Assembly (NCBI GenBank): GCA_039796155.1 | Contig: JBDKKJ010000007.1 | Coordinates: forward strand, 1-56,408 | Length of the DNA stretch: 56,408 nt | Reading direction: 5' to 3' | DNA from: Candidatus Parcubacteria bacterium | GTDB taxonomy: Bacteria; Patescibacteriota; Minisyncoccia; Phycocordibacterales; UBA6065 | In this document: positions 1 through 56,408 of the stretch, piece by piece | Numbering within the stretch: position 1 is the stretch's first letter | How the letters are laid out: the number at the start of each line of letters is the position of its first letter | Program-made: the position numbers and the translations under genes | Notes under the pieces: model-generated | Databases searched by the model: none | What the model saw: the letters and a program-made list of their open reading frames with translations, nothing else | Told to the model about the DNA's origin: nothing

Positions 1-18
1 CGCCTCTTTACAATAAGC

Positions 19-198
19 CTACTTAAAGAAGAAAAAGAGTGAGAGTGCAAAGAATGCCACCGCAGCAATAAACTGAATCTTATTTGCTCCATTAACATCT
101 TTTGCCCAGCCCTTAGAAATCATAAACGCAGCTATCTTTGGAACAGATTGGCCACCATAACTTCGTGGAATATTACCTTCGTCAAATTGAACTCCCAT
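19..198 (-). CDS. small hypothetical protein (59 aa) with C-terminal hydrophobic helix
   Basis: Own minus-strand reading: ATG at 196-198, stop at 19-21. It is below the 60-aa cutoff of the ORF track. MGVQFDEGNIPRSYGG...AVAFFALSLFFFFK. Confidence 0.3.
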   Translation of the reverse strand: MGVQFDEGNIPRSYGGQSVPKIAAFMISKGWAKDVNGANKIQFIAAVAFFALSLFFFFK

Positions 199-233
199 GG
201 TTGTAATGATTAAACTTTAATATCCCTAGTATA

Positions 234-1880
234 TCACGCTCGAGCTAAATGGTTGAGCATATACTGCTTTGTAGCACCAACCTTTTTACCTGGATTCATT
301 ATATTGCTTGGATCAAAGGCAGACTTGGTCTCTGCAAACAACGTAATCACTTCAGGACTAAACATTTTAGCCAAATACGGCGTTCGAATAATACCGTCAT
401 TGTGTTCGGCCGTAAGTGAACCTTTAAACGAGAGCACAAGGTCATACACCTTGTCTGACACTTCATCAATAATTGGCACATTCTTTGGATCTTTCATATC
501 CATAAGTGGAATGATGTGGAAATTTCCGTTTCCTGCATGTCCTGCAATTGTGTAGACCAACTTATAATCATCAAGGATTTTACGCATCTTTGGCAAAAAT
601 TCAGGCATAGCAGACGGTGGAACAATCACGTCATCGATAAATGGAGCGGTTCGTCTTCCCTTTACGTGCTGACGGAGGAGGTTAAAGCTCTCACGTCGAA
701 TCGTCCAATACTTTTCAGAATCGAATTCGTTCTTTGCCCGACGCATTCTAAAGCCATAGTGTTTTATCTTTGCTTCGAGTTGCGACATGGTGTCATAAAT
801 TTCAGCATCAGTGTCACCTGAAAATTCAACAAGGAGCACGAGTTTTGGAAAACCTCCGAAAATTGCCATAAATCCTTCAGGAATAAAGCTCCATGCGAGA
901 CGGAAGAAGTTGAGTTTCATTGTTTTGAGCATTGAAGGCAAGAATTTCACAGCGAGAGCCATTGTACTGTCATCGTATGACTCGAGGCTTTCTGGTTTAA
1001 AAGGAAGAATGTCGTTTACAATCTCACCAAGCTTGCTGATCTCAGGCATAAAGATTACAAACAACTTTGAAAGCGGTTTTATCGGCACCAAACGGATTTT
1101 CACTTCGGTCACAATAGCCAAAGTCCCCTGTGAACCCACGATGAGCTTTGTTAAATCGAATACTTCTCCATTCCACACATTCCACAGATAGTATCCAGCA
1201 GAGTTCTTACTTACTTTTGGTTTTGCTTCGGCGAGCATGTCCTTATTTTTTGAAACCATGTCCCAAACCTTGCGATACACCTCTCCCTCAAAATCTTCTT
1301 GTGAAAGTTTTGCCTTGAGTCCTTCTTTATCAAGAGGTTTTACGGTGTATTCATTGCCGTCAGAAAAAATAACAGAAAGTTCAAGAATATAGTCTTCAGT
1401 TTTTCCGTATTTAAGAGTTTTTTCACCCGCAGAGTTGTTCCCTATCATTCCACCAATCGTATTGAGGTTCTTTGAAGCTGTGTAGCACGGAAGGAGAACG
1501 CCGAGTTTTGACGCTTCGGGCTCGAAATCACGATAAAACGTTCCCGGCAAAACTCGAGCGTACTCTTTGGTGATCTCTTTAATACCGTGCATGTAACGTG
1601 TTACATCAAGGATAATCGATTCATTGAGAGGTCCTCCAGCCATACAGGTTCCCGCAGAACGGACCGTCACAGAAAGGTCAGAATATGCGGCTTTATTGAT
1701 ACGAACAAAATGAACAACCGCTTTTATATCAGTAGCATCCTTTGGAAAAAGAACTATCCGCGGACGAACCTCAAGGAGACTCGCATCATGACTGAATGTA
1801 GTCAGAGTCGCAGAAGAGTCCTCGATATCGCCTTTAAAATTGTCTTTAAGGAAAGTTTTAAGAGCAGTTATTGAGTCCAT
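234..1880 (-). CDS. FAD-binding oxidoreductase (GlcD / D-lactate dehydrogenase-like)
   Basis: 548-aa ORF. FAD-binding region motifs (VRSAGTCMAGG, IGGMIGNNSAGEKTLKYG) and C-terminal GHAGNGNFH / AEHNDG motifs typical of FAD-linked oxidases. Confidence 0.85.
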   Translation of the reverse strand: MDSITALKTFLKDNFKGDIEDSSATLTTFSHDASLLEVRPRIVLFPKDATDIKAVVHFVRINKAAYSDLSVTVRSAGTCMAGGPLNESIILDVTRYMHGIKEITKEYARVLPGTFYRDFEPEASKLGVLLPCYTASKNLNTIGGMIGNNSAGEKTLKYGKTEDYILELSVIFSDGNEYTVKPLDKEGLKAKLSQEDFEGEVYRKVWDMVSKNKDMLAEAKPKVSKNSAGYYLWNVWNGEVFDLTKLIVGSQGTLAIVTEVKIRLVPIKPLSKLFVIFMPEISKLGEIVNDILPFKPESLESYDDSTMALAVKFLPSMLKTMKLNFFRLAWSFIPEGFMAIFGGFPKLVLLVEFSGDTDAEIYDTMSQLEAKIKHYGFRMRRAKNEFDSEKYWTIRRESFNLLRQHVKGRRTAPFIDDVIVPPSAMPEFLPKMRKILDDYKLVYTIAGHAGNGNFHIIPLMDMKDPKNVPIIDEVSDKVYDLVLSFKGSLTAEHNDGIIRTPYLAKMFSPEVITLFAETKSAFDPSNIMNPGKKVGATKQYMLNHLARA

Positions 1881-1882
1881 AA

Positions 1883-2770
1883 TTATATTTTATTAAAGAT
1901 ACGAAGCTTTTCTTCAATTACGGCTTGCATCGCCTCTATAGTTGGTTTCATAATCTTGTAAGGAGCAACCTGAGATGGATCTTTTGTTACCTGAGCTACA
2001 AGGGCGTCGCGAAAAGCGACTCGTATTTCAGTATTCACATGTATGATCGCGACGCCTGCATTAATCGCTGCTACAAAATCCTCAGCAGAGTTTCCCGATC
2101 CACCATGGAGCACCAATGGCACCTTCACAGCCTTTGAAATCTCTCCGATTCGGCCAATATTGAGCGCAGGATCCTTTCCGCCCGAGAGCATTCCGTGAAT
2201 ATTTCCTACAGCTGGCGCAAGCATATCCACACCTGTTGCATCACGGAACTTTTTCGCTTCATCTGGCTTTGTTAAAAACTCTTCGCTAATTTTTACGCCC
2301 TCTGGAATTGCATCAAGTACCTTTGAAGACTTTCCGATAAACCCAATTTCAGCTTCAACAAGAATGTTTGCATTCTTTTTCTTTGCATAGGCAACACATT
2401 TTTTAGTTGCAGCCACATTGTCATCAAAAGATTGCTCAGTGCCGTCATATATAACAGAATCATATCCCGCATCAACCACTTCTTTTACTTTTTCAAACGA
2501 ATACGTGTGATCAGCGTTGAGGAAAATCGGAAAACCTTCAGATTTTACTGAATCAACAAGTGCGCGGACCTGAGTGACACCCATAAACTCTCTTTCACCT
2601 TCTGATACACCGATAATAACGGGCACTTGAAGTTTCTTTGCTGCATTCACAACCGCCCAAAAACCTTCAAGATTTGAAATATTAAAATGTCCGATAGCAA
2701 CCTTCTTTGCGAGCGCCTCCTCTACGTAACTCTTAAGTGCTTTTGGTCGCGATGTGAAAAATGTAAACAT
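1883..2770 (-). CDS. fba: class II fructose-bisphosphate aldolase
   Basis: 295-aa ORF. GHFNISNLEG, LNADH and LVLHGGSG motifs of class II FBA/tagatose-bisphosphate aldolases. Confidence 0.9.
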   Translation of the reverse strand: MFTFFTSRPKALKSYVEEALAKKVAIGHFNISNLEGFWAVVNAAKKLQVPVIIGVSEGEREFMGVTQVRALVDSVKSEGFPIFLNADHTYSFEKVKEVVDAGYDSVIYDGTEQSFDDNVAATKKCVAYAKKKNANILVEAEIGFIGKSSKVLDAIPEGVKISEEFLTKPDEAKKFRDATGVDMLAPAVGNIHGMLSGGKDPALNIGRIGEISKAVKVPLVLHGGSGNSAEDFVAAINAGVAIIHVNTEIRVAFRDALVAQVTKDPSQVAPYKIMKPTIEAMQAVIEEKLRIFNKI

Positions 2771-2790
2771 GGGATTATTTTACCATAATA

Positions 2791-2818
2791 GCAAAAGGGC
2801 CGGAATAAATTCCGGCCC
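2791..2818 (-). terminator. intrinsic terminator hairpin
   Basis: 9-bp stem GGGCCGGAA/TTCCGGCCC (2797-2818) with a 4-nt loop. On the minus strand it is followed by TTTTGC. It lies downstream of the small minus-strand ORF 2836-3144. Confidence 0.5.
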
Positions 2819-2835
2819 CCTTTGTGTGAAGCCAA

Positions 2836-3144
2836 TCAGAACTGATCAGCAAGGGACAGACTGAACGCCCGATCGAGCTGACCAACGAGATTACGAATGA
2901 GCACAGCGATGTTTTCCTCGGACTTCTCGTCATCGAGAGAAACAACATCAGAACCGACGGTGAAGAGGAACGCATGTTCAACATCACAGGCGAACACGTT
3001 TCCAACAGGATCGCACCACGTTTGAAATTTTTCCGAAATCGCAAAACGAATGCTCTCCGACGAAGCTGAAGCGATGATTCCGGTAACAGTCACACTAAAC
3101 CTGTTACCGTCCACCCCACCAACAATGACGCTTAAGTTTTTCAT
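2836..3144 (-). CDS. hypothetical protein (102 aa)
   Basis: Internal Met (MKNLSVIVGG...) of the 157-aa track ORF. The longer form would overlap the divergent PfkB start. A terminator hairpin lies downstream. Confidence 0.35.
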   Translation of the reverse strand: MKNLSVIVGGVDGNRFSVTVTGIIASASSESIRFAISEKFQTWCDPVGNVFACDVEHAFLFTVGSDVVSLDDEKSEENIAVLIRNLVGQLDRAFSLSLADQF

Positions 3145-3299
3145 AGAGATGAAAACTTGATATTGGACTTGTCGAAAAGAGTCGACATAGGCTCGGAAAA
3201 GCTGTAAGCCTTTCTGGTATACCATTATACACCCAAAAACACTCGTAGTCAATAGACCTTTTCCCTTATATATACAGCTGTATTTGCTACAATGTCTCC

Positions 3300-4295
3300 A
3301 TGTTCTCAAAACAAATTGAATTCTTGGCGATTGGTGACATCGTTACCGACGCATTTATTAAGCTAAAGGAAGCTCACGTTACCTGTTCTGTTGATCGTGC
3401 AAATTGCGAAATCTGTATGAAATTCGGTGACAAGATTCCTTATGAATCTGTTGACGTCATAAACGCTGTTGGAAATAGCGCGAATGCCGCAGTCTCAGCC
3501 GCGCGCCTTGGCATCCGCTCTACCCTTGTAACCGATGTAGGAGGTGATTCATACGGACAAGAAGCGATTACCGAACTCAAGCGTAACAAAGTAGACACAA
3601 AATTTGTTCACGTGCATAAAGGTATGCCAACCAACTATCACTATGTCCTCTGGTATGGTGATGAGCGAACAATCCTTGTAAAGCACCAAGACTATAATCG
3701 AGTGTACCCAAAGATGAAGAATCCGAAATGGGTCTACGTGAGCTCACTTGGTGGCAACTCACTCGACTATCACACAGCAATTACAAAATGGCTCGTGGCA
3801 AATCCAGATATTAAAGTCGCATTCCAGCCAGGTACGTTCCAGATGAATCTTGGACTTGAGAAACTGGGAGACCTCTACAAACGATCTGATGTTTTCTTTT
3901 GTAATAAAGAAGAAGCTCAGCGAATTTTGAAGACTTCGGAGACTGATATTAAAAAACTTATGGAAATGGTTCGGGCTATTGGACCAAAAACTGTTGTAGT
4001 AACAGATGGGCCAAATGGCGCGTATGCGTACGACGGTCAGAATGCATTCTTTATGCCTCTCTACCCTGATCCAAAACCGCCTGTTGAACGAACTGGTGCT
4101 GGTGACGCATTTGCTTCGACACTCACCGTCGCTCTTGCACTTGGAAAGTCACTCGAAGAAGCACTTCTCTGGGCACCTATCAATTCAGCATCAGTTGTTC
4201 AAGATGTTGGTGCACAACGAGGACTCCTTACGCAAGCACAGCTTCAGGAGTGGCTTGCAAAAGCTCCCGCAGATTACAAACCACGAAAGTTATAA
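3300..4295 (+). CDS. PfkB-family carbohydrate kinase (ribokinase-like)
   Basis: 331-aa ORF. N-terminal GDIVTD and C-terminal TGAGDAF motifs of the PfkB family. Confidence 0.85.
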   Translation: MFSKQIEFLAIGDIVTDAFIKLKEAHVTCSVDRANCEICMKFGDKIPYESVDVINAVGNSANAAVSAARLGIRSTLVTDVGGDSYGQEAITELKRNKVDTKFVHVHKGMPTNYHYVLWYGDERTILVKHQDYNRVYPKMKNPKWVYVSSLGGNSLDYHTAITKWLVANPDIKVAFQPGTFQMNLGLEKLGDLYKRSDVFFCNKEEAQRILKTSETDIKKLMEMVRAIGPKTVVVTDGPNGAYAYDGQNAFFMPLYPDPKPPVERTGAGDAFASTLTVALALGKSLEEALLWAPINSASVVQDVGAQRGLLTQAQLQEWLAKAPADYKPRKL

Positions 4296-4300
4296 TAAAA

Positions 4301-4323
4301 AGACCCCGCTAGGGGTCTTTTTA
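4301..4323. terminator. bidirectional intrinsic terminator
   Basis: AGACCCC-GCTA-GGGGTCT hairpin flanked by an A-run upstream and a T-run downstream. It sits between convergent genes ending at 4295 and 4328. Confidence 0.65.
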
Positions 4324-4327
4324 TTAC

Positions 4328-4960
4328 TTAAATTGTCACCACCACTTCTTCCTTTGAATATCGTACCTTTTTGTACTGAGCAGTCTTGTCATCTGCAGAT
4401 CTGTATCCTAGAGTCAAAAACGCGAGTGAGGACACGCCAAGTGCGTCGAGCCCAAGAATCTTATCTACCTGCGCGTGATCAAATCCTTCCATTGGACACG
4501 CATCAATCCCTTTTGTCGCTGCAGCAAGGAGCGCTGTACCGAGCGGAATGTATACCTGTCGTGAAGACCATGATTTTACCTGTTCAGCTGTCTGTGGCTT
4601 GATTGTACCCTTCATCATATCTGCGTACCCTTGAAGATCAGAGGTCTTCATTCCGCGTGTCTCAGCAATAGAAGCAATGTACTTATCTACAAACGCTTCA
4701 TTTACGTCGTTTCGAACGGTAAGCACGACAAGGTGTGATGCATCTGTCACCTGTGTTTGATCCCATGAGGCTGCACGGATCTTTGCGCGAACTTCTGGAT
4801 TTGAAACAACGATGAATTTCCAAGGCTGAAGACCAAATGACGAAGCGGACAATCTCATTGATTCAATGATTGTACTGAAATCCTCCTCTGAAACTTTCTT
4901 TGATGGATCGAAAGCTTTTGTTGCGTAACGCCAGTTGAGAGCTTTAATAATATCTTGCAT
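4328..4960 (-). CDS. NAD(P)H nitroreductase family protein
   Basis: 210-aa ORF. The N-terminal RYATKAFD motif and the overall pattern fit NfsB/oxygen-insensitive nitroreductases. Confidence 0.85.
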   Translation of the reverse strand: MQDIIKALNWRYATKAFDPSKKVSEEDFSTIIESMRLSASSFGLQPWKFIVVSNPEVRAKIRAASWDQTQVTDASHLVVLTVRNDVNEAFVDKYIASIAETRGMKTSDLQGYADMMKGTIKPQTAEQVKSWSSRQVYIPLGTALLAAATKGIDACPMEGFDHAQVDKILGLDALGVSSLAFLTLGYRSADDKTAQYKKVRYSKEEVVVTI

Positions 4961-5050
4961 GTGTATTGTATTAATGGAAGTAATGAAGACAGTATACTGC
5001 TGTTTACTTTACTTTGTAAAGTATTGATATATATGTTATGCTGTGGCGCA

Positions 5051-5383
5051 ATGAAGAAAAAAGCAAACAATTCTAAAAAGACAGATTGTGCTGTCTGTCC
5101 TATCGCAAAAACCGCTGACCTTGTGGGTGATCACTGGACACTTCTTATCATCCGCGACCTTTTGACAGGTAAAAAAAGATTTGGAGACCTGGAGGCATCG
5201 CTCGCAGGTATCAGCTCACGTACACTTACCAAAAAACTTGAGACCCTTGTTTCAAACAACCTTGTTGTACGTGAAGAATTCAGTGAAAAGCCACCCCGTG
5301 TTGAATATTCACTTACATCTAAAGGCAAAGACCTCCACGGCATCTCAGAAGCAATGCGAAAATACGGAGAAAAGCACTTATAA
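5051..5383 (+). CDS. HxlR-family winged-helix transcriptional regulator
   Basis: CPIAKTADLVGDHWTLLIIRDLL...RFGDL...ISSRTLTKKLETL is the HxlR signature. The start was trimmed to Met33 of the track ORF (ATG 5051). Confidence 0.85.
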   Translation: MKKKANNSKKTDCAVCPIAKTADLVGDHWTLLIIRDLLTGKKRFGDLEASLAGISSRTLTKKLETLVSNNLVVREEFSEKPPRVEYSLTSKGKDLHGISEAMRKYGEKHL

Positions 5384-5935
5384 CTTTTTTGTATATGGTG
5401 CCCAGAGCTTTTGCTCGAGAATACGAAAACAATAGAGAAGAAGACCGCCGAAAATCCATCCCGCAATAACCTGTGATGGATAGTGAACACCTAAATATAT
5501 CCGCGAGAGACCGACTAAAAGAACTATAAAAACTGTTCCCCAAAGCATGATATGACTCCTTGGGTGCTTGAGAGCTACCCAGCCCAAAATAACCAACGAC
5601 ATGAGCGCATGACCCGAAGGTAGAGCAAAGCCTGTTTCTGTATCATAGGTAATAATAGATGGATCAATTATGTGAGGCCGTTCAATCGCAAAAAAATGTT
5701 TAAGTAAGATAACCACGAGAGCCGATACCACAGTAATCACCACAAGTTCTGCGGCCACTCGCCATTTACCAACAAACATCAACGCTACCAAAAACAAAAT
5801 TGCTGGTATAACACCGTACGCACCTATACCGTATGAAAGAAAATACGATACAGGTTCCCATTTGGGACCAATCGATTGCACAGCATTCAATATTTTGTAA
5901 TCAAAACTTGAAAGAAAAATGATAAATGTCGGCAT
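5378..5935 (-). CDS. PAP2-family phosphatase (membrane)
   Basis: PSGH and SRIYLGVHYPSQV acid-phosphatase motifs; polytopic. The ATG at 5935 lies 1 nt after the upstream stop. The alternative start at 5974 would overlap the upstream gene by 38 nt. Confidence 0.75.
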   Translation of the reverse strand: MPTFIIFLSSFDYKILNAVQSIGPKWEPVSYFLSYGIGAYGVIPAILFLVALMFVGKWRVAAELVVITVVSALVVILLKHFFAIERPHIIDPSIITYDTETGFALPSGHALMSLVILGWVALKHPRSHIMLWGTVFIVLLVGLSRIYLGVHYPSQVIAGWIFGGLLLYCFRILEQKLWAPYTKKL

Positions 5936-5936
5936 C

Positions 5937-6503
5937 TTATTTCTTGAGGCTAACCACTTTCTGAATATCAGCACGGCGAAGCAATTCCTCCTGAAGAGCC
6001 AGGGCTAAATCCTTATCTATTGTCTCTAAAATACCTTTTGATTCATTTTGCACTGTTACAGCATCATCTGAACCAGCGGTCACAATAACCAATTTTGAAA
6101 CTCCCATCAGTTGCTGCGAGAACGTTCTCTCAATTGTAACGTTTTGAATTTGACGATACGGAATTGCAATCTCTTGTTTTGTAAAAATACCTTGTCTAAT
6201 TTTTAATGCATCGGCAGAAATAGAGAAGCCTTGGCTTCGATAGGCAAAACGTGCGACAAGCAAACAAATAATAAGCCCGAGGATTGAAACAACGAAACAG
6301 GTAAGACTCCCAATCGCCACAATACGCTGATATTGAGGTTCAACAAACGAGCTTCTTCTTAAAAGTGAAATAATAATTGCAAAAACCAAAAAAACAGTCG
6401 GAGTTTCAAGCCACTTTGATACGAAAATCAAATACGCCTTCTTACCGAATGTTTGGTAAGTTTCAAAAGAAAGAAGTGGAGCTTCGTTATTTTCCATATG
6501 CAC
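5937..6503 (-). CDS. membrane protein with bacterial PH (bPH_2, YdbS/YdbT-like) domain
   Basis: 188 aa. Two N-terminal TM helices followed by IRQGIFTKQEIAIPYRQIQNVTIE, typical of bPH_2 domains. Confidence 0.7.
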   Translation of the reverse strand: MHMENNEAPLLSFETYQTFGKKAYLIFVSKWLETPTVFLVFAIIISLLRRSSFVEPQYQRIVAIGSLTCFVVSILGLIICLLVARFAYRSQGFSISADALKIRQGIFTKQEIAIPYRQIQNVTIERTFSQQLMGVSKLVIVTAGSDDAVTVQNESKGILETIDKDLALALQEELLRRADIQKVVSLKK

Positions 6504-6588
6504 AGTATAGCATTAGAGGTTATACACAGAAACCAAGAGAATTTGAATAAAGTAAGGTAAAATAGAGGACAGCATAGTTTAAAACTAC

Positions 6589-6933
6589 ATGTCTCTTACA
6601 CCTTACCAAGAAAATCGCCCCTGGGGCATATTTCGTCAGTTCACAAAAAACGAGAAATCGACGGTAAAAATCATAGCCGTAAAACCAAACGAAGAACTTA
6701 GTCTTCAAACACACAATAATCGTGACGAATTCTGGCATGTTATCGCAGGATCAGGTTCTATTACCAAAGGGACAGAGATACTTCAGGCGAACCCCGGAAA
6801 TGAATTTTTTGTTCCCCGTACTACGGCACATCGAATATCAGCAGGTGCCGATGGATTGAGTATCCTTGAAATAGCGACCGGAGATTTCGACGAAAATGAC
6901 ATTATAAGATTAAGTGATCGTTACGGAAGATAA
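6589..6933 (+). CDS. cupin-type mannose-6-phosphate isomerase-like protein (type II PMI domain)
   Basis: 114 aa. RPWG..., LSLQTHNNRDEFWHVIAG and AHRI motifs match the cupin PMI domain of ManC-like proteins. Confidence 0.75.
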   Translation: MSLTPYQENRPWGIFRQFTKNEKSTVKIIAVKPNEELSLQTHNNRDEFWHVIAGSGSITKGTEILQANPGNEFFVPRTTAHRISAGADGLSILEIATGDFDENDIIRLSDRYGR

Positions 6934-8021
6934 TGAAATATTTCATTCTCATATCAGTATGTATTCTTGCTTTTATTATCATCTCTTTTTTGCTGAGAAA
7001 ATTTAGCAAGAAAAAATCTCCTCAACTTAAAATAGAACGCTCGTGCGAAAACCCTATTTTGTCACCCGGAAATCGTACGTGGACGACACAAGGAACATTT
7101 AATCCTGCAGCAGTTAAAGCAGACAACGGCGATATTCACCTTTTGTACCGTGCTATGGGAGACGATGGTATTTCCCGACTTGGACATGCATGGAGTACTG
7201 ACGGAGTGAACTTTAACGAAGATGTTCCCTATCCTGTATTTACCCTTTTAAACCCTCGCGCAAATGCTGTGCCTGCTGATCACCAAACATACGATATCCA
7301 GAAAAACCCTTCTGGTGGTGGCTGGAGTGGATCTGAAGACCCACGTATGGTTGAAATAGATGGAAGAATCTACGTAACATTCAATGCCTTTGATGGTTGG
7401 GATTTTGTACGTGTCGCAGTGATCTCAATTAATGAAAAAGATTTTTATGCTCAGAAATTCAACTGGAGTGATCCAATACTCCTTTCACCAAAAGGTCAGG
7501 TTCATAAAAACTGGGTTTTCTTCCCAGAAAAGATTAATGGCAAGTTCGCAATTCTCCACAGCATTTCTCCCGAGGTTCAGATCGACTATGTAAACAACCT
7601 TGATGATATAAAAAACGGTAAACAAGTAATCAATAGCAAGTTCGGTCAAAAAACTGCTCGTCCTACGTGGGATACATATGTTCGTGGAGCAGGACCTTCA
7701 CCACTTAGAACTAAAAAAGGATGGCTTGTACTCTATCATGCCGTAGATAAGAAGTATCCAAACCAGTATCGACTTGGTGCAATGCTTCTTGATCTTAAAA
7801 ATCCAACCAAAGTGATCGCACGCTCACCAGAACCTCTTCTTGTTCCTGAGATGTGGTACGAAAATGACTGGAAGCCTGGTGTTGTGTATGCCTGTGGAGC
7901 TGTTATTAAAGGTAAAGATCTTCTCATCTATTACGGTGGTGGAGACAGACATGTCTGTGTTGCAAAAACAGATGTGCACGATCTCCTTGAATGGATTATT
8001 CGACCGAAAAAAAATAAATAA
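6933..8021 (+). CDS. GH130-family glycoside phosphorylase/hydrolase with N-terminal membrane anchor
   Basis: 362 aa. N-terminal TM helix, then GH130/DUF377 pattern (NPILSP...FNPAAV...LLYRA..., EDPR, GWLVLYH, IYYGGGD). The start overlaps the upstream stop (TAATG). Confidence 0.85.
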   Translation: MKYFILISVCILAFIIISFLLRKFSKKKSPQLKIERSCENPILSPGNRTWTTQGTFNPAAVKADNGDIHLLYRAMGDDGISRLGHAWSTDGVNFNEDVPYPVFTLLNPRANAVPADHQTYDIQKNPSGGGWSGSEDPRMVEIDGRIYVTFNAFDGWDFVRVAVISINEKDFYAQKFNWSDPILLSPKGQVHKNWVFFPEKINGKFAILHSISPEVQIDYVNNLDDIKNGKQVINSKFGQKTARPTWDTYVRGAGPSPLRTKKGWLVLYHAVDKKYPNQYRLGAMLLDLKNPTKVIARSPEPLLVPEMWYENDWKPGVVYACGAVIKGKDLLIYYGGGDRHVCVAKTDVHDLLEWIIRPKKNK

Positions 8022-8022
8022 T

Positions 8023-9924
8023 ATGTTTATAGTTAAACGATCAGAAGCAAACCCGCTTATATCTCCCCTTGTAAACAATCCCTGGGAAGCTTCTGCAGCA
8101 TTTAACTGGTCACCTATTAAAGACAAAAAGCTTCTTCATGTTGTATACCGTGCAGTGTCAGAAATGGATCATCTCGACCCAACTCATCGACAAACATCTG
8201 TAATTGCCCACGCAACAAGTAAGGATGGCGAGCATTTTGAAAACCGAGCTCCGTTTATAACCCCTGACACTATTTTTGACGCCTTTGGATGTGAAGATCC
8301 TCGTGTGACAAAAATCGGTGGAACGTACTACACGTTTTATACAGCTCTTTCTACATACCCTTTTAGTGCACCTGGCATTAGAGTTGCGGTTGCGCTTAGT
8401 AAAGACTTGGAAACGGTGACTGAGAAGCATCTTGTGACACCATTTAACGCCAAGGCAATGGTACTTTTCCCTGAAAAAGTAAATGGAAAGTATTGTGCAC
8501 TCCTTACGGTTCACACCGATCAACCACCTTCAGTCATTGCTTACGCTGAATTTAATACGCTCGAAGAGATGTGGTCTCCCTCATACTGGAAAACGTGGTA
8601 CGAGAATCTTTCAAGCCATACAATTGATTTTAAGAGACATAACAGTGACCAGGTGGAAATAGGTGCCGTACCTCTTAAGACAAAAAATGGTTGGTTGGTT
8701 ATTTATTCACACATTGGGCACTACACCGACGGACATGGAGCGATTTTCGGTATCGAAGCGCTTCTCCTTGACCTCAACAATCCGCGTAAAATAATCGGAA
8801 GAACAAAAGGCCCATTCATGGTTCCAGAAACCTACTATGAGAAGACGGGTCATGTAGCGAACATAGCATTCCCTTCAGGTGCGCTTATTGATGGTGATCG
8901 ACTCGATATATACTATGGCGCTGCTGACACACACTGTGCACGAGCGTCTTTGTCACTTTCACACCTTTTACGATCAATGGCACCGCACGGCAATGAACTT
9001 GTCACACGCTTTGCAGGTAATCCAATCCTTGCCCCCCGCGCAGGAAAATCATGGGAAGAAGGTGGTGTACTCAACCCAGCAGCAATTGATTTGAAGGGTA
9101 AAGTTCATCTTCTTTACCGTGCAGCAACAACTCATAATGCTTCAACATTTGGATATGCTTCATCTAAAGACGGATACACTATCGATGAACGACCTGAAGA
9201 ACCTGCCTACAAAGCACGAATGGATTTCGAAGGTTTGGGTCGAAGTGAAAATATGGGATGTGAGGATCCTCGATTGGTTGAAATGGGCAAAAAGCTTTTG
9301 ATGACATACATCGCGTATGATGGAGCAACTCCTCGAATTGCAATTTCTACCATAGCAACTGAAGATTTCTTAAAAAAACGTTGGGATAAGTGGTCAACAC
9401 CTGAAACACTTTCTGAACCAGGAGTACCGAACAAGGACTGTGTAATTATTCCGGAAAAAATTAAAGGTAAGTACTATGTATATCATCGCGCCGGTACAAG
9501 TATTTGTGCTGACACGCTTGATTCACTTGATGCATCCAAGGATCGTATTACAAAATGTATTGAAGTACTCGCTCCCCGAAGAGGCATGTGGGACAGCCGT
9601 AAAGTCGGTATGGCGGGACCACTTATAAAAACCAAGAAAGGGTGGCTTGCTCTCTATCACGGCATATCAGAACACGGAACATATCGTGTTGGTGCAGCTC
9701 TCTTTGATCTTAAAGAACCAACACGTGTAATTTCACGAACTGTTGGACCTATATTTGAACCTACCGAGGACTACGAATTAAAAGGTGTGGTAAACAATGT
9801 TGTCTTTCCTTGCGGAACAGTTTGTCGCAAAGGGATCATCTATATCTATTACGGCGCTGCAGACAAAGTGACCTGTATGGCAAAAATCTCACTCGACGAA
9901 ATTCTTGATATACTGACGGTGTGA
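8023..9924 (+). CDS. tandem double-GH130 domain protein
   Basis: Two complete GH130 modules in one ORF (NPLISP...CEDPRV...GWLVIYSH...IYYGAAD, then NPILAP...CEDPRL...GWLALYHG...IYYGAAD). The ATG at 8023 follows the upstream stop; the track ORF start at 7840 overlaps the previous gene. Confidence 0.85.
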   Translation: MFIVKRSEANPLISPLVNNPWEASAAFNWSPIKDKKLLHVVYRAVSEMDHLDPTHRQTSVIAHATSKDGEHFENRAPFITPDTIFDAFGCEDPRVTKIGGTYYTFYTALSTYPFSAPGIRVAVALSKDLETVTEKHLVTPFNAKAMVLFPEKVNGKYCALLTVHTDQPPSVIAYAEFNTLEEMWSPSYWKTWYENLSSHTIDFKRHNSDQVEIGAVPLKTKNGWLVIYSHIGHYTDGHGAIFGIEALLLDLNNPRKIIGRTKGPFMVPETYYEKTGHVANIAFPSGALIDGDRLDIYYGAADTHCARASLSLSHLLRSMAPHGNELVTRFAGNPILAPRAGKSWEEGGVLNPAAIDLKGKVHLLYRAATTHNASTFGYASSKDGYTIDERPEEPAYKARMDFEGLGRSENMGCEDPRLVEMGKKLLMTYIAYDGATPRIAISTIATEDFLKKRWDKWSTPETLSEPGVPNKDCVIIPEKIKGKYYVYHRAGTSICADTLDSLDASKDRITKCIEVLAPRRGMWDSRKVGMAGPLIKTKKGWLALYHGISEHGTYRVGAALFDLKEPTRVISRTVGPIFEPTEDYELKGVVNNVVFPCGTVCRKGIIYIYYGAADKVTCMAKISLDEILDILTV

Positions 9925-10697
9925 AAACAATAGTATTTGATCTTGATGGAACTCTCGCAGAGAGCAAACAAGCAATCGACTCTTCGATGGCTCTTTTGCT
10001 TTCAAAACTCCTTACAACACACTACGTAGCAATTATTTCTGGTGGCTCATACGAACAATTCAAAAAACAAATTGTTTCGAATTTACCTACAAATACACCC
10101 TTCGAAAATCTCTTATTGTTACCCGTGACCGGTTCAGCTGTGTACAGATATGTAGACAACGAATGGAAACAAGTGCATGCAGATGGATTACCGGCTGATC
10201 AAAAGAATCGAATCATCGATGCACTTCATAAAGCTGAAGAGTCGCTCATAATAAAGGACCAGACATTGTACGGAGAAAAAATAGAGGACCGTGGAACACA
10301 GATTACCTATTCCGGTCTCGGTCAGAACGCCTCAGTAGAAGCAAAACAAACCTGGGATCCAGACCAATCAAAACGAAAAAGAATGGTGGAAATTCTTTCA
10401 CCGATTCTTGCTGAATTTGATATCCATATCGGTGGTATGACGTCTATAGATATTACTTCTAAAGGCGTGGATAAGGCGTCCGGTATACGAACAATACAAA
10501 ATATGCTCGGTACCCCCATTTCTCATATCACGTTTGTGGGAGACGCTCTTTTTCCTGGAGGGAACGATTACCCTGCAACAACCACTGGTGCGAAATGTAT
10601 CAAGGTGATTTCGGTCTCTGATACCAAAAAAATTATCACATCTGTACTTGAGAAAGAAAACTCTATCTTTCGCGTCTTTTTGAAGAAGTTCTTCTAG
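9921..10697 (+). CDS. HAD-IIB family hydrolase (phosphomannomutase / sugar-phosphatase-like)
   Basis: 258 aa. FDLDGTL motif I, ISGGS, C-terminal GD..PGGND motif. The GTG start overlaps the upstream TGA (GTGA). Confidence 0.75.
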   Translation: MKTIVFDLDGTLAESKQAIDSSMALLLSKLLTTHYVAIISGGSYEQFKKQIVSNLPTNTPFENLLLLPVTGSAVYRYVDNEWKQVHADGLPADQKNRIIDALHKAEESLIIKDQTLYGEKIEDRGTQITYSGLGQNASVEAKQTWDPDQSKRKRMVEILSPILAEFDIHIGGMTSIDITSKGVDKASGIRTIQNMLGTPISHITFVGDALFPGGNDYPATTTGAKCIKVISVSDTKKIITSVLEKENSIFRVFLKKFF

Positions 10698-10704
10698 TCC
10701 CTAT

Positions 10705-11577
10705 CTACCAAGAGCCGCTTGAGCCACCACCGCCAGAAGACCCTCCTCCGAAACCACCAAAACCGCCACCTCGTCCGCCACGTCCGCCACCACCTAAAAA
10801 CCAGGTATTTCCGCCTGTATGGCTCTTAAACCACGTACTGCAATATTTTGAAAGGATAAAATCAATAACAAACCCGATCAAAGCGAGAATGGCGGCGCTC
10901 ATTAAACCCCAAAAGACAAACCCGGCGATTGCACCCAATATTCCACCCAACCACCAAGACTTTGATCGCGCCATCATAGAGAGAAAGTTCACCCCAACCA
11001 CAAGAGCAATAAAAACGAGATAAAAATAGTCAGGATGCGATCCATTCGACTGCTGATTGTCAGCAAGAGAAGCTGTAATAGTCGGATCCCCTTCAATTAC
11101 TCCAATTATTTGGTCTACCCCATTATTTATTCCGTCAAAATATCTATTTTCTTTAAAAGCAGGCGTCATAGCAGTACGGATAATAACGGATGCCTGTGCA
11201 TCAGTGACAGTACCCTCAAGCCCGTATCCAACCTCTATCCGAACTTTTCGTTCAGTTGGTGCAACCAGCACAAGAAGTCCGGTGTCTTTAATTTTTGAAC
11301 CAATGCCCCACTCCTCAAACAGCTTCACGGCGTAAGTCTCTACTGTTTCGTCACCAAGTGATGACACCGCTACAACTGATAACTGAACCCCGGCAGTACG
11401 TTCGAGATTCCCGATTTTATTTTCAAGCAATGCTTTTTGCTCTGTCGTAAACAAACGCGCGAAATCATTTACATAACCAGTTGGTTTACCCGGGCTCACA
11501 TATGCCAAGGCGGGGTTCGCGAAAGCGAACCCCGCCACAAGACAGAAAAGTGCTCGAGTAAGCCTTTTCATAAACAT
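10705..11577 (-). CDS. TPM-domain protein with Gly-rich C-terminus
   Basis: 290 aa. Signal/TM, then a TPM phosphatase-like domain (YVNDFARLFT...), TM helices and a GGGGRGGRGGGFGGFGGG tail. This is the classical partner of LemA. Confidence 0.8.
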   Translation of the reverse strand: MFMKRLTRALFCLVAGFAFANPALAYVSPGKPTGYVNDFARLFTTEQKALLENKIGNLERTAGVQLSVVAVSSLGDETVETYAVKLFEEWGIGSKIKDTGLLVLVAPTERKVRIEVGYGLEGTVTDAQASVIIRTAMTPAFKENRYFDGINNGVDQIIGVIEGDPTITASLADNQQSNGSHPDYFYLVFIALVVGVNFLSMMARSKSWWLGGILGAIAGFVFWGLMSAAILALIGFVIDFILSKYCSTWFKSHTGGNTWFLGGGGRGGRGGGFGGFGGGSSGGGGSSGSW

Positions 11578-12131
11578 TAGAACTGAACCGTTGGTGCGAC
11601 TTCAGTGCCTGCAGCCGCCTCAAAGTAAGCTCGTGAATCAAAACCAGTAAGGTTGGCAACAAGGGCGCTTGGGAAACGTGATACCGAGAGATTATAGGTT
11701 CGAACCTGATCATTGTATCGAGTTCGTTCAACTGAGATACGATTCTCAGTACCCTCTATCTGAGCCTGAAGAGTCTGAACATTAGCCGCAGACTGAAGTT
11801 GAGGATAGTTCTCCATCACCACAAGTAGTCGAGCGAATGAAGATTCTACCTCGCTTGCCGCCGCAGCCTTTGCATTCGCGGTCGTCGCACCTGAATAGCG
11901 AGTTCGAGCATCAGCAATTGCTCCGAATACAGCAGTTTCCTGCTTCATAATGCCCTTAACTGCATTTACAAGATTAGGAATAAGATCAAAGCGTCTCTGG
12001 TATTGAGTTTCTACCTGTGCCCACTGTGCATCTGCAGAAGTCTTTGCTGTAACAAGCTTGTTGTATGTAACACCGACATAGCCCAAAAGAATGACAATTA
12101 CCGCTACGATGATGATTGTTGATTTTTTCAT
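11577..12131 (-). CDS. lemA: LemA family protein
   Basis: 184 aa. N-terminal TM plus YNKLV...QWAQVE.QYQRR.DLIPNLV, the LemA signature. Confidence 0.9.
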   Translation of the reverse strand: MKKSTIIIVAVIVILLGYVGVTYNKLVTAKTSADAQWAQVETQYQRRFDLIPNLVNAVKGIMKQETAVFGAIADARTRYSGATTANAKAAAASEVESSFARLLVVMENYPQLQSAANVQTLQAQIEGTENRISVERTRYNDQVRTYNLSVSRFPSALVANLTGFDSRAYFEAAAGTEVAPTVQF

Positions 12132-12152
12132 GATTCTTTAATTATACCATCT

Positions 12153-12788
12153 TTATATAGAACGAAACACAAAAAGCGACAAAAGTCCGAAAACAATTGC
12201 AGCGTACAAAATATACGTAGCAAATACAAGGAGCAAGGGTATTTCAAAGAGAATAAAGGCTAAAAGCATGATAATACCCAAACACTGAAGAATCATTTTG
12301 GTTTTACCCATAGTCTTCGCAGGAACCACCTTACCTTTGTATCTATAATACGCTGATGAAACAAGAAAAATTTCAATAAGCACTATGACGAGAGCAAGAT
12401 ACGGACTAATATATTTTGAAACAATAATAACAGACACAGCTCCTATAAGAAGTTTATCTGCTATGGGATCATAGAGAGTGCCCCAGGTAGTGATCTTCTT
12501 CTGTGTTCGTGCCAATGCACCATCAAGAGCGTCAGAAAATGCAGAAAAGAGAAAAAGCACGGTTCCGACAACATATAAATCAAGAGCAAGAAGTAGCGCA
12601 ATAAATGGAATCGTCAAAAGTCTAAATTTTGTAATCTGATTAGGTGTAACAGACCTCGGCAATAACTTTAAAAAAGTTTTCGCCATGAGTCTATCAATAG
12701 CTGTTTCTCTTGTGAGGTAGGTTACCTTTGCCTCCGGTACATCGAGAAATCGGTCAAGAAACGTGAGTAGAGGGTGTTGTTCTTGCAT
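12153..12788 (-). CDS. CDP-alcohol phosphatidyltransferase family protein
   Basis: 211 aa, polytopic. D(x2)DG(x2)AR...D(x3)D motif (SDALDGALAR...YDPIADK). Confidence 0.85.
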   Translation of the reverse strand: MQEQHPLLTFLDRFLDVPEAKVTYLTRETAIDRLMAKTFLKLLPRSVTPNQITKFRLLTIPFIALLLALDLYVVGTVLFLFSAFSDALDGALARTQKKITTWGTLYDPIADKLLIGAVSVIIVSKYISPYLALVIVLIEIFLVSSAYYRYKGKVVPAKTMGKTKMILQCLGIIMLLAFILFEIPLLLVFATYILYAAIVFGLLSLFVFRSI

Positions 12789-12858
12789 ATCCTTAGACAG
12801 CTATCGTAGCAAAGAAAAAAGCCCCACGCCATGTTATGTGTGGGACCGAGCTTGCGAA

Positions 12859-12978
12859 TCAGTCTTCGCAATGATTTGAAATGTCGTCACAGTGGGGGTT
12901 TTGGAATGTAAGAGAACGATACAGGAACCAAACCACCAGAAGAACGACGATTGTAATCGTTATTTGAGTGTTCGACAT
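12859..12978 (-). CDS. possible small membrane peptide (39 aa)
   Basis: Own reading: MSNTQITITIVVLLVVWFLYRSL...; followed on the minus strand by a CCCAC/GTGGG hairpin plus a T-run (about 12815-12850). Confidence 0.3.
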   Translation of the reverse strand: MSNTQITITIVVLLVVWFLYRSLTFQNPHCDDISNHCED

Positions 12979-13082
12979 GTACGAGCAGGGGTTAAAGGCC
13001 TCAGATTATCTGTCTATACGTATAAGACTATACCTCTTACATTTATTTGCAACGTCTCAAAATATATGCTAACCTAAGCCCC

Positions 13083-13316
13083 ATGAGTACGATTTCTAGC
13101 GTAATGCCGTATATACAGATCGCTATTTCAGCGCTTCTTATCCTCGCAGTCCTCCTTCAGCACTCAGGTGCACAGAACGGTGGCGCTCTTGGAGGTTCTG
13201 ACAGTGGCACATCTGTATTTCATACCCGCCGAGGACCAGAAAAATTCCTCTTTATCGCAACAATCGTTTTGGGCGTGCTTTTTGCCGCTACGTCTTTCCT
13301 TTCGCTCCTACGCTAG
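13083..13316 (+). CDS. secG: preprotein translocase subunit SecG
   Basis: 77 aa from an internal Met. Two TM helices flank the LLQHSGAQNGGALGGS...F loop typical of SecG. Confidence 0.8.
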   Translation: MSTISSVMPYIQIAISALLILAVLLQHSGAQNGGALGGSDSGTSVFHTRRGPEKFLFIATIVLGVLFAATSFLSLLR

Positions 13317-13372
13317 CCGTACTCTCCTTTAATCTTAAAATTATTCTGTCCTAAAGACAGATTCTCCTCTAC

Positions 13373-15145
13373 ATGGAACCAAACCAGTCTCTTTGGCGAA
13401 CACTCGTTCGTGAACGAAAAGTACAGAGCCTTGAAAAAATTCAAACTGTATTTAATTCACTTTCTATTACAGAAAAGGTACTTTTTCTTATATTTGCTCT
13501 TATTTTTATATGTGCGACTCTTTCGCTCTTAGGAAAAACCAGTGCTGAATTCTCGGTAAACATTCCCCACGATGGCGGCGAGCTCATCGAAGGTGTAATC
13601 GGCACACCTCGATTCATTAACCCCCTTCTTGCGGTATCTGATGCAGATAGAGACCTCACGTCACTTGTCTATTCAGGTCTCTTAAAGGCTACACCTGAAG
13701 GAACGTTTGTTCCGGACCTTGCTGAAAGCATAACTGTGTCACCCGACGGTTTAACATATTCACTTACAATTCGTGAAAGTGCTGTTTTTCATGATGGCAC
13801 ACCAGTCATGGCAGAGGATGTAAAATTTACTGTAGAAAAAGCACAGGAACCAAACCTCAAAAGTCCGCGTCGTGTTAACTGGGAAGGTGTAGCTATTGAA
13901 AAAGTAGACGGTAAATCTATTGTCTTCTCTCTCAGACAGCCTTACGCACCCTTTATATCAAGCCTTACGTTGGGTATTATTCCAAAGCATCTTTGGCATT
14001 CCCTTGAAAGCGACCAAATTCCTTTTAGTGCACTCAATATAGACGCCATCGGCTCAGGACCATACATTATCAAGAACATGGTTCGTTCAAGCGACGGTAT
14101 TCCAAACGAAGTAGTACTTAAGGCAAATCCAAAATACGCTCTTGGTAGACCTCACATCACAACGCTTGATTTCAAATTTTTTGCCAATGAAAAAGCTGTC
14201 ATAGCAGCAATTCAAGAAGGTTCTGTTGAAAGCGCTTCAAACCTTACGCCAACAGGAGCGGTAAGCGTAAAAGATCTGCGTACTATTATTTCAGCACCAC
14301 TTACCCGTGTATTCGGTATTTTCTTTAATCAAAATGAGAACGAAATTCTTGCCCATAAGGAAGTTCGCAAGGCTCTTGGTCTCTCTATCGACTCAGACTA
14401 TATTGTTAACAATCTTCTTCAAGGCTACGCTTCAAAAATTAACGGTCCCCTTCCAGCAAACACTGTAGAAATCTCAACACTTACAGCTTCAACATCTTCT
14501 TCAACAGCAGCATCTGACACTCTTACAAAGGCAAAGTGGAAAAAGAATCCTTCAACAGGTATCTTTGAACTCAAAGGAAAAACCTCTTCTTCAACACTTG
14601 CCCTTTCCCTTTCAACAGCAAATATTCCTGAACTTGTTGCCACAGCAAAGAAAATTGAGTCAGACTGGTCTTCACTCGGTGCACATGTGGACGTCCAGGT
14701 ATTTGAACCAGCAGATCTCAATCAGGGAGTTATTCGCCCTCGAAAGTACGATGCACTTCTCTTTGGACTCGTAACGGGAAAGAATTCAGATCTCTATCCA
14801 TTTTGGCACTCATCTCAGAGAAATGATCCAGGACTCAATATCGCCCTTTATACCAATACTAAAGCAGATAAAGCGCTTGAAAAAATGAGAACAAGTACGT
14901 CAACTTCTGCAGTCGTAGCACAATACAATCTCTTCAGAAAAGAATTTGATACTGATACACCCGCAATATTCCTTTGGACACCAAACTTCATCTACGCCGT
15001 TCCAGACAAACTCCACGGAGTCACTTTGGGAGAAATTACTACACCGAGCGACCGATTTAACACCGTCGAACAGTGGTATGTAGAGACAGACACGGTTTGG
15101 AAGATATTTGTGAAAGACCAGAAAGACATTATTACAAAAAATTAA
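13373..15145 (+). CDS. ABC transporter substrate-binding protein, family 5 (peptide/nickel type), membrane-anchored
   Basis: 590 aa. N-terminal TM anchor and an SBP_bac_5-like pattern (FHDGTPVMAEDVKFT...). Confidence 0.8.
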   Translation: MEPNQSLWRTLVRERKVQSLEKIQTVFNSLSITEKVLFLIFALIFICATLSLLGKTSAEFSVNIPHDGGELIEGVIGTPRFINPLLAVSDADRDLTSLVYSGLLKATPEGTFVPDLAESITVSPDGLTYSLTIRESAVFHDGTPVMAEDVKFTVEKAQEPNLKSPRRVNWEGVAIEKVDGKSIVFSLRQPYAPFISSLTLGIIPKHLWHSLESDQIPFSALNIDAIGSGPYIIKNMVRSSDGIPNEVVLKANPKYALGRPHITTLDFKFFANEKAVIAAIQEGSVESASNLTPTGAVSVKDLRTIISAPLTRVFGIFFNQNENEILAHKEVRKALGLSIDSDYIVNNLLQGYASKINGPLPANTVEISTLTASTSSSTAASDTLTKAKWKKNPSTGIFELKGKTSSSTLALSLSTANIPELVATAKKIESDWSSLGAHVDVQVFEPADLNQGVIRPRKYDALLFGLVTGKNSDLYPFWHSSQRNDPGLNIALYTNTKADKALEKMRTSTSTSAVVAQYNLFRKEFDTDTPAIFLWTPNFIYAVPDKLHGVTLGEITTPSDRFNTVEQWYVETDTVWKIFVKDQKDIITKN

Positions 15146-15165
15146 TTTATATTTAAACAACCATT

Positions 15166-17172
15166 ATGGAAGACAATAAACCACAGACAAGCCCAACTTC
15201 TGCTCCAGCACCAGTAGAAGTAAATCCCGCTCCCGCAGCCCAAGGCCCACGACCAATGGGTCAACGACCTATGATGCGTCGCCATGATGGTCGACGTCCT
15301 TTCCGCGGTAACAACAATCGAGGTGGAGCTCCACGACCAATGGGTCAAGGCGCATCCCATGCTCCTCAGGGCCCGCGACCAGTGGGTGCTACAGGTCAGG
15401 TAAAACGCATGATGCGCCGACAGAAACCAATGCGAAGATTTAACCAGGGCGGTCCTCGACCAATGTCGAGCGAAAACCGCACTCCTTCAGCTGTTATTCC
15501 TCCTATTGGTGAAAACCTCCGCATCATTCCACTTGGAGGTGTAGAAGAAATCGGAAAGAACATGACAGCAATCGAATTTGGTAACGACATTATCGTTATT
15601 GATGCTGGTTTCCAATTTAAAGATGAGGCAACTCCAGGTATCGACTATATTCTTCCAAACACAAAATATCTCGAAGAACGAAAAAGTCAGATTCGTGGTA
15701 TGTTCGTAACTCACGGACACCTCGACCACATCGGAGGTATTCCTTACATCATTGATCGTATTGGCTACCCTACTATCTATACCCGACAGTTCGGAGCAAT
15801 CATGATTCAAAAGCGACAGGAGGAATTTCCACATCTAAAGCCCTTGGATATTAAAGTTATTACGGGGAACGAAACTATTACCTGTGGATCACTCAAGGTA
15901 AAGACATTCCCTATTTCTCATACAATTCCTGACTCAATGGGACTTATTGTTCAGACGCCATTTGGTGACATTGTATTCATCGAAGATGTCCGTGTAGACA
16001 ACATCAAGGGTGTTCCTACCGAAGAAGAGGTTGTGCAGTATCAGCAGTTTGCTGGTAAGGAAGCACTCCTTTTGACCATGGACTCAACTTCAATTGAAAA
16101 GCCAGGTTTCTCACTATCTGAATCTGTCGTTATTGAAAATATTGAAAAGTACGTGAAAGCAGTAGGGGGACGTCTTATTATCGGAACATTCGCATCTCAG
16201 GTAGAGCGTATCATCGCTATTATCAAGATGTCAGAAAAGTACGGTAAGAAAGTTGTTGTTGAGGGCCGTAGCATGAAGACAAACGTTGAAATCATCAAAC
16301 TCCTCAAACTTCTCGATATCAAGAATATTATTCCTGCTGAGCAAATTGAGAGCTACCCGCCAGACCGTATTGTGATGCTTGTAACAGGTGCTCAGGGTGA
16401 AGAATTCGCCGCTCTTATGCGCATGGCTACAAAGCAGCATAAATATATTCAGCTTCGAAAGAATGACACCGTGCTTCTTTCGTCATCTATCATTCCTACA
16501 AACCATAACGCGGTTATCAAGCTTAAAGACAACCTCTACCGAACCGAGGCTAAAGTTATTACCTATCTCGACTCTGATATTCACGCCTCTGGTCACGGAA
16601 ACCGTGACGAGCTCAAATGGATTCACGAGCAGATTAAATACCGCTTCTTTATGCCTGTGCACGGTTATCACTACATGTTGCGCCAGCACGCGGAACTCGC
16701 TATGGCTCTCGGTGTACCTAAAGAAAACATTATTATTCCTGACAACGGATCTGTTGTTGAAATCTATGATGGTGGAAAGTCTATTCGAGTGCTCAAGGAA
16801 AAGGCCCCTTCAAACCTCGTTCTCGTAGACGGATTCGCTGTTGGTGATGTTCAAGAAGTGGTCATCCGAGACCGTGTGATGCTTTCACAGGACGGAATGT
16901 TCATCGTTTTTGCCATCATAGACTCTCAAACAGGTCGCCTTCGAAAGTCTCCTGATATTATTTCTCGAGGATTCGTATATCTCCGTGAATCTCAGGACCT
17001 CCTTCGAGACACCCGAAACATTATCAAGGATACAATCGAAGAATCAGCACGCGGTATGAATCCTCTCAATGTTGAAATGATAAAGGCAAACGTAACAGAT
17101 ACCGTCTCACGACATCTCTTCCAGGAAACTGCAAAGCGACCAGTGGTGATTCCAGTACTTCTTACGATTTAA
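15166..17172 (+). CDS. rnj: ribonuclease J with a roughly 110-aa Pro/Arg/Gly-rich N-terminal extension
   Basis: 668 aa. Metallo-beta-lactamase HGHLDHIGG motif, beta-CASP, C-terminal domain. The N-terminus carries repeated GPRPMGQ-type units. Confidence 0.9.
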   Translation: MEDNKPQTSPTSAPAPVEVNPAPAAQGPRPMGQRPMMRRHDGRRPFRGNNNRGGAPRPMGQGASHAPQGPRPVGATGQVKRMMRRQKPMRRFNQGGPRPMSSENRTPSAVIPPIGENLRIIPLGGVEEIGKNMTAIEFGNDIIVIDAGFQFKDEATPGIDYILPNTKYLEERKSQIRGMFVTHGHLDHIGGIPYIIDRIGYPTIYTRQFGAIMIQKRQEEFPHLKPLDIKVITGNETITCGSLKVKTFPISHTIPDSMGLIVQTPFGDIVFIEDVRVDNIKGVPTEEEVVQYQQFAGKEALLLTMDSTSIEKPGFSLSESVVIENIEKYVKAVGGRLIIGTFASQVERIIAIIKMSEKYGKKVVVEGRSMKTNVEIIKLLKLLDIKNIIPAEQIESYPPDRIVMLVTGAQGEEFAALMRMATKQHKYIQLRKNDTVLLSSSIIPTNHNAVIKLKDNLYRTEAKVITYLDSDIHASGHGNRDELKWIHEQIKYRFFMPVHGYHYMLRQHAELAMALGVPKENIIIPDNGSVVEIYDGGKSIRVLKEKAPSNLVLVDGFAVGDVQEVVIRDRVMLSQDGMFIVFAIIDSQTGRLRKSPDIISRGFVYLRESQDLLRDTRNIIKDTIEESARGMNPLNVEMIKANVTDTVSRHLFQETAKRPVVIPVLLTI

Positions 17173-17182
17173 AATACAAAAA

Positions 17183-17217
17183 GGCGGGTTCAAGCTTCGC
17201 TTGAACCCGCCTTTTTG
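17183..17217. terminator. bidirectional intrinsic terminator
   Basis: 12-bp stem GGCGGGTTCAAG/CTTGAACCCGCC with a 5-nt loop, an A-run before and a T-run after. Confidence 0.7.
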
Positions 17218-17231
17218 CTATAATCCTTGGC

Positions 17232-18407
17232 ATGCCTGAAGAAATCACCCTTTCCCGAAAGCGCTCAGTAATGTACGCGCTCGCATTTATTTTTAGCCTT
17301 AGCGGCGCATTACCCGCATATATCAACTCTTCCTTCCTTGAAAGCATCCTCGGCAATTCAAGTCTCGTGGGGATTATATATACTGCAAGTTCAATCCTTG
17401 CCATTGCTGCATTCATTGAAATGCCAAGCCTCATAAAGCGCTTTGGTAAATTTGGAGTCACTATCGGTCTTTTGTTGCTTGAAATCTTTTCTTTGGCAGG
17501 TCTTGTTTTCACGGACGGTAAACTCGCTGTCATATCCGCATTCATCCTCAACTTTGTTTCTGTATCTCTCATAAACTTTATACTCGATATATTTCTCGAA
17601 GCATTCTCATCAAACAGTAAGACTGGAAAGATACGCGGAGCATTTCTCACCATTGCTAATAGCGCTTGGCTTATTTCCCCTATTCTTGGCTCATATATCC
17701 TCGGCAACGAAGTGTTTAAAAATATTTATATAGTGAGTGGAGCCCTCCTTGTTCCTGTTATTGCACTCGTGGCACTCAATTTACGAGCTTCAAAGGAACC
17801 CGAATATAGTCGTATGCCCTTCTGGAAGAGCTTTGGTGAAATATGGGCCGATCGAAATATTAAAGGTGTGCTTCTCATTCAATTCCTACTCCAGTTCTTC
17901 TATGCATGGATGATCATCTATACCCCTATTTATCTTCACGAAACTGTAGGTTTTGACTGGTCGACCATAGGATATATTTTTACGGTAATGCTTTTACCTT
18001 TCGTGCTTCTCGAATCGGTTCTCGGTCGGCTTGCTGATAAAATTGGCGAAAAAATCATGCTGTCGATAGGTTTTATTATCATGGCCGTGTCCACAGTGCT
18101 CATTGCATTTGTTACCGATCACAATGCTGTTATTTGGACCGCTGTACTCTTTATGACTCGCGTTGGCGCGGCCATGGTAGAAGTCATGACAGACACCTAT
18201 TTCTTTAAGAAAATTGATGCTTCGAAGACCCACATCATCAGCTTCTTTAGAACGGCACGTCCCCTCGCCTATGTTGTAGGACCAATCATTGCAACCATAC
18301 TCTTTACAGTATTTGATATGAAGGGACTCTTTATATTCCTTGGCTTCCTTATGCTCTACGGACTCCGTTACAGCCTCTCTATCGAAGACATAAAGCCTCG
18401 TATCTAG
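17232..18407 (+). CDS. MFS transporter
   Basis: 391 aa, about 12 predicted TM segments, GRLADKIGEK loop motif. Confidence 0.8.
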   Translation: MPEEITLSRKRSVMYALAFIFSLSGALPAYINSSFLESILGNSSLVGIIYTASSILAIAAFIEMPSLIKRFGKFGVTIGLLLLEIFSLAGLVFTDGKLAVISAFILNFVSVSLINFILDIFLEAFSSNSKTGKIRGAFLTIANSAWLISPILGSYILGNEVFKNIYIVSGALLVPVIALVALNLRASKEPEYSRMPFWKSFGEIWADRNIKGVLLIQFLLQFFYAWMIIYTPIYLHETVGFDWSTIGYIFTVMLLPFVLLESVLGRLADKIGEKIMLSIGFIIMAVSTVLIAFVTDHNAVIWTAVLFMTRVGAAMVEVMTDTYFFKKIDASKTHIISFFRTARPLAYVVGPIIATILFTVFDMKGLFIFLGFLMLYGLRYSLSIEDIKPRI

Positions 18408-19138
18408 TCATAGAGCACAGGCACGCTCACAAATTTTCCCTTGCCCACAATAACGTGGTCAATAAGAGCTATTCCCATAATCTTTCCCGCGCCCACAAGC
18501 TGTTTGGTTATGTCTATATCCGCCTGTGACGGAGTTATTACCCCTGATGGGTGATTATGCACCAGTATCACCGCAGAAGCCCCGTATTCAAATGCTGGCT
18601 TGAACACCTCGCGTGGATGGACAATGTTTGCGTCTATTGTGCCCATAGATAAAACCTCATCATGAATAATTTGATGATGGTTGTTTACATATATCCCTCT
18701 TAAATACTCTTTTGGTAATGCATGCATGTCTCGGACATACAAAGACACCTCTTTTGCATTACGCACGCTTATATTTCTACCTCCAGATTTCTTAAAGAAT
18801 CTCCTACCGAGCTCGCTTGAAGCAACCATCTGACACGCTTTGATAATCGGTATATTGAGCTTTTCTGATATTTTTGAAGCATCATCAAATGATGCAAAAC
18901 TCTTCTCGCCATACTCCCGAATAATTCTGGAAGCCATCATAAGCACATCTTCTTTGACCGTACCTGTGTTGAGAATAACGGCCAGTAATTCAACAACAGT
19001 AAGCATTCCAGGACCGTGAACAATCAGTTTTTCACGCGGTTTATCAGCATCGGGCATATCTCGAAGTTTATAAATATATTGTCGCACTGCTCCTTCCGTA
19101 AAAATTGAGTCTACGTTTTTTATCTCGTATGTATTCAT
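18404..19138 (-). CDS. radC: RadC-family JAB/MPN domain protein
   Basis: 244 aa. HhH-like N-terminus and a C-terminal HNHPSG JAMM motif. Confidence 0.85.
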   Translation of the reverse strand: MNTYEIKNVDSIFTEGAVRQYIYKLRDMPDADKPREKLIVHGPGMLTVVELLAVILNTGTVKEDVLMMASRIIREYGEKSFASFDDASKISEKLNIPIIKACQMVASSELGRRFFKKSGGRNISVRNAKEVSLYVRDMHALPKEYLRGIYVNNHHQIIHDEVLSMGTIDANIVHPREVFKPAFEYGASAVILVHNHPSGVITPSQADIDITKQLVGAGKIMGIALIDHVIVGKGKFVSVPVLYD

Positions 19139-19195
19139 ATGTGTATTAACTAATACACATATCCTACCGAGCGGTAGCTAAAGAAAAGATAAAGA

Positions 19196-19948
19196 CTACA
19201 TCTTTACACACTCAACACACATAAAAAGTGGAATCTCTCTTCGTGCTCTGTCTTCAGCACTCTTTCGTGGACCCGCTTCACTCTCTTTGTGTGACACCCA
19301 CTCTTCAATACGCGATATAGCAAAACCAGCGTTTGAAAGTGTTTTTGAATACGTCTGGAGTGATCTGTGGAATGAATACGTGAGCTCTTTCTTTTCTTCA
19401 GTGGCTCCAGGATTCATATCAATGGCGGTACGTGATTCAGAAAGATATTCATCCACCCTGCGGTACTGAATATTTTTCTTTGCATCGAAATCCCATGCGG
19501 TCTTGCCAGGAATTCTGAATGTAGGGTGGTTGAGTACGAGCACGAATTTACCCTTATCATCAATGATTCGACTCACCTCTTTAAATGTTAAAGCCATCCG
19601 TTCGATGTTTTGAATCGCCAACACACATACCACAGCGTGAAAACTTTTGTTTTTAAACTTAGACAAATCATCTGACGGAGAAACATAAAATTCTTCATTA
19701 TGCCCCGCGTGTTTACGTGCTATATCAATAAGTTCAGGCGAAATATCTACACCTGTAATATGAGCACCTTTGGCAGAAAGCGCATGGGTAAAGAAACCTT
19801 GTCCACACGCAAGATCAAGAAGTTTCTTTCCTTTATCAGGGGCAATAATACGAACAAGGTTAGGTAAAATGACATTGACCTGATAAGAATCCTTGTCGTT
19901 TACCACCGTGTCATACCAGCCCGCAACATTTCCCCAGGACGTCTTCAT
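19196..19948 (-). CDS. class I SAM-dependent methyltransferase
   Basis: 250 aa. LLDLACGQG motif I. Confidence 0.85.
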   Translation of the reverse strand: MKTSWGNVAGWYDTVVNDKDSYQVNVILPNLVRIIAPDKGKKLLDLACGQGFFTHALSAKGAHITGVDISPELIDIARKHAGHNEEFYVSPSDDLSKFKNKSFHAVVCVLAIQNIERMALTFKEVSRIIDDKGKFVLVLNHPTFRIPGKTAWDFDAKKNIQYRRVDEYLSESRTAIDMNPGATEEKKELTYSFHRSLQTYSKTLSNAGFAISRIEEWVSHKESEAGPRKSAEDRARREIPLFMCVECVKM

Positions 19949-19950
19949 GA

Positions 19951-20325
19951 TTACTTCTTTCCTTTCTTAACCTTAGGTTTTGTAACAGACTTAACCTTCT
20001 TTGAGATACCGGCCCAGTGACCTTTCATATCAGTGATAAAAGCTTCTAGTTCGCTTGGCTCAATTGTTTTAAGGCTATTATATTTCTTAGCAATACTGTC
20101 TACAGCTGACATGTATGCAGATTCAGTCACCTCTTGTGCGTCCTCAAGCTTTTCGAGAACTTCTCCTTTCGCCTTAAGCATCCAACCTTTCACTTTTGCA
20201 CGATTCTTTGTAGCATCTTTGCTTCCGTAAAGATAATACGCCCCAACAGCTGCAGCTGTAAGACCCGCCAAACTTAACACAACCGCCTTTGCATTACCTG
20301 AACCCGCTGATTTTTTATGAACCAT
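19951..20325 (-). CDS. YtxH-like membrane-anchored protein
   Basis: 124 aa. N-terminal TM, Lys-rich helical remainder. Confidence 0.5.
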   Translation of the reverse strand: MVHKKSAGSGNAKAVVLSLAGLTAAAVGAYYLYGSKDATKNRAKVKGWMLKAKGEVLEKLEDAQEVTESAYMSAVDSIAKKYNSLKTIEPSELEAFITDMKGHWAGISKKVKSVTKPKVKKGKK

Positions 20326-20345
20326 AATGATGTAAATTAATGTAA

Positions 20346-20645
20346 TTAAATAAGCGTATCCACCTTCTTTTTAACTTTTTTACCTTTTCTCATGAAAAAC
20401 ATCCTTACGAGATCTGCGATATGCTTCCATTTCATTCCCTCATCTCGTAAAGAGGTGCGGAGCTGCTTGAGATCAGCCACGAGTTCTCCGCTCTCAACCC
20501 TTATCTTCTCTGTCACCTCACCCACGTTTCGCAAAATCTTGATTATGTACACCAAAGCAATAACAATACCTATTGATATCAAAACCAAGGCGATGGTTGA
20601 GATAAAGAAGAATATGTCCGCATGAATGAGTGATTCGTTTGGCAT
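20346..20645 (-). CDS. hypothetical membrane protein
   Basis: 99 aa. One TM helix and a basic C-terminus. Confidence 0.5.
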   Translation of the reverse strand: MPNESLIHADIFFFISTIALVLISIGIVIALVYIIKILRNVGEVTEKIRVESGELVADLKQLRTSLRDEGMKWKHIADLVRMFFMRKGKKVKKKVDTLI

Positions 20646-20649
20646 GGTA

Positions 20650-20895
20650 TTAAATAGAATTAGTACTCGTACTCGATGTCGCAGTTGAAGAGGTTCTAAC
20701 CACCTCTTCTATAAACAGAGTACCATTTTTATCCCTACACTGTCGTGGATACGATTCCATGACCGGATTACCCATACCCACACACGTTGTAAAGCTATCA
20801 GCAGCATCTCGATACGGTACATCAAATACAAAGAAAAGATATATACAGAGAGCTATAAGAACACACGTACCAATAAGTTTTATCTTAGAAAACAT
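20650..20895 (-). CDS. hypothetical membrane-anchored/secreted protein
   Basis: 81 aa. N-terminal TM/signal helix. Confidence 0.45.
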   Translation of the reverse strand: MFSKIKLIGTCVLIALCIYLFFVFDVPYRDAADSFTTCVGMGNPVMESYPRQCRDKNGTLFIEEVVRTSSTATSSTSTNSI

Positions 20896-20900
20896 GATTC

Positions 20901-21386
20901 TTAAGGGAGTGCAAAATAAATAAATATGCCAAGGAAAGTAATGGCAAGAACTATATTTACACCCACACCCACAGCACTTCCAAGTAAAGCGCTTCCCGCC
21001 GCCTTGAGGGCTTTATCTCGAGACTTCTTATAATACAACTCAGCTAGAAGTACACCGAGAAACAATCCCACAAAACTACCTAATGGAGGTAAAAGTAATG
21101 TGCCAATAAAAGCACAGAGCATACCCCAGAGGAGTGACTTTGTATGTGCACCACCATATTTTGCACCCAACACACCTGAACTGTGATCAATAATGATTGA
21201 TACGAACACGATACCGAGAAGAATAAGAATCTCATTAACAGTGAGTACTGCAAATCCACCATATATAGCAAATACAAGTGCGATCACGAACATATACGAC
21301 AATGCGGGCAACATGGGTACAAATGCCATGAGTACTCCGGGCACGATAAGAATTGATGCAAGTATGAGCGCAACAGTAGAAGCCAT
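20901..21386 (-). CDS. DUF456-like membrane protein
   Basis: 161 aa, four TM helices; the pattern resembles DUF456. Confidence 0.6.
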   Translation of the reverse strand: MASTVALILASILIVPGVLMAFVPMLPALSYMFVIALVFAIYGGFAVLTVNEILILLGIVFVSIIIDHSSGVLGAKYGGAHTKSLLWGMLCAFIGTLLLPPLGSFVGLFLGVLLAELYYKKSRDKALKAAGSALLGSAVGVGVNIVLAITFLGIFIYFALP

Positions 21387-21387
21387 G

Positions 21388-21954
21388 TTATGAGAGATTA
21401 GATTCGTCGACAGTTGTTTCCTTCCGTAGTGACATCCACAAAGAAAGTGCGATGAGTGCGCATGCAGAGACAGCCATCAGAGGAATTGTGATGTAACCGA
21501 ATTGAAGAACAAAGTTCTTTGCACATGATGACGAATAACCAATAACAAGGCACTCAAGTCCAAAAGGATTCCACCCGAGCTGACCTACATAGTGAAATAA
21601 CGCAATAAGACCACCAATTATTGCCAAGACAATACCATATAGCTTTACGACATATTCTTTTCGCCACAGAGCCATTCCCAAAATAATTACTTCAGGATAA
21701 ATGAAGATGCGCTGGAACCAACACAACTTACATGGTTCATATCCAATAATGTCTGAGTAGATGAGACTTCCTACTGTAGCAAGGAGTGCAACGAGAAACG
21801 CCACGGTCAAGCCGTGAGTTTTGAAAAACCGACTGAACACCGTGTTTTTAAATTTTGGAACATAAAGAGAAAGGAGGATACCAACACAGAGTATCTGTGC
21901 AACTACAGAAAGAACACTCCATGCTATATTCATGGTGAGAGTGATGTTGTCCAT
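21388..21954 (-). CDS. disulfide bond formation protein B-like (DsbB/BdbC family)
   Basis: CKLCWFQR redox motif in the first periplasmic loop and a second Cys pair later; polytopic. The ATG at 21954 lies 1 nt after the upstream stop. Confidence 0.75.
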   Translation of the reverse strand: MDNITLTMNIAWSVLSVVAQILCVGILLSLYVPKFKNTVFSRFFKTHGLTVAFLVALLATVGSLIYSDIIGYEPCKLCWFQRIFIYPEVIILGMALWRKEYVVKLYGIVLAIIGGLIALFHYVGQLGWNPFGLECLVIGYSSSCAKNFVLQFGYITIPLMAVSACALIALSLWMSLRKETTVDESNLS

Positions 21955-21955
21955 A

Positions 21956-22333
21956 TTATTTGCTCTGAGTGAAGGTACACCCTGTAAATGATGCAAGATC
22001 TGCAAATTTTAATTTTCCAGACTTTCTAGTGCCGTCTTTAAATTCCCAAGTTGGATAGCCTTCAATTTTCTTTTGTTTACAAACTTCAGTCTGACTCTGA
22101 CCATCGAGAGTAGAACACTCCACGTACGGAAGTTGTTTTGCAGATTTTCCAAAGAGAGCTTTTTGTTCTTGGCAATGAGAGCACCAAAAAGCACCAAAAA
22201 ATGTTGCCCCACTATCTTTAATACACGTAGCAAACTCATCGTACTTCCCTGGCTGTGATGAGTACCAAACCATCCCTGCAAAAATGCCAACTACTAAAAT
22301 ACCGATTATTATCCATGATGTATACTTTTTCAT
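21956..22333 (-). CDS. membrane-anchored thioredoxin-like protein
   Basis: N-terminal TM plus FGAFWCSHCQEQK (CxxC). Start trimmed to MKKYTSW (ATG 22333). Confidence 0.7.
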   Translation of the reverse strand: MKKYTSWIIIGILVVGIFAGMVWYSSQPGKYDEFATCIKDSGATFFGAFWCSHCQEQKALFGKSAKQLPYVECSTLDGQSQTEVCKQKKIEGYPTWEFKDGTRKSGKLKFADLASFTGCTFTQSK

Positions 22334-22399
22334 ATATACACAGTATATCAAAAGCAAAGCCCCTCAACCCTTACGGATCGAGGGGCTTTGTGCGCTAAT

Positions 22400-25300
22400 T
22401 TATTTAGTTAAACCAGAGGCTCGTACAGCCTTGTCGTAGAGCGCAATCAAAACTGAGAGACAGATGACAATCATTGCAAAGAGGTTTATCGCAACGAGGG
22501 CCAAGAGCCAACCAAGTCCAAATCCTGCCTTATCCGCGAACCATTGTGGATTAAGTATAAAGGACATTGTATTAAGGACATTAAGGACAGTTCCTACCGC
22601 GAGAGCTGATGATCCTCTTATAAGGGACATATAGAAGTCATCTACCGCCACGTCCCGTCGAAGCGTTGGAGCTATAATAAGACCCGCACCTATGAGTATG
22701 AGAAGAAGTATGAGTATTTGGTACCAAGGAATGTCCTTTAGAAAATCTATCACCCGTTGTGACATGGCCCCAAACACGCCCGCCACATTAGATATAGAGC
22801 CAGCGCTTGTTGTAGCTTGACCAATCACACCCTCAAACTGGCCTGAGTTATCCACGTTTGGATAAAGGACAGTGTTATCAATGATGTCCTTTAGACTCTC
22901 ATTGCCTGAGTATGTAGGATTACCTGCGCAGAACACCTTATTTATATAACGCGCTGTTGTGATGTACACAATACCTGTTGGTGCTGTTGTTACACCCCAA
23001 GGAGCAAGGATCTCATCGCTATGCTTTGTCTGTAGCGCTATTACAGCAGCTTCAGTAGCACCGTTAAAATCACCATCTATAGCAAGGTTTGCACCTTCAT
23101 ATGTATTCAAAAAGTACTGAAGCTTACGTACTTCATTAGGGTTGTTATCTATACCCTTTCTAAGGAAAGCTGTAATAAAGTTACCAGCTGGGCAGACAAG
23201 CTCAGGTCCTGCAATTCCAGTCGTTGCCGGTCGAACAGTATCAAATGTAATCAAAAGATTATTGGTTGTTGTAGATGTCACACCAACTTTGCTACAGCCG
23301 AATCCAACGCAAGGTCCACCGCCACCACCTCCACCACGTCGTACCGTACCTCCTCCAGATGAAGATCCGCTTCCACTACCTGAGGATTCGTTATCGTTGT
23401 TTGTTATTGAAACTGTCTTTGCGGCAATATTGTTCCAAAGTGGGTCTGAGCTTACTGATGCACCAACGCTTACCATGTACGACACATTACCATCAAGAAT
23501 GCCGTCATTCTGCCCTGTCACAATGACTGTCTGAGCGAGATTCCAGTTAGCTGGCGTAAACGTAAGGCTTCTTACAGACGTTGTGCCTTCTGCAAAATTT
23601 GAACTCAAAATCGGCAACACGACATTCACTGATGGTGCCATTGTAAGAGCCGCGCTAAATGAAGCGGTGATTCCTGACTCAGTTGTAATCAAACCTGAAA
23701 CTGGAGAGACTGAGAAGTCAGGTGTAGCAACAACGGTCGTTGGGTTAACAACTAGAGTCACTGACTGAGTAGATGTACTAAATGAATTTCCGCAAGCAAT
23801 CGTATATGTAAGATTGGTTGGGGCAAAAACTGTCACGGGCGCAATCGCAAAAGTACCAGAAGTATTCTGGTTTCCAGACCATGCACCTGAAGCAACACAA
23901 AGAGTTGCGTTTGAAGATCCCCAAGAAAGAGTTGCACCGTTACCACTCACAACAGGATTAGGGCTTACATTGAAGAGTGAGATAGTTCCGCCAGGGTTTC
24001 CCGTTCCGGCTGGATTAATTGTGAGGCTTACTGACTGTGTAGATGTACCCGTAGAGTTTCCACAAGCAATCGTGTACGTCTTTGTAGTAACAGAGCTTAC
24101 AGTCTGTGTACCTATGTTGAAGCTACCTGAAACTGCCTGATTTCCAGACCAATCGCCTGAAGCTACACAAAGTGTTGCGTTTGCGGTTGACCACGTAAGA
24201 AGTGCAGTGTTTCCACTCGTGATTGTAGTTGGACTGATGCTAAATGCAGAAATCGTTCCACCAACAACTACCACCGGTGGAAGACTGATGGTAATCGTAT
24301 GCGTAATAGGGCTTGATGAGAGGCCAGCAGCGTCTCGAGCTGTCACAGAGAATGTGTATGTACCAGGAGCTGCGAATGTACGTGTAATTGAGTCTCCAAC
24401 ACCTGAAACGGTCAAAGCGGTGTATTGAACACCAACACCGTTGTTGCTCCAGTCAAAGCCGTATGAAAGGTTGTCGTTCTGAGGATCAGTTGCAACAACA
24501 AAGAATTGAATAGGAGTTCCAGCAGTACCTGTTGTAGCTGGTGTGATGAGAGCTGGAAGGTTTGGAGCTGTGTTAACTGGTGGAACGACAATTGTTGTAA
24601 CAGTGAACTGAATTGTAGTCACTGGAGAGAATGCACCCTGAATATCTCGAGCAGAAACACGTACTGGGTATGTTCCAGCAGCTGTGAATGTATGTGCGAG
24701 CTGAGCCTGAGTACCTGAAGGTACGTATCCGCTGTAGTTGTCCACAACGCCGTCGTTGTCCCAATCAAAGCCGTAATCTACATTGTCTCCATCTGGATCT
24801 GTTGTGGTTGCTGTGAAGGTTGCAGAAACGTTAACAGAACCTGTGATTGTCGCAGGAGCGAGGCTTGGTGCGAGAGGTGCGCGGTTAACGGTTCCTGTAC
24901 CACCAGTAGTACAACCAGAAATTTCCTTTGGTGAATTTGAAAGCAATTGATTTGTTCCCCCGTTAGAATCGATACCGTATGCATAGACCAAATGAGTTTG
25001 ACCATCCTTGAGACTTGTTGGTGTTGGGAAAGAGTAGCCGTGATTGCCTGTTATATTCTCAGCGGTATTCACGTCCGAACGTGCACCATCTGCAAGCGTG
25101 TCACCTATAAAAACATGACCTGAAGGTGTGTCAGTATAAAAATGAACCCCAATAGATGCAGAAGAGTTGTTTGAATCGTATGTCCAACCGTTAAAAACGC
25201 TGCACGTTGCACTATCGAGGAAACCAGTAGGATTCGTACTTACAACCGGAGGTACCACACAATTACCTGACCCATCAACAATCATTCCAGTTGGAGTTGT

Positions 25301-25861
25301 TGCTTGTGTACCGTCAATGTTTGGACACACATCTGTAACCGGTGCTGCATCTCGCTGGCAGGTAATCTTTGTCCAGTATTCATCGTTTCCACCCGATGCA
25401 CCATATGTAATCCATGAACCGTTTACATAATCACGCTGGAAGTTGTCACCGGGTGAGCTCCAACCACTTTTAGTCCAAGCATCTGGACTACATACGGTAT
25501 CCTGATAACCCTGTTCACGACATATTTGGCCCGAAGTCTCACATATTGAACGAACAGCAGCAGTACCAATGTAATCGGCACCTCCGCTGAGTGGAGATGA
25601 AGGATCCCATTGACCGGTAGAAAGGTTGTTTCGATAAAGCACTGTACAATCTTTACCAGCTGGACAGCCAGGAATAAGGGTTCCGGAAAAAGAAGATGAC
25701 ACTACGGGTTCAGTACCGAGCGTCTGTTCTGAAGTAACATCATTTTGAAAAGCGGCGAACACCGCAAGTGGTGAAGTAGACTGGACCGCAACAGCAAAAA
25801 GGAGCGCTATGGTGAGCGCTTTTCTCTTTATTTGCTTAGTATGTTGCTGGGTCTGGTTCAT
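22400..25861 (-). CDS. large secreted multi-domain surface protein (Cys-rich N-terminal region, PKD-like repeats, tandem Ig-like repeats, PG-binding-like domain, C-terminal TM helices)
   Basis: 1153 aa. Signal-like N-terminus; two PKD-like units (DPDGDNVDYGFDWDNDG / DPQNDNLSYGFDWSNNG); two 90-aa tandem units; Gly-run; EVRKLQYFLN...DGDFG-like peptidoglycan-binding motif; three C-terminal TM helices. Confidence 0.85.
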   Translation of the reverse strand: MNQTQQHTKQIKRKALTIALLFAVAVQSTSPLAVFAAFQNDVTSEQTLGTEPVVSSSFSGTLIPGCPAGKDCTVLYRNNLSTGQWDPSSPLSGGADYIGTAAVRSICETSGQICREQGYQDTVCSPDAWTKSGWSSPGDNFQRDYVNGSWITYGASGGNDEYWTKITCQRDAAPVTDVCPNIDGTQATTPTGMIVDGSGNCVVPPVVSTNPTGFLDSATCSVFNGWTYDSNNSSASIGVHFYTDTPSGHVFIGDTLADGARSDVNTAENITGNHGYSFPTPTSLKDGQTHLVYAYGIDSNGGTNQLLSNSPKEISGCTTGGTGTVNRAPLAPSLAPATITGSVNVSATFTATTTDPDGDNVDYGFDWDNDGVVDNYSGYVPSGTQAQLAHTFTAAGTYPVRVSARDIQGAFSPVTTIQFTVTTIVVPPVNTAPNLPALITPATTGTAGTPIQFFVVATDPQNDNLSYGFDWSNNGVGVQYTALTVSGVGDSITRTFAAPGTYTFSVTARDAAGLSSSPITHTITISLPPVVVVGGTISAFSISPTTITSGNTALLTWSTANATLCVASGDWSGNQAVSGSFNIGTQTVSSVTTKTYTIACGNSTGTSTQSVSLTINPAGTGNPGGTISLFNVSPNPVVSGNGATLSWGSSNATLCVASGAWSGNQNTSGTFAIAPVTVFAPTNLTYTIACGNSFSTSTQSVTLVVNPTTVVATPDFSVSPVSGLITTESGITASFSAALTMAPSVNVVLPILSSNFAEGTTSVRSLTFTPANWNLAQTVIVTGQNDGILDGNVSYMVSVGASVSSDPLWNNIAAKTVSITNNDNESSGSGSGSSSGGGTVRRGGGGGGGPCVGFGCSKVGVTSTTTNNLLITFDTVRPATTGIAGPELVCPAGNFITAFLRKGIDNNPNEVRKLQYFLNTYEGANLAIDGDFNGATEAAVIALQTKHSDEILAPWGVTTAPTGIVYITTARYINKVFCAGNPTYSGNESLKDIIDNTVLYPNVDNSGQFEGVIGQATTSAGSISNVAGVFGAMSQRVIDFLKDIPWYQILILLLILIGAGLIIAPTLRRDVAVDDFYMSLIRGSSALAVGTVLNVLNTMSFILNPQWFADKAGFGLGWLLALVAINLFAMIVICLSVLIALYDKAVRASGLTK
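23723..24262 (-). repeat. two tandem 270-nt (90-aa) intragenic repeat units
   Basis: GGTISAFSISPTTITSGNTALLTWSTANATLCVASGDWSGNQ... versus GGTISLFNVSPNPVVSGNGATLSWGSSNATLCVASGAWSGNQ...; unit starts are at 24262 and 23992. Confidence 0.7.
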
Positions 25862-26261
25862 TTCTAAAAATCACTTATATATCTACATTAGTGAAATACA
25901 CGACAAAGTCAAAGAAAACAGCACCACAAGTATACGATTAATGTCAAAGATTATTATAAAGGACATCATGAAATAACGTTATTATATAATGTCCTTTATA
26001 GAATCCTTATCGAGAAACGTAATTATTAGGCGTAAAGGACAATTTATACATCATTGACGAAATTGTAATAAAAGAGTGCTGTTTTTAACAAAATATTAAA
26101 TAATGTTTATTGAATAATGTCAAATACATATTGCTATAGTGTATCAGGATGTGATGTACTGAAAAACTACGAATTGACTGAATGCGCCTAAACAGACACA
26201 ATATGAGTCCACTGATGACTTACCTGTTCATTCAACCACAACCACATACATTCGTATTCAG

Positions 26262-26501
26262 ATGACAACACACCCAAGATACGTTGCACTCACCGAAGAT
26301 CACACCACTGTTGCTGGTCCCACCAAAGGAACGTTTTATCAGGAAGGCGATTCATTTGTTTTTTTCGCGGAAACTAAAGTGTTCGATGCTGATTTTTACA
26401 TCGTAAATGGTCCCAATGATGTAAAAATCTGGTTACCCGCTGTAATTCTCGAAAGAATTGACAGGGTGCCCTGGCTTCTCGATGTTGCCTGTGCTGTATA
26501 G
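26262..26501 (+). CDS. hypothetical protein (79 aa)
   Basis: ORF followed directly by a strong terminator hairpin; no recognisable family. Confidence 0.45.
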   Translation: MTTHPRYVALTEDHTTVAGPTKGTFYQEGDSFVFFAETKVFDADFYIVNGPNDVKIWLPAVILERIDRVPWLLDVACAV

Positions 26502-26507
26502 CACTCT

Positions 26508-26538
26508 GGCCGGACGATTCAATCGTCCGGCCACTTTT
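26508..26538 (+). terminator. intrinsic terminator
   Basis: 11-bp stem GGCCGGACGAT/ATCGTCCGGCC with a 3-nt loop, followed by ACTTTTTATT. Confidence 0.7.
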
Positions 26539-26548
26539 TATTTACACC

Positions 26549-27946
26549 CTATCCTCGTGGATCAAATATAGACGGTTTTATTTTCTCGCCGTTGATAATT
26601 CTGGATATTCTCTCGGCACCAAATATTGAAGGAAGAATTCCTACACCATTACAGCCTAAGTTGTATAAAAGTGTTCGATTCTTTGGCTCCTCACCAATAA
26701 GTCGCACGCCAGAAGGTGTATAGCCCATGAGTCCGTGCCATGTGAATTGATAATCAATTTTTTTGTTTGGATCTGGGTCGTATGTCGATCGTACAAATGC
26801 CTGAATACGTTTTTTTTCCTCCTCTGGATAATCAAAATCAGCGTCGTACCCCATTCTTTTTTCTAAAGAAAACTCGGGACCGCCCACACTGATCAGATTG
26901 CTATTCTGCTGACCTTCGAAATCAAAGGACCTGCGTGTGAGGTAAAAATAAGGATCGGCAGCATATGGATCACCCTCATCGGTATTCAGAGTTTCAAAAT
27001 AACTTACAGCGGTTGGTGGTTTACTCATTGGTTCTAGATACGCCGACATATACCCAACCACACCGTGAACCAAATGATGAAACTTTGTATTAATAGCGAG
27101 ACCTCCCTCATTAATCAGAGTAAAACCTTCGAAACCATTCGTACACAAGATAACTCGTTCAGTGGTAATAGTATATTTACCCGCATCTAAAATAGCCTTA
27201 CCGTCACGCAAAACGACTTTCTCTATAGGAGTGTGCTCATAGAGTGCGCAACGATTTGAGAACTCTTTTAATAGATATGATGCAATTTCCTGACTAAAGA
27301 GCGCTGAGTTCAAGCAACCTTTCTGATATGAGAGACATGCAACGTATGCGGCATTGTGTGTCTGAAGTCGCGATGAAACCTCGGTATCCGGTACCACTTC
27401 ATAAAAATCTTTAAATTCAGCCGGGATACCTGCAAGAAAAGGAGCCTTGTCAGATATTCGCATTTCTTCAGTGCGTAATCCCGCCTTTTTGCGTTGAATA
27501 TTGTCTTTAAGGTGACGAATAACTTGATCATACGTAGTAAAGCCTGCGTGGCCCATAAATCGCGCCAAAGGCAAAGAAAGACCTGCCTCGGTATACATCC
27601 GATCAAGAAGTTCCCAAGCATTCTCAATAGCTCTTTGTGCGTCGGCCGCTTTTTCAAGACCAAACTCCTCAACCAACTCGTAAAATGGTCGTTCAAAGTA
27701 GCTCGCGACCTGACCCGCATTGTGTCCCGTTGCGCCGTGGGCTAATTTACCTTTTTCAACGATAACAACTTTTTTATCGGTATTTTTAAGCAAGAAGAAA
27801 GCTGTTGAGATGCCTGCAATGCCTGCGCCGACAATAACAACTGATGTTGTTATGTCCCCGGGAAGCGTAACAATGGGACGTTCTTGATTCATCTGATAAA
27901 TCCATGGGGATTGGTACTTCATGTTCTGATTATAACTATTTAACAT
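26549..27946 (-). CDS. FAD-dependent oxidoreductase (DAO family)
   Basis: 465 aa. VVIVGAGIAGISTAFFL Rossmann GxGxxG motif. Confidence 0.8.
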   Translation of the reverse strand: MLNSYNQNMKYQSPWIYQMNQERPIVTLPGDITTSVVIVGAGIAGISTAFFLLKNTDKKVVIVEKGKLAHGATGHNAGQVASYFERPFYELVEEFGLEKAADAQRAIENAWELLDRMYTEAGLSLPLARFMGHAGFTTYDQVIRHLKDNIQRKKAGLRTEEMRISDKAPFLAGIPAEFKDFYEVVPDTEVSSRLQTHNAAYVACLSYQKGCLNSALFSQEIASYLLKEFSNRCALYEHTPIEKVVLRDGKAILDAGKYTITTERVILCTNGFEGFTLINEGGLAINTKFHHLVHGVVGYMSAYLEPMSKPPTAVSYFETLNTDEGDPYAADPYFYLTRRSFDFEGQQNSNLISVGGPEFSLEKRMGYDADFDYPEEEKKRIQAFVRSTYDPDPNKKIDYQFTWHGLMGYTPSGVRLIGEEPKNRTLLYNLGCNGVGILPSIFGAERISRIINGEKIKPSIFDPRG

Positions 27947-28006
27947 GTATCATTCCACCATTTGGCATCGCAACGAAGACTGCAAAATATTTAAGAACAA
28001 TCACAA

Positions 28007-28612
28007 TCATAACCTCAAGGATTTCAACATTGTTTCAAATAAAGCTGACAAACCCGCCCTATCGTACTCTTTGACCGTACCCGGATCATAGTTTGCAATT
28101 TGGGTTGTGTGTACAAATTCACGAACAGCAATACACGCGCCGTCATTTTCAGTTACAAACACGGTCTGATCATATCTATTACCAGCCCCAGCATCACTTA
28201 CGCTCGCCTTCTTAAAGGAAATCCCGTCCACAACAATATCTTCTGCTGCCTGTGGTGAATCAATGAATGACGCGGGCTCACAATCAACATCAGAAAGTTT
28301 TTCAACAGCAATATATGAATCTGCGGAAAGATTTGTTCCTTTTGAAAATAACTCCGGGATTATAAAGGCAATTCCTGGGATTTCACGACCTGGTCCAAAG
28401 TCCTGATTAAGGTATGACTCGTTTACAGTAAAACCGGGGGCAGGAGTAATCTCAAAGCCAAAGAGCGAACTTTTATAAACACCTTTCGGTGGCGTGACAT
28501 CCCCTGTTACGCCCTGCGTCTGGATAATAGTTTCGCTCTTTGAGTGCGTCAAAAACCATAGAAGCCCTGCGAGGACAATAAGGGCACTTATGATTAAAAA
28601 TATTTTTTTCAT
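28007..28612 (-). CDS. hypothetical secreted/membrane-anchored protein
   Basis: 201 aa. N-terminal signal/TM helix; no family recognised. Confidence 0.55.
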   Translation of the reverse strand: MKKIFLIISALIVLAGLLWFLTHSKSETIIQTQGVTGDVTPPKGVYKSSLFGFEITPAPGFTVNESYLNQDFGPGREIPGIAFIIPELFSKGTNLSADSYIAVEKLSDVDCEPASFIDSPQAAEDIVVDGISFKKASVSDAGAGNRYDQTVFVTENDGACIAVREFVHTTQIANYDPGTVKEYDRAGLSALFETMLKSLRL

Positions 28613-28682
28613 ACACCTATAATACTACGTTTACAAAAAGTTTTGTGTAAAAGCCATTGCGTGATAGCCTGTCATTACGTAT

Positions 28683-29981
28683 ATGAGATATCCCAAGAAA
28701 AGTGAGTACGACGTGGCTGTAATTGGCGGTGGCCCAGCGGGTATGATTGCAGCTGGTCGCGCAGCTGAACTCGGTGCATCTGTTGTACTTGTAGAAAAGA
28801 ATGAAGGTCTCGGCAAAAAACTCCTCATCACAGGAGGTGGACGTTGCAATGTCACTAATGACAAACAAGACCCTCGCAAGTTCCTTGCCGAACTCCGTGG
28901 TAAAGGAAAGTTCCTTTTCTCTACCTTTGCCCAGCATGCAGTGAAAGAAAGCCTTGAGTTTTTTAATTCTCGAGGAATGGCTACTAAAGTTGAAAACGAG
29001 GATCGGGTGTTTCCGAAATCAGACTCAGCACGCTCTGTATATGACATACTTGTTCAGTACATGAAGGATCATAAGGTAGATATTGTGACCGCCTACCCCG
29101 CAAAAGGATTTCATGCTCGAGATGGAGTTATTGTTGGACTCAACACAGAAAAAGAAACCATTGTCGCAAAATCATACATCCTCGCAACGGGAGGCTCTTC
29201 AATGCCAGAGACCGGTTCTACTGGTGACGGTTTCCGCTGGCTCGAAAAGATTGGTCACACAATCATCCCCGCTGATGCCGCGTTGGTTCCCGTAAAAATT
29301 GCTGAGAAGTGGGTTCGAGATTTGTCGGGCGTATCACACCAGCATGCAAAGCTCTCTATTATGAAGAACGGCAAGCGCATGGATTCACGCATTGGTCGTA
29401 TGGTATTTGCTCACTTTGGTATTAGCGGGCCACTCGTGCTCAGTTTTTCGAAAGAAATTCGCGAAGCTATGCAATATGCCCAGCCTGGAGAAAAAATTGA
29501 GCTCTCGCTCGACATCATGCCTGATTTCAATACTACCGAGGCAATGGATCTTCGTGTTCAAGAAGTGTTTACCGCAAATTCAAATAAAAAGCTCAAGAAT
29601 GCACTTAAAGATTTGATTACGCCGGCCCTCTGCCCTATGGTTTTCGCTTTAACAAAGCTTGATCCAGAAAAAGAAATCAATGTTGTTACCCGTGAAGAAC
29701 GTCTTACTCTTACAAAGCTACTTAAAGACCTGCGAATGACCCCTACAGGCTTCCTTGGTAAAGAAAATGCCATTGTAGCGTCTGGTGGCGTAAAGCTAGA
29801 AGAAGTGGATTTTAAAACAATGCAGTCTCGCCTCTTCTCGAACCTTTACCTTACAGGGGATGTGCTTGATGTAGACCGACCTTCAGGTGGATATAGCCTT
29901 CAGTTATGCTGGACTACCGGTTGGGTTGCCGGGAATCATGCAGGACAACAGGCTAAAGGTAAAAAAACTATTCAGAAGTAG
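28683..29981 (+). CDS. BaiN/RdsA (HI0933/YhiN)-family NAD(P)/FAD-dependent oxidoreductase
   Basis: 432 aa. VAVIGGGPAGMIAA, TGGGRCNVTN, ATGG.S.P.TGSTGDG and CWTTGWVAG motifs. Confidence 0.85.
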   Translation: MRYPKKSEYDVAVIGGGPAGMIAAGRAAELGASVVLVEKNEGLGKKLLITGGGRCNVTNDKQDPRKFLAELRGKGKFLFSTFAQHAVKESLEFFNSRGMATKVENEDRVFPKSDSARSVYDILVQYMKDHKVDIVTAYPAKGFHARDGVIVGLNTEKETIVAKSYILATGGSSMPETGSTGDGFRWLEKIGHTIIPADAALVPVKIAEKWVRDLSGVSHQHAKLSIMKNGKRMDSRIGRMVFAHFGISGPLVLSFSKEIREAMQYAQPGEKIELSLDIMPDFNTTEAMDLRVQEVFTANSNKKLKNALKDLITPALCPMVFALTKLDPEKEINVVTREERLTLTKLLKDLRMTPTGFLGKENAIVASGGVKLEEVDFKTMQSRLFSNLYLTGDVLDVDRPSGGYSLQLCWTTGWVAGNHAGQQAKGKKTIQK

Positions 29982-30372
29982 TTCCATCAAACTCTTCGTT
30001 GTCTGCTTCTGCAACGGCTTTTGTGTCGTGAATAACACCGTTACGATGATGTGGTGGTGCGTAAAGTGTATACATCTTCAAGGCTTCTGTAGTGGAAGTG
30101 TTAATAATGTTATGCCACGTACCTGCAGGAACAATCAGAGCAGTACCGTCTTTAAGTATGATCTCTTCCGTGTTGTTAAGTATTGCCTTACCTTGCCCTT
30201 TTTCAAATCTAAAAAACTGATCACCTTTTTCATGAACTTCATTTCCTATCTCTTCGCCAGGCTTGAGACTCATAAGAACAAGCTGACATGAATCTGCGGT
30301 ATAAAGCACTTCTCTAAAACGATCGTTTTCCAGAGTCAATTTTTCAATATTATGTGTATATCCTTTTTTCAT
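29968..30372 (-). CDS. cupin domain protein
   Basis: 134 aa. GEEIGNEVHEKGDQFF...VPAGTWHNI cupin motifs. Confidence 0.75.
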   Translation of the reverse strand: MKKGYTHNIEKLTLENDRFREVLYTADSCQLVLMSLKPGEEIGNEVHEKGDQFFRFEKGQGKAILNNTEEIILKDGTALIVPAGTWHNIINTSTTEALKMYTLYAPPHHRNGVIHDTKAVAEADNEEFDGTTSE

Positions 30373-30476
30373 AAAATATAAAAGATTCCTTTAAAAGAAA
30401 AGTTGAATAAATAAAATGTACTACTGGGTCAGCGTCAGGATCTTAAACAATTACTACCCAAGTATACCACCGGAAA

Positions 30477-31092
30477 CTATCGAGAAAGCTTGAGAAGTAT
30501 GGGATATACTCGGTCCGCGATCGTAGCATAACCTAGGTCGTTGGGGTGAATAGCATCAAACATATACCGACCGTCGCCAAACAAGCCATCAAGTACGTTT
30601 GAGACGTATGCAGAGCCGGTTTCTTTAGCCAGAGACTTGAACTTACCATCTACAGAATCAATGAGAAGACCTCCTCGTACACCCAAGAGTAAAACCGCCG
30701 AACCAGATGACTGTATGGTAGTGATAATTTGTTGGAGATTGGCAAATGTCTCTGTCTTATTTACCTTTCGAAGGAAATCGTTCCCTCCCAAGAGAACAAC
30801 TGTAATTCGAGGCTTTAAGTTCAGTGACTTGCTCAATACGCGCGAGTCCCTGCGCAGTTGTATCTCCTGAGACACCAAGATTTACAATCGGCTCACCCAG
30901 CTTTTTAGAAAGCAGCGTTACGAAGTCATTACCTGCGGTAGAACCGTATCCAAAGACAAGGCTATCTCCGAAGGCAACAATAGGTCCAACCGTTGTCGGG
31001 TAATTTTTAATCTTAGTAGAACCACCAAACATAATGTAAAAGGTGCCGACAAGAATCACGGCACCTGCTACTAATAAGAGTTTCTTTTGCAC
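30477..31092 (-). pseudogene. SGNH/GDSL hydrolase interrupted by a frameshift
   Basis: The N-terminal ORF (30757-31092) carries block I FGDSL and block II GVSGDTT. The C-terminal ORF (30477-30878) carries block III LLGGND and block V DAIHPN. The frames join as ...VTELKPRITVVLLGGND if one base is removed from the AAA/TTT run near 30814-30819. Confidence 0.7.
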
Positions 31093-31110
31093 CCTAAAAT
31101 AATACCACGA

Positions 31111-31677
31111 CTAGTACTTGCGAATAACCCCCTTCACAATCGCAGCAATCTTTAGATCGTATTCAGGATAGATTGGTTTATAGTTTTTATTTGCAGGCTG
31201 CAAATACACTTTACCGTTTTTGGTTTTGTAGTACTTCATCGTCCAGCCACCATCGACTTCGGCGATGACAATATCACCTTCTTTAGCATTACTTCGTTTT
31301 TCCGCAACCACGAGATCACCTTCACGGATACCTTCTTCTATCATTGAATCGCCCTTGACCTCGAGTAGGTACGAATCCTGTCTGTTCTCCACCAAATACG
31401 CATTGATATTCATGGTATCAAGCACTGACTCTTCTGCAGTGGTCGGAATACCCGCCTCAACCAAACCGAGGAGAGGTATTTCGTCCATCGCTCTAACAAA
31501 TGTAATACGTCCTTGACCATCTTTGGTTACAATACCCATATCAACGAGTTTGTTGATGAGTTTGTAGACAGCATTTTTAGACTTGAAGCCTGTAAGATCC
31601 ATGATCTCCTTATACCCCGGCATTCGTTTATGTCGGATATAGAAGTCTATTATTTTTTTCTTATAGTCTTCAAACAT
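31111..31677 (-). CDS. lexA: LexA-like S24 repressor
   Basis: 188 aa. N-terminal wHTH, VEAG cleavage-site-like motif, GDSM catalytic Ser and downstream Lys. Confidence 0.85.
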   Translation of the reverse strand: MFEDYKKKIIDFYIRHKRMPGYKEIMDLTGFKSKNAVYKLINKLVDMGIVTKDGQGRITFVRAMDEIPLLGLVEAGIPTTAEESVLDTMNINAYLVENRQDSYLLEVKGDSMIEEGIREGDLVVAEKRSNAKEGDIVIAEVDGGWTMKYYKTKNGKVYLQPANKNYKPIYPEYDLKIAAIVKGVIRKY

Positions 31678-31682
31678 TGGTA

Positions 31683-31892
31683 TTAGAATACTAGAGTTGC
31701 GAATGATTGTGAAAGCTTGCCGAACCAGTTGAAGCTCTCTCGTGCACGGATAGATCGGAGTTGTGCGAGAAGATACTTGTGGCGAAGGGAATCTTTCTTG
31801 TAGTTACGACCCGTGATGATCTTCATATCGATCTGTCGGTTGATAATGTCGAGTTCGTATTCTATTGCTTTGATTGTTGCGTGTTTGCTCAT
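31683..31892 (-). CDS. hypothetical protein (69 aa), apparently co-transcribed with lexA
   Basis: ORF ends 6 nt upstream of the lexA start; a palindromic box lies upstream. Confidence 0.5.
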   Translation of the reverse strand: MSKHATIKAIEYELDIINRQIDMKIITGRNYKKDSLRHKYLLAQLRSIRARESFNWFGKLSQSFATLVF

Positions 31893-31936
31893 ATATCGTT
31901 TGGTTTTAAGCCGTTAAACTTATATGAACAGTATAA

Positions 31937-31952
31937 GTGAACTAGAGTTCAC
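31937..31952. promoter_or_regulatory. candidate LexA operator (Cheo-box-like palindrome GTGAAC-TAGA-GTTCAC)
   Basis: Perfect 16-bp palindrome with a GAAC-N4-GTTC core, 45 bp upstream of the first gene of the lexA operon. Confidence 0.5.
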
Positions 31953-31976
31953 CTGCAAGCACTTCCCTGTGGATAA

Positions 31977-32210
31977 CTACTTTTTATCTTGTTTTACCTT
32001 GTGAAAACGTATCTCTACTTTGTCACCTTCGTTTACTTTTGAACCAAGGACTGCCACTTTGTCATTGATTAAAATCTTTCCTCCCCCTACGAGCTTATCC
32101 ATATCACGGCGTGATCCTCGCCCCTCCATAGCAAGGTACTTGTTGATTCTCATAGGAAACACTGGAGCTTCTTCCCCTTCAGGCGTTCGTTCTTCGCGTT
32201 CTTTTTTCAT
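31977..32210 (-). CDS. stand-alone S4 RNA-binding domain protein
   Basis: 77 aa. RINKYLA..G.GSRRD...L...G.I.IND pattern of the S4 domain found at the N-terminus of RsuA/RluB-type pseudouridine synthases. No catalytic domain follows. Confidence 0.6.
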   Translation of the reverse strand: MKKEREERTPEGEEAPVFPMRINKYLAMEGRGSRRDMDKLVGGGKILINDKVAVLGSKVNEGDKVEIRFHKVKQDKK

Positions 32211-32224
32211 ATAGATACAGACTA

Positions 32225-32491
32225 TCAGTTCGTGGCCACAAGCGCTAACTTTTCCTCACGCGAGAGTTTTTTCATACCCGCTTCGGCAACTGATGCGCTT
32301 GAACGGTCTTTGTACTTTTTTGAGTAAATCATTTTGACCGGACGGCGTGCACGCGTATATTTTGCACCTGCTTTGCCTGTGTTGTGTTCAGTGACTCTGC
32401 GTTCAAGATCAGTTGTGATGCCTGTGTAGAGCGTGTCGTCGGCACAGACAAGCATATAGAGGTAGTACCGTGATGTTGGTGCTTTAGGCAT
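32225..32491 (-). CDS. GIY-YIG nuclease family protein
   Basis: YYLYMLVCADDTLYTGITTDLERRVTEHN. Start trimmed to MPKAPTS (ATG 32491). Confidence 0.8.
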   Translation of the reverse strand: MPKAPTSRYYLYMLVCADDTLYTGITTDLERRVTEHNTGKAGAKYTRARRPVKMIYSKKYKDRSSASVAEAGMKKLSREEKLALVATN

Positions 32492-32735
32492 GGTGTTTGA
32501 TAAAAAGCTTTGACGGCTTGTCGCCTCCTCGCACCAATGCAAGTGATTTTTCCGGAACACTGAGGTGTCGTGCGAGCACGCTATGGATTGCAGCGTTCGC
32601 ACGCCCGTTTTCTGCAGGTTCTCGAACAGAAACAATGTACCGATCACCCTTCATGGCAACCTCATCCTTCTTGCTCCCCGCTTTGGCAGTTACTTTAATA
32701 TACTCTGGCAATCGTTTATTTCTTTTTAAAGGCAC
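32484..32735 (-). CDS. DUF167 (YggU-like) protein
   Basis: 83 aa. V.V.AKAGSKKDEV......V.V.EPAENGRAN pattern. Confidence 0.7.
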   Translation of the reverse strand: MPLKRNKRLPEYIKVTAKAGSKKDEVAMKGDRYIVSVREPAENGRANAAIHSVLARHLSVPEKSLALVRGGDKPSKLFIKHHA

Positions 32736-33600
32736 CTGTGATTATTTCCTGAGTAAATCCAGAAATAATTTTCCCTGAACGACCATACTCATAGAGGGCG
32801 AATTTGAATATTGCATCAAGTGTTGAAGAAACAACTATAACTGCAATCAAGAAAAGGACGAAAATCACTCCAAGCGCGATAAACACAATCGAATTCTGCA
32901 CGATCATACCGAGCACCAAAAGTGCAAACAAGACGCCGAAAGTGATGATGCCAAAGAATAGTCCAACACCTGTGTTTACAATCAATACCTCACCCCATGT
33001 TTTTCGGATGATAGCTGCTGACTCTTTAAATGATCCTTTAACCGTTGTCTTTCCAATCACGAGCGAAAGAAGACTGAAGTAGGTCATGATGCTCCACGCT
33101 GCACCTAAAAGACCTGCAACAATCTGTCCTGCCAATTTAAAGTTATCAGCAATCGTTCGTAGTACCACGCCCACGGTCGCAGAAATAAGAGACCACATAA
33201 AGACATTCCCGATATTCGCAAGCGCGCCCTTTACACCATCCATAAAACCGAGATTCAGACCGCTGAAGCGTCCATTGATAATCACGTACATCGCGGTCTG
33301 AAAGAAGTTTGCAACAAAGAAGACAAGGATGTAGTACACCAATACGACAAGATACTCTAGACCCGTCATATTCTCACGACTGAAACCCTCGGGAATAGCC
33401 GGCGCAAATAAGATGTAACCAATTATGAAAACACCGGTGGCAATGAGAGAAACAATCGCTGATACGACTGGGAAAAAGAGTAATTCCTTGTCCTGCTTTA
33501 AGACAGACCAAGATTCGCTCACAATAATACGACTTGCTTTGAATTTTCCAATTTTCTGAGGAGGTACAACAACTGCTGCAGGAGCTACTTCTGGTGGCAT
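32716..33600 (-). CDS. polytopic membrane protein of unknown function
   Basis: 294 aa, about six TM helices. Confidence 0.6.
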   Translation of the reverse strand: MPPEVAPAAVVVPPQKIGKFKASRIIVSESWSVLKQDKELLFFPVVSAIVSLIATGVFIIGYILFAPAIPEGFSRENMTGLEYLVVLVYYILVFFVANFFQTAMYVIINGRFSGLNLGFMDGVKGALANIGNVFMWSLISATVGVVLRTIADNFKLAGQIVAGLLGAAWSIMTYFSLLSLVIGKTTVKGSFKESAAIIRKTWGEVLIVNTGVGLFFGIITFGVLFALLVLGMIVQNSIVFIALGVIFVLFLIAVIVVSSTLDAIFKFALYEYGRSGKIISGFTQEIITGAFKKK

Positions 33601-33652
33601 AAAATATTGTTAGTTTTAATACCTAAAGTCTATCACTCTAGCCACAAACACA

Positions 33653-34201
33653 CTATCCAAGTACTCCACCCTGTCTGTGTAGTTCCGCACGTAGTTTTTT
33701 ATAGTCTGGCACCGCTTTAGCCACCAAATCCCAGAACTTTTGAGAGTGATTGAACTCACGAAGGTGGCAGAGTTCGTGAACCATCAAATAATCAGCGAGG
33801 TGTTGTGGAAGTAGTGCAATTTTATAATTAAAGTTGAGATTGCCGTGAGTTGAACATGATCCCCAGCGAGACTTTTGGTTTCTGATAGCAATCTTTCCTA
33901 TTTTAAAGCCATAGAGCGCGTTGAGCTCTGGCAGACGCCGTGTGACAAGCTCTCGTGCGGCTTCTTTGTGCTTTATATATTCAGCACGTGAATTCTTTCT
34001 TCGCACAACAGGACGAAATGGCGTAAATCGTTTTAATGCATCAGAAATCCATTCTGATTTTTGTGCGACAAAGGACTTTACCATAAATTCTGGAATAAAC
34101 GGCGGCGCAGAAACCACACATCTACCGTCTGCATACACTGAAACCCTCAAGCTTTTGGCTCGAGGGTTTCTTTTAATTGAATATACGGTGTCGTGCACCA
34201 T
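33653..34201 (-). CDS. YgjP-like (DUF45/M48-related) metal-dependent hydrolase
   Basis: 182 aa. HELCHLREFNHSQKFW HExxH motif typical of the family. Confidence 0.8.
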   Translation of the reverse strand: MVHDTVYSIKRNPRAKSLRVSVYADGRCVVSAPPFIPEFMVKSFVAQKSEWISDALKRFTPFRPVVRRKNSRAEYIKHKEAARELVTRRLPELNALYGFKIGKIAIRNQKSRWGSCSTHGNLNFNYKIALLPQHLADYLMVHELCHLREFNHSQKFWDLVAKAVPDYKKLRAELHRQGGVLG

Positions 34202-34210
34202 TACGTTTAC

Positions 34211-34945
34211 TTATTTAAGCTCGATTGAAGTGATGATAACCGGTTCTACAGGTCGATCGTTTGCACCTGTCTTTGTATTGTTGATTGCCATAACCGCTTC
34301 AGCACCTTCTGTTACCATAGCAAATACTGTGTGCTTGGTATCAAGGAAGCTGTTGTCAGCAACGTTGATAAAGAACTGGCTACCGTTTGTATTTGGACCG
34401 GCATTTGCCATAGCGATGGTTCCTGGAACATTGTGGTTCTCAGCACCAATCTCGTCAGCAAACTGGTATCCAGGACCTCCCGTACCCCATCGAGCCATCT
34501 GGGCATCGTCTTTTGATAATGGATCTCCAGTCTGATTCATAAAGCCTTTGATTACGCGGTGGAACTTTGTGCCGTTATAAAAACCAGATTTGGCGAGCTT
34601 TATAAAGTTCTCAGTAGTCTTTGGAGTAGCTGGATTAAAAGCGATAGTGATGTCTCCGAGGTTTGTGTGAAGAATAGCGTTCATGATGTTTTGATTATCG
34701 TTTGTAAGGTTTCCGTTCTGCCCTGTCGTTCCTGCAGCTGTCGGTCGCTCTGGACCCATTGGTTTGTCGCCCGTTGCCGTCTCGCTGTCCTTGCCCTGGC
34801 CTGCGCCGGCCGCCTGCTCTGCGAACAAATCTGCACCCGTGGCCGGCGCAGGCTTCGGCAACAAACTCGCTCCCCTAAAAAAAGAGAAGTAGACTGCGCC
34901 GATAATAATGAGGGCTATGAGGCCGGGGAACCAGATTCGTTTCAT
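34211..34945 (-). CDS. cyclophilin-type peptidyl-prolyl isomerase, membrane-anchored
   Basis: 244 aa. N-terminal TM, linker, then FHRVIKGFMNQTGDP...GTIAMANAGPNTNGSQFFI. Confidence 0.9.
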   Translation of the reverse strand: MKRIWFPGLIALIIIGAVYFSFFRGASLLPKPAPATGADLFAEQAAGAGQGKDSETATGDKPMGPERPTAAGTTGQNGNLTNDNQNIMNAILHTNLGDITIAFNPATPKTTENFIKLAKSGFYNGTKFHRVIKGFMNQTGDPLSKDDAQMARWGTGGPGYQFADEIGAENHNVPGTIAMANAGPNTNGSQFFINVADNSFLDTKHTVFAMVTEGAEAVMAINNTKTGANDRPVEPVIITSIELK

Positions 34946-34952
34946 ATATAAG

Positions 34953-35291
34953 TTATTTTCTTAATCTCTTATCCACAACAGTCTTTATTGCTTCTGCAAT
35001 CCGCTCTAAATAAATACTATCAATCAACTGATTTGTGATTCGCATAGTCACAAAATCGTCACCATCAGAGAAATGGTTGCGCTTGAAATCCTTTTCGATC
35101 TGTTCAGCATTTACAAAATGATACAAACCATCAACCTCTATAAACATTTTTGCATCAAGGATCGCAATATCAATATGTTTATGACCATCCCAATGTTCTA
35201 GAACAGTCTTTACACCTATTTCTTTGAGTGCTTTATCCAAAGCGGTAACTTGTGGAGTGGCAACTGGTTTTGGAAGTGGTTCGTTATGCAT
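34953..35291 (-). CDS. hypothetical protein, weak DUF559/Vsr-like endonuclease resemblance
   Basis: 112 aa. ...HIDIAILDAKMFIEVDG... resembles the restriction-endonuclease-like core; weak. Confidence 0.4.
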   Translation of the reverse strand: MHNEPLPKPVATPQVTALDKALKEIGVKTVLEHWDGHKHIDIAILDAKMFIEVDGLYHFVNAEQIEKDFKRNHFSDGDDFVTMRITNQLIDSIYLERIAEAIKTVVDKRLRK

Positions 35292-35322
35292 TGTTGTATT
35301 AATGTTATAAATCCTATCTCAC

Positions 35323-36360
35323 TTACTCCAACGGCACAAACCCTGCAAGCCTTAAGAAGAAAGCCATCGGAATGTCATACCATCGCAGAGTCCACGCACC
35401 GGGATGGTATACCTTTGCCTCGAACTTCCAGCTATCAACAATGGTGGCTAATTCTTCGACCATACGCGGATCGTGGAAAAATACGCCGGCTTCAATATTA
35501 AAATTAAAGGAAAAGAGGTCGAGGTTCTGAGAACCAATGATTCCCTCTTTCCTATCTACAATCATGGTTTTTGCATGATTCATTTCCTTGGTGAAATAGC
35601 AGGTCGCACCGAGCCCTGTGAGATTTGAAGCAAATGAACGATTAACCCCGTTTACAAACCAGTGATCAGTCGCTTCGGGCATAATGATATCCACTTTTAC
35701 ACCTCGAAGAATCGCCTGGTGGAGATGGGCAATAAACCAACGCGGTGGAAACAAATATGGAGTCACAAGAGTAATTGACGCCTGAGCTTTATCCAATCGC
35801 TCCTCATAGTATTTTCTCAACTGCTGTCGACGTTTGCCGATACCGTGATCTACAAACCAGAGCTGGGTCTTTTTAAGAGGCCCTATTTCAGGCACAGATT
35901 CAGCAATCGTACTTTTACCTCCGCACTTTTTATACACGCGAGCAAATGAACGTGTGACAGAACGCACCACCGTACCTCGCACCTCTACCTGCAAATCACG
36001 CCACTGTGCATATTTTTTACCCACATTCACGCCACCGATGAAAGCAAGCGTTTCATCAACGATAAGCACCTTGCGATGAAGTCGTTTCCAAAAGAAGCTA
36101 CAGAATACAACCTCAGCACCAGCTTCACGTAGTCGTGACACTGCATTGCTGAGCAAGTCATAGCTCCCCACCACATCAAGAACGAGAATGACACGAACAC
36201 CTCGTCGAGCGGCGTCTTCGAGCGCCTTAAAAAAATCAGTTCCCCGCGAATCATCGTCGAGGATATACATTTCGAGATATACCGATGCGTGCGCTGATTC
36301 AATTCCTGAAATCATCCCTGCCCAAGCCTTTTCTGAAGTGGTATATATCCGGTATTTCAT
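35323..36360 (-). CDS. phospholipase D / cardiolipin-synthase-like protein, two HKD motifs, no TM segment
   Basis: 345 aa. HRKVLIVDE and HAKTMIVDR HKD motifs. Confidence 0.85.
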   Translation of the reverse strand: MKYRIYTTSEKAWAGMISGIESAHASVYLEMYILDDDSRGTDFFKALEDAARRGVRVILVLDVVGSYDLLSNAVSRLREAGAEVVFCSFFWKRLHRKVLIVDETLAFIGGVNVGKKYAQWRDLQVEVRGTVVRSVTRSFARVYKKCGGKSTIAESVPEIGPLKKTQLWFVDHGIGKRRQQLRKYYEERLDKAQASITLVTPYLFPPRWFIAHLHQAILRGVKVDIIMPEATDHWFVNGVNRSFASNLTGLGATCYFTKEMNHAKTMIVDRKEGIIGSQNLDLFSFNFNIEAGVFFHDPRMVEELATIVDSWKFEAKVYHPGAWTLRWYDIPMAFFLRLAGFVPLE

Positions 36361-36424
36361 AGACGGTTATTATCTCATAAAGAAGAGATAAAAATGGGGA
36401 TTGCACCATTTTATCTGTTTGATA

Positions 36425-36868
36425 CTATGTGGCTTTGGGGTTACCCACCGATCCAGGAGTAACATCCTGGTGATTATTCGAAAGCTCGAGCAACGCCTCG
36501 AGCTTTTGTTTTACCCTTAAAAAATCACCCTGCTCAAGAACAGTAATCCTTCTTTGGAATCTATATACTGAAAACATTCTAATTTGATATAGCAATATGT
36601 ATTGAATACGATCCTGAATGAAGATACTGGTAAACCACGACCCTACCTTTCGTTGAGTTGATAACGGTATACCAATACACTGAGAACTGGAAAGTTTCTT
36701 TATGACTAAAATCGGACGTCGAAAAGTCGTGCCTTTACCACAGGACTCATTGCCAACATTAAGTCCAATAGCGCACCACCATATTTCCCCTTCTTTAAAT
36801 AAAAACTTATCTTGTTTTCGTTCAAGAACCTTCTTCTGTTTATTCCACTCATCAAAGTCTTTTTCCAT
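36425..36868 (-). CDS. PemK/MazF-family toxin-like protein
   Basis: 147 aa. GEIWWCAIGLNVGNE...RPILVIKK...IPLST pattern of MazF/PemK-like proteins. Confidence 0.65.
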   Translation of the reverse strand: MEKDFDEWNKQKKVLERKQDKFLFKEGEIWWCAIGLNVGNESCGKGTTFRRPILVIKKLSSSQCIGIPLSTQRKVGSWFTSIFIQDRIQYILLYQIRMFSVYRFQRRITVLEQGDFLRVKQKLEALLELSNNHQDVTPGSVGNPKAT

Positions 36869-36933
36869 ATTAACTAGTATCCAAGACAGAACATAAAGAA
36901 AACATAAAAAAGAAGACCTTTCGGTCTTCTGAA

Positions 36934-37422
36934 CTAGACGGCAATTTTAAGCGCTTTGGAGAATAACGTTCTGCCAACAGTGTTGGAACTGGGTGCGAAA
37001 ATGTCGCGGACTTGGTCCTGGGTGAGCATGTGGAAATTGTATGCAACATACACCATCGCCGCTTCATCACAATGCTCAGGCAAACCAGCGAATGACCAGA
37101 TATACTGCTCTGTTCGAATCGCACCCGCATGCATTCCCTGAATTTTATCTCGACTCTGCCAACTACTGACATGTGTCGGATTATCAAAGAGTCGGTGGGC
37201 TTTTTCAAGAGAACTATCGAAACGAAAGTGAGCTTGTTCCAAAGGACATTCGCCAATCTGACGGACCATGATTATTTTTCCCGTCACCGCTGACATGAGT
37301 GTGAAATAGCCACTAATGTGATCGGGAGTCCGCTGAGTAGCAATTCCGCCGACAGCCATTACAGCAGTGCCAACATGCGAAAGAACGTTAATGTCTCCTG
37401 CAAACGTGAGTACAGGGTTCAT
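36934..37422 (-). CDS. hypothetical protein (162 aa)
   Basis: Long ORF in the operon orientation; no family recognised. Confidence 0.5.
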   Translation of the reverse strand: MNPVLTFAGDINVLSHVGTAVMAVGGIATQRTPDHISGYFTLMSAVTGKIIMVRQIGECPLEQAHFRFDSSLEKAHRLFDNPTHVSSWQSRDKIQGMHAGAIRTEQYIWSFAGLPEHCDEAAMVYVAYNFHMLTQDQVRDIFAPSSNTVGRTLFSKALKIAV

Positions 37423-37480
37423 CTAAAAAGATTTCATTGAGGGTTAAAGGAGCTGAACTTGTCCAGTATGCCACCTTTCC

Positions 37481-38932
37481 CTATTTATCCAAATCGAGTG
37501 TTTCGTCGATGCGAATCTGCTCTACGAATTCAGGAACATGAGAAACAAGAATCATGGCACCTTCGTACTCATCGAGTGCTTTGGCGATTATAGGCAAATG
37601 ACGGAAATTGATGTGGTTAGTTGGTTCGTCCAAAATGAGAAGTCCCGGCTTCTGGAGGACAAGTCGTGCAAATGCCACGAGACCCTTCTGTCCTTCTGAA
37701 AGGCTTCCAATCTTTGTATCCATCATATCTGCGTGTATTAAAAATCCTGCTGCGGTTCCACGAATTTGACTCTCTATGTGAGTTGCTGATGCTGATAGGA
37801 GCGATTCGTATACCGTGTCTTCGAAATTGAGTGTAGAAAAGTCTTGTCGGTAATATCCAACGCGAATTCCTTCTGAAATCACCGCTCCAGGATTTTTTCC
37901 TGATGCGAGTGCTTCGAGAAGTGTTGATTTGCCGATGCCATTCGGACCGCGGAGCAATAAATGTTGTTTTCTCTTGAGTTTAATGGCCGCGGTCCGCTTC
38001 GTCGCCTTATGATCTTTAATAACCTGGTACGACGTAATATTCAAAATAACCCCTGTGAAATCAGGCTGTGATGGAATGGTAAAAGGTCGAATAGTTTTAT
38101 CTTCTTTACGTACTTCAACGATATCTTCTTCAAGCTCTTCTGCTTTTTCACGCATGCGTTTTGCGACGAGACGTAACTGCCCTCCTTTATTAGAGAACAT
38201 GTTTGCCTGATCCTTCTTTGCTTGAATTTCCTTTGCAAGGAGTGCGTTGGCACGGTTCTCACGATCAACACGCGCAGTGATATCCTTTAATACATCAAAA
38301 TAGTTTCCAACGTATTGTTCCATCTTTCGAGTGTGTATATCGAGATACAAAACTCCGTCAGAGAATGCGTTCAAAAACTCTGCATCGTGGGAAATAACAA
38401 TAACCGTCTTTTTATACTGCTTAAGAAAGTGTGTGAGATGTTCAATCCCTGCTTTATCCAAATTGTTTGTCGGCTCGTCGAGCAAAAGAATGTCAGGATC
38501 TTGAATAAGTGCTGAAGCAAGAAGAAGGCGCGCCTGCTGCCCCCCTGAAAAAGACTTCACAATGCGGTCGTGCGGCGCTTTAAAATTCACCGCCTCCAAC
38601 ACTGCATCAATTCGTGGATCGATATCGTAAACCTTGTCTTTAAAACATTTTTCAAAGAAAGCGCGAACGGTAAGCTCCATTTCTGGTCGAGGAATAACCT
38701 GGCGAGAGATAGCAATCGTCAAACCATTCACAATAGTGATTGTTCCTGATTCAGGCTTGAGGGTTTTAGTAATAAGTCCGAACAATGTCGACTTACCCGC
38801 CCCGTTTTGTCCCATGATAGTAATCTTTGAACCTCGGCGCACAGAAAAGTCCACCTCATCGAGGATTGGTTTATTGTGTCCGTATTCAAACGACACTTCA
38901 TCAAATCTGAGAACTACATCTCCTTGAGCCAT
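37481..38932 (-). CDS. ABC-F family ATPase (two ABC domains, no TMD)
   Basis: 483 aa. Two Walker A motifs (GQNGAGKST, GPNGIGKST), two signatures (FSGGQQ, LSEGQK) and an inter-domain charged linker. Confidence 0.85.
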   Translation of the reverse strand: MAQGDVVLRFDEVSFEYGHNKPILDEVDFSVRRGSKITIMGQNGAGKSTLFGLITKTLKPESGTITIVNGLTIAISRQVIPRPEMELTVRAFFEKCFKDKVYDIDPRIDAVLEAVNFKAPHDRIVKSFSGGQQARLLLASALIQDPDILLLDEPTNNLDKAGIEHLTHFLKQYKKTVIVISHDAEFLNAFSDGVLYLDIHTRKMEQYVGNYFDVLKDITARVDRENRANALLAKEIQAKKDQANMFSNKGGQLRLVAKRMREKAEELEEDIVEVRKEDKTIRPFTIPSQPDFTGVILNITSYQVIKDHKATKRTAAIKLKRKQHLLLRGPNGIGKSTLLEALASGKNPGAVISEGIRVGYYRQDFSTLNFEDTVYESLLSASATHIESQIRGTAAGFLIHADMMDTKIGSLSEGQKGLVAFARLVLQKPGLLILDEPTNHINFRHLPIIAKALDEYEGAMILVSHVPEFVEQIRIDETLDLDK

Positions 38933-38958
38933 AAGAATCCTAGAGTACCTTATAAAGA

Positions 38959-39498
38959 CTAAAATCGAAAGCGTCGCACTGCTAAACCGCCAATTATGAG
39001 ACCAACTGCTACATAGAGTAATGAAGAAAGAGGTTGTGAGCCTTGTGATGCGTTCTGTGTGCCGGTAGCTGTCCCAGCGCCACGAACCTGAACCAACACA
39101 CCTGTCTCGACGGGAGCATCCGTAGATGGATCAATCATACTAACCTCTACGTCGAAATAATTTTCTTTAGTAAAAGTATGCGTAAAATCAAAATCACCAT
39201 TTGCATCGGTTGTGAAATTCTTTTCAGAAATGACCACGTCGCGTGATTCATCCCCTGTAAAGGTATCAATCACTCGAACGTTCACCGCCATGTTGGCAAG
39301 CTGTTTGTGATTCGTGCGGTCATTGAATCCGAAATAGAATTTCACTTCTTCACCTACGAGAGGTGCTAAAGGAAACTGTTTCAAATAGACCGCCACATTC
39401 CCTGCTTGTTTTTCGATACCTGCGTGAGCAGACACGAATAACGGCAGACAAAGTGTGAGAACACACAGACCGCGTACCAACCGAGAAATATATTTCAT
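38959..39498 (-). CDS. hypothetical secreted protein with C-terminal TM plus Arg-rich anchor
   Basis: 179 aa. Signal peptide and a C-terminal LLYVAVGLIIGGLAVRRFRF. Confidence 0.55.
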   Translation of the reverse strand: MKYISRLVRGLCVLTLCLPLFVSAHAGIEKQAGNVAVYLKQFPLAPLVGEEVKFYFGFNDRTNHKQLANMAVNVRVIDTFTGDESRDVVISEKNFTTDANGDFDFTHTFTKENYFDVEVSMIDPSTDAPVETGVLVQVRGAGTATGTQNASQGSQPLSSLLYVAVGLIIGGLAVRRFRF

Positions 39499-39544
39499 AG
39501 ACCAATCTTAAAGCTTTACCTATCTTTAGGCAAAACTATTGCAC

Positions 39545-41341
39545 CTAGCTTCGAGGACGGAATGAACCGCCTGTTCGAGGCTTGAAACCTCCTGTGCGAG
39601 GACCAGCAGATCGTGGACCTGCGCTTCGTCCTGTGTATGCACCAAGGTTTGGCTTTCGTCCGAACGCTCCGCCTGATCGAGGTGCACGTGATGCACCAAA
39701 AGCTGGACGTGATGAACTTGCGCCAAACGAAGGTCGCGCTGATGACGCTCCATATGATGGGCGTGCTGAGTAAGAAGAAGATGAAGCTGATCGGTATGGA
39801 GCACGTGATGCGCTTGCAGAAGATCCGTATGCTGGTCGAGCTGATGGAGCCCGGTCAGCTGAACCTCCACGGTATGGGGCTCGAGCACCTGCACCCGCGC
39901 CGTATGAAGGACGAGCTGATGATGATGAAGAGAAGCTTCGGTATGGAGCACGTGATGCGCCTCCATATGAAGGTCGTGAAGCACCGTATGATGGACGTGC
40001 TGAATATGAAGAACCTGTGCTTCGTGGAGCCGCACCTTCGCCTACCGTTGAAGTAGATCGTGGAGCACCACCCTTGTATGCCTGATTCGTATTGGTTTTG
40101 AAAGCGCCTCGTGGAGCTGGTCGTCCTCCTCGTCCGCCTCGGCTAAATCCACCTCGGAATGATCGAGGACCCTGAGAGAATCCCATGACCGCACCTTCAT
40201 GGCTCTTTGTTGTAATAGGCTTCTTAATCAATCGTTCGATTGAAGTAATATCGTATTTCTGATCTGGTGTAGCAAATGAAATTGCTTTACCTGACTTTCC
40301 TCCACGACCTGTTCGGCCGATTCGGTGAACGTAATCTTCTGACTGCTCAGGAAGATCGTAGTTAATAACAAGTCCGATGTCTTTAACATCAATACCTCGA
40401 GCAGCGATGTCTGTTGCAGCAAGTACCTGATACTTGTGCTTTTTGAAACCTTCAAGAGCCTCCTTTCGCTGAGCAAGAGTTCGGTTCGAGTGAATTTCAG
40501 ATGCAGTTGTTCCAATATTTCGGAGATCGTGAGCAATATCTTTTGCACCGTGCTTTGTACGGGTAAAGACAAGAACCGGAGTTCCCGCTGGAGTCTCACC
40601 GAGAATCTTTACAAGAAGGTTGAATTTTGCACCACGGCTCACCACGATGATTTCCTGTTCAACGTTTGTAGCAGATGTTCCCGCTGGAGCCATTTCGATA
40701 CGAAGTGGAAGCTGCATGTGTTCAACAGCAAGCTTTGCGATTTCGTTTGGCATAGTCGCAGAGAAAAGGAGTGTCTGACGAGTTGCCGGCACTTTCTTCA
40801 TGATTTCTTTAATCTGTGGAGCGAAACCAATGTCGAACATGTGGTCAGCTTCGTCGAGAACGATTACTGAAACGCGATCGAGTTTGATATTTCCCTGCTG
40901 GAGATGGTCGATGAGACGACCTGGAGTAGCGATAACAATGTTTGGACCTGCACGGAGTTCACGAACCTGTCGTGACATAGAGTCTCCACCAATCAAAACA
41001 GTGCTTCGAATACCAAGAGCATAACCAATCTTTCGAATAGTTTCGTCTACCTGGAGAGCAAGTTCACGTGTTGGGAGGATAACAAGCCCGCGTCCTTCAT
41101 CGTTTGCCAAAAGGCGTTCAATCATAGGAATACCGAAAGCAAGAGTCTTGCCTGTTCCGGTCTGTGCGATACCGATAATGTCCTTACCCTGAATACCAAA
41201 AGGAATAACCTTTGCCTGGATAGGTGTAGGAATAGTAAAGGCGTTCTTTTCAAGAACAGCGAGGATCTTCTCGTTAATACCGAGACTTTTAAAGGTAACA
41301 GCTTCCGGTGAAGCCGTTTCTGGTGTTTTGTGTGTTGTCAT
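39545..41341 (-). CDS. DEAD-box RNA helicase with a roughly 200-aa Arg/Ser/Gly/Pro/Tyr-rich repeat tail
   Basis: 598 aa. Q motif, AQTGTGKT, DEAD, SAT, HRIGRTGR. The tail has repeated SARPSYGAS / RAPYRS units. Confidence 0.9.
   Translation of the reverse strand: MTTHKTPETASPEAVTFKSLGINEKILAVLEKNAFTIPTPIQAKVIPFGIQGKDIIGIAQTGTGKTLAFGIPMIERLLANDEGRGLVILPTRELALQVDETIRKIGYALGIRSTVLIGGDSMSRQVRELRAGPNIVIATPGRLIDHLQQGNIKLDRVSVIVLDEADHMFDIGFAPQIKEIMKKVPATRQTLLFSATMPNEIAKLAVEHMQLPLRIEMAPAGTSATNVEQEIIVVSRGAKFNLLVKILGETPAGTPVLVFTRTKHGAKDIAHDLRNIGTTASEIHSNRTLAQRKEALEGFKKHKYQVLAATDIAARGIDVKDIGLVINYDLPEQSEDYVHRIGRTGRGGKSGKAISFATPDQKYDITSIERLIKKPITTKSHEGAVMGFSQGPRSFRGGFSRGGRGGRPAPRGAFKTNTNQAYKGGAPRSTSTVGEGAAPRSTGSSYSARPSYGASRPSYGGASRAPYRSFSSSSSARPSYGAGAGARAPYRGGSADRAPSARPAYGSSASASRAPYRSASSSSYSARPSYGASSARPSFGASSSRPAFGASRAPRSGGAFGRKPNLGAYTGRSAGPRSAGPRTGGFKPRTGGSFRPRS
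39560..40060 (-). repeat. imperfect tandem coding repeats (low-complexity helicase tail)
   Basis: For example, the 22-nt exact copy CGGTATGGAGCACGTGATGCGC occurs at 39792 and 39940. The region is open in several frames on both strands. Confidence 0.65.
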
Positions 41342-41501
41342 ATATTGATGTGACCCGAGTCCATGAGTAACATAATGACAAGAGATTCAGAGCACTGTTT
41401 CGCCTCATAAAGGAGGTGAATTACTGTTGTGAGAGAATTATAGCACGTATAAAGCAAAATTGCAAGGATTGGGTAAGGTGGTGGTTTTAGGTAGAGGGCA
41501 A

Positions 41502-41531
41502 TAAAAAAGGCGGGGCGCTCCGCGCCCCGCC
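41502..41531 (-). terminator. intrinsic terminator
   Basis: GC-rich stem GGCGGGGCGC/GCGCCCCGCC. On the minus strand it is followed by TTTTTTATT, downstream of the gene ending at 41546. Confidence 0.7.
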
Positions 41532-41545
41532 GACCACCCCTTTCC

Positions 41546-42031
41546 CTATACAGGGTCCGAAAAAGCAACAAATCCATACTGGTTGATCCGATCGTGCTCA
41601 GGATCCCAGGTGTTGGGAATAAGCCCCATCCACTCCGGATACTTCAGAAGTTTCAGAATCAGGTTCGCCAAACCTGGAGAAACCAGGTGTGGCGCCACAA
41701 TCGCCAAACTACACTCAGAGCGCTGAGAGGCATACGGCCCCAGAGCCAGCACTTCACGAATGTCTTTTGGCTGTCGCAGAACAATCCCCTTGGGCACATT
41801 ATCTTGGGCCAAAGGCAATACATCACCAATACGACACTCCATTTGCACACAGGTAATATGCGCAACGACCGTCTTTTTTTCAGCAGAATATGACCGAAAA
41901 TCACGACGCGTCTGCAAGAGTTGCGTCATGCGAGAAGGAGTGTAGCCTCCTTGTTTTATTGCGTTTTCGACACTAAGCCCGTAATCAACCGTTAACCGAA
42001 CTTGAGTTGTAAGTAAAAGAACGTCCGCCAT
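41546..42031 (-). CDS. hypothetical protein
   Basis: ORF trimmed to MADVLLL (ATG 42031); no family recognised. Confidence 0.45.
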   Translation of the reverse strand: MADVLLLTTQVRLTVDYGLSVENAIKQGGYTPSRMTQLLQTRRDFRSYSAEKKTVVAHITCVQMECRIGDVLPLAQDNVPKGIVLRQPKDIREVLALGPYASQRSECSLAIVAPHLVSPGLANLILKLLKYPEWMGLIPNTWDPEHDRINQYGFVAFSDPV

Positions 42032-42111
42032 AAAGAAACCTTTCATGAAAAAACCCAACACCATGTTGAGCTTTTCAAATTGAAATTACAATACTATATA
42101 GGCTGCGTCAA

Positions 42112-42444
42112 CTACTTTGTTATACAGTCAGCAAATGTTGTTACTCCTCGTTCTTCTATAAATGCAGTGTTTCCTTTATTCCAAAATACAATACTTTCAT
42201 CTAGGTTTGTGTACCGAGCACCCGATGCAGAGACTTTTTGCTTAAGAAGAATCGAACGACTGTCAGAAAGCTTGAGTGACACGGCCTCGGGAATAAAGAT
42301 TGCTTGAACAGTTTTTCCTTTAGCACAGGTAAAGGTAAATATTGTTCGAAGGTCAGGAGCCTCGGCACTGCGCCAGATAAGGAAGCTTACCAATATGACA
42401 GCAACGAGCCCTATTACGATGAATATTTTGCGATCTTTTTTCAT
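42112..42444 (-). CDS. MliC-family (lysozyme-inhibitor-like) protein
   Basis: 110 aa. N-terminal TM/signal; SGARYTN....FWNKG..A pattern of MliC. Confidence 0.65.
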   Translation of the reverse strand: MKKDRKIFIVIGLVAVILVSFLIWRSAEAPDLRTIFTFTCAKGKTVQAIFIPEAVSLKLSDSRSILLKQKVSASGARYTNLDESIVFWNKGNTAFIEERGVTTFADCITK

Positions 42445-42453
42445 ATATACATT

Positions 42454-44124
42454 CTATTCCGATTTCTTCTTTGGGGCAAAGCCTAAAATAGCTCGTGCAA
42501 GCCTAATATGAAGGAACGAAACATTTGCCCCTACCTTATTTTTCACCGGAGTGAGCATAACATCATCAGAATCGACGGTCAGTTCTTTAATAGCTTCTTC
42601 GATTTTCTTCCAGTGAGCAGGTGAAATCTCGTAACGAAGATAGGACAAATCCATCTTGGTATCCTCTTCGAGAAGTTTCTCTATGTGAGCCACAATCGTC
42701 TCCTGAGTGATTCCCCTTTCGGTTGCCATCTCTTCAATACTCTTCTTTTCCTCAATGAGTTCGAGGGTTTCTTCAAACGTCGACTGTTTCTTTTCTTTAG
42801 GTTGAGGTTTTATAGTGCTCAAAAATGCCTCCTGTGCCTTTTTTAATTCGCCGGGTTTCATTTCTAAAATATCTGACTCGGCTTCGGCTGACTGATTCTG
42901 TAATTCTGCATCAAATTCGAGAACTTCGTTATGAACCGAAAGAGCTGCTTCATTCATGCCTAAAATAGAGAGCCCTTCGAGAGTTCGCACACGCGAGAGT
43001 GCCACATATCCCATCCCTGGTTCAAAGGCTTTAGACAAATCCACCTCGACAGCATCAAGTGACATACCCTGGCTCTTGTGGACGGTAATAGCCCACGCGA
43101 GACGAAGCGGATACTGTTTGATTTCAGCTTTTACTTTGCCGTCTTCTTCAATCTTCCACGACGCCTTCTCGAGCTTTATTACCTTTCCCAGTGCAGTACG
43201 AATAATTGGGTCCTGATTTTCTTTACACGAAATAACAATACCGAGGGTTCCGTTCACATAACCTTCTTCAAAGTTGTTTTTTACACACATGACGCGGGCG
43301 CCGACTTTGAGGCGGAGGACTTCGGGCGCGAGGCAGGATTTCTTTAGAGTCGCGGCCAGAATATCGCGCCCGATAGAATCCATATAATAGTCGGTCTCTT
43401 CATCGCTCTTGAGCTTTGCCAACTCTTTATCATTGAGTGTGTCTACATCAGCATTATGCGTAAAGAGTCGAGTCGGCTCTATCTCCAACTCTGCCTTTTT
43501 ATTAAACCGAGAAAGCAACAAATCACGCGAACCTTCAGACACATCACCACGACGGATCTCATTTAATATAGAAAGCACGGTGTCGTCCTTTTGACGGAAC
43601 TGTTCAGAGAGGTAGCAGATAGTAAAGTTCGACTCCTTCCACGAATCAGAGGTGTAAATAAATTGTGTAGCTGGTTCACCTTGGCGCGAGACCGGAGGAA
43701 GCTGGAAAAAGTCTCCACACAAAACCACCTGCACTCCCCCGAATGGTTTTGCATTGCCCTTCATTGCTCGCATTACTTTATTCACCAAATCAAAACGGAA
43801 ATGATGGAGCATCGACACTTCGTCGATAATGAGCACACGTACTCGATCGAATCGTTTTGAAAGATATGATTTTTCTGCCATCGCTTCGAGATCGCTTTGA
43901 TTCATGGTCGCAGCAATACCAATCCCCGTCCATGAATGAATCGTCATTCCTCCCATGTGGGTCGCAGCAATACCCGTCGAGGCGGTAATACCAATATCCA
44001 CCCCGTGTTCACGAAGATATTTAATGTACGTATTAATGAGATGTGTCTTTCCTGATCCTGCAGGACCCGTGACGAATACGTTTTTGCCGGTTTTGAGAAT
44101 CTCGAGGGCTTCCTTTTGAGTCAT
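42454..44124 (-). CDS. PIF1/RecD-like superfamily-1 DNA helicase with C-terminal helix-rich domain
   Basis: 556 aa. Walker A GPAGSGKT, LIIDEVSM, CGDFFQLPPV, TVHKSQG motifs. Confidence 0.85.
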   Translation of the reverse strand: MTQKEALEILKTGKNVFVTGPAGSGKTHLINTYIKYLREHGVDIGITASTGIAATHMGGMTIHSWTGIGIAATMNQSDLEAMAEKSYLSKRFDRVRVLIIDEVSMLHHFRFDLVNKVMRAMKGNAKPFGGVQVVLCGDFFQLPPVSRQGEPATQFIYTSDSWKESNFTICYLSEQFRQKDDTVLSILNEIRRGDVSEGSRDLLLSRFNKKAELEIEPTRLFTHNADVDTLNDKELAKLKSDEETDYYMDSIGRDILAATLKKSCLAPEVLRLKVGARVMCVKNNFEEGYVNGTLGIVISCKENQDPIIRTALGKVIKLEKASWKIEEDGKVKAEIKQYPLRLAWAITVHKSQGMSLDAVEVDLSKAFEPGMGYVALSRVRTLEGLSILGMNEAALSVHNEVLEFDAELQNQSAEAESDILEMKPGELKKAQEAFLSTIKPQPKEKKQSTFEETLELIEEKKSIEEMATERGITQETIVAHIEKLLEEDTKMDLSYLRYEISPAHWKKIEEAIKELTVDSDDVMLTPVKNKVGANVSFLHIRLARAILGFAPKKKSE

Positions 44125-44302
44125 AGAGTGATGATACCACGCACGTATAAATAAAAGATAAAAATGGTGATAATCACCGCATTGACTTTATGTATACTTC
44201 GCACTAACATCAATCTCAAGAGCTTGCGATGTACTCTTTTGAGCATACATAGTATCGACGAAGTTGATGGTAAGCTTTCCTGAACACCCCCTCGTGGGGT
44301 GT

Positions 44303-44665
44303 TCAGTGTTTAATAGGAAAGATACTAAAAAAATGTTTCTGACCTTTGTTTATTTGTCGGACAACAAGCTTTATTCTCTGACCTTTTACGACAGCCTGGA
44401 AACCCCAAAAACACGCAACCGTAGAATTAATTCTCGATATCCTATACTCCACAGAAACATCTTGATTGTTAAGGAGATATGCACAATACGGTAAAAGACT
44501 CAGCCTTTCCAATACAGCCCCTCTTGGACGAGGACCTCTGCCTTTACGAAGTAAATGATTAAATCCTTTGATGTTAAAAAACACCTTCTCATTATCAAAA
44601 TAAGGACACAAAATACTTCCAATACTCCTATAAAAATCTTTGTACTCGAGCAGATTCACGCCCAA
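44303..44665 (-). CDS. hypothetical protein (120 aa)
   Basis: ORF only; basic; no family recognised. Confidence 0.4.
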   Translation of the reverse strand: MGVNLLEYKDFYRSIGSILCPYFDNEKVFFNIKGFNHLLRKGRGPRPRGAVLERLSLLPYCAYLLNNQDVSVEYRISRINSTVACFWGFQAVVKGQRIKLVVRQINKGQKHFFSIFPIKH

Positions 44666-44715
44666 CAGTGTACCGAGGCAAGACTAAAGAAAAGATAAAA
44701 AGCTCTCGTCCGTCT

Positions 44716-45291
44716 TTATGCAACCCTTCTCCAAAGAATCGCATAGAGCGTTCCGACAGTGAGAACCAAAACAACAGGATATAGCCAAACTGCAAAACCA
44801 GTGTCGGTACCGAAAGCTACGACGACAAGGTTCAGTGCAACACCGGCGAAAAATAGTGACCACGCGGACTTACTTTCACTTTTTGGATCCTTCCACGCTT
44901 TAGCAATCGTTGGAATATATCCCGTGACGTATACCAGCAGGTTTGCAATCAGCGCAATAAATGCATTCCCGGTGTACCACCACAAAAACAAACTCGATAC
45001 AGAAATAACAAGTGAAACCCTATCTGTCTTTGACCAACCACCCACACCGAAAGGCAGTGCAAGAAAAAATATAATCGTACACCCCACAGCATCGGCAATC
45101 GGTACCCAAACCGCTTCATGAGTGCCGGTTTCTTGAACACCGAACAACAATGATACCGTCGAAAGCGCCCAAATAAACCAGGACGCGCGATTAGGAACAG
45201 TCTTCTTTTGTATCACTTCCCAGATATACGGAATGTAGCCGACGATTAAAAGTATTCCCGCCATAACCGACAGTGTATGTGTAGAAATCAT
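44716..45291 (-). CDS. polytopic membrane protein (PQ-loop-like)
   Basis: 191 aa, six or seven TM helices; weak PQ-loop-like N-terminus (GYIPYIWEVIQKK). Confidence 0.55.
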   Translation of the reverse strand: MISTHTLSVMAGILLIVGYIPYIWEVIQKKTVPNRASWFIWALSTVSLLFGVQETGTHEAVWVPIADAVGCTIIFFLALPFGVGGWSKTDRVSLVISVSSLFLWWYTGNAFIALIANLLVYVTGYIPTIAKAWKDPKSESKSAWSLFFAGVALNLVVVAFGTDTGFAVWLYPVVLVLTVGTLYAILWRRVA

Positions 45292-45357
45292 AGATAAAGT
45301 ATACCAGCTTCATTTTTCGCACCAAATATGCTAATTTCTATGGACAGCGGGAAATAT

Positions 45358-45431
45358 TGCCGGATCGTCTAAAGGCAGGACGTCGCTCTCTGAAAGCGAA
45401 AATTTTGGTTCGATTCCAAGTCCGGCAACCA
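45358..45431 (+). tRNA. tRNA-Gln (anticodon CUG)
   Basis: Hand-folded cloverleaf. Acceptor TGCCGGA/TCCGGCA (U1-A72, as in bacterial tRNA-Gln) and U8. D stem GTCT/GGAC. Anticodon stem TCGCT/AGCGA with loop CTCTGAA. T arm TTTGG-TTCGATT-CCAAG. Discriminator A plus encoded CCA. Confidence 0.85.
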
Positions 45432-45486
45432 GTAAAAAATTCTGTCGCCACTGAAATACTCAGTGTGTTTTTGCGTCATAGCAAGT

Positions 45487-46188
45487 ATGAACAAAAAGAT
45501 ATTAATTATAGGAACAGTTGTCATAATATTGACACTCGGCATAGGATTAACTTTGTATTACTTTCGTGATGATATTGTCGGAGCGGTGCCTACCAATACA
45601 GGCAATACTTCAATCATATATAACAATAATGATTACGGATTCACTTTTTCCCTACCTGCTGATTGGCAAGGGTATTCGATCGTTAAAGAAACATGGATTG
45701 GAAATTCCCTAAAGGCGACGGTTGCACAAAGCGGGTCAAAGCTTCTCATACGAAATCCAAAATGGACAATGTCTGCTCCGTATGAAGATTTACCAATATT
45801 AATTTTCACCAGTTCACAATGGAATGCCTATCTCGCAGGAGATTTCTCTGTATCAGCTGCACCGATTACTGCAACTGAGCTGGGACGTAATAACAAATAT
45901 GTTTTTGCTCTGCCACCACGATGGGATTTTGATTACAGTCTCGACTATAAACAGGCTCAAGATATCATCGCAGGTAATCCACTTCGAGCCTTTAATTTAG
46001 AGACAGTCGACATGTTACAGGGCAAGCTGAATATAAACTTTGTATGCGAACAAGTGTTGACGTATATGAGTTTTGCCGATGCAAAATCCGCGGATGCATT
46101 TGTCGCCGATTGTAAAGAAGGGAAACATCCAGAGGTAATAGAAAAATACAAAGTGGATATGAATCTGGGTGATGGTGCTGAAATATAA
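45487..46188 (+). CDS. hypothetical secreted/membrane-anchored protein
   Basis: 233 aa from MNKKILIIGTVVIILTLG (signal/TM); no family recognised. Confidence 0.55.
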   Translation: MNKKILIIGTVVIILTLGIGLTLYYFRDDIVGAVPTNTGNTSIIYNNNDYGFTFSLPADWQGYSIVKETWIGNSLKATVAQSGSKLLIRNPKWTMSAPYEDLPILIFTSSQWNAYLAGDFSVSAAPITATELGRNNKYVFALPPRWDFDYSLDYKQAQDIIAGNPLRAFNLETVDMLQGKLNINFVCEQVLTYMSFADAKSADAFVADCKEGKHPEVIEKYKVDMNLGDGAEI

Positions 46189-46209
46189 TATGTCTAATAA
46201 TGAAAACAA

Positions 46210-46512
46210 ATGATTACAACTATATTCCAATTTTTCGGAAAACTATTTATTCCTTATCCGGCTTTGTCGCTCATGCCTGCATTAATTCTGGTACTATTTT
46301 ATTTTAAATCAAAAAGTAAGTTTATTCTGACAACTGCTATCGCATGGTTGCTGTACATGGCATACGAAGAACTACATTTATTAAGAATCGTTTGTTCCGG
46401 AGAGTGCAATATAAGGATTGACCTGTTGCTTATCTACCCAATTCTCATCATCTTATCTGTAATTGCGTTGTTTATAGGGATTAAAGATATGACCAAATCT
46501 AGTCATCAGTAA
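46210..46512 (+). CDS. hypothetical small membrane protein (cassette ORF)
   Basis: 100 aa, three hydrophobic helices. The stop is 16 nt before repeat copy R1. Confidence 0.5.
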   Translation: MITTIFQFFGKLFIPYPALSLMPALILVLFYFKSKSKFILTTAIAWLLYMAYEELHLLRIVCSGECNIRIDLLLIYPILIILSVIALFIGIKDMTKSSHQ

Positions 46513-46528
46513 AATCTATTATCAGATA

Positions 46529-46557
46529 GGTTCCAACATCGTCCCACACGGCCAACA
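46529..46557 (+). repeat. 29-nt island direct repeat, copy R1
   Basis: GGTTCCAACATCGTCCCACACGGCCAACA (25/29 identity to the consensus). Confidence 0.85.
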
Positions 46558-46628
46558 TTAAATAGTTGAAGTGTTTGGTCGGGTGATGTCTTAAATTTGT
46601 ACCATTAGCGACGTGTTATAATTTTTTG

Positions 46629-46901
46629 ATGAAAATAATATCAAGCACTTTTTTCGGTCTACTGGTTATTGTAGTAACACTGCTTTTTCTATTCGCTGCA
46701 ATGGGCTTAGGAGGCGGTTTGGGAGGAGCAAATACTGTTGCCTTCTATACAGTTTTGGTATTAGGTGTTCTGAATTTTTCTTTTGCAGTCATTACACCGT
46801 GGTTAAGTAATGCTAAGGACAAAAAGATTGTATATATTTTATGTGCAGTTTCAGTTATTTTACAGGTGCTATCTTTCTTTATCCCTAGCCTGAATTATTA
46901 A
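46629..46901 (+). CDS. hypothetical small membrane protein (cassette ORF)
   Basis: About 90 aa, three hydrophobic helices. The stop is 4 nt before repeat copy R2. Confidence 0.5.
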   Translation: MKIISSTFFGLLVIVVTLLFLFAAMGLGGGLGGANTVAFYTVLVLGVLNFSFAVITPWLSNAKDKKIVYILCAVSVILQVLSFFIPSLNY

Positions 46902-46905
46902 AACG

Positions 46906-46934
46906 GGTTCCAACATCGTCCCAGACCCCCAACA
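46906..46934 (+). repeat. 29-nt island direct repeat, copy R2
   Basis: GGTTCCAACATCGTCCCAGACCCCCAACA; identical to R5. Confidence 0.9.
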
Positions 46935-47057
46935 GTCATGTGAGACCGACCGAGGTCTCCGAAATCGCTAGTGTTTGCAATACATTATCAAGACGAGTCA
47001 TGGGCTCGAACTTTCGCTTGAATTGCTGAAATTGAGATATCCATATTTTGAGCCATC

Positions 47058-47082
47058 TTCCTAGTTCGATTCCAGGTCGGTG
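47058..47082 (+). other. degenerate tRNA 3'-end-like fragment (possible att remnant)
   Basis: TAGTTCGATTCCAGGTCGGTG shares GTTCGATTCCA and GTC.GG with the T-arm/acceptor of the tRNA-Gln at 45407-45427. No full cloverleaf. Confidence 0.35.
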
Positions 47083-47089
47083 TTTTTTC

Positions 47090-48166
47090 TTAGTCTTTAA
47101 GCCAATACCAATACTGATTTTTCAGATCTTCCGTTAACTCGTAAGTATTTGCATGAGACAAAACACCCAAGTATGACTGCATACTTTGATGTAGATTATT
47201 TTCAGGAATCAGACCTCTCTGGTAGTACAGCATCTTTTTGCGTATATTTCTCAAGACTCTCTTTTTGGTTTTCGCCCGTAACAATCGATAATGCGGAAAT
47301 ATGACATACCCGAGGAAATCTATGCCCTCGTTAAATTTGCGAATGGATATCTTATTCGGATGGAGTTCAAGTTTCAGTCGTTCTCTCAAAAAATCCTGTA
47401 ATTTAGGCAACAATTCTTCGAGGTACTTTCTATCCTCTGATATAATCATGAAATCATCGGTGTATCGTGCGTAATTTTTCACACGAAGCCCATGCTTAAC
47501 AAATTGATCAAACTCGTTCATATAAATATTGGCAAAAATCTGCGAAGTCAGGTTGCCGATGGGCACCCCTTTGCTGTTCGTCGTAAAAAGCGACAGCGTC
47601 TTACTCTCTCTCAAAGTGCCGCACATTCTGTAACTCTCAATAACCTCTTCCAAAAGAGAAATCGTCTTTTGATCTTTAATTTTCTTAATAAGGATATTTT
47701 TCAGTACCTCATGGTCGACGGAGTCAAAAAATTTTCTGACGTCGCATTTCAGGGCGTAGCATGGACGTGTGTTATTTCTACTCGTCGCGCGAAGCATGTT
47801 GACAACTTTCTCCACGCCTTTGTGGGTACCTTTGTCGATACGGCACGAGAACGAATCGTCGATAAATGTCGGCTCAAATATTTTATTCAACACGGCAAAG
47901 GTGGCGTGGTGAAGCACTCTGTCACGAACGACCGCTTTGTGTATCCGCCTGAGTTTAGGATCATGGATCCAAAAGCCTTTATATGGCCCATGCCGATACG
48001 TTTCATTCTTCAGGTCGCGGTACAAGTCAAAAATATTTTGCTCGATATGGAGCTCAAACTCAGCGACATCAGGCTTGTTCCTTTTATCGGACTTGAATAT
48101 CTCCCAAGCCCTGAATAGGGATTTGGGAGATATTATCGACCAATGTAAATCCTTATAAATCTTCAT
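47090..48166 (-). CDS. DGR-type reverse transcriptase
   Basis: 358 aa. RT motifs including the DGR hallmark PIGNLTSQIFANIYM (IGxxxSQ) and catalytic YTDD. It lies adjacent to Avd and the TR. Confidence 0.9.
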   Translation of the reverse strand: MKIYKDLHWSIISPKSLFRAWEIFKSDKRNKPDVAEFELHIEQNIFDLYRDLKNETYRHGPYKGFWIHDPKLRRIHKAVVRDRVLHHATFAVLNKIFEPTFIDDSFSCRIDKGTHKGVEKVVNMLRATSRNNTRPCYALKCDVRKFFDSVDHEVLKNILIKKIKDQKTISLLEEVIESYRMCGTLRESKTLSLFTTNSKGVPIGNLTSQIFANIYMNEFDQFVKHGLRVKNYARYTDDFMIISEDRKYLEELLPKLQDFLRERLKLELHPNKISIRKFNEGIDFLGYVIFPHYRLLRAKTKKRVLRNIRKKMLYYQRGLIPENNLHQSMQSYLGVLSHANTYELTEDLKNQYWYWLKD

Positions 48167-48168
48167 AT

Positions 48169-48519
48169 ATGAATGACTTAGATATACCGATTTTCAAGAA
48201 GAGTTACGATCTCTACAAGGATTTCTATAATCTGCGACTATCCGTTCCCAAGCAAGACCGCTACACGCTCTGGCAAAAGTGCGAAAGCCTGCTTATCGAA
48301 GTCCTGGAAGGAGTCTTGTTTGCCAGCCAACAATCAAAGTTAGAGAAACTGCCGACCCTCGAGAAGACGAGCGTCAAACTTAATTTTCTGCGAGTCTGCA
48401 TCCGCCTCATGAAGGACATCAAGGCGATTGACGCCAAGAAATACATCATCATCGAGGCGAACCTTGATGAGATAGGAAGAATGCTCGGAGGCTGGATTAA
48501 GTCGACGAAAGATCGTTAA
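48169..48519 (+). CDS. avd: four-helix-bundle accessory variability determinant (Avd-like)
   Basis: 116 aa. PKQDRYTLWQK...EIGRMLGGWIK pattern of the four-helix-bundle / 23S-rRNA-IVS protein family used as DGR Avd. Confidence 0.8.
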   Translation: MNDLDIPIFKKSYDLYKDFYNLRLSVPKQDRYTLWQKCESLLIEVLEGVLFASQQSKLEKLPTLEKTSVKLNFLRVCIRLMKDIKAIDAKKYIIIEANLDEIGRMLGGWIKSTKDR

Positions 48520-48521
48520 CA

Positions 48522-48548
48522 GAAACTTCCGCTTTTGGCGGAAGTTTC
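48522..48548. other. 11-bp hairpin immediately 3' of the TR (minus-strand sense)
   Basis: GAAACTTCCGC-TTTTG-GCGGAAGTTTC. No U-tract on either strand, so it is not a canonical terminator. Confidence 0.6.
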
Positions 48549-48568
48549 CTCGGATAGAGCTATGACTG

Positions 48569-48683
48569 CCTGGCGGCCGACAACCCGATGTTGTCGTTGC
48601 GGTTGTCATCCCTGTAGTTGTTGACGTTGAGCCCGTCGGAATCGAAGTTGCCAACGTTGACGCGGTTACCGTCCGAGTCGAGA
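48569..48683 (-). repeat. DGR template repeat (TR), 115 nt
   Basis: The reverse complement aligns without gaps to 49838-49952. It has 29 adenines, many in AAC codons. Confidence 0.9.
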
Positions 48684-48724
48684 TATTGCCCGCTTCCATC
48701 TGTGTCACCGAGAATCGAGGTTTA

Positions 48725-48925
48725 CTACCTTTGCAGGTCTATATCCTCCCATCTCTGAATTTTATTCGGAAGCAACTTCCATGCAATTGAGCCTGAAAGC
48801 ATCTCCTCTAGAAGCAGGCAAGAAGTTCTCTCTATCCTTAATCGCACTCTGCCGTGATCCGTAAACCACTGGCACTCTGGCGAATCTTCAGGTGAGATAT
48901 CTCGCGAACTTGAACCGTAATCCAA
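48725..48925 (-). CDS. questionable 66-aa ORF upstream of the TR
   Basis: ORF only. It lies between the leftward promoter candidate and the TR; no family recognised. Confidence 0.2.
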   Translation of the reverse strand: MDYGSSSRDISPEDSPECQWFTDHGRVRLRIERTSCLLLEEMLSGSIAWKLLPNKIQRWEDIDLQR

Positions 48926-48947
48926 GCTACATTAGCAAGATACAGCT

Positions 48948-48977
48948 AGTATACTGCACCAATTGACAGATTGCCAA
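48948..48977 (-). promoter_or_regulatory. candidate sigma70-like promoter reading leftward (toward TR/RT)
   Basis: On the minus strand: TTGGCA (48977-48972), 18-nt spacer, TATACT (48953-48948). Confidence 0.4.
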
Positions 48978-48982
48978 AATCA

Positions 48983-49011
48983 TTGACAAATAGTAATTTC
49001 TTCGCTATACT
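48983..49011 (+). promoter_or_regulatory. candidate sigma70-like promoter of the DGR target gene
   Basis: TTGACA (48983-48988), 17-nt spacer, TATACT (49006-49011); 110 nt upstream of the ATG at 49122. Confidence 0.55.
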
Positions 49012-49121
49012 ACACAAGCAGTTCTTTGATAGAGAATCACTGTTGAGACGAGCTTCTTGGGCCTTATTTAGGGCTTAAAAAACTCGTCTCAACTGAGGCA
49101 AGTCGTACTTCTCGGAATCGT

Positions 49122-49961
49122 ATGTCCGAAACACCAGTCGTCCAAAGTAAATATAACTGCGGGCTAACAGTGGAGATACATACCATGAAATGGACAGAAA
49201 TACCGTCAGGTCAAGTCAACGGGGCATTCCAACGCCTCATGAACGCATTCGGCGATCGTGCCGATACGATCGTGGAAAGAATCAATGCAGATGAAGCAGT
49301 CGCACCCCGCGTGGCAACGCTGTGTTGCCACAACGGTTATGAACCATCGGTCTCGCAGGCGAAAGCAGGCGAGGTCATGGGCAAAAACTTCTTCGGCATC
49401 GAGGAAGTCCAAAAGCACTTCGGTGTCACTCTCTCGAAACGGCATCTCGCCTACATGGCCGAGATTCCGTTCTCCGAGGAAGTGCTCAGCGAATGTAAGG
49501 ACACTCACGTCCTTGTTGCTTACGCTCCCATGGCAATTGTCGCCGTTCGGGCAAAAACCGCGAGTGTCAAACTCCCGCCAAAGCATCGTATGTTCTACCA
49601 GCAGGACTGGTATGACAACAACGAGGTGGGAAACGGTGCGGGTGCGCTCGAATGGCACCTTGTCCGCAAGACCTCGATTCCCGATTCGAAGTCGAAGACT
49701 TGGCAGGAGCAACAGGATTTGCTTGATCGTAAGATCGACGAAACCCCTGAAGCGAATGTCATGGTCTATACGATCATCGGACACTTCCTAGCCACTGGCG
49801 AACGCCTGTTCGAGAAGGAGTATGTGCGCACGCGCACTCTCGACTCGTTCGGTGACCGCGTCAACGTTGGCTACTTCGATTCCGGCGGGCTCTTCGTCTA
49901 CTTCTACAGGGGTGACGACCGCAGCGACAACATCGGGTTGTCGGCCGCCAGGAAGCAGTGA
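49122..49961 (+). CDS. DGR target (variable) protein with C-terminal VR
   Basis: 279 aa. The last roughly 40 codons are the VR. The C-terminus ...GYFDSGGLFVYFYRGDDRSDNIGLSAARKQ resembles the variable end of C-type-lectin-fold DGR targets. No signal peptide is seen. Confidence 0.85.
   Translation: MSETPVVQSKYNCGLTVEIHTMKWTEIPSGQVNGAFQRLMNAFGDRADTIVERINADEAVAPRVATLCCHNGYEPSVSQAKAGEVMGKNFFGIEEVQKHFGVTLSKRHLAYMAEIPFSEEVLSECKDTHVLVAYAPMAIVAVRAKTASVKLPPKHRMFYQQDWYDNNEVGNGAGALEWHLVRKTSIPDSKSKTWQEQQDLLDRKIDETPEANVMVYTIIGHFLATGERLFEKEYVRTRTLDSFGDRVNVGYFDSGGLFVYFYRGDDRSDNIGLSAARKQ
49838..49952 (+). repeat. DGR variable repeat (VR), 115 nt
   Basis: 102/115 identity to the TR. 12 of the 13 differences lie at TR adenines (7 A-to-T, 5 A-to-G). 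Confidence 0.9.
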
Positions 49962-49999
49962 GTCTTGATCCCTTGAGGACTTAATCCTCTTGAATCCTT

Positions 50000-50036
50000 G
50001 AGGCTTCGCGAATTTTTTTCGCGAAGCCTCTTTTTA
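50000..50036 (+). terminator. strong intrinsic terminator downstream of the VR
   Basis: 13-bp stem GAGGCTTCGCGAA/TTCGCGAAGCCTC with a 5-nt T loop, followed by TTTTTAT. Confidence 0.75.
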
Positions 50037-50092
50037 TATTTAAACTACATAAAACCTATATTCTAAGCTATACCAGTCCTGTGCGACCGAGA

Positions 50093-50116
50093 CGGTTCGA
50101 TTCCTGTTGCGGCAAC
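50093..50116 (+). other. degenerate tRNA 3'-end-like fragment (possible att remnant)
   Basis: GGTTCGATTCCTGTTGCGGCAACA versus the tRNA-Gln 3' end GGTTCGATTCCAAGTCCGGCAACCA. No cloverleaf. Confidence 0.35.
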
Positions 50117-50124
50117 AAATTGAT

Positions 50125-50604
50125 TTAGTTGGTTTTAGAAAAAGCAGAAACTATTTGATGAAAGAATTTTCCTTTTGCTGCCCCATACTCCGCTTTGCTT
50201 TTTCCTTCATAACGTCGCTTGAGATCATTGAGTTCATGTAGCTCATTTGGATTTGCTTTTAAGTAATCTCTTAGATTTACAAATTGATCCAATGAAGACC
50301 CTATTACCGTTACCACGATATCTATGTTTGCTACATCATCCTTAAAACAAGCAAAACCTGTGTCCCAGCTATCTGGGCGATGTGCTCGATAACATGGCTC
50401 AAGGCGCTCTTTTGTCTTTTCAAATTTACCGGCCTCAACCCTAATGTTTATGTCTAAATCACCTTGCGTGATTGATCCTGGCACAGATGTGCCACCTACG
50501 TGTTCTATCATCACGTCACCAAGAATACTTAAAAGTTTTTTCTTTTCAACCTCAAAGAGATCAACCACATCAACATTTATTTCTCGAAAAGACATTTGAT
50601 ACAT
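50125..50604 (-). CDS. GrpB-family (nucleotidyltransferase-fold) protein
   Basis: 159 aa. IEHVGGTSVPG...GDLDINI pattern of GrpB/UPF0157. Confidence 0.65.
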   Translation of the reverse strand: MYQMSFREINVDVVDLFEVEKKKLLSILGDVMIEHVGGTSVPGSITQGDLDINIRVEAGKFEKTKERLEPCYRAHRPDSWDTGFACFKDDVANIDIVVTVIGSSLDQFVNLRDYLKANPNELHELNDLKRRYEGKSKAEYGAAKGKFFHQIVSAFSKTN

Positions 50605-50651
50605 ACGTGCTTGTAATTATGTCATAAAAACATTCACCACAATCAAACCAA

Positions 50652-50680
50652 GGTTCCAACATCGTCCCAACCCCCTGACA
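50652..50680 (+). repeat. 29-nt island direct repeat, copy R3
   Basis: GGTTCCAACATCGTCCCAACCCCCTGACA. The first 18 nt are identical to the consensus; the 3' part diverges. Confidence 0.8.
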
Positions 50681-50747
50681 AAAAGCTTTTTCATTCTTGT
50701 GTATGAAAACAGCCCCCATTTCTGGGGACTGTCGCAAACAAGACGGT

Positions 50748-51524
50748 TTACTCTGGCCCAAACAATCTGGGGTCCGGTGTAAGCCCGAGCATGCGGATGC
50801 CTTCAGCCGCGTGCTCGTCACGTTTTTCGTGATTCCTGCTTCCTAATAGATCAAAGAATCGTGTGGCATCGATACTTGCCCGCTCCAGACCTTTGGCGAG
50901 AGGTTTTAACTTGCCTTCGAAATACGCCATATTAACAGCATTCTCGCCCGCAAGAGAAATGAGCCTCTCGACAATTGCAACGTCCTGGTTGAAACCTATT
51001 TGCCGGTATAGATCATCCAGAAGCTTTGCCACATCAGGTCGTTTCCTTTTTGTGGCACGACGAACGTTGAAATTGGTCATTGCTTCGTTCAAAACTTCGA
51101 GCCTGACTTCCCGTTTGATACACACCCCACCGACGAAAACTTGCGTTCCCGTTGCTGGCCCGATCTCAACGACGACTTCGCCATCTTGATCAACGCCCAG
51201 TGTCTTCACGATTTTGCGATGCGATATTCCGTGCATTACTTCATGAGCAATAACAAAGAATGCGTCGACAAACACTGGTGGTAACGAATCTTGATTCTTG
51301 CCTGCATAGAGAATGCGACCTGCAAAGGTAGGGGTGACGAGCACGTGATGATTCACGGGATCGTACCCTGCCTCAGAGAGACCTTCTTTTTGCGAGGCGC
51401 AAATTTCATGATTCGTGGTGCGTAACTTGAGAGTATCGAGGATGGAGCGTCTTTCGGGAAAAGCCCCTGCCATCATGACGATTATTGATTTAAAGAACTG
51501 TTTTATTACTTCTTGGTCATTCAT
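50748..51524 (-). CDS. hypothetical protein with HExxH motif (putative zinc metallopeptidase)
   Basis: 258 aa. FFVIAHEVMHGISH. A terminator hairpin (CAGCCCCCA/TGGGGACTG, 50711-50735) lies downstream on the minus strand. Confidence 0.5.
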   Translation of the reverse strand: MNDQEVIKQFFKSIIVMMAGAFPERRSILDTLKLRTTNHEICASQKEGLSEAGYDPVNHHVLVTPTFAGRILYAGKNQDSLPPVFVDAFFVIAHEVMHGISHRKIVKTLGVDQDGEVVVEIGPATGTQVFVGGVCIKREVRLEVLNEAMTNFNVRRATKRKRPDVAKLLDDLYRQIGFNQDVAIVERLISLAGENAVNMAYFEGKLKPLAKGLERASIDATRFFDLLGSRNHEKRDEHAAEGIRMLGLTPDPRLFGPE

Positions 51525-51675
51525 TAGTAAGAGGTTTTTCCTCTGTGTTTTGGTTGTTATTGTTGATAAAAGTGACTATTATATTATACCATATAATTCA
51601 TATATATGCAACACCTACATATTAGTTCAATAGTTTGGAATTACGCTCCAAATTCCAGAATATAATTTAAAATAA

Positions 51676-51703
51676 GCTCCAACATCGTCCCAGACGCCCA
51701 ACA
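51676..51703 (+). repeat. 29-nt island direct repeat, copy R4
   Basis: GCTCCAACATCGTCCCAGACGCCCAACA (one deletion and two substitutions versus the consensus). Confidence 0.8.
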
Positions 51704-51741
51704 AATATTTTTTAAAACGTTTTATAGAGTAATATTAACTA

Positions 51742-52074
51742 ATGTTTGAGCTTCAAACTTTAATACACTACGGACTCCATTTTCTAGCACCAGGTTTACT
51801 ATCCTGGGTCTTTTTTAGACAAGTTTGGAAGCCGAGTTGGTTATTAATGATAGTGACGATGCTGGTTGATTTAGATCATCTCTGGGCATCTCCAGTGTTT
51901 GATGCCGCTAGGTGTAGTATCGACTTCCATCCACTACACTCAATGTATGCAATCGGTATATATTTTCTATTGCTTCTGGTTCCTAACAAGTATATAAGAA
52001 TCCTAGCACTTGGTTTGTTGTTGCATATGGCTGTGGATTTTCAGGATTGCTTATGGATCACTTACTCCTCATAA
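51742..52074 (+). CDS. hypothetical membrane protein (DUF6122-like)
   Basis: 110 aa, three or four TM helices, conserved His/Asp (DLDHL, HMAVD). The stop is 21 nt before R5. Confidence 0.5.
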   Translation: MFELQTLIHYGLHFLAPGLLSWVFFRQVWKPSWLLMIVTMLVDLDHLWASPVFDAARCSIDFHPLHSMYAIGIYFLLLLVPNKYIRILALGLLLHMAVDFQDCLWITYSS

Positions 52075-52095
52075 GCCTTAGCTTTGGTTAATTAG

Positions 52096-52124
52096 GGTTC
52101 CAACATCGTCCCAGACCCCCAACA
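52096..52124 (+). repeat. 29-nt island direct repeat, copy R5
   Basis: GGTTCCAACATCGTCCCAGACCCCCAACA; identical to R2 (30 nt including the preceding G). Confidence 0.9.
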
Positions 52125-52153
52125 ATAAAAAAGCACCGTATCACTACGGTGCT
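52125..52153 (-). terminator. intrinsic terminator
   Basis: AGCACCGTA-TCAC-TACGGTGCT hairpin. The plus-strand A-run upstream gives a T-tract on the minus strand, downstream of the gene ending at 52166. Confidence 0.65.
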
Positions 52154-52165
52154 ACCTACTCCAGG

Positions 52166-52786
52166 CTACAAAAACAATTCGCCGATTTCTTGCCAACTTC
52201 TAACTCGGTTACTGATTCCAGTGACGGAATCATTCACTCCATGCGGATCAAATAAAAATGACGGAAGAATCTCCTGAACATTCAAAATCTCCGGCACAGA
52301 GTCGTCTACAAACGCAACCTTGTCACCCTCGAATCTAGCAATAAAATCTCGTTTGGACCGTTCCTTAAAGACTTTATCTCCTGTGTATTCCCACACACAG
52401 TGCACACCGCTGATGCAGTTGGGCACGTGAGTGTCGAGTAAACCAAGGATAACCGGCAGACCAATTGTCTGCCGAGCGGTCACCGTCCACAACTCATACC
52501 TTTCGGCGAGACGTGGAAGGACCGTCGTAACTCCCGGCAACGGCTCGACACCCTGGTGGGTTTCGTGACAGCGCAGGAAGTTTTCGGCGAAATCGAGATA
52601 CACATCATCTTCATTGGTAACTTCACCGCCCAAATAGCGATTGATTATTTTATTGAAGCGAGGGTTATTAACATAATCAGAGGCAACAGAATGTATACCG
52701 TAGCGCTTATTAATATAAGCACCTATGGCTGGAGTAGTATCAAACTTTAAACCATCAAAATCAAAGAACAGAACAGGTCTTTTCAT
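52166..52786 (-). CDS. HAD-superfamily hydrolase-like protein
   Basis: 206 aa. N-terminal FFDFDG motif I-like sequence and a later VDDS motif. Confidence 0.6.
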   Translation of the reverse strand: MKRPVLFFDFDGLKFDTTPAIGAYINKRYGIHSVASDYVNNPRFNKIINRYLGGEVTNEDDVYLDFAENFLRCHETHQGVEPLPGVTTVLPRLAERYELWTVTARQTIGLPVILGLLDTHVPNCISGVHCVWEYTGDKVFKERSKRDFIARFEGDKVAFVDDSVPEILNVQEILPSFLFDPHGVNDSVTGISNRVRSWQEIGELFL

Positions 52787-52854
52787 ACGGCTTCTCTACC
52801 CTACAGTTTGAACAGGCGCAGGTCAACAATTTTGAACTTTGATATACTTTTTAC

Positions 52855-54189
52855 ATGGATACATTTCTCCACAAGGATACATCTGGCACATGGAACACAA
52901 TTCCACCCATTCCAAGCGATTTATTACCGAACGTGAACTGCCACAAGTTTGTATTGCATGCGATTGGAAAAATCAGCTATCACGAAATGGTGTCTAACCC
53001 AAAATTTCAAAAAGAGAATTTTCCGCACTTTGATTTTACGTACGGAAAGAAAGCGTTAGAAATTTCTAGAAAAGAATTTACTCCAATTTCCAATACCACA
53101 GATCTATACACCTTAGCTGAAAAAGACTGTGGTTCACACAGTGTGTGTATTGGGCAGATTAGAGATTCAAAGAGTGGTGAAATGGCACATTCTTTTATTA
53201 TTGAGAAAGACTCTAGTGGTAAATACATGTGCTATGAAAAGACGGGCTTCAAGCAATACCCTTTCACCGTCCATGAACTAGGAAATCTTTTAGAATTTAT
53301 AAACGACAAAGGAGAAAGGTCTTATCAAAACCAGGAATGGAGATTTATACCGAAAATGGTATACAGTAAGGGCATGAAAGAAGAACAAGACATGTCGGTA
53401 ACGGCTCCAAATTGGGCTGATTTTAAGATCGCTGTGCCTGTGGCAGTCGGTTTTATTGCGTTGTTTGTGATTCTCCAGAAAGCGGGACTTGTAAACCTCA
53501 TTAGCAAAGGAAACGTAACCTACGGAACAGCATTCGTGATTGGTCTTGTTGCCTCCCTCTCTACCTGCGTTGCTATGGTCGGAGGTCTTCTCCTCTCTAT
53601 GTCTGCAACCTTCGCTAAAGGAGGAAGTCGCGTAAAACCGCAACTCATGTTCCATGTCGGCCGCCTTGTTTCCTTCTTCATCCTTGGTGGAGTTATTGGA
53701 ATGCTTGGTGCGACCTTTACCCTCACCTCACTTGCATCTTCGATTCTCAGTCTCGGAATCGCACTCGTAATGCTAGTACTCGGACTCAACCTCCTCGATG
53801 TCTTTCCGTGGGCAGAAAAACTTCAACCAAAGGTTCCTCAATTTATTGGTAAACACGTATACAGTGTTTCAAAACTCAACAGTTATCTCACACCACTCAT
53901 TGTTGGTGTTGCTACGTTCTTTTTACCGTGTGGATTTACTCAGTCGATGCAGCTCTACACTCTGGGTACGGGTAGCTTCATGACCGGAGGCATTACCATG
54001 CTCGCTTTTGCTCTCGGCACTCTTCCCGTCCTCGCTCTTATCAGCTTTAGCTCACTCGGTATTACCAATAGCTCAAAGTCGGGAGTCTTCTTTAAAACTG
54101 CAGGACTGGTTGTAATTGCCTTTGCTCTCTTTAATCTCATTAATAGTCTCGTGGTTGCTGGTGTTATAACCCCCATCTTTAATTTTTAA
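52855..54189 (+). CDS. fusion protein: N-terminal Cys/His domain of unknown function plus TauE/SafE- or DsbD-like polytopic membrane domain
   Basis: 444 aa. Residues 1-180 are soluble (NCHKFVLHA ... MAHSFIIEKD). Residues 190-444 have about 7 TM helices with a conserved FFLPCGFTQ motif. Confidence 0.65.
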   Translation: MDTFLHKDTSGTWNTIPPIPSDLLPNVNCHKFVLHAIGKISYHEMVSNPKFQKENFPHFDFTYGKKALEISRKEFTPISNTTDLYTLAEKDCGSHSVCIGQIRDSKSGEMAHSFIIEKDSSGKYMCYEKTGFKQYPFTVHELGNLLEFINDKGERSYQNQEWRFIPKMVYSKGMKEEQDMSVTAPNWADFKIAVPVAVGFIALFVILQKAGLVNLISKGNVTYGTAFVIGLVASLSTCVAMVGGLLLSMSATFAKGGSRVKPQLMFHVGRLVSFFILGGVIGMLGATFTLTSLASSILSLGIALVMLVLGLNLLDVFPWAEKLQPKVPQFIGKHVYSVSKLNSYLTPLIVGVATFFLPCGFTQSMQLYTLGTGSFMTGGITMLAFALGTLPVLALISFSSLGITNSSKSGVFFKTAGLVVIAFALFNLINSLVVAGVITPIFNF

Positions 54190-54192
54190 TAT

Positions 54193-54573
54193 ATGAAAGG
54201 AACTGTTATCTCAACACTTATTGCCGTAGGACTCATTGCGGGAGCAGTTTTGCTTTCAAAAAATGCTGTGCCTGAAGTAGCAACTGCAGCGACAGTGTCC
54301 ATCGTCGACGGTAAACAAATTATTGAAATTCACGCTAAAGGTGGGTATCAACCACGCAGAATTTCCGCTCAATCAAATATTCCCACCATCCTTCGTTTTG
54401 ATACATCGGGCACGTTTGATTGTTCTGCTTCTGTGCGTATACCAAGTATGGATATTACTCAAAACCTTCCCCCTTCTGGCTCTGTCGATATCCCGATTGG
54501 CACTCAAGGAACTTCGACCCTTGAAGGAACCTGCTCTATGGGCATGTATCCGTTTGAAATAGATTTTAAATAA
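54193..54573 (+). CDS. membrane-anchored cupredoxin-like domain protein
   Basis: 126 aa. N-terminal TM; beta-rich domain ending GTCSMGMYPFEI, typical of cupredoxin-like partners of TauE/DsbD-like permeases. Confidence 0.55.
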   Translation: MKGTVISTLIAVGLIAGAVLLSKNAVPEVATAATVSIVDGKQIIEIHAKGGYQPRRISAQSNIPTILRFDTSGTFDCSASVRIPSMDITQNLPPSGSVDIPIGTQGTSTLEGTCSMGMYPFEIDFK

Positions 54574-54595
54574 AAAAGGAGCGCTTGCGCGCTCC

Positions 54596-54916
54596 CTACC
54601 GCATCACCACAACACCCATCAATCCATTCATGTATTCTACTTCTCGAACAGGATAACCTCCCACGAAGGTGCAGTATTCTTCGTGGAGCTCGATACGTCT
54701 TGCGATTACGGTCTGGGCGCGATCTTCTTTTGCCCAGCTGGTCGGATTTTCACGCTGAAGACGTGAGATTAGTTCGTCTAAGTGATAAATTTTCCGAATC
54801 AGTCGAAGGACTTCTTCGTTTTGCTTGTTTATGTTTTTTTGTTTGATGAAGAGCGAGCGGAGTATGAACATACCCGCGAGAGAAACCAGGGTAAGACCGA
54901 TAAGTATGTCGTTCAT
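54596..54916 (-). CDS. hypothetical membrane-anchored protein
   Basis: 106 aa. N-terminal TM. A terminator hairpin GGAGCGC/GCGCTCC (54578-54595) lies downstream on the minus strand. Confidence 0.45.
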   Translation of the reverse strand: MNDILIGLTLVSLAGMFILRSLFIKQKNINKQNEEVLRLIRKIYHLDELISRLQRENPTSWAKEDRAQTVIARRIELHEEYCTFVGGYPVREVEYMNGLMGVVVMR

Positions 54917-55146
54917 GTGGAAAGGCTACTTCAATAAAGTACTCGCCTCACATACTTTTGTCAAAACTAGTGTATAGTGTCTCTATGGCAAAACGAGCAA
55001 ATTCAATCAAGAGAGCTACACGGTCTCGAAAGACTACGAAGCGCCTCGCGACAAAGCACGCACGAATCGCTTCTCGAAAGAAGAAGTAGTTTCCTCCGCG
55101 GTTCACATAGTTTCGCTCGAAACTATCAATTTTTTGATAACTATTT

Positions 55147-55527
55147 ATGGAAAAGCTTGATACAAAGAAAGAATTTTCATTATTAAAGCGTGCAAAAAGT
55201 TTTAGTCACGCTGGCAGAGGTCTTTTGGTATTCGTAAAATCGACACATAATGCTTGGATTCACCTCTTTGCACTCATTGTCGTGGTACTTATGGGTATTT
55301 ATTTCTGCATCACGACAACCGAATGGATGATGCTTGTCTTTGCGTGTGGATTTGTTCTCGCATCCGAAGCTTTTAATACTGCAATTGAAATTGATATCGA
55401 TCTCACGTCTCCTACCTATCACCCGTATGCAAAAGATACTAAAGATGTTGCTGCGGGTGCGGTACTCATCTCAGTAATTACTGCTGTGATTGTAGGTATT
55501 CTTATTTTTGGACATTACTTGATATAA
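55147..55527 (+). CDS. dgkA: diacylglycerol kinase family protein (DgkA / undecaprenol kinase-like)
   Basis: 126 aa, three TM helices, ...SEAFNTAIE...D...K..KD.AAGAVL pattern. Confidence 0.85.
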   Translation: MEKLDTKKEFSLLKRAKSFSHAGRGLLVFVKSTHNAWIHLFALIVVVLMGIYFCITTTEWMMLVFACGFVLASEAFNTAIEIDIDLTSPTYHPYAKDTKDVAAGAVLISVITAVIVGILIFGHYLI

Positions 55528-55575
55528 TATTTATCCAGATAGACGCCCCGTTCACCCACAACCGAAAGACTACTC

Positions 55576-55890
55576 ATGTCTCTCTTAATAATTCGTGACC
55601 AACTCGTTAATCCTCCCACTTGGTTTGCTTCGTTTCGTGACCTCACGCTCTACTGCTCTATTTTTCTGAGCGTCGAAGTCATCATTGAATCAGATGACAT
55701 CGACACATACTACCGCTGGATAAAACCACGTGGCGGTATGGATTTTATAAAAGATTTTGTTCGGCCCGGTGAAGAAGATGGTCTTCGAATCGATCGTGAG
55801 GCAAACTACGCCCCAACCATCATCACCGACCGTATCGCTCCAGAAAATATTCACCGACTCATCGCTGGTGTTAGGTCTATGAGTCGATAA
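55576..55890 (+). CDS. hypothetical protein (104 aa)
   Basis: ORF followed by a strong terminator. Confidence 0.45.
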   Translation: MSLLIIRDQLVNPPTWFASFRDLTLYCSIFLSVEVIIESDDIDTYYRWIKPRGGMDFIKDFVRPGEEDGLRIDREANYAPTIITDRIAPENIHRLIAGVRSMSR

Positions 55891-55900
55891 TCAGACACAA

Positions 55901-55928
55901 GTGCCCGCTATCCCGCGGGCACTTTTTT
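55901..55928 (+). terminator. intrinsic terminator
   Basis: GTGCCCGC/GCGGGCAC stem followed by TTTTTTAT. Confidence 0.7.
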
Positions 55929-55966
55929 ATCCTTCCTGAGAATGTATTATTTGTTATACTGCCCCT

Positions 55967-56408
55967 ATGAAAACTATAGCCATATACCACAAGGATTGTA
56001 CCGACGGTACAACAGCAGCAGCAGTCGTATTAAAGAAATATCCTGACGCCCTCGTCTTCCCGCTCAGCCACGGTTTTGAACCAAAAGAGCTTGAAGAGGT
56101 TATAGCAGTCGCAGCACCTGGCGATCGAATCCTCACCGTTGATTGTGTTATTGGTGCAAAAGAATTCCTTGCAAAAGGTTTTCCTGTAACAAGTATCGAT
56201 CATCATGCGGGTGCACAAGCAGAATATGAGGCGCTCGCAAAGTCTAATCCTGCTTTTACCTTTGTATTTAACAACGCACAATCAGGGGCATCTCTCACCT
56301 GGTCAACACTCTTCCCTAACGAACCAATTCCTGAACTCATTAAACGTGTTCAAGATCAGGACCTCTGGCAATGGAAATTTGAAGACACCAAGGATGTAAG
56401 CAATTCAC
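55967..56408 (+). CDS. DHH-family phosphoesterase (partial, runs off the window)
   Basis: Own reading: MKTIAIYHKDCTDGTTAAAVV...SIDHHAG (DHH motif). Open to the window end, hence absent from the ORF track. Confidence 0.6.
   Translation, partial: MKTIAIYHKDCTDGTTAAAVVLKKYPDALVFPLSHGFEPKELEEVIAVAAPGDRILTVDCVIGAKEFLAKGFPVTSIDHHAGAQAEYEALAKSNPAFTFVFNNAQSGASLTWSTLFPNEPIPELIKRVQDQDLWQWKFEDTKDVSNS

Follow-up and report, generated by a model that had tools for sequence, protein, structure and literature searches.

In staphylococci, CcrAB and CcrC, both large serine recombinases, mobilise the composite SCC islands, whose different repeats have been seen to recombine with one another (PMC5397144). In the tycheposons of Prochlorococcus, newcomers displace older elements deeper into the island, and remnants and cargo accumulate; a tyrosine recombinase is present in 910 of 937 tycheposons, and the flanking repeats are partial tRNAs of ≈40 nt (10.1101/2020.12.28.424599). 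Here we analyse a 56,408-nt stretch of DNA from a Candidatus Parcubacteria bacterium (the window), in which short direct repeats separate a series of small gene units beside a tRNA-Gln gene. At a probability of roughly 70%, we read each repeat, R, as an attR-type junction that arose when an element integrated site-specifically at the 3' terminus of that tRNA gene. The locus would thus be a gene-capture hot spot, integron-like in function and differently built.

Repeats and units in the window

A first-pass annotation of the window described five plus-strand copies of a 29-nt repeat, all of which we recovered. Their starts were given correctly except for R4, which begins at 51675 rather than 51676, and the in-register spacings are 377, 3746, 1023, and 421 nt. 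A direct sequence check bears out the identity of R2 and R5 over 30 nt. The core TCCAACATCGTCCCA is invariant among the five copies, and R3 lacks 1 nt and has a deviant tail. Shuffled sequences yield 0.00 expected matches to the 29-mer and 0.01 to the 18-mer. When both strands were scanned with a weight matrix trained on 338 copies from other genomes, only the five known sites were returned, at 35 to 52 bits (best score in 20 shuffles, 3.2 bits), with no further copy elsewhere in the 56 kb. The earlier observations that small plus-strand ORFs stop shortly before R1, R2, and R5 (by 16, 4, and 21 nt) and that conservation within the window stops at the repeat also hold, and CRISPR was correctly excluded. 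That map overlooked the tRNA-Gln gene 1.1 kb upstream of R1 and, because this anchor was missed, omitted the first unit altogether. The features of the array are as follows.

45358-45431, plus strand: tRNA-Gln (CTG), found by ARAGORN and Rfam; array anchor and proposed attB-type site
45432-46557, plus: unit 0, a 241-aa ORF (45463-46188) and a 100-aa membrane ORF (46210-46512); ends in R1
46529-46557, plus: R1, GGTTCCAACATCGTCCCACACGGCCAACA; weight-matrix score 50.1 bits
46558-46934, plus: unit 1, a 91-aa membrane ORF (46626-46901); ends in R2
46572-46590, minus: degenerate inverted R-like stretch, TGTTTGGTCGGGTGATGTC, which pairs with R1; seen in the fold and directly in the sequence
46906-46934, plus: R2, end of unit 1
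46935-50116: unit 2, a complete diversity-generating retroelement (DGR); ends in a tRNA-Gln-like 3' fragment
47090-48166, minus: DGR RT (Pfam RVT_1)
48169-48519, plus: DGR bAvd (Pfam bAvd)
48566-48683, minus: DGR TR
49122-49961, plus: DGR target gene, with the VR at 49838-49955
50094-50116, plus: tRNA-Gln 3'-end-like fragment, GGTTCGATTCCTGTTGCGGCAAC, with tRNA-type (B-type) spacing
50117-50680: unit 3, GrpB (50125-50604, minus; Pfam GrpB); ends in R3
50652-50680, plus: R3, deviant copy, 34.8 bits; end of unit 3
50681-51703: unit 4, a 258-aa HExxH protein (50748-51524, minus); ends in R4
51675-51703, plus: R4, end of unit 4
51704-52124, plus: unit 5, a DUF6122 membrane protein (51742-52074; Pfam); ends in R5
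52096-52124, plus: R5, end of unit 5 and distal end of the array
52166-52786, minus: right flank, an NT5C/HAD-like gene, conserved chromosomal and outside the array

All six units are single genes or small modules lacking a recombinase. The unit 0 ORFs and the HExxH protein match no Pfam family. In the DGR, TR and VR are 88% identical, and TR adenines account for 12 of the 14 differences. The interval previously described as holding the DGR plus GrpB does contain both, but it is cut in two by the fragment at 50094-50116, which matches the resident tRNA 3' end (45407-45431, GGTTCGATTCCAAGTCCGGCAACCA) at 19 of 23 positions. Homologues of the NT5C/HAD-like protein lie in syntenic position in a related locus, L190 (71% identity), and beside another R array, L191 (54%).

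A conserved site anchored to tRNA genes

The R core, GTTCCAACATCGTCCCA, occurs in more than 140 loci from the ultra-small CPR/Patescibacteria, carried by 22 CPR species genomes and more than 120 metagenome contigs. The first-pass annotation, which did not recognise a known element, missed a CPR-wide conserved site tied to a large serine recombinase family. Across genomes, the motif reaches 6 nt further 5' than in the first-pass description, as A.AAAR. The copies form same-orientation arrays (341 on one strand, one on the other) with a median spacing of 547 nt, and short units of 182 to 400 nt are common among them. Genome-wide dispersal, which would have marked a generic repeat, is not what we find: R forms one cluster per contig, even where contigs reach 0.66 to 1.03 Mb.

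These arrays are anchored on one side. A same-strand tRNA gene lies upstream of the first R in 36 of 136 non-redundant loci, and in 28 of the 36 it is tRNA-Gln. Upstream sequence reaches 2.5 kb or more in 40 loci, and a same-strand tRNA lies within that distance in 16 of them; downstream, none was found within 2.5 kb in the 30 loci with that much sequence. The tail of R covaries with the tRNA: R positions 25 and 26 equal tRNA positions 72 and 73 in 70 of 87 copies, whereas 2000 locus permutations averaged 32 and never exceeded 57. Against this, positions 19 to 24 match the tRNA only loosely in many copies. The tails, by tRNA, are as follows.

Gln: CAAC, CAGC, or CAGT
Pro: CGAC
Asp: CCCGC
Ser: CCGC
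Lys: AGGGCGGAC
Trp: near match with one indel

This covariation bears on the two CCAACA words in R, which had been proposed as half-sites 21 nt apart. Both are present, but their starts are 19 nt apart, and the second is a copy of the tRNA 3' end that varies with the tRNA, becoming CCAGCA, CCGACA, CCCGC, and further forms in other genomes. Some units end in a tRNA 3' fragment instead of R, in the window and in other arrays, which hints at a second insertion route.

R looks like the 3' end of the tRNA in which GGTTC sits 5 bp further out: GGTTC precedes the tail by 20 nt in the tRNA but by 25 nt in R. Over the proximal 12 nt, the two sequences are similar (TCCAAGTCCGGC versus TCCCAGACGGCC). This 5-bp offset corresponds to the known geometry of serine integrase sites, in which the zinc-ribbon-domain motif of attB half-sites lies 5 bp nearer the centre than in attP (PMC3783163). 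On the right-hand side (P', B'), neither the logo nor the related loci reveal any conserved or palindromic sequence; this is unusual for att sites of large serine recombinases and counts against the reading. The placement of the crossover conflicts between two cassette pairs, one putting it left of R position 21 and the other to the right; we infer that it lies near R positions 20 to 27, possibly at tRNA positions 72 and 73.

Cassette turnover, recombinases, and competing explanations

That the repeats delimit cassettes, as first proposed, is supported by comparison with close relatives, whose content varies with breakpoints at the repeat. L190 is syntenic with the window on both flanks (Pif1, 98%; DAGK, 94%; cupredoxin, 90% amino acid identity), and the content between tRNA-Gln and the right flank differs: this interval spans 0.9 kb with one R in L190 and 6.7 kb with five in the window, and none of the window cassette genes, including the two of unit 0, was found in L190. 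On the left, homology breaks exactly at the tRNA CCA end, after ...GGCAACCA, and it restarts directly past the R5 tail, between ...ACA and ATAAAAAAGCACCG. A second pair, L141 and L173, has flanks 97 to 98% identical and carries one versus three different cassettes beside the tRNA. A SET-domain cassette, more than 99% identical internally, lies beside tRNA-Gln(TTG) in L064 and at an internal position in L173, and another cassette is common to L153 and L161, from R to R, in unrelated contexts. Within the strain, no variation was seen, four other assemblies being 100% identical to the window.

This uniformity, together with the absence of a recombinase from every window unit, would suit a different history in which the R copies are true attR scars and the small units are not mobile cassettes but what is left of full LSR-Rep elements (large serine recombinase plus Rep gene) after deletions removed the recombinase and replication modules, the array being a graveyard and no capture platform. 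Such decay also fits the degenerate sequences in the window, namely R3, the inverted stretch at 46572 that resembles R, and the fragment at 50094 that resembles a tRNA. However, unit left ends fall exactly at the preceding R tail or tRNA end, which random deletions would not yield; recombinase-less cassettes recur, 91% to more than 99% identical, in different genomes and at different places in the array, and their homology stops at the sites; and units of only 182 to 400 nt are common. We therefore regard erosion alone as a possible but rather unlikely account.

Serial site-specific insertion, which the first-pass annotation had itself suggested, remains the best explanation of the repeats, and related loci supply a candidate enzyme. 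This large serine recombinase (LSR), with Resolvase, Recombinase, and Zn_ribbon_recom domains, is present in nine motif-ascertained loci, where it always abuts a tRNA or tRNA-like site and the first R lies 2 to 7 kb beyond. The converse search, started from the LSR, covered nine genes in eight loci; a tRNA abuts the stop codon in six of the nine, and for eight of the nine an R-type site lies 3 to 7 kb off in the predicted orientation. Autonomous elements of 3.7 to 7 kb have the LSR stop at the tRNA, Rep-type and HTH genes, and R at the far end, and a Rep gene lies beside the LSR in related loci. As already noted in the first pass, the window has no recombinase gene, LSR or other; this counts against the reading, and the array here is putatively active at most.

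On this reading, the LSR is probably the catalyst. The left ≈24 to 26 nt of R (A.AAAR-GTTCCAACATCGTCCCAnAC...) would be a conserved element-borne half-site, the P arm, mimicking the tRNA T-arm and acceptor 3' strand with GGTTC 5 bp further from the crossover, and the final few nucleotides would be a copy of the targeted tRNA's 3' end. Repeated insertion at the tRNA would displace older units outward, producing a same-orientation array of the form tRNA - unit - R - unit - R, in which most units consist of one gene or a small module and have no recombinase; one unit in the window is a complete DGR. By analogy with the pseudo-SCC units of staphylococcal SCC islands, recombinase-less cassettes may have been moved in trans. 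One difficulty is that attP x attL is not a reaction of canonical serine integrases, so repeated insertion at the same tRNA requires a tRNA-side junction that is still usable.

The same serial insertion could instead be the work of a tyrosine recombinase, whether a Xer-type enzyme of the host or an integrase whose gene lies elsewhere, with strand exchange over a 6- to 8-bp overlap at R positions ≈21 to 27. The conflicting assignments of R positions 21 and 22 in the two cassette pairs would then reflect heteroduplex resolution over the overlap. Several arrays, including that of the window at 50094, contain 17- to 23-nt fragments of tRNA 3' ends of the kind typical for tyrosine-integrase islands, and in L163 a XerC/D-like ORF directly adjoins the last R. 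Yet a search for box-II/LGH motifs among 1009 ORFs of 143 loci found only this one tyrosine recombinase, whereas the LSR recurs at the exact boundary. R also lacks a spacer flanked by inverted core-type arms, and the 5-bp GGTTC offset is a specific serine-integrase feature (PMC3783163). We consider a tyrosine catalyst improbable.

Two further explanations fare much worse. R might be a cis-acting signal (promoter, operator, terminator, REP-like, or DNA-uptake) with no role in recombination, given that it is intergenic, C-rich, and G-poor and is often followed by a terminator hairpin or, 30 to 70 nt downstream, by the start of a gene; this is very improbable, since its strand is fixed irrespective of flanking gene direction although about one-third of cassettes are reversed, it forms a single cluster per contig, its tail changes with the tRNA next to it, homology between relatives breaks where it lies, and it has no Rfam match. 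That R is an unusual attC in an integron or CALIN, folded as a single strand and recombined by an IntI-type integrase, is scarcely credible: the mostly single-gene cassettes, the one-way sites 0 to 20 nt past plus-strand ORF stops, and the differing content of relatives are integron-like, but the five copies have neither a common hairpin nor R''-L''/L'-R' symmetry, most fold z-scores are unremarkable and each copy folds differently, R keeps its primary sequence across phyla where attC conserves structure, an IntI-type enzyme is absent from the window and not recurrent in the 143 related loci, and the tRNA anchor and tail covariation have no integron counterpart.

Comparison with known systems

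The array nevertheless shares with integrons the logic of a capture array: mostly single-ORF cassettes of accessory genes, each ended by a one-orientation site, and one privileged entry, attI there and the tRNA end here. It differs in lacking IntI, an attC hairpin, and any signal of single-strand folding, in a site conserved by sequence rather than structure, and in an entry that is a tRNA gene. The LSR has the same domain architecture as the serine integrases of phages and ICEs (A118/LI, Bxb1, phiC31), and the 5-bp displacement of the distal motif between their attP and attB (PMC3783163) equals that between R and the tRNA 3' end. Those canonical enzymes strictly recombine attP with attB and build no arrays, and their attP is quasi-palindromic, unlike R with its unconserved right half in the logo.

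Tycheposons are likewise site-specific, carry replication genes, and insert beside tRNA genes. Here, however, only the last 4 to 12 nt of R are copied from the tRNA, the remainder being non-tRNA sequence conserved across phyla, and the linked enzyme is a large serine recombinase. In SCC islands, a large serine recombinase targets the 3' end of one conserved gene, tandem elements lie between short same-orientation direct repeats, and recombinase-less pseudo-SCC units share the island. The target there is rlmH/orfX, whereas here it is a tRNA (Gln; also Pro, Ser, Lys, Asp, and Trp); the units here are mostly single genes of 0.2 to 1 kb, the repeat joins an element-borne half-site of ≈26 nt to a brief copy of the end of the target, CPR bacteria are the hosts, a Rep-type gene belongs to the autonomous element, and the system is putative. 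Of the known systems, composite SCC islands and tycheposons are the nearest in kind to the locus, which is best read as something other than an integron.

A conserved, polar repeat that bounds small gene units

The 29-nt repeat, R, lies on the plus strand of the window at 46529, 46906, 50652, 51675 and 52096 (R1 to R5, located by the 29-mer and its 18-nt core), against 0.00 copies of the 29-mer and 0.01 of the 18-nt core expected from shuffles. The five plus-strand copies described in the first-pass annotation were recovered, with the start of the fourth corrected to 51675, and reading the sequence confirmed that R2 and R5 are identical over 30 nt, that copies follow stop codons as described, and that nothing outside the repeat is conserved. 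The invariant core common to the window copies is TCCAACATCGTCCCA, and R3 is the deviant copy. When 338 copies from other genomes were used to train a weight matrix, the five sites scored 35–52 bits with it, and nothing else on either strand of the window exceeds 8 bits (top score in 20 shuffles, 3.2); the copies sit together, with none in the remaining 50 kb. The two CCAACA words inside R, which had been proposed as half-sites 21 nt apart, are separated by 19 nt, and the half-site idea did not hold up.

The array begins 3' of a tRNA gene and is divided into six units, as follows.

Features of the array in the window
45358–45431, same strand as R: tRNA-Gln (CTG), the anchor, 1.1 kb upstream of R1
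45432–46557: unit 0, two ORFs, R1 at its end
Unit 1: 91-aa membrane ORF, R2 at its end
Unit 2: complete diversity-generating retroelement (DGR), ending in a tRNA-Gln-like 3' fragment and not in R
47090–48166, minus: DGR RT (unit 2)
48169–48519, plus: DGR bAvd (unit 2)
48566–48683, minus: DGR TR (unit 2)
49122–49961: DGR target gene, 279 aa, with the VR at its 3' end, 49838–49955 (unit 2)
50094–50116: tRNA-Gln-like 3' fragment of 23 nt with tRNA-type spacing, the end of unit 2
Unit 3: GrpB, R3 at its end
Unit 4: HExxH protein, R4 at its end
Unit 5: DUF6122 protein, R5 at its end

Past R5, the conserved chromosome restarts. Pfam gives names to the DUF6122, GrpB and DGR cargo only, and an exact-match look-up of a 241-aa ORF came back empty. 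TR adenines account for 12 of the 14 TR/VR differences in the DGR, and a GC-rich hairpin lies 3' of the VR at about 49996–50027. The remark that no integrase is visible proved correct across the 56 kb: Pfam searches of local ORFs returned no recombinase domain, a scan of all six window frames found no tyrosine-recombinase box-II motif, and tblastn of the window with five large serine recombinases (LSRs) gave no match.

A search with a pattern spanning all five window copies, in which each bacterial and archaeal species was represented by a single genome, matched 22 contigs, where the chance expectation is about one (an estimate for 20 specified bases); nearly all are labelled Patescibacteria, from the Paceibacterota/Parcubacteria, Saccharibacteria, Liptonbacteria and Pacebacteria. 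A metagenome scan added at least 120 further contigs. Among the matches listed, most loci hold two to ten copies, and the 142 loci examined there carry 341 copies in one direction and 1 in the other, at a median spacing of 547 nt. Contigs of 0.66–1.03 Mb have one matching stretch apiece, which shows that R is clustered rather than dispersed. The logo of 68 aligned copies reads A.AAAR-GTTCCAACATCGTCCCA-n-AC-n-GCC-AA-CAA, with no conservation on either side, and the sequence of its 17-nt core is conserved across phyla. Two diverged forms, RTTCGAACATCnTCCCAnGTTCGGAGC with the tail (the last nucleotides of R) GGAGC in locus L191 (11814–19795) and TTTCGAATCTCGTCCCACAGGGCCCGC in L186 (4720), the latter beside an LSR that targets tRNA-Trp, indicate that the R family is wider than the scanning 17-mer. 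We found neither the R motif nor CPR cassette arrays described in the open-access papers and bioRxiv preprints searched.

The typical interval between copies holds one gene of 50–300 aa. About two-thirds of these genes run in the direction of R, with a stop codon 0–10 nt before it, and about one-third are reversed; those in related loci that can be named include NUDIX, alpha/beta hydrolase, deaminase, SET and S51 peptidase genes. All-against-all BLAST of the ORFs revealed no gene neighbour common to all arrays.

Several familiar classes of repeat can be set against these properties. Elements that exploit Xer/dif (IMEX) use dif-type sites, 28 bp long, in which a 6-bp spacer separates two 11-bp arms in inverted orientation; R is not palindromic and has no inverted arms, and cumulative GC skew has no turning point at the array. 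REP/BIME elements occur as many scattered copies in both orientations and are usually palindromic, and the REP-like scatter of the 29-mer that would have contradicted the cassette reading was not found: clustering, polarity and lack of symmetry rule REP out, and on the same three grounds we rejected dif, Ter and DNA-uptake sequences. The sequence, together with the fact that R keeps its direction whatever the orientation of the genes, spoke against promoters of the ECF, sigma-54 or -35/-10 type, which we rejected. A shared RNA or DNA hairpin fails because folds of the five copies with their flanks have no common structure, R1 and R4 each pairing with a different downstream sequence. CRISPR arrays combine regular repeats with spacers of 25–50 nt, and their earlier exclusion stands on the gene-bearing spacings of 377–3746 nt.

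Two local pairings may be recorded here. A degenerate inverted copy of R at 46572–46590, 14 nt past R1, could pair with R1 as a 56-nt hairpin, and R4 likewise pairs with the start-codon region of the DUF6122 gene (51742). Rfam searches of the window and 20 loci returned tRNAs and no other RNA family.

tRNA anchoring and a linked serine recombinase

Of 136 non-redundant loci, 36 show a same-strand tRNA gene ahead of the first R: Gln in 28, Pro in 4, Ser in 2, and Asp and Ala in 1 each. Where enough sequence is available to look within 2.5 kb, such a tRNA lies upstream in 16 of 40 loci vs downstream in 0 of 30. The tail of R equals the 3' end of the tRNA across 4–12 nt and covaries with it: tRNA-Gln ending ...GGCAAC accompanies an R ending GCCAAC, ...CCCAGC or ...GGCAGC accompanies CCAGC, and ...CCCCCAGT accompanies CCCCCAGT, with tRNA-Pro ...CCCGAC paired to CCGAC, tRNA-Asp ...GGCCCGC to GGCCCGC and tRNA-Ser ...CCGC to CCGC. 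R positions 25–26 match tRNA positions 72–73 in 70 of 87 copies; when tRNAs were permuted among loci in 2000 trials, the mean was 32 matches and the maximum 57. R marks a boundary that is conserved, polar and anchored at a tRNA, and its tail follows the sequence of that tRNA.

Aligned on the tail, the tRNA reads GGTTC-GAT-TCCAAGTCCGGC-AAC and the repeat GGTTC-CAACATCG-TCCCAGACGGCC-AAC. The proximal 12 nt are similar in the two, and the distance from GGTTC to the tail is 20 nt in the tRNA (Gln, Pro, Asp) vs 25 nt in R. The idea that R simply duplicates the 3' end of tRNA-Gln was rejected, because the likeness is limited to the tail, the ~12 nt proximal to it and GGTTC; in its recast form, R may be a P-type mimic of the tRNA.

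Further sequences lie next to the tRNAs or R. In three loci (L068 11–123, L120 8–120 and L062 7773–7943), a complete tRNA-Gln is followed within 16–80 nt by a 3' fragment of a different tRNA-Gln allele, evidence for another kind of element that brings a tRNA or part of one to the same site. Units of 130–190 nt lie directly past a tRNA or R in L091 (5217–5368 and about 8290–8450), L093 (112–287) and L008 (392–737, 4029–4164 and 4991–5180). They consist of a terminator hairpin, a conserved stretch (CGAAAAGCTTTTGAG...GTCCAAAAGGTnTACTGAAnCTGTAAG in L091 and L093) and an exact copy of the last 17–23 nt of the tRNA, to which an upstream segment is complementary. These units had no Rfam match, and for the ~150-nt unit of L091/L093 nhmmer returned nothing and a regular expression found those two loci only. 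Several units begin with AAGTTGAGTTTAGTTTATATCGCTC(R)GGA right past the R tail or tRNA end (L003 ~2300, L012 ~1235, L015 ~5800, L173 ~1530); it could represent the conserved beginning of a unit (P' side), a small RNA or an R that has decayed.

Clustering the ORFs of related loci brought out a single recurrent recombinase family, LSRs with Resolvase, Recombinase and zinc-ribbon domains and 43–64% mutual identity. The LSR adjoins a tRNA in L061, L120, L134, L181, L182, L185, L186, L187 and L188. Nine of the loci first picked out by R carry the LSR, and in all nine its gene runs opposite to R and the first R lies 2–7 kb beyond it. No more than about 30 nt separate its stop codon there from the 3' end of the tRNA (tRNA-Gln in L061 and L120, tRNA-Ser in L134) or from a tRNA-like site (L015 and L126).

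To escape ascertainment through R, we also surveyed from the protein, taking nine LSR genes in eight loci. A tRNA adjoins the stop codon in six of the nine (Gln 2, Ser 2, Lys and Trp), and an R-type site lies 3–7 kb past the gene start, on the predicted strand, in eight. The first LSR of L185 does not fit: the sole R-type site nearby is just past its stop codon and bounds the adjacent element. The tail fits at 9 of 9 positions for tRNA-Lys (AGGGCGGAC) and over 12 nt in one tRNA-Ser case. In the elements surveyed from the protein, a REP_ORF2-G2P/RepSA-type gene and an HTH gene sit immediately upstream of the LSR. The LSR element extends from a tRNA on one side to R on the other. LSR homologues number more than 2,500 at E < 1e-40, and the named ones are CPR.

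The elements of L181–L189 have a module in common upstream of each LSR, in which an HTH gene and small ORFs accompany a REP_ORF2-G2P/RepSA-like gene with its end overlapping the start of the LSR; the elements also carry TIR, Zeta-toxin, Mrr and HNH genes, a cargo that suggests defence functions. L185 (10001–19084) contains two LSR-family elements in tandem; the distal one adjoins tRNA-Ser, and some 460 nt separate its terminal R from the second LSR's stop codon. No conserved or inverted-repeat sequence follows the tail in 68 aligned R copies, and none adjoins the tRNA in LSR elements. A box-II scan of 143 related loci for tyrosine recombinases had one match only, a XerC/D-like gene of L163 (5431–6471; HVLRHSFAT, LGHASINTTQIY) 13 nt beyond the last R.

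No attP copy emerged from the viral contigs: all 34 matches to the 17-mer fall in one high-GC coding gene (...VWDDVGTFDGRPWRG...), which presumably encodes something like a cytosine-5 methyltransferase. In the IMG/VR contigs L027–L060, the 20-mer GTTCCAACATCGTCCCAGAC is identical to an antisense stretch of that gene (...VVWDDVGTFDGRPWRGAVDIV...), and an LSR reading frame carried over a circular junction into R would likewise read VWDDVGT. The viral match is probably a coincidence, unrelated to the CPR site.

Cassette turnover and a model for its origin

The window can be compared with L190, a close relative that has its gene order on both flanks. Amino acid identities are 98% for the Pif1 helicase, 94% for DAGK, 90% for the cupredoxin, 87% for DsbD and 86% for a 191-aa membrane protein, and none of the nine window cassette genes sought in L190 is present. 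From the tRNA-Gln to the NT5C-like gene, L190 measures 0.9 kb, containing one small ORF, one R and a DUF2726 gene, vs 6.7 kb and five R in the window. Homology ends right past the tRNA (...GGCAACCA) and restarts right past the R5 tail (...ACA|ATAAAAAAGCACCG). L191, a more distant relative, has at least six diverged R copies beside the same NT5C-like gene.

Other pairs break at the same kind of site. The flanks of L141 and L173 are 97–98% identical. From the tRNA end out to a distal site common to both, L141 has one cassette and L173 three unrelated ones; their R arms are different as far as position 21, and from 22 onwards the sequence is identical. A SET-domain cassette, >99% identical internally, stands beside tRNA-Gln(TTG) in L064 and inside the array in L173, its homology ending on the left at the tail and on the right at about R position 20. 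L153 and L161 have one cassette in common, from R to R, at 91% identity in unrelated surroundings. Serial accretion would concentrate variation near the target and keep older units at the far end; among the few pairs compared, L141 and L173 differ solely in the units next to the tRNA, with the distal R and its flank in common, and L190 and the window show complete replacement of units. Within the window strain no polymorphism was seen, four other assemblies being 100% identical. Units thus vary between relatives, with breaks at R/tRNA sites, in agreement with the proposal that the repeats bound cassettes gained by serial site-specific insertion and with the breakpoints within the site that this proposal predicted.

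We consider it probable (about 0.7) that R is the attR-type scar of a tRNA-targeted, LSR-linked insertion. The LSR would join an element-borne site (P arm, crossover, unit start; the P arm being the left half-site of R) to the tRNA 3' end, restoring the tRNA and leaving R at the far side. Units would stack through repeated events, those that lack a recombinase being moved in trans. In serine integrases, the zinc-ribbon-domain motif of attB lies 5 bp nearer the central dinucleotide than that of attP (Rutherford et al. 2013, PMC3783163). The position of GGTTC in the tRNA vs R matches this 5-bp offset at the level of sequence, and because the shift is that of attP vs attB, R has the form expected of attR, consistent, as a fit between sequences, with an element P half-site joined to a displaced target end.

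The exchange is bracketed by the breakpoint comparisons to R positions 20–27. LSR attP and attB partners have the same central dinucleotide, and our preferred guess for it is R 25–26 (tRNA 72–73), because that dinucleotide covaries. The quasi-palindromic attP, with P like P', is absent here, and the unconserved, asymmetric right half-sites are atypical of serine-integrase sites. For canonical serine integrases attL is not a target, so stacking would need an enzyme that reads mainly the left half-sites or that pairs sites in a relaxed way. The tRNA 3' fragments and the tyrosine recombinase of L163 lead us to leave room for a second insertion route.

A broader reading, which we put forward tentatively as the less probable outcome, is that CPR possess an integron-like capture platform that arose independently. 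In it, the 3' end of tRNA-Gln or another tRNA would take the part of attI and the P-type R that of attC. Acting in trans, an LSR whose gene lies on a replicative integrative element or at another place in the genome would both integrate and excise single-gene cassettes that lack a recombinase. It would be free of strict attP x attB directionality because only left half-sites are recognised, and whole systems such as the DGR would be traded between reduced genomes.

CPR bacteria have tiny genomes in which, to our knowledge, few mobile elements have been recognised, and the routes by which accessory genes reach them are poorly understood. The scar model provides GTTCCAACATCGTCCCA as a sequence tag for the main variable locus in many CPR lineages, the LSR as a candidate enzyme family of more than 2,500 members, and an att-site scheme with precise predictions, namely the 5-bp GGTTC shift and a dinucleotide matching tRNA 72–73; it also brings to light a complete DGR travelling as a single cassette. 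If the LSR acts on recombinase-less cassettes, these loci would be a second, serine-recombinase answer to the integron problem and a source of compact, tRNA-directed integrases.

Relation to known mobile systems

Membership among the integrons, raised by the first-pass annotation, did not survive: with neither attC structure nor IntI, the locus is not an integron, although it functions like one in outline. Integron attC sites are imperfect inverted repeats (R''-L''...L'-R') that fold to a hairpin and are conserved in structure, not in sequence; R, by contrast, is conserved in sequence and its five copies have no common fold.

In kind, the locus belongs with target-site-anchored accretion islands, whose features it shares: an array 3' of a tRNA, a single orientation, and direct repeats that hold target-gene sequence. 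Tycheposons, the tRNA-linked elements of Prochlorococcus, are alike in their tRNA targets, replication genes and serial insertion, and unlike in their mostly tyrosine recombinases and partial-tRNA repeats. The composite islands of the staphylococcal cassette chromosome (SCC) resemble the array in having a serine recombinase, a target at a 3' gene end and recombinase-less units between direct repeats, and they offer a precedent in which serine recombinases act on several direct repeats, also around recombinase-less units (PMC5397144). New relative to these systems are the host group, the phylum-spanning P-type site as a boundary, the very small single-gene units and the DGR as a unit.

Follow-up and report, generated by a model that had tools for sequence, protein, structure and literature searches.

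The 115-nt repeat pair described here raises two questions: is it the TR/VR pair of a DGR, and how did a single G to T change come to stand among differences that otherwise all fall on TR adenines? The pair lies in a 56,408-nt contig of a Candidatus Parcubacteria bacterium (JBDKKJ010000007.1), the whole of which was analysed and is called the window here. Our answer, which we hold with a probability of about 0.85, is that positions 47090–50030 are a complete DGR of a CPR/Patescibacteria bacterium, that its VR is templated by the TR, and that the G to T change was derived on the VR side.

TR and VR Differ at Adenines

The repeats and the two bases in question are located as follows:

48569–48683, minus strand: TR, 115 nt with 29 adenines (repeat search, alignment, A-masked pattern)
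49838–49952, plus strand: VR, residues 219–256 of the target (hypervariable in the family over the homologous 40 residues)
48673, minus strand: donor base, G in the TR codon GAC (GAY in most family TRs)
49848, plus strand: VR T in codon TTC, Phe222 (same base in three assemblies)

Recomputing the alignment of the reverse complement of 48569–48683 with 49838–49952 gave the same figures as the earlier note, 102 identities in 115 positions and no gap, and a separate repeat search recovered the two copies as an inverted repeat of 118 nt (88%). The TR is composed of 29 A, 36 C, 31 G and 19 T. Seven of the 13 differences are A to T, five are A to G, none is A to C and one is G to T, so that the previous count of 12 substituted adenines out of 29, with TR G 48673/VR T 49848 as the sole non-adenine difference, was reproduced. 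Substitutions spread evenly over the TR bases would have spoken against adenine specificity; at least 12 of 13 differences on 29 of the 115 positions corresponds to P = 9.3e-8 (hypergeometric), and the adenine bias stands.

Codon by codon, the VR differs from the TR by D to F, N to D, N to Y, D to G, N to F, N to Y, N to F, D to G, N to D and N to S, which agrees with the N to D/Y/F/S and D to G/F changes reported before. None of the 12 adenine changes is at a third codon position, and of the 1253 family adenines counted, 1208 lie at positions 1 or 2. AAC makes up seven of the ten changed TR codons. Adenines in the family are replaced by G in 55%, T in 31% and C in 14% of cases; under this spectrum the lack of A to C among 12 changes is not unusual (P = 0.17). 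Immediately 5′ of the alignment, TR A 48684 faces VR C 49837, which resembles a 13th adenine change but was rejected as such: the same A/C is common to the closest relatives (loci L009, L010 and L088) and therefore marks a fixed edge of the homology. The A-masked TR pattern matched only the TR and the VR in the 56-kb window (0 matches expected by chance), which also disposes of a second target or an extra VR there.

TRs are strongly conserved across the family, and VRs are hypervariable between homologues. Where the TR of the window differs at non-adenine positions from those of L010 (5 differences), L009 (20), L088 (18) and others, every one of these lineage-specific differences is mirrored in the VR of the same locus. 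Transfer from TR to VR after the lineages split has clearly been one-way, and the two repeats evolve in concert.

RT, Avd and the Arrangement of the Locus

The protein-coding genes of the element, with the predicted signals of the target gene, are:

47090–48166, minus strand: reverse transcriptase gene, 358 aa (Pfam RVT_1 1e-25; IGNLTSQ and YTDD box)
48169–48519, plus strand: avd accessory gene, 116 aa (Pfam bAvd 5.6e-17; NCBIfam DivGenRetAVD 81.7 bits)
48983–49011, plus strand: promoter-like TTGACA-17-TATACT of the target gene (consensus match; conserved upstream region)
49185–49961, plus strand: gene of the target (variable protein), 258 aa (ORF with the VR at its end; GGAGA 9 nt before ATG 49185)
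49964–50001, plus strand: conserved element following the VR, a small hairpin among four CTTGA motifs (conserved across loci)
50000–50030, plus strand: predicted target-gene terminator hairpin, 13-bp stem followed by a T run (sequence)

DGR RTs are defined by the motif [I/V/L]GxxxSQ in place of QGxxxSP (PMC7826257), and the translated RT has IGNLTSQ together with an intact YTDD. Its best NCBIfam match is a group II intron RT, under the cut-off of that model. The Avd protein passes the DivGenRetAVD equivalog cut-off of 80 bits. Position and strand of avd relative to TR and RT are constant in 44 of 44 related loci in which both genes were found. These loci, like the window, have the order TR-(avd)-RT, named architecture B3 and present in 90% of CPR DGRs (PMC5758913), with avd on the opposite strand.

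The CPR B3 DGRs described by Wu et al. 2018 (PMC5758913) resemble the present locus in their Patescibacteria hosts, the single target without known domains, the C-terminal VR, and non-A-to-N differences that are not rare. The window differs from them in that its module is inverted and upstream of the target. This inverted arrangement of the RNA-TR-avd-RT module was also seen in L010, L062 and L096–L098; in 39 relatives the module lies downstream of the target on the same strand. The inversion breakpoint is near 48941–48962.

The DGR reading of the earlier note is borne out: the locus combines a DGR-type RT and Avd with an adenine-biased TR/VR pair, one-way transfer, a VR at the end of a coding target and a GC-rich 3′ boundary that is fixed. 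IMG/VR held no relatives of the locus, on which ground a phage origin was rejected.

The 3′ Boundary of the VR and the Target Protein

TR and VR diverge (TR C, VR A) right after an identical GC-rich stretch of 28 nt, and nearly all relatives diverge at the same point. The identity of the last 27 nt noted earlier is thus real, but the stretch after the last difference measures 28 nt and the string quoted for it 25 nt. Some DGRs are known in which IMH and IMH* do not differ (PMC5758913). Here, in contrast to the Bordetella phage BPP-1 DGR, the identity of TR and VR extends as far as the boundary, so that whatever distinguishes IMH from IMH*, if anything, has to be located downstream. The element at 49964–50001 contains a small hairpin, GAGGA-CTTAA-TCCTC (49975–49989), which may have a role in homing. 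Compensatory changes affect the two inner pairs of its stem in 5–6 of 26 loci. Such an inverted repeat follows the VR and is absent 3′ of the TR, where a different hairpin is found.

The VR covers residues 219–256 of the 258-aa ORF. An alternative upstream ATG (49122) would give 279 aa; most of the full-length homologues listed have about 250–263 aa. The region 48962–49124 upstream of the gene is conserved in relatives. The target belongs to a large Pfam-less Patescibacteria family of at least 847 homologues: Pfam gave no match for it or for any of 108 family members, NCBIfam gave none for the target, and neither did a PDB sequence profile search. An AF2 model built with a 108-sequence alignment reached pLDDT 91 (with 28 sequences, the VR half was poor, pLDDT <50). 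In a Foldseek search of the PDB with the target, weak matches to EgtB, FGE, PvdO and TvpA (2y3c) dominated; E was at least 0.077 and TM about 0.3, none being significant, and BFVD yielded no significant match. The target resembles C-type lectin/FGE-like variable proteins (Mtd, TvpA) in its C-terminal variable stretch of about 38 residues and its AAC-rich TR, but differs from them in these non-significant structural matches and in having no Pfam or PDB sequence match.

Structured RNA around the TR

On the TR strand, the repeat is flanked by the following predicted RNA elements:

48948–48977, minus strand: promoter-like TTGGCA-18-TATACT just upstream of the RNA domain (consensus match only)
48685–48940, minus strand: structured 5′ domain of the TR RNA, about 256 nt, 10 helices (conservation, covariation)
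48830–48837, minus strand: GGATAGAG, in a part of the 5′ domain left unpaired, partner of 48552–48559 (duplex permutation test)
48552–48568, minus strand: motif CAGTCATAGCTCTATCC directly 3′ of the TR (conserved across loci)
48521–48549, minus strand: 11-bp hairpin 3′ of the TR, candidate Avd-binding stem-loop (conserved)

The 5′ domain has 73–88% DNA identity across the family and accompanies the TR in both module arrangements. Compensatory changes were seen in 41 of the 69 pairs of its model; 97% of cells were paired, versus 39–48% when the partners were slid, and the observed values were reached in 0 of 500 shuffles. The MFE is −85.4 (z −3.2). An ORF within the domain (48725–48925, minus strand) was rejected as a gene, being unconserved in relatives with length differences that are not multiples of 3. 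A −10-like box is found at the equivalent place upstream of the RNA domain in relatives.

The first part of the motif 3′ of the TR, CTCTATCC (48552–48559), is predicted to pair with 48830–48837, in a duplex that brackets the TR. The partners covary, and own partners fit better than swapped ones (permutation p<0.0005). In the hairpin at 48521–48549, nine of the 11 pairs have compensatory changes (RNAalifold, 36 loci). Stem-loops just 3′ of the TR are known from 207 of 278 Avd-type DGRs (10.1101/2023.10.23.563531), and the hairpin may bind Avd.

A search of the whole window with Rfam returned a tRNA-Gln only and nothing at the DGR. Rfam contains the RT-associated RNA motifs RT-1 to RT-19, RT-10 being located between TR and brt in BPP-1 (Weinberg et al. 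2017, PMC5737381). Like these, the RNA described here is a structured RNA beside an RT, presumed to serve cDNA synthesis, but 48400–50100 matches no Rfam 15 family even at E ≤ 1. We found one RNA analysis of B3 DGRs in the literature, which reaches at most 40 nt upstream of the TR.

The BPP-1 DGR (mtd, avd, TR, brt) is like that of the window in several respects. Both have an RT with Avd and adenine-specific changes at about half of the TR adenines; the 3′ boundary is GC-rich and fixed, the VR is followed by an inverted repeat and the TR by a stem-loop, and sequences on either side of the TR join in a duplex. Unlike it, the DGR of the window is cellular and not of a phage, has avd on the other strand and a target that is not a tail fibre, and carries the 256-nt structured domain where BPP-1 has avd coding sequence.

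Non-Adenine Differences in the Family

A single non-adenine difference between TR and VR is by itself ordinary. Non-A-to-N differences were catalogued in 86 of 372 DGRs (23%; Wu et al. 2018, PMC5758913), and the exception seen here is of this known and fairly common type. The published explanations include RT misincorporation at non-adenine bases (PMC5758913; PMC7826257), which was missing from the earlier note.

To place such changes we surveyed 48 TR/VR pairs of the same family. Pairs with more than three non-adenine mismatches were excluded; these were mostly VR-VR paralogue pairs of duplicated targets, with one likely chimera (L106) and two (L023 and L112) that could not be placed in frame. 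VRs differed at 733 of 1388 TR adenines (52.8%) and at 10 of 4019 non-adenine bases (0.25%). These rates resemble those of BPP-1 bRT-Avd in vitro, with 51.6% for A, 1.6% for G, 0.5% for U and 0.3% for C (PMC7826257).

Going beyond the catalogue (PMC5758913), the survey locates the changes: half of them are at the G of GAN codons (5/259, versus 5/3760 at other non-adenine sites; Fisher P = 2e-4), and none is at a silent third position (0/920 third positions of adenine-free codons). All but one of the ten lie in adenine-containing, variable codons. Among non-adenine bases 5′ of an adenine, 5/315 at first codon positions were changed and 0/536 at third positions (P = 0.007); for G 5′ of an adenine at third positions the count is 0/58, from few sites. 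A tandem-error idea, in which non-adenine changes accompany a mutated adenine beside them, was dropped since no enrichment was seen within adenine-containing codons (4/507 versus 4/488 elsewhere). The placement of non-adenine changes in the family is non-random, as judged from ten events. Its cause is either RT error beside template adenines or selection at binding-site codons, two possibilities that these counts do not separate. We did not find the concentration at the G of GAN or the absence from silent sites stated in the DGR literature examined.

Origin of the G to T Exception

The exception changes GAC to TTC (Asp to Phe) in a hypervariable codon. The TR codon at this site is GAY in 34 of 39 tallied family TRs and, by eye, in eight of the nine untallied ones; the closest relatives have GAC (L009 and L088) and GAT (L010). 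Comparison with related genomes carrying the same DGR, as proposed earlier, thus shows a TR G shared by the closest relatives, and the homologous G was changed independently (GAC to AGC) in L108, a locus of an unrelated lineage. On these sequences the TR G is ancestral, and hence the T arose on the VR side.

Based on the BPP-1 DGR, the following course of events can be proposed. A minus-strand transcript would contain the 256-nt structured 5′ domain, the 115-nt TR, the short conserved motif and the hairpin. RT and Avd would copy the TR into cDNA, misincorporating opposite adenines, and the cDNA would take the place of the VR, at the 3′ end of the gene for the 258-aa target. The current VR would be the product of one such transfer, with 12 of 29 adenines changed. 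Most probably, at about even odds, the G to T change was made in this same retrohoming event, by misincorporation opposite the G that RT copied right after the adjoining adenine.

The earlier note had thought of a point mutation after homing, which we consider possible though rather unlikely: a spontaneous VR change that postdates the last retrohoming and persisted through drift, or through selection for a useful Phe in the binding site. Point mutation is among the published explanations for non-A-to-N differences (PMC5758913), and all assemblies spanning the VR (three) have the same VR. That nine of ten family events lie in adenine-containing variable codons is what selection predicts, and the restriction to first codon positions of changes 5′ of an adenine points the same way. 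Pure drift fits poorly with 0/920 silent third positions against 5/259 at the G of GAN, so that a point mutation would demand positive selection precisely at the base adjoining a changed adenine. In addition, an RT error of about 0.3–1.6% per non-adenine site and event (PMC7826257), taken over 86 sites, would be a far readier source than background mutation.

Four other sequencing runs yielded five contigs that match the window with 100% identity, two of them covering the VR. The VR is spanned by and identical in three assemblies (JGI, SRR35181981 and SRR35626827), consensus contigs of one clone in which minority variants are invisible, and across them no ongoing VR diversification was seen. 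As the contigs from other runs represent the same clone, they give no independent view of activity or of variability at 49848.

An origin at the 5′ junction of cDNA integration, as a transfer limit or a junction-repair error, is improbable. Errors of integration or resolution are a published possibility (PMC5758913), the G to T change is the 5′-most difference of this VR, and three of the ten family events are within the first 12 nt of the approximately 119-nt homology; this crowding towards the 5′ end does not reach significance (about P = 0.07, binomial estimate). The suggestion that the base marks the 5′ limit of transfer does not hold: identity runs ten bases further 5′, and several relatives carry a change at the next adenine 5′ (that of TCTCGAC), which places the site within the transferred stretch. 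Moreover, a G donor cannot yield T by crossover alone.

More improbable still is a change on the TR side, in which the VR was copied from a TR with AAC at this codon (AAC to TTC) and the TR codon became GAC afterwards. AAC to TTC does occur at two other codons of the same VR, and five family TRs have AAY at this codon. However, these TRs come from distant loci (44–58% target identity), the closest relatives and nearly all other TRs have G, and G to A followed by A to G would be needed in one lineage; parsimony on the TRs of relatives led us to reject it. Finally, an assembly or sequencing artefact at 49848, such as a consensus mixing TR and VR reads, is hardly credible: assemblers do struggle with the repeat (L002 ends exactly at 48683 and L003 at 49018), but the T is present in three separate assemblies and blending with the TR would give G.

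Discussion

Taken alone, the TR/VR alignment describes one more DGR of a CPR genome, with a deviation known from about a quarter of DGRs. Two by-products of the analysis are worth more, the placement pattern of non-adenine changes and the RNA model around the TR. The conserved 10-helix RNA 5′ of the TR, absent from Rfam, is more interesting than the G to T change itself. A TR within an RNA of about 440 nt, whose 5′ domain would pair across the TR, gives B3, the dominant DGR architecture in CPR, a concrete model of its RNA.

The concentration of non-adenine changes at the G of GAY codons may be a real property of the enzyme or the mark of selection at binding-site residues. We put forward tentatively that the G to T change is not noise and that diversification in this family regularly takes in one base past the adenine, namely the G of GAY codons. 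If this is true, Asp codons of the form GAY could change to Phe, Tyr, Asn, Ser and His, none of which is within their reach when adenine alone is mutated; and if RT makes these changes, the enzyme of this family would have a second, context-dependent error mode.

TR/VR alignment in the window

Recomputing the alignment of the reverse complement of positions 48569–48683 with 49838–49952 gave 102 identities over 115 gap-free positions, and a repeat search of the window separately recovered the same pair as a 118 nt inverted repeat. The template repeat (TR, minus-strand copy) has 29 adenines, 12 of which are changed in the variable repeat (VR, plus-strand copy; 7 A to T, 5 A to G, no A to C). The one remaining mismatch pairs G in the TR (48673) with T in the VR (49848). 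By chance, 29 of 115 positions would collect 12 or more of 13 differences with P = 9.3e-8. All adenine changes fall at codon positions 1 or 2, and ten codons are changed. The earlier note had described this alignment, the adenine counts, the ten codons and the single non-adenine exception, and all were reproduced; the identical 3′ end that it reported is also present, but is 28 nt long, not 27. That no A became C is unremarkable (P = 0.17), since just 14% of adenine changes across the family are to C. An adenine-masked TR pattern matched the 56-kb window twice, at the TR and the VR, with no match expected by chance. Just beyond the alignment, A (48684) in the TR faces C (49837) in the VR; this A/C pair marks the fixed edge of homology, because the three closest relatives carry the same A/C.

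A complete DGR with an inverted B3 module

The TR and VR are surrounded by a complete diversity-generating retroelement (DGR):

47090–48166, minus strand: reverse transcriptase (RT) ORF; RVT_1 (1e-25), DGR signature IGNLTSQ, YTDD box
48169–48519, plus strand: ORF for the accessory variability determinant (Avd); Pfam bAvd match, NCBIfam equivalog DivGenRetAVD above cut-off
from ATG 49185, plus strand: target ORF, 258 aa; VR at residues 219–256, GGAGA 9 nt upstream of the ATG

RT and TR share one strand. The ATG at 49185 is probably the true target start, and 258 aa fits the range of most full-length homologues among the matches listed (250–263 aa). The target gene has, over 49100–49999, a G+C content of about 55%, versus 37–42% in most neighbouring genes including RT. 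The target family comprises more than 847 proteins of Patescibacteria (Paceibacterota and others), whose last ~40 residues are hypervariable; sequence searches of Pfam, NCBIfam and PDB gave no match. An AlphaFold model from 108 homologues (pLDDT 91) is helical in its N-terminal half and rich in beta structure in the C-terminal part, where the VR lies. No significant match to this model came from Foldseek, and the weak top matches were nearly all FGE-like/C-type-lectin-like proteins (EgtB, SenA, FGE, PvdO), together with the DGR variable protein TvpA. These matches hint at the usual DGR variable-protein fold for the target without establishing it. Since no relative was found among IMG/VR viral contigs and the genes of the window, along with a tRNA-Gln, are of ordinary cellular kinds, the element is chromosomal.

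We retrieved 159 related loci and located TR, avd and RT in them. The gene order in the window is the TR-(avd)-RT order of class B3, reported for 90% of DGRs of the candidate phyla radiation (CPR; Wu et al. 2018, PMC5758913). The module lies downstream of the target and on its strand in 39 loci. In the window, as in five of the related loci (L010, L062, L096–L098), the whole RNA-TR-avd-RT module is inverted and upstream of the target. DNA comparison placed the inversion breakpoint near 48941–48962, and in the window the inversion puts two promoter-like sites back to back:

48948–48977, minus strand: TTGGCA-18-TATACT, just upstream of the structured 5′ domain described below
48983–49011, plus strand: TTGACA-17-TATACT, for the target gene

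Five relatives (L039, L043, L045, L050, L122) represent this DGR family in a multi-target form, with two target genes each. The two VRs of such a locus mismatch at numerous positions, and each is closed by the VR-type downstream element. In the window, the VR is followed by:

49964–50001: four CTTGA motifs (49964, 49972, 49989, 49997) 3′ of the VR, around a small conserved hairpin (49975–49989)
50000–50030: terminator hairpin, downstream of the motifs

Even where target proteins share only ~50% identity, the DNA of the CTTGA motifs is conserved. Motifs and hairpin occupy the position expected for the inverted repeat by which target recognition is assisted in other DGRs. An intergenic 37-nt repeat (core GGTTCCAACATCGTCCCA) has five same-strand copies within 5.6 kb around the DGR (46521–46557, 46898–46934, 50644–50680, 51667–51703, 52088–52124). 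It was found nowhere else in the window and only in contigs of the same strain, and is absent from the DGR loci of relatives.

Repeated transfer from TR to VR

In 48 TR/VR pairs of the family, 733 of 1388 TR adenines differ (52.8%) versus 10 of 4019 other bases (0.25%). In vitro, the RT of Bordetella phage BPP-1 has similar rates (PMC7826257): 51.6% at A, 0.5% at U, 0.3% at C and 1.6% at G. Comparison of the window's TR with those of its relatives shows 5 to 20 non-adenine differences, and at every one of them the VR of each lineage matches its own TR. One example is an AGG specific to the window, in place of TGG in relatives. Such concerted change requires that the TR was copied to the VR repeatedly, and in this direction only, once the lineages had diverged. 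The AGG (Arg; region of TR 48634–48636 / VR 49908–49910) follows a TAC codon and replaces a conserved scaffold Trp of close relatives; the T to A change in the TR, copied to the VR, gains one mutable adenine.

Four other sequencing runs yielded contigs with 100% identity to the window, and the two of these that span the VR have the same VR. Three assemblies agree on T at 49848, but they represent the same clone and hence are not independent evidence. Contigs of two other runs stop at or near the TR (L002 at window position 48683, L003 at 49018), which suggests either that the assembly graph branches at the TR/VR repeat or that the VR varies among reads.

Origin of the G to T difference

The earlier note had proposed comparing related genomes with the same DGR, and this gave the direction of the change. 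Of the family TRs, 34 of 39 tallied and, by eye, 8 of 9 others have a GAY codon here, among them the three closest relatives; this makes G the ancestral base and places the change to T in the VR. The survey of 48 TR/VR pairs yielded 10 non-adenine differences within the homology. In five of these the G of a GAN codon is changed (GAC to TTC in the window, to AGC in L108, CAC in L014, TAC in L030 and AAC in L107), and the L108 change affects the same homologous nucleotide as in the window. The rate at the G of GAN codons is 5 of 259 sites, compared with 5 of 3760 at non-adenine sites elsewhere (Fisher P = 2e-4). Non-A-to-N differences have been recorded in 86 DGRs out of a set of 372, CPR elements often having more than one, and have been ascribed to atypical incorporation, integration or resolution errors, or independent mutation (Wu et al., PMC5758913). 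The earlier note is thus correct in its description, and what it describes is an ordinary DGR whose one deviation is of a common kind.

The origin of G to T is narrowed to two readings, RT error or a selected point mutation. We prefer, on the grounds of rates and with a probability of roughly one half, misincorporation by RT at the base copied directly after a template adenine. G is the least faithful non-adenine base of the Bordetella phage enzyme in vitro. A simple tandem-error model is disfavoured, as non-adenine changes are no commoner beside mutated (4/507) than beside unchanged adenines (4/488).

A point mutation in the VR, kept by selection at binding-site codons, is possible but less probable than RT error. 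It would agree with the observation that non-adenine bases 5′ of an adenine change at codon position 1 (5/315) and never at position 3 (0/536; P = 0.007), but position-3 bases are mostly C, and G before A is too rare there to test (0/58). The post-homing point mutation considered earlier survives in this selected form, whereas neutral drift fits poorly: 9 of the 10 events affect codons with an adenine, and no event affects the 920 third positions of codons that lack adenine, the sites expected to gather neutral mutations (contrasts P = 0.013 and P = 5e-4). The suggestion that the site marks the 5′ limit of cDNA transfer was not supported, with ten identical bases further 5′ and the next 5′ adenine mutated in several relatives. 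A crossover with a G donor could not yield T, and a TR that was once AAC and then reverted is unparsimonious given GAY in nearly all family TRs.

A structured RNA around the TR

Three elements flank the TR on its strand:

48685–48940, minus strand: structured 5′ domain, 256 nt, ten helices, directly 5′ of the TR
48552–48568, minus strand: conserved motif CAGTCATAGCTCTATCC, directly 3′ of the TR
48521–48549, minus strand: 11-bp hairpin following this motif; 9 pairs with compensatory changes

The 5′ domain is 73–88% identical among loci whose target proteins are only ~50% identical, and stays joined to the TR in both module arrangements. RNAalifold on 30 sequences predicted 10 helices with 69 pairs in all, of which 41 show compensatory changes. 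Of the alignment cells 97% were paired, versus 39–48% with partners slid by 1–3 columns; the covariation score was 0.41 versus ~0.1, and none of 500 shuffles reached the observed values. The window's own sequence folds likewise (z −3.2). A 66-codon ORF overlapping the domain showed no conservation in relatives, and no family of Rfam 15 matched.

Within the 3′ motif, CTCTATCC is complementary to GGATAGAG (48830–48837), a segment left unpaired in the 5′ domain. The partners covary, reading GGATGGAG and CTCCATCC in L029, L034 and L035, and own-locus partners pair better than swapped ones (permutation p < 0.0005). The hairpin resembles the Avd-binding stem-loop 3′ of the TR in the Bordetella phage RNP, and the CTCTATCC/GGATAGAG pairing resembles the duplex linking both TR flanks there. 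For many DGRs, both RNP elements were deduced from sequence reaching 40 nt to the upstream side and 100 nt to the downstream side of the TR (10.1101/2023.10.23.563531); no description of the large 5′ domain was found in the accessible DGR literature. The 5′ domain, the pairing across the TR and the hairpin probably serve CPR B3 DGRs as their RNA scaffold, and this structured RNA and the placement of non-adenine changes each deserve separate study.
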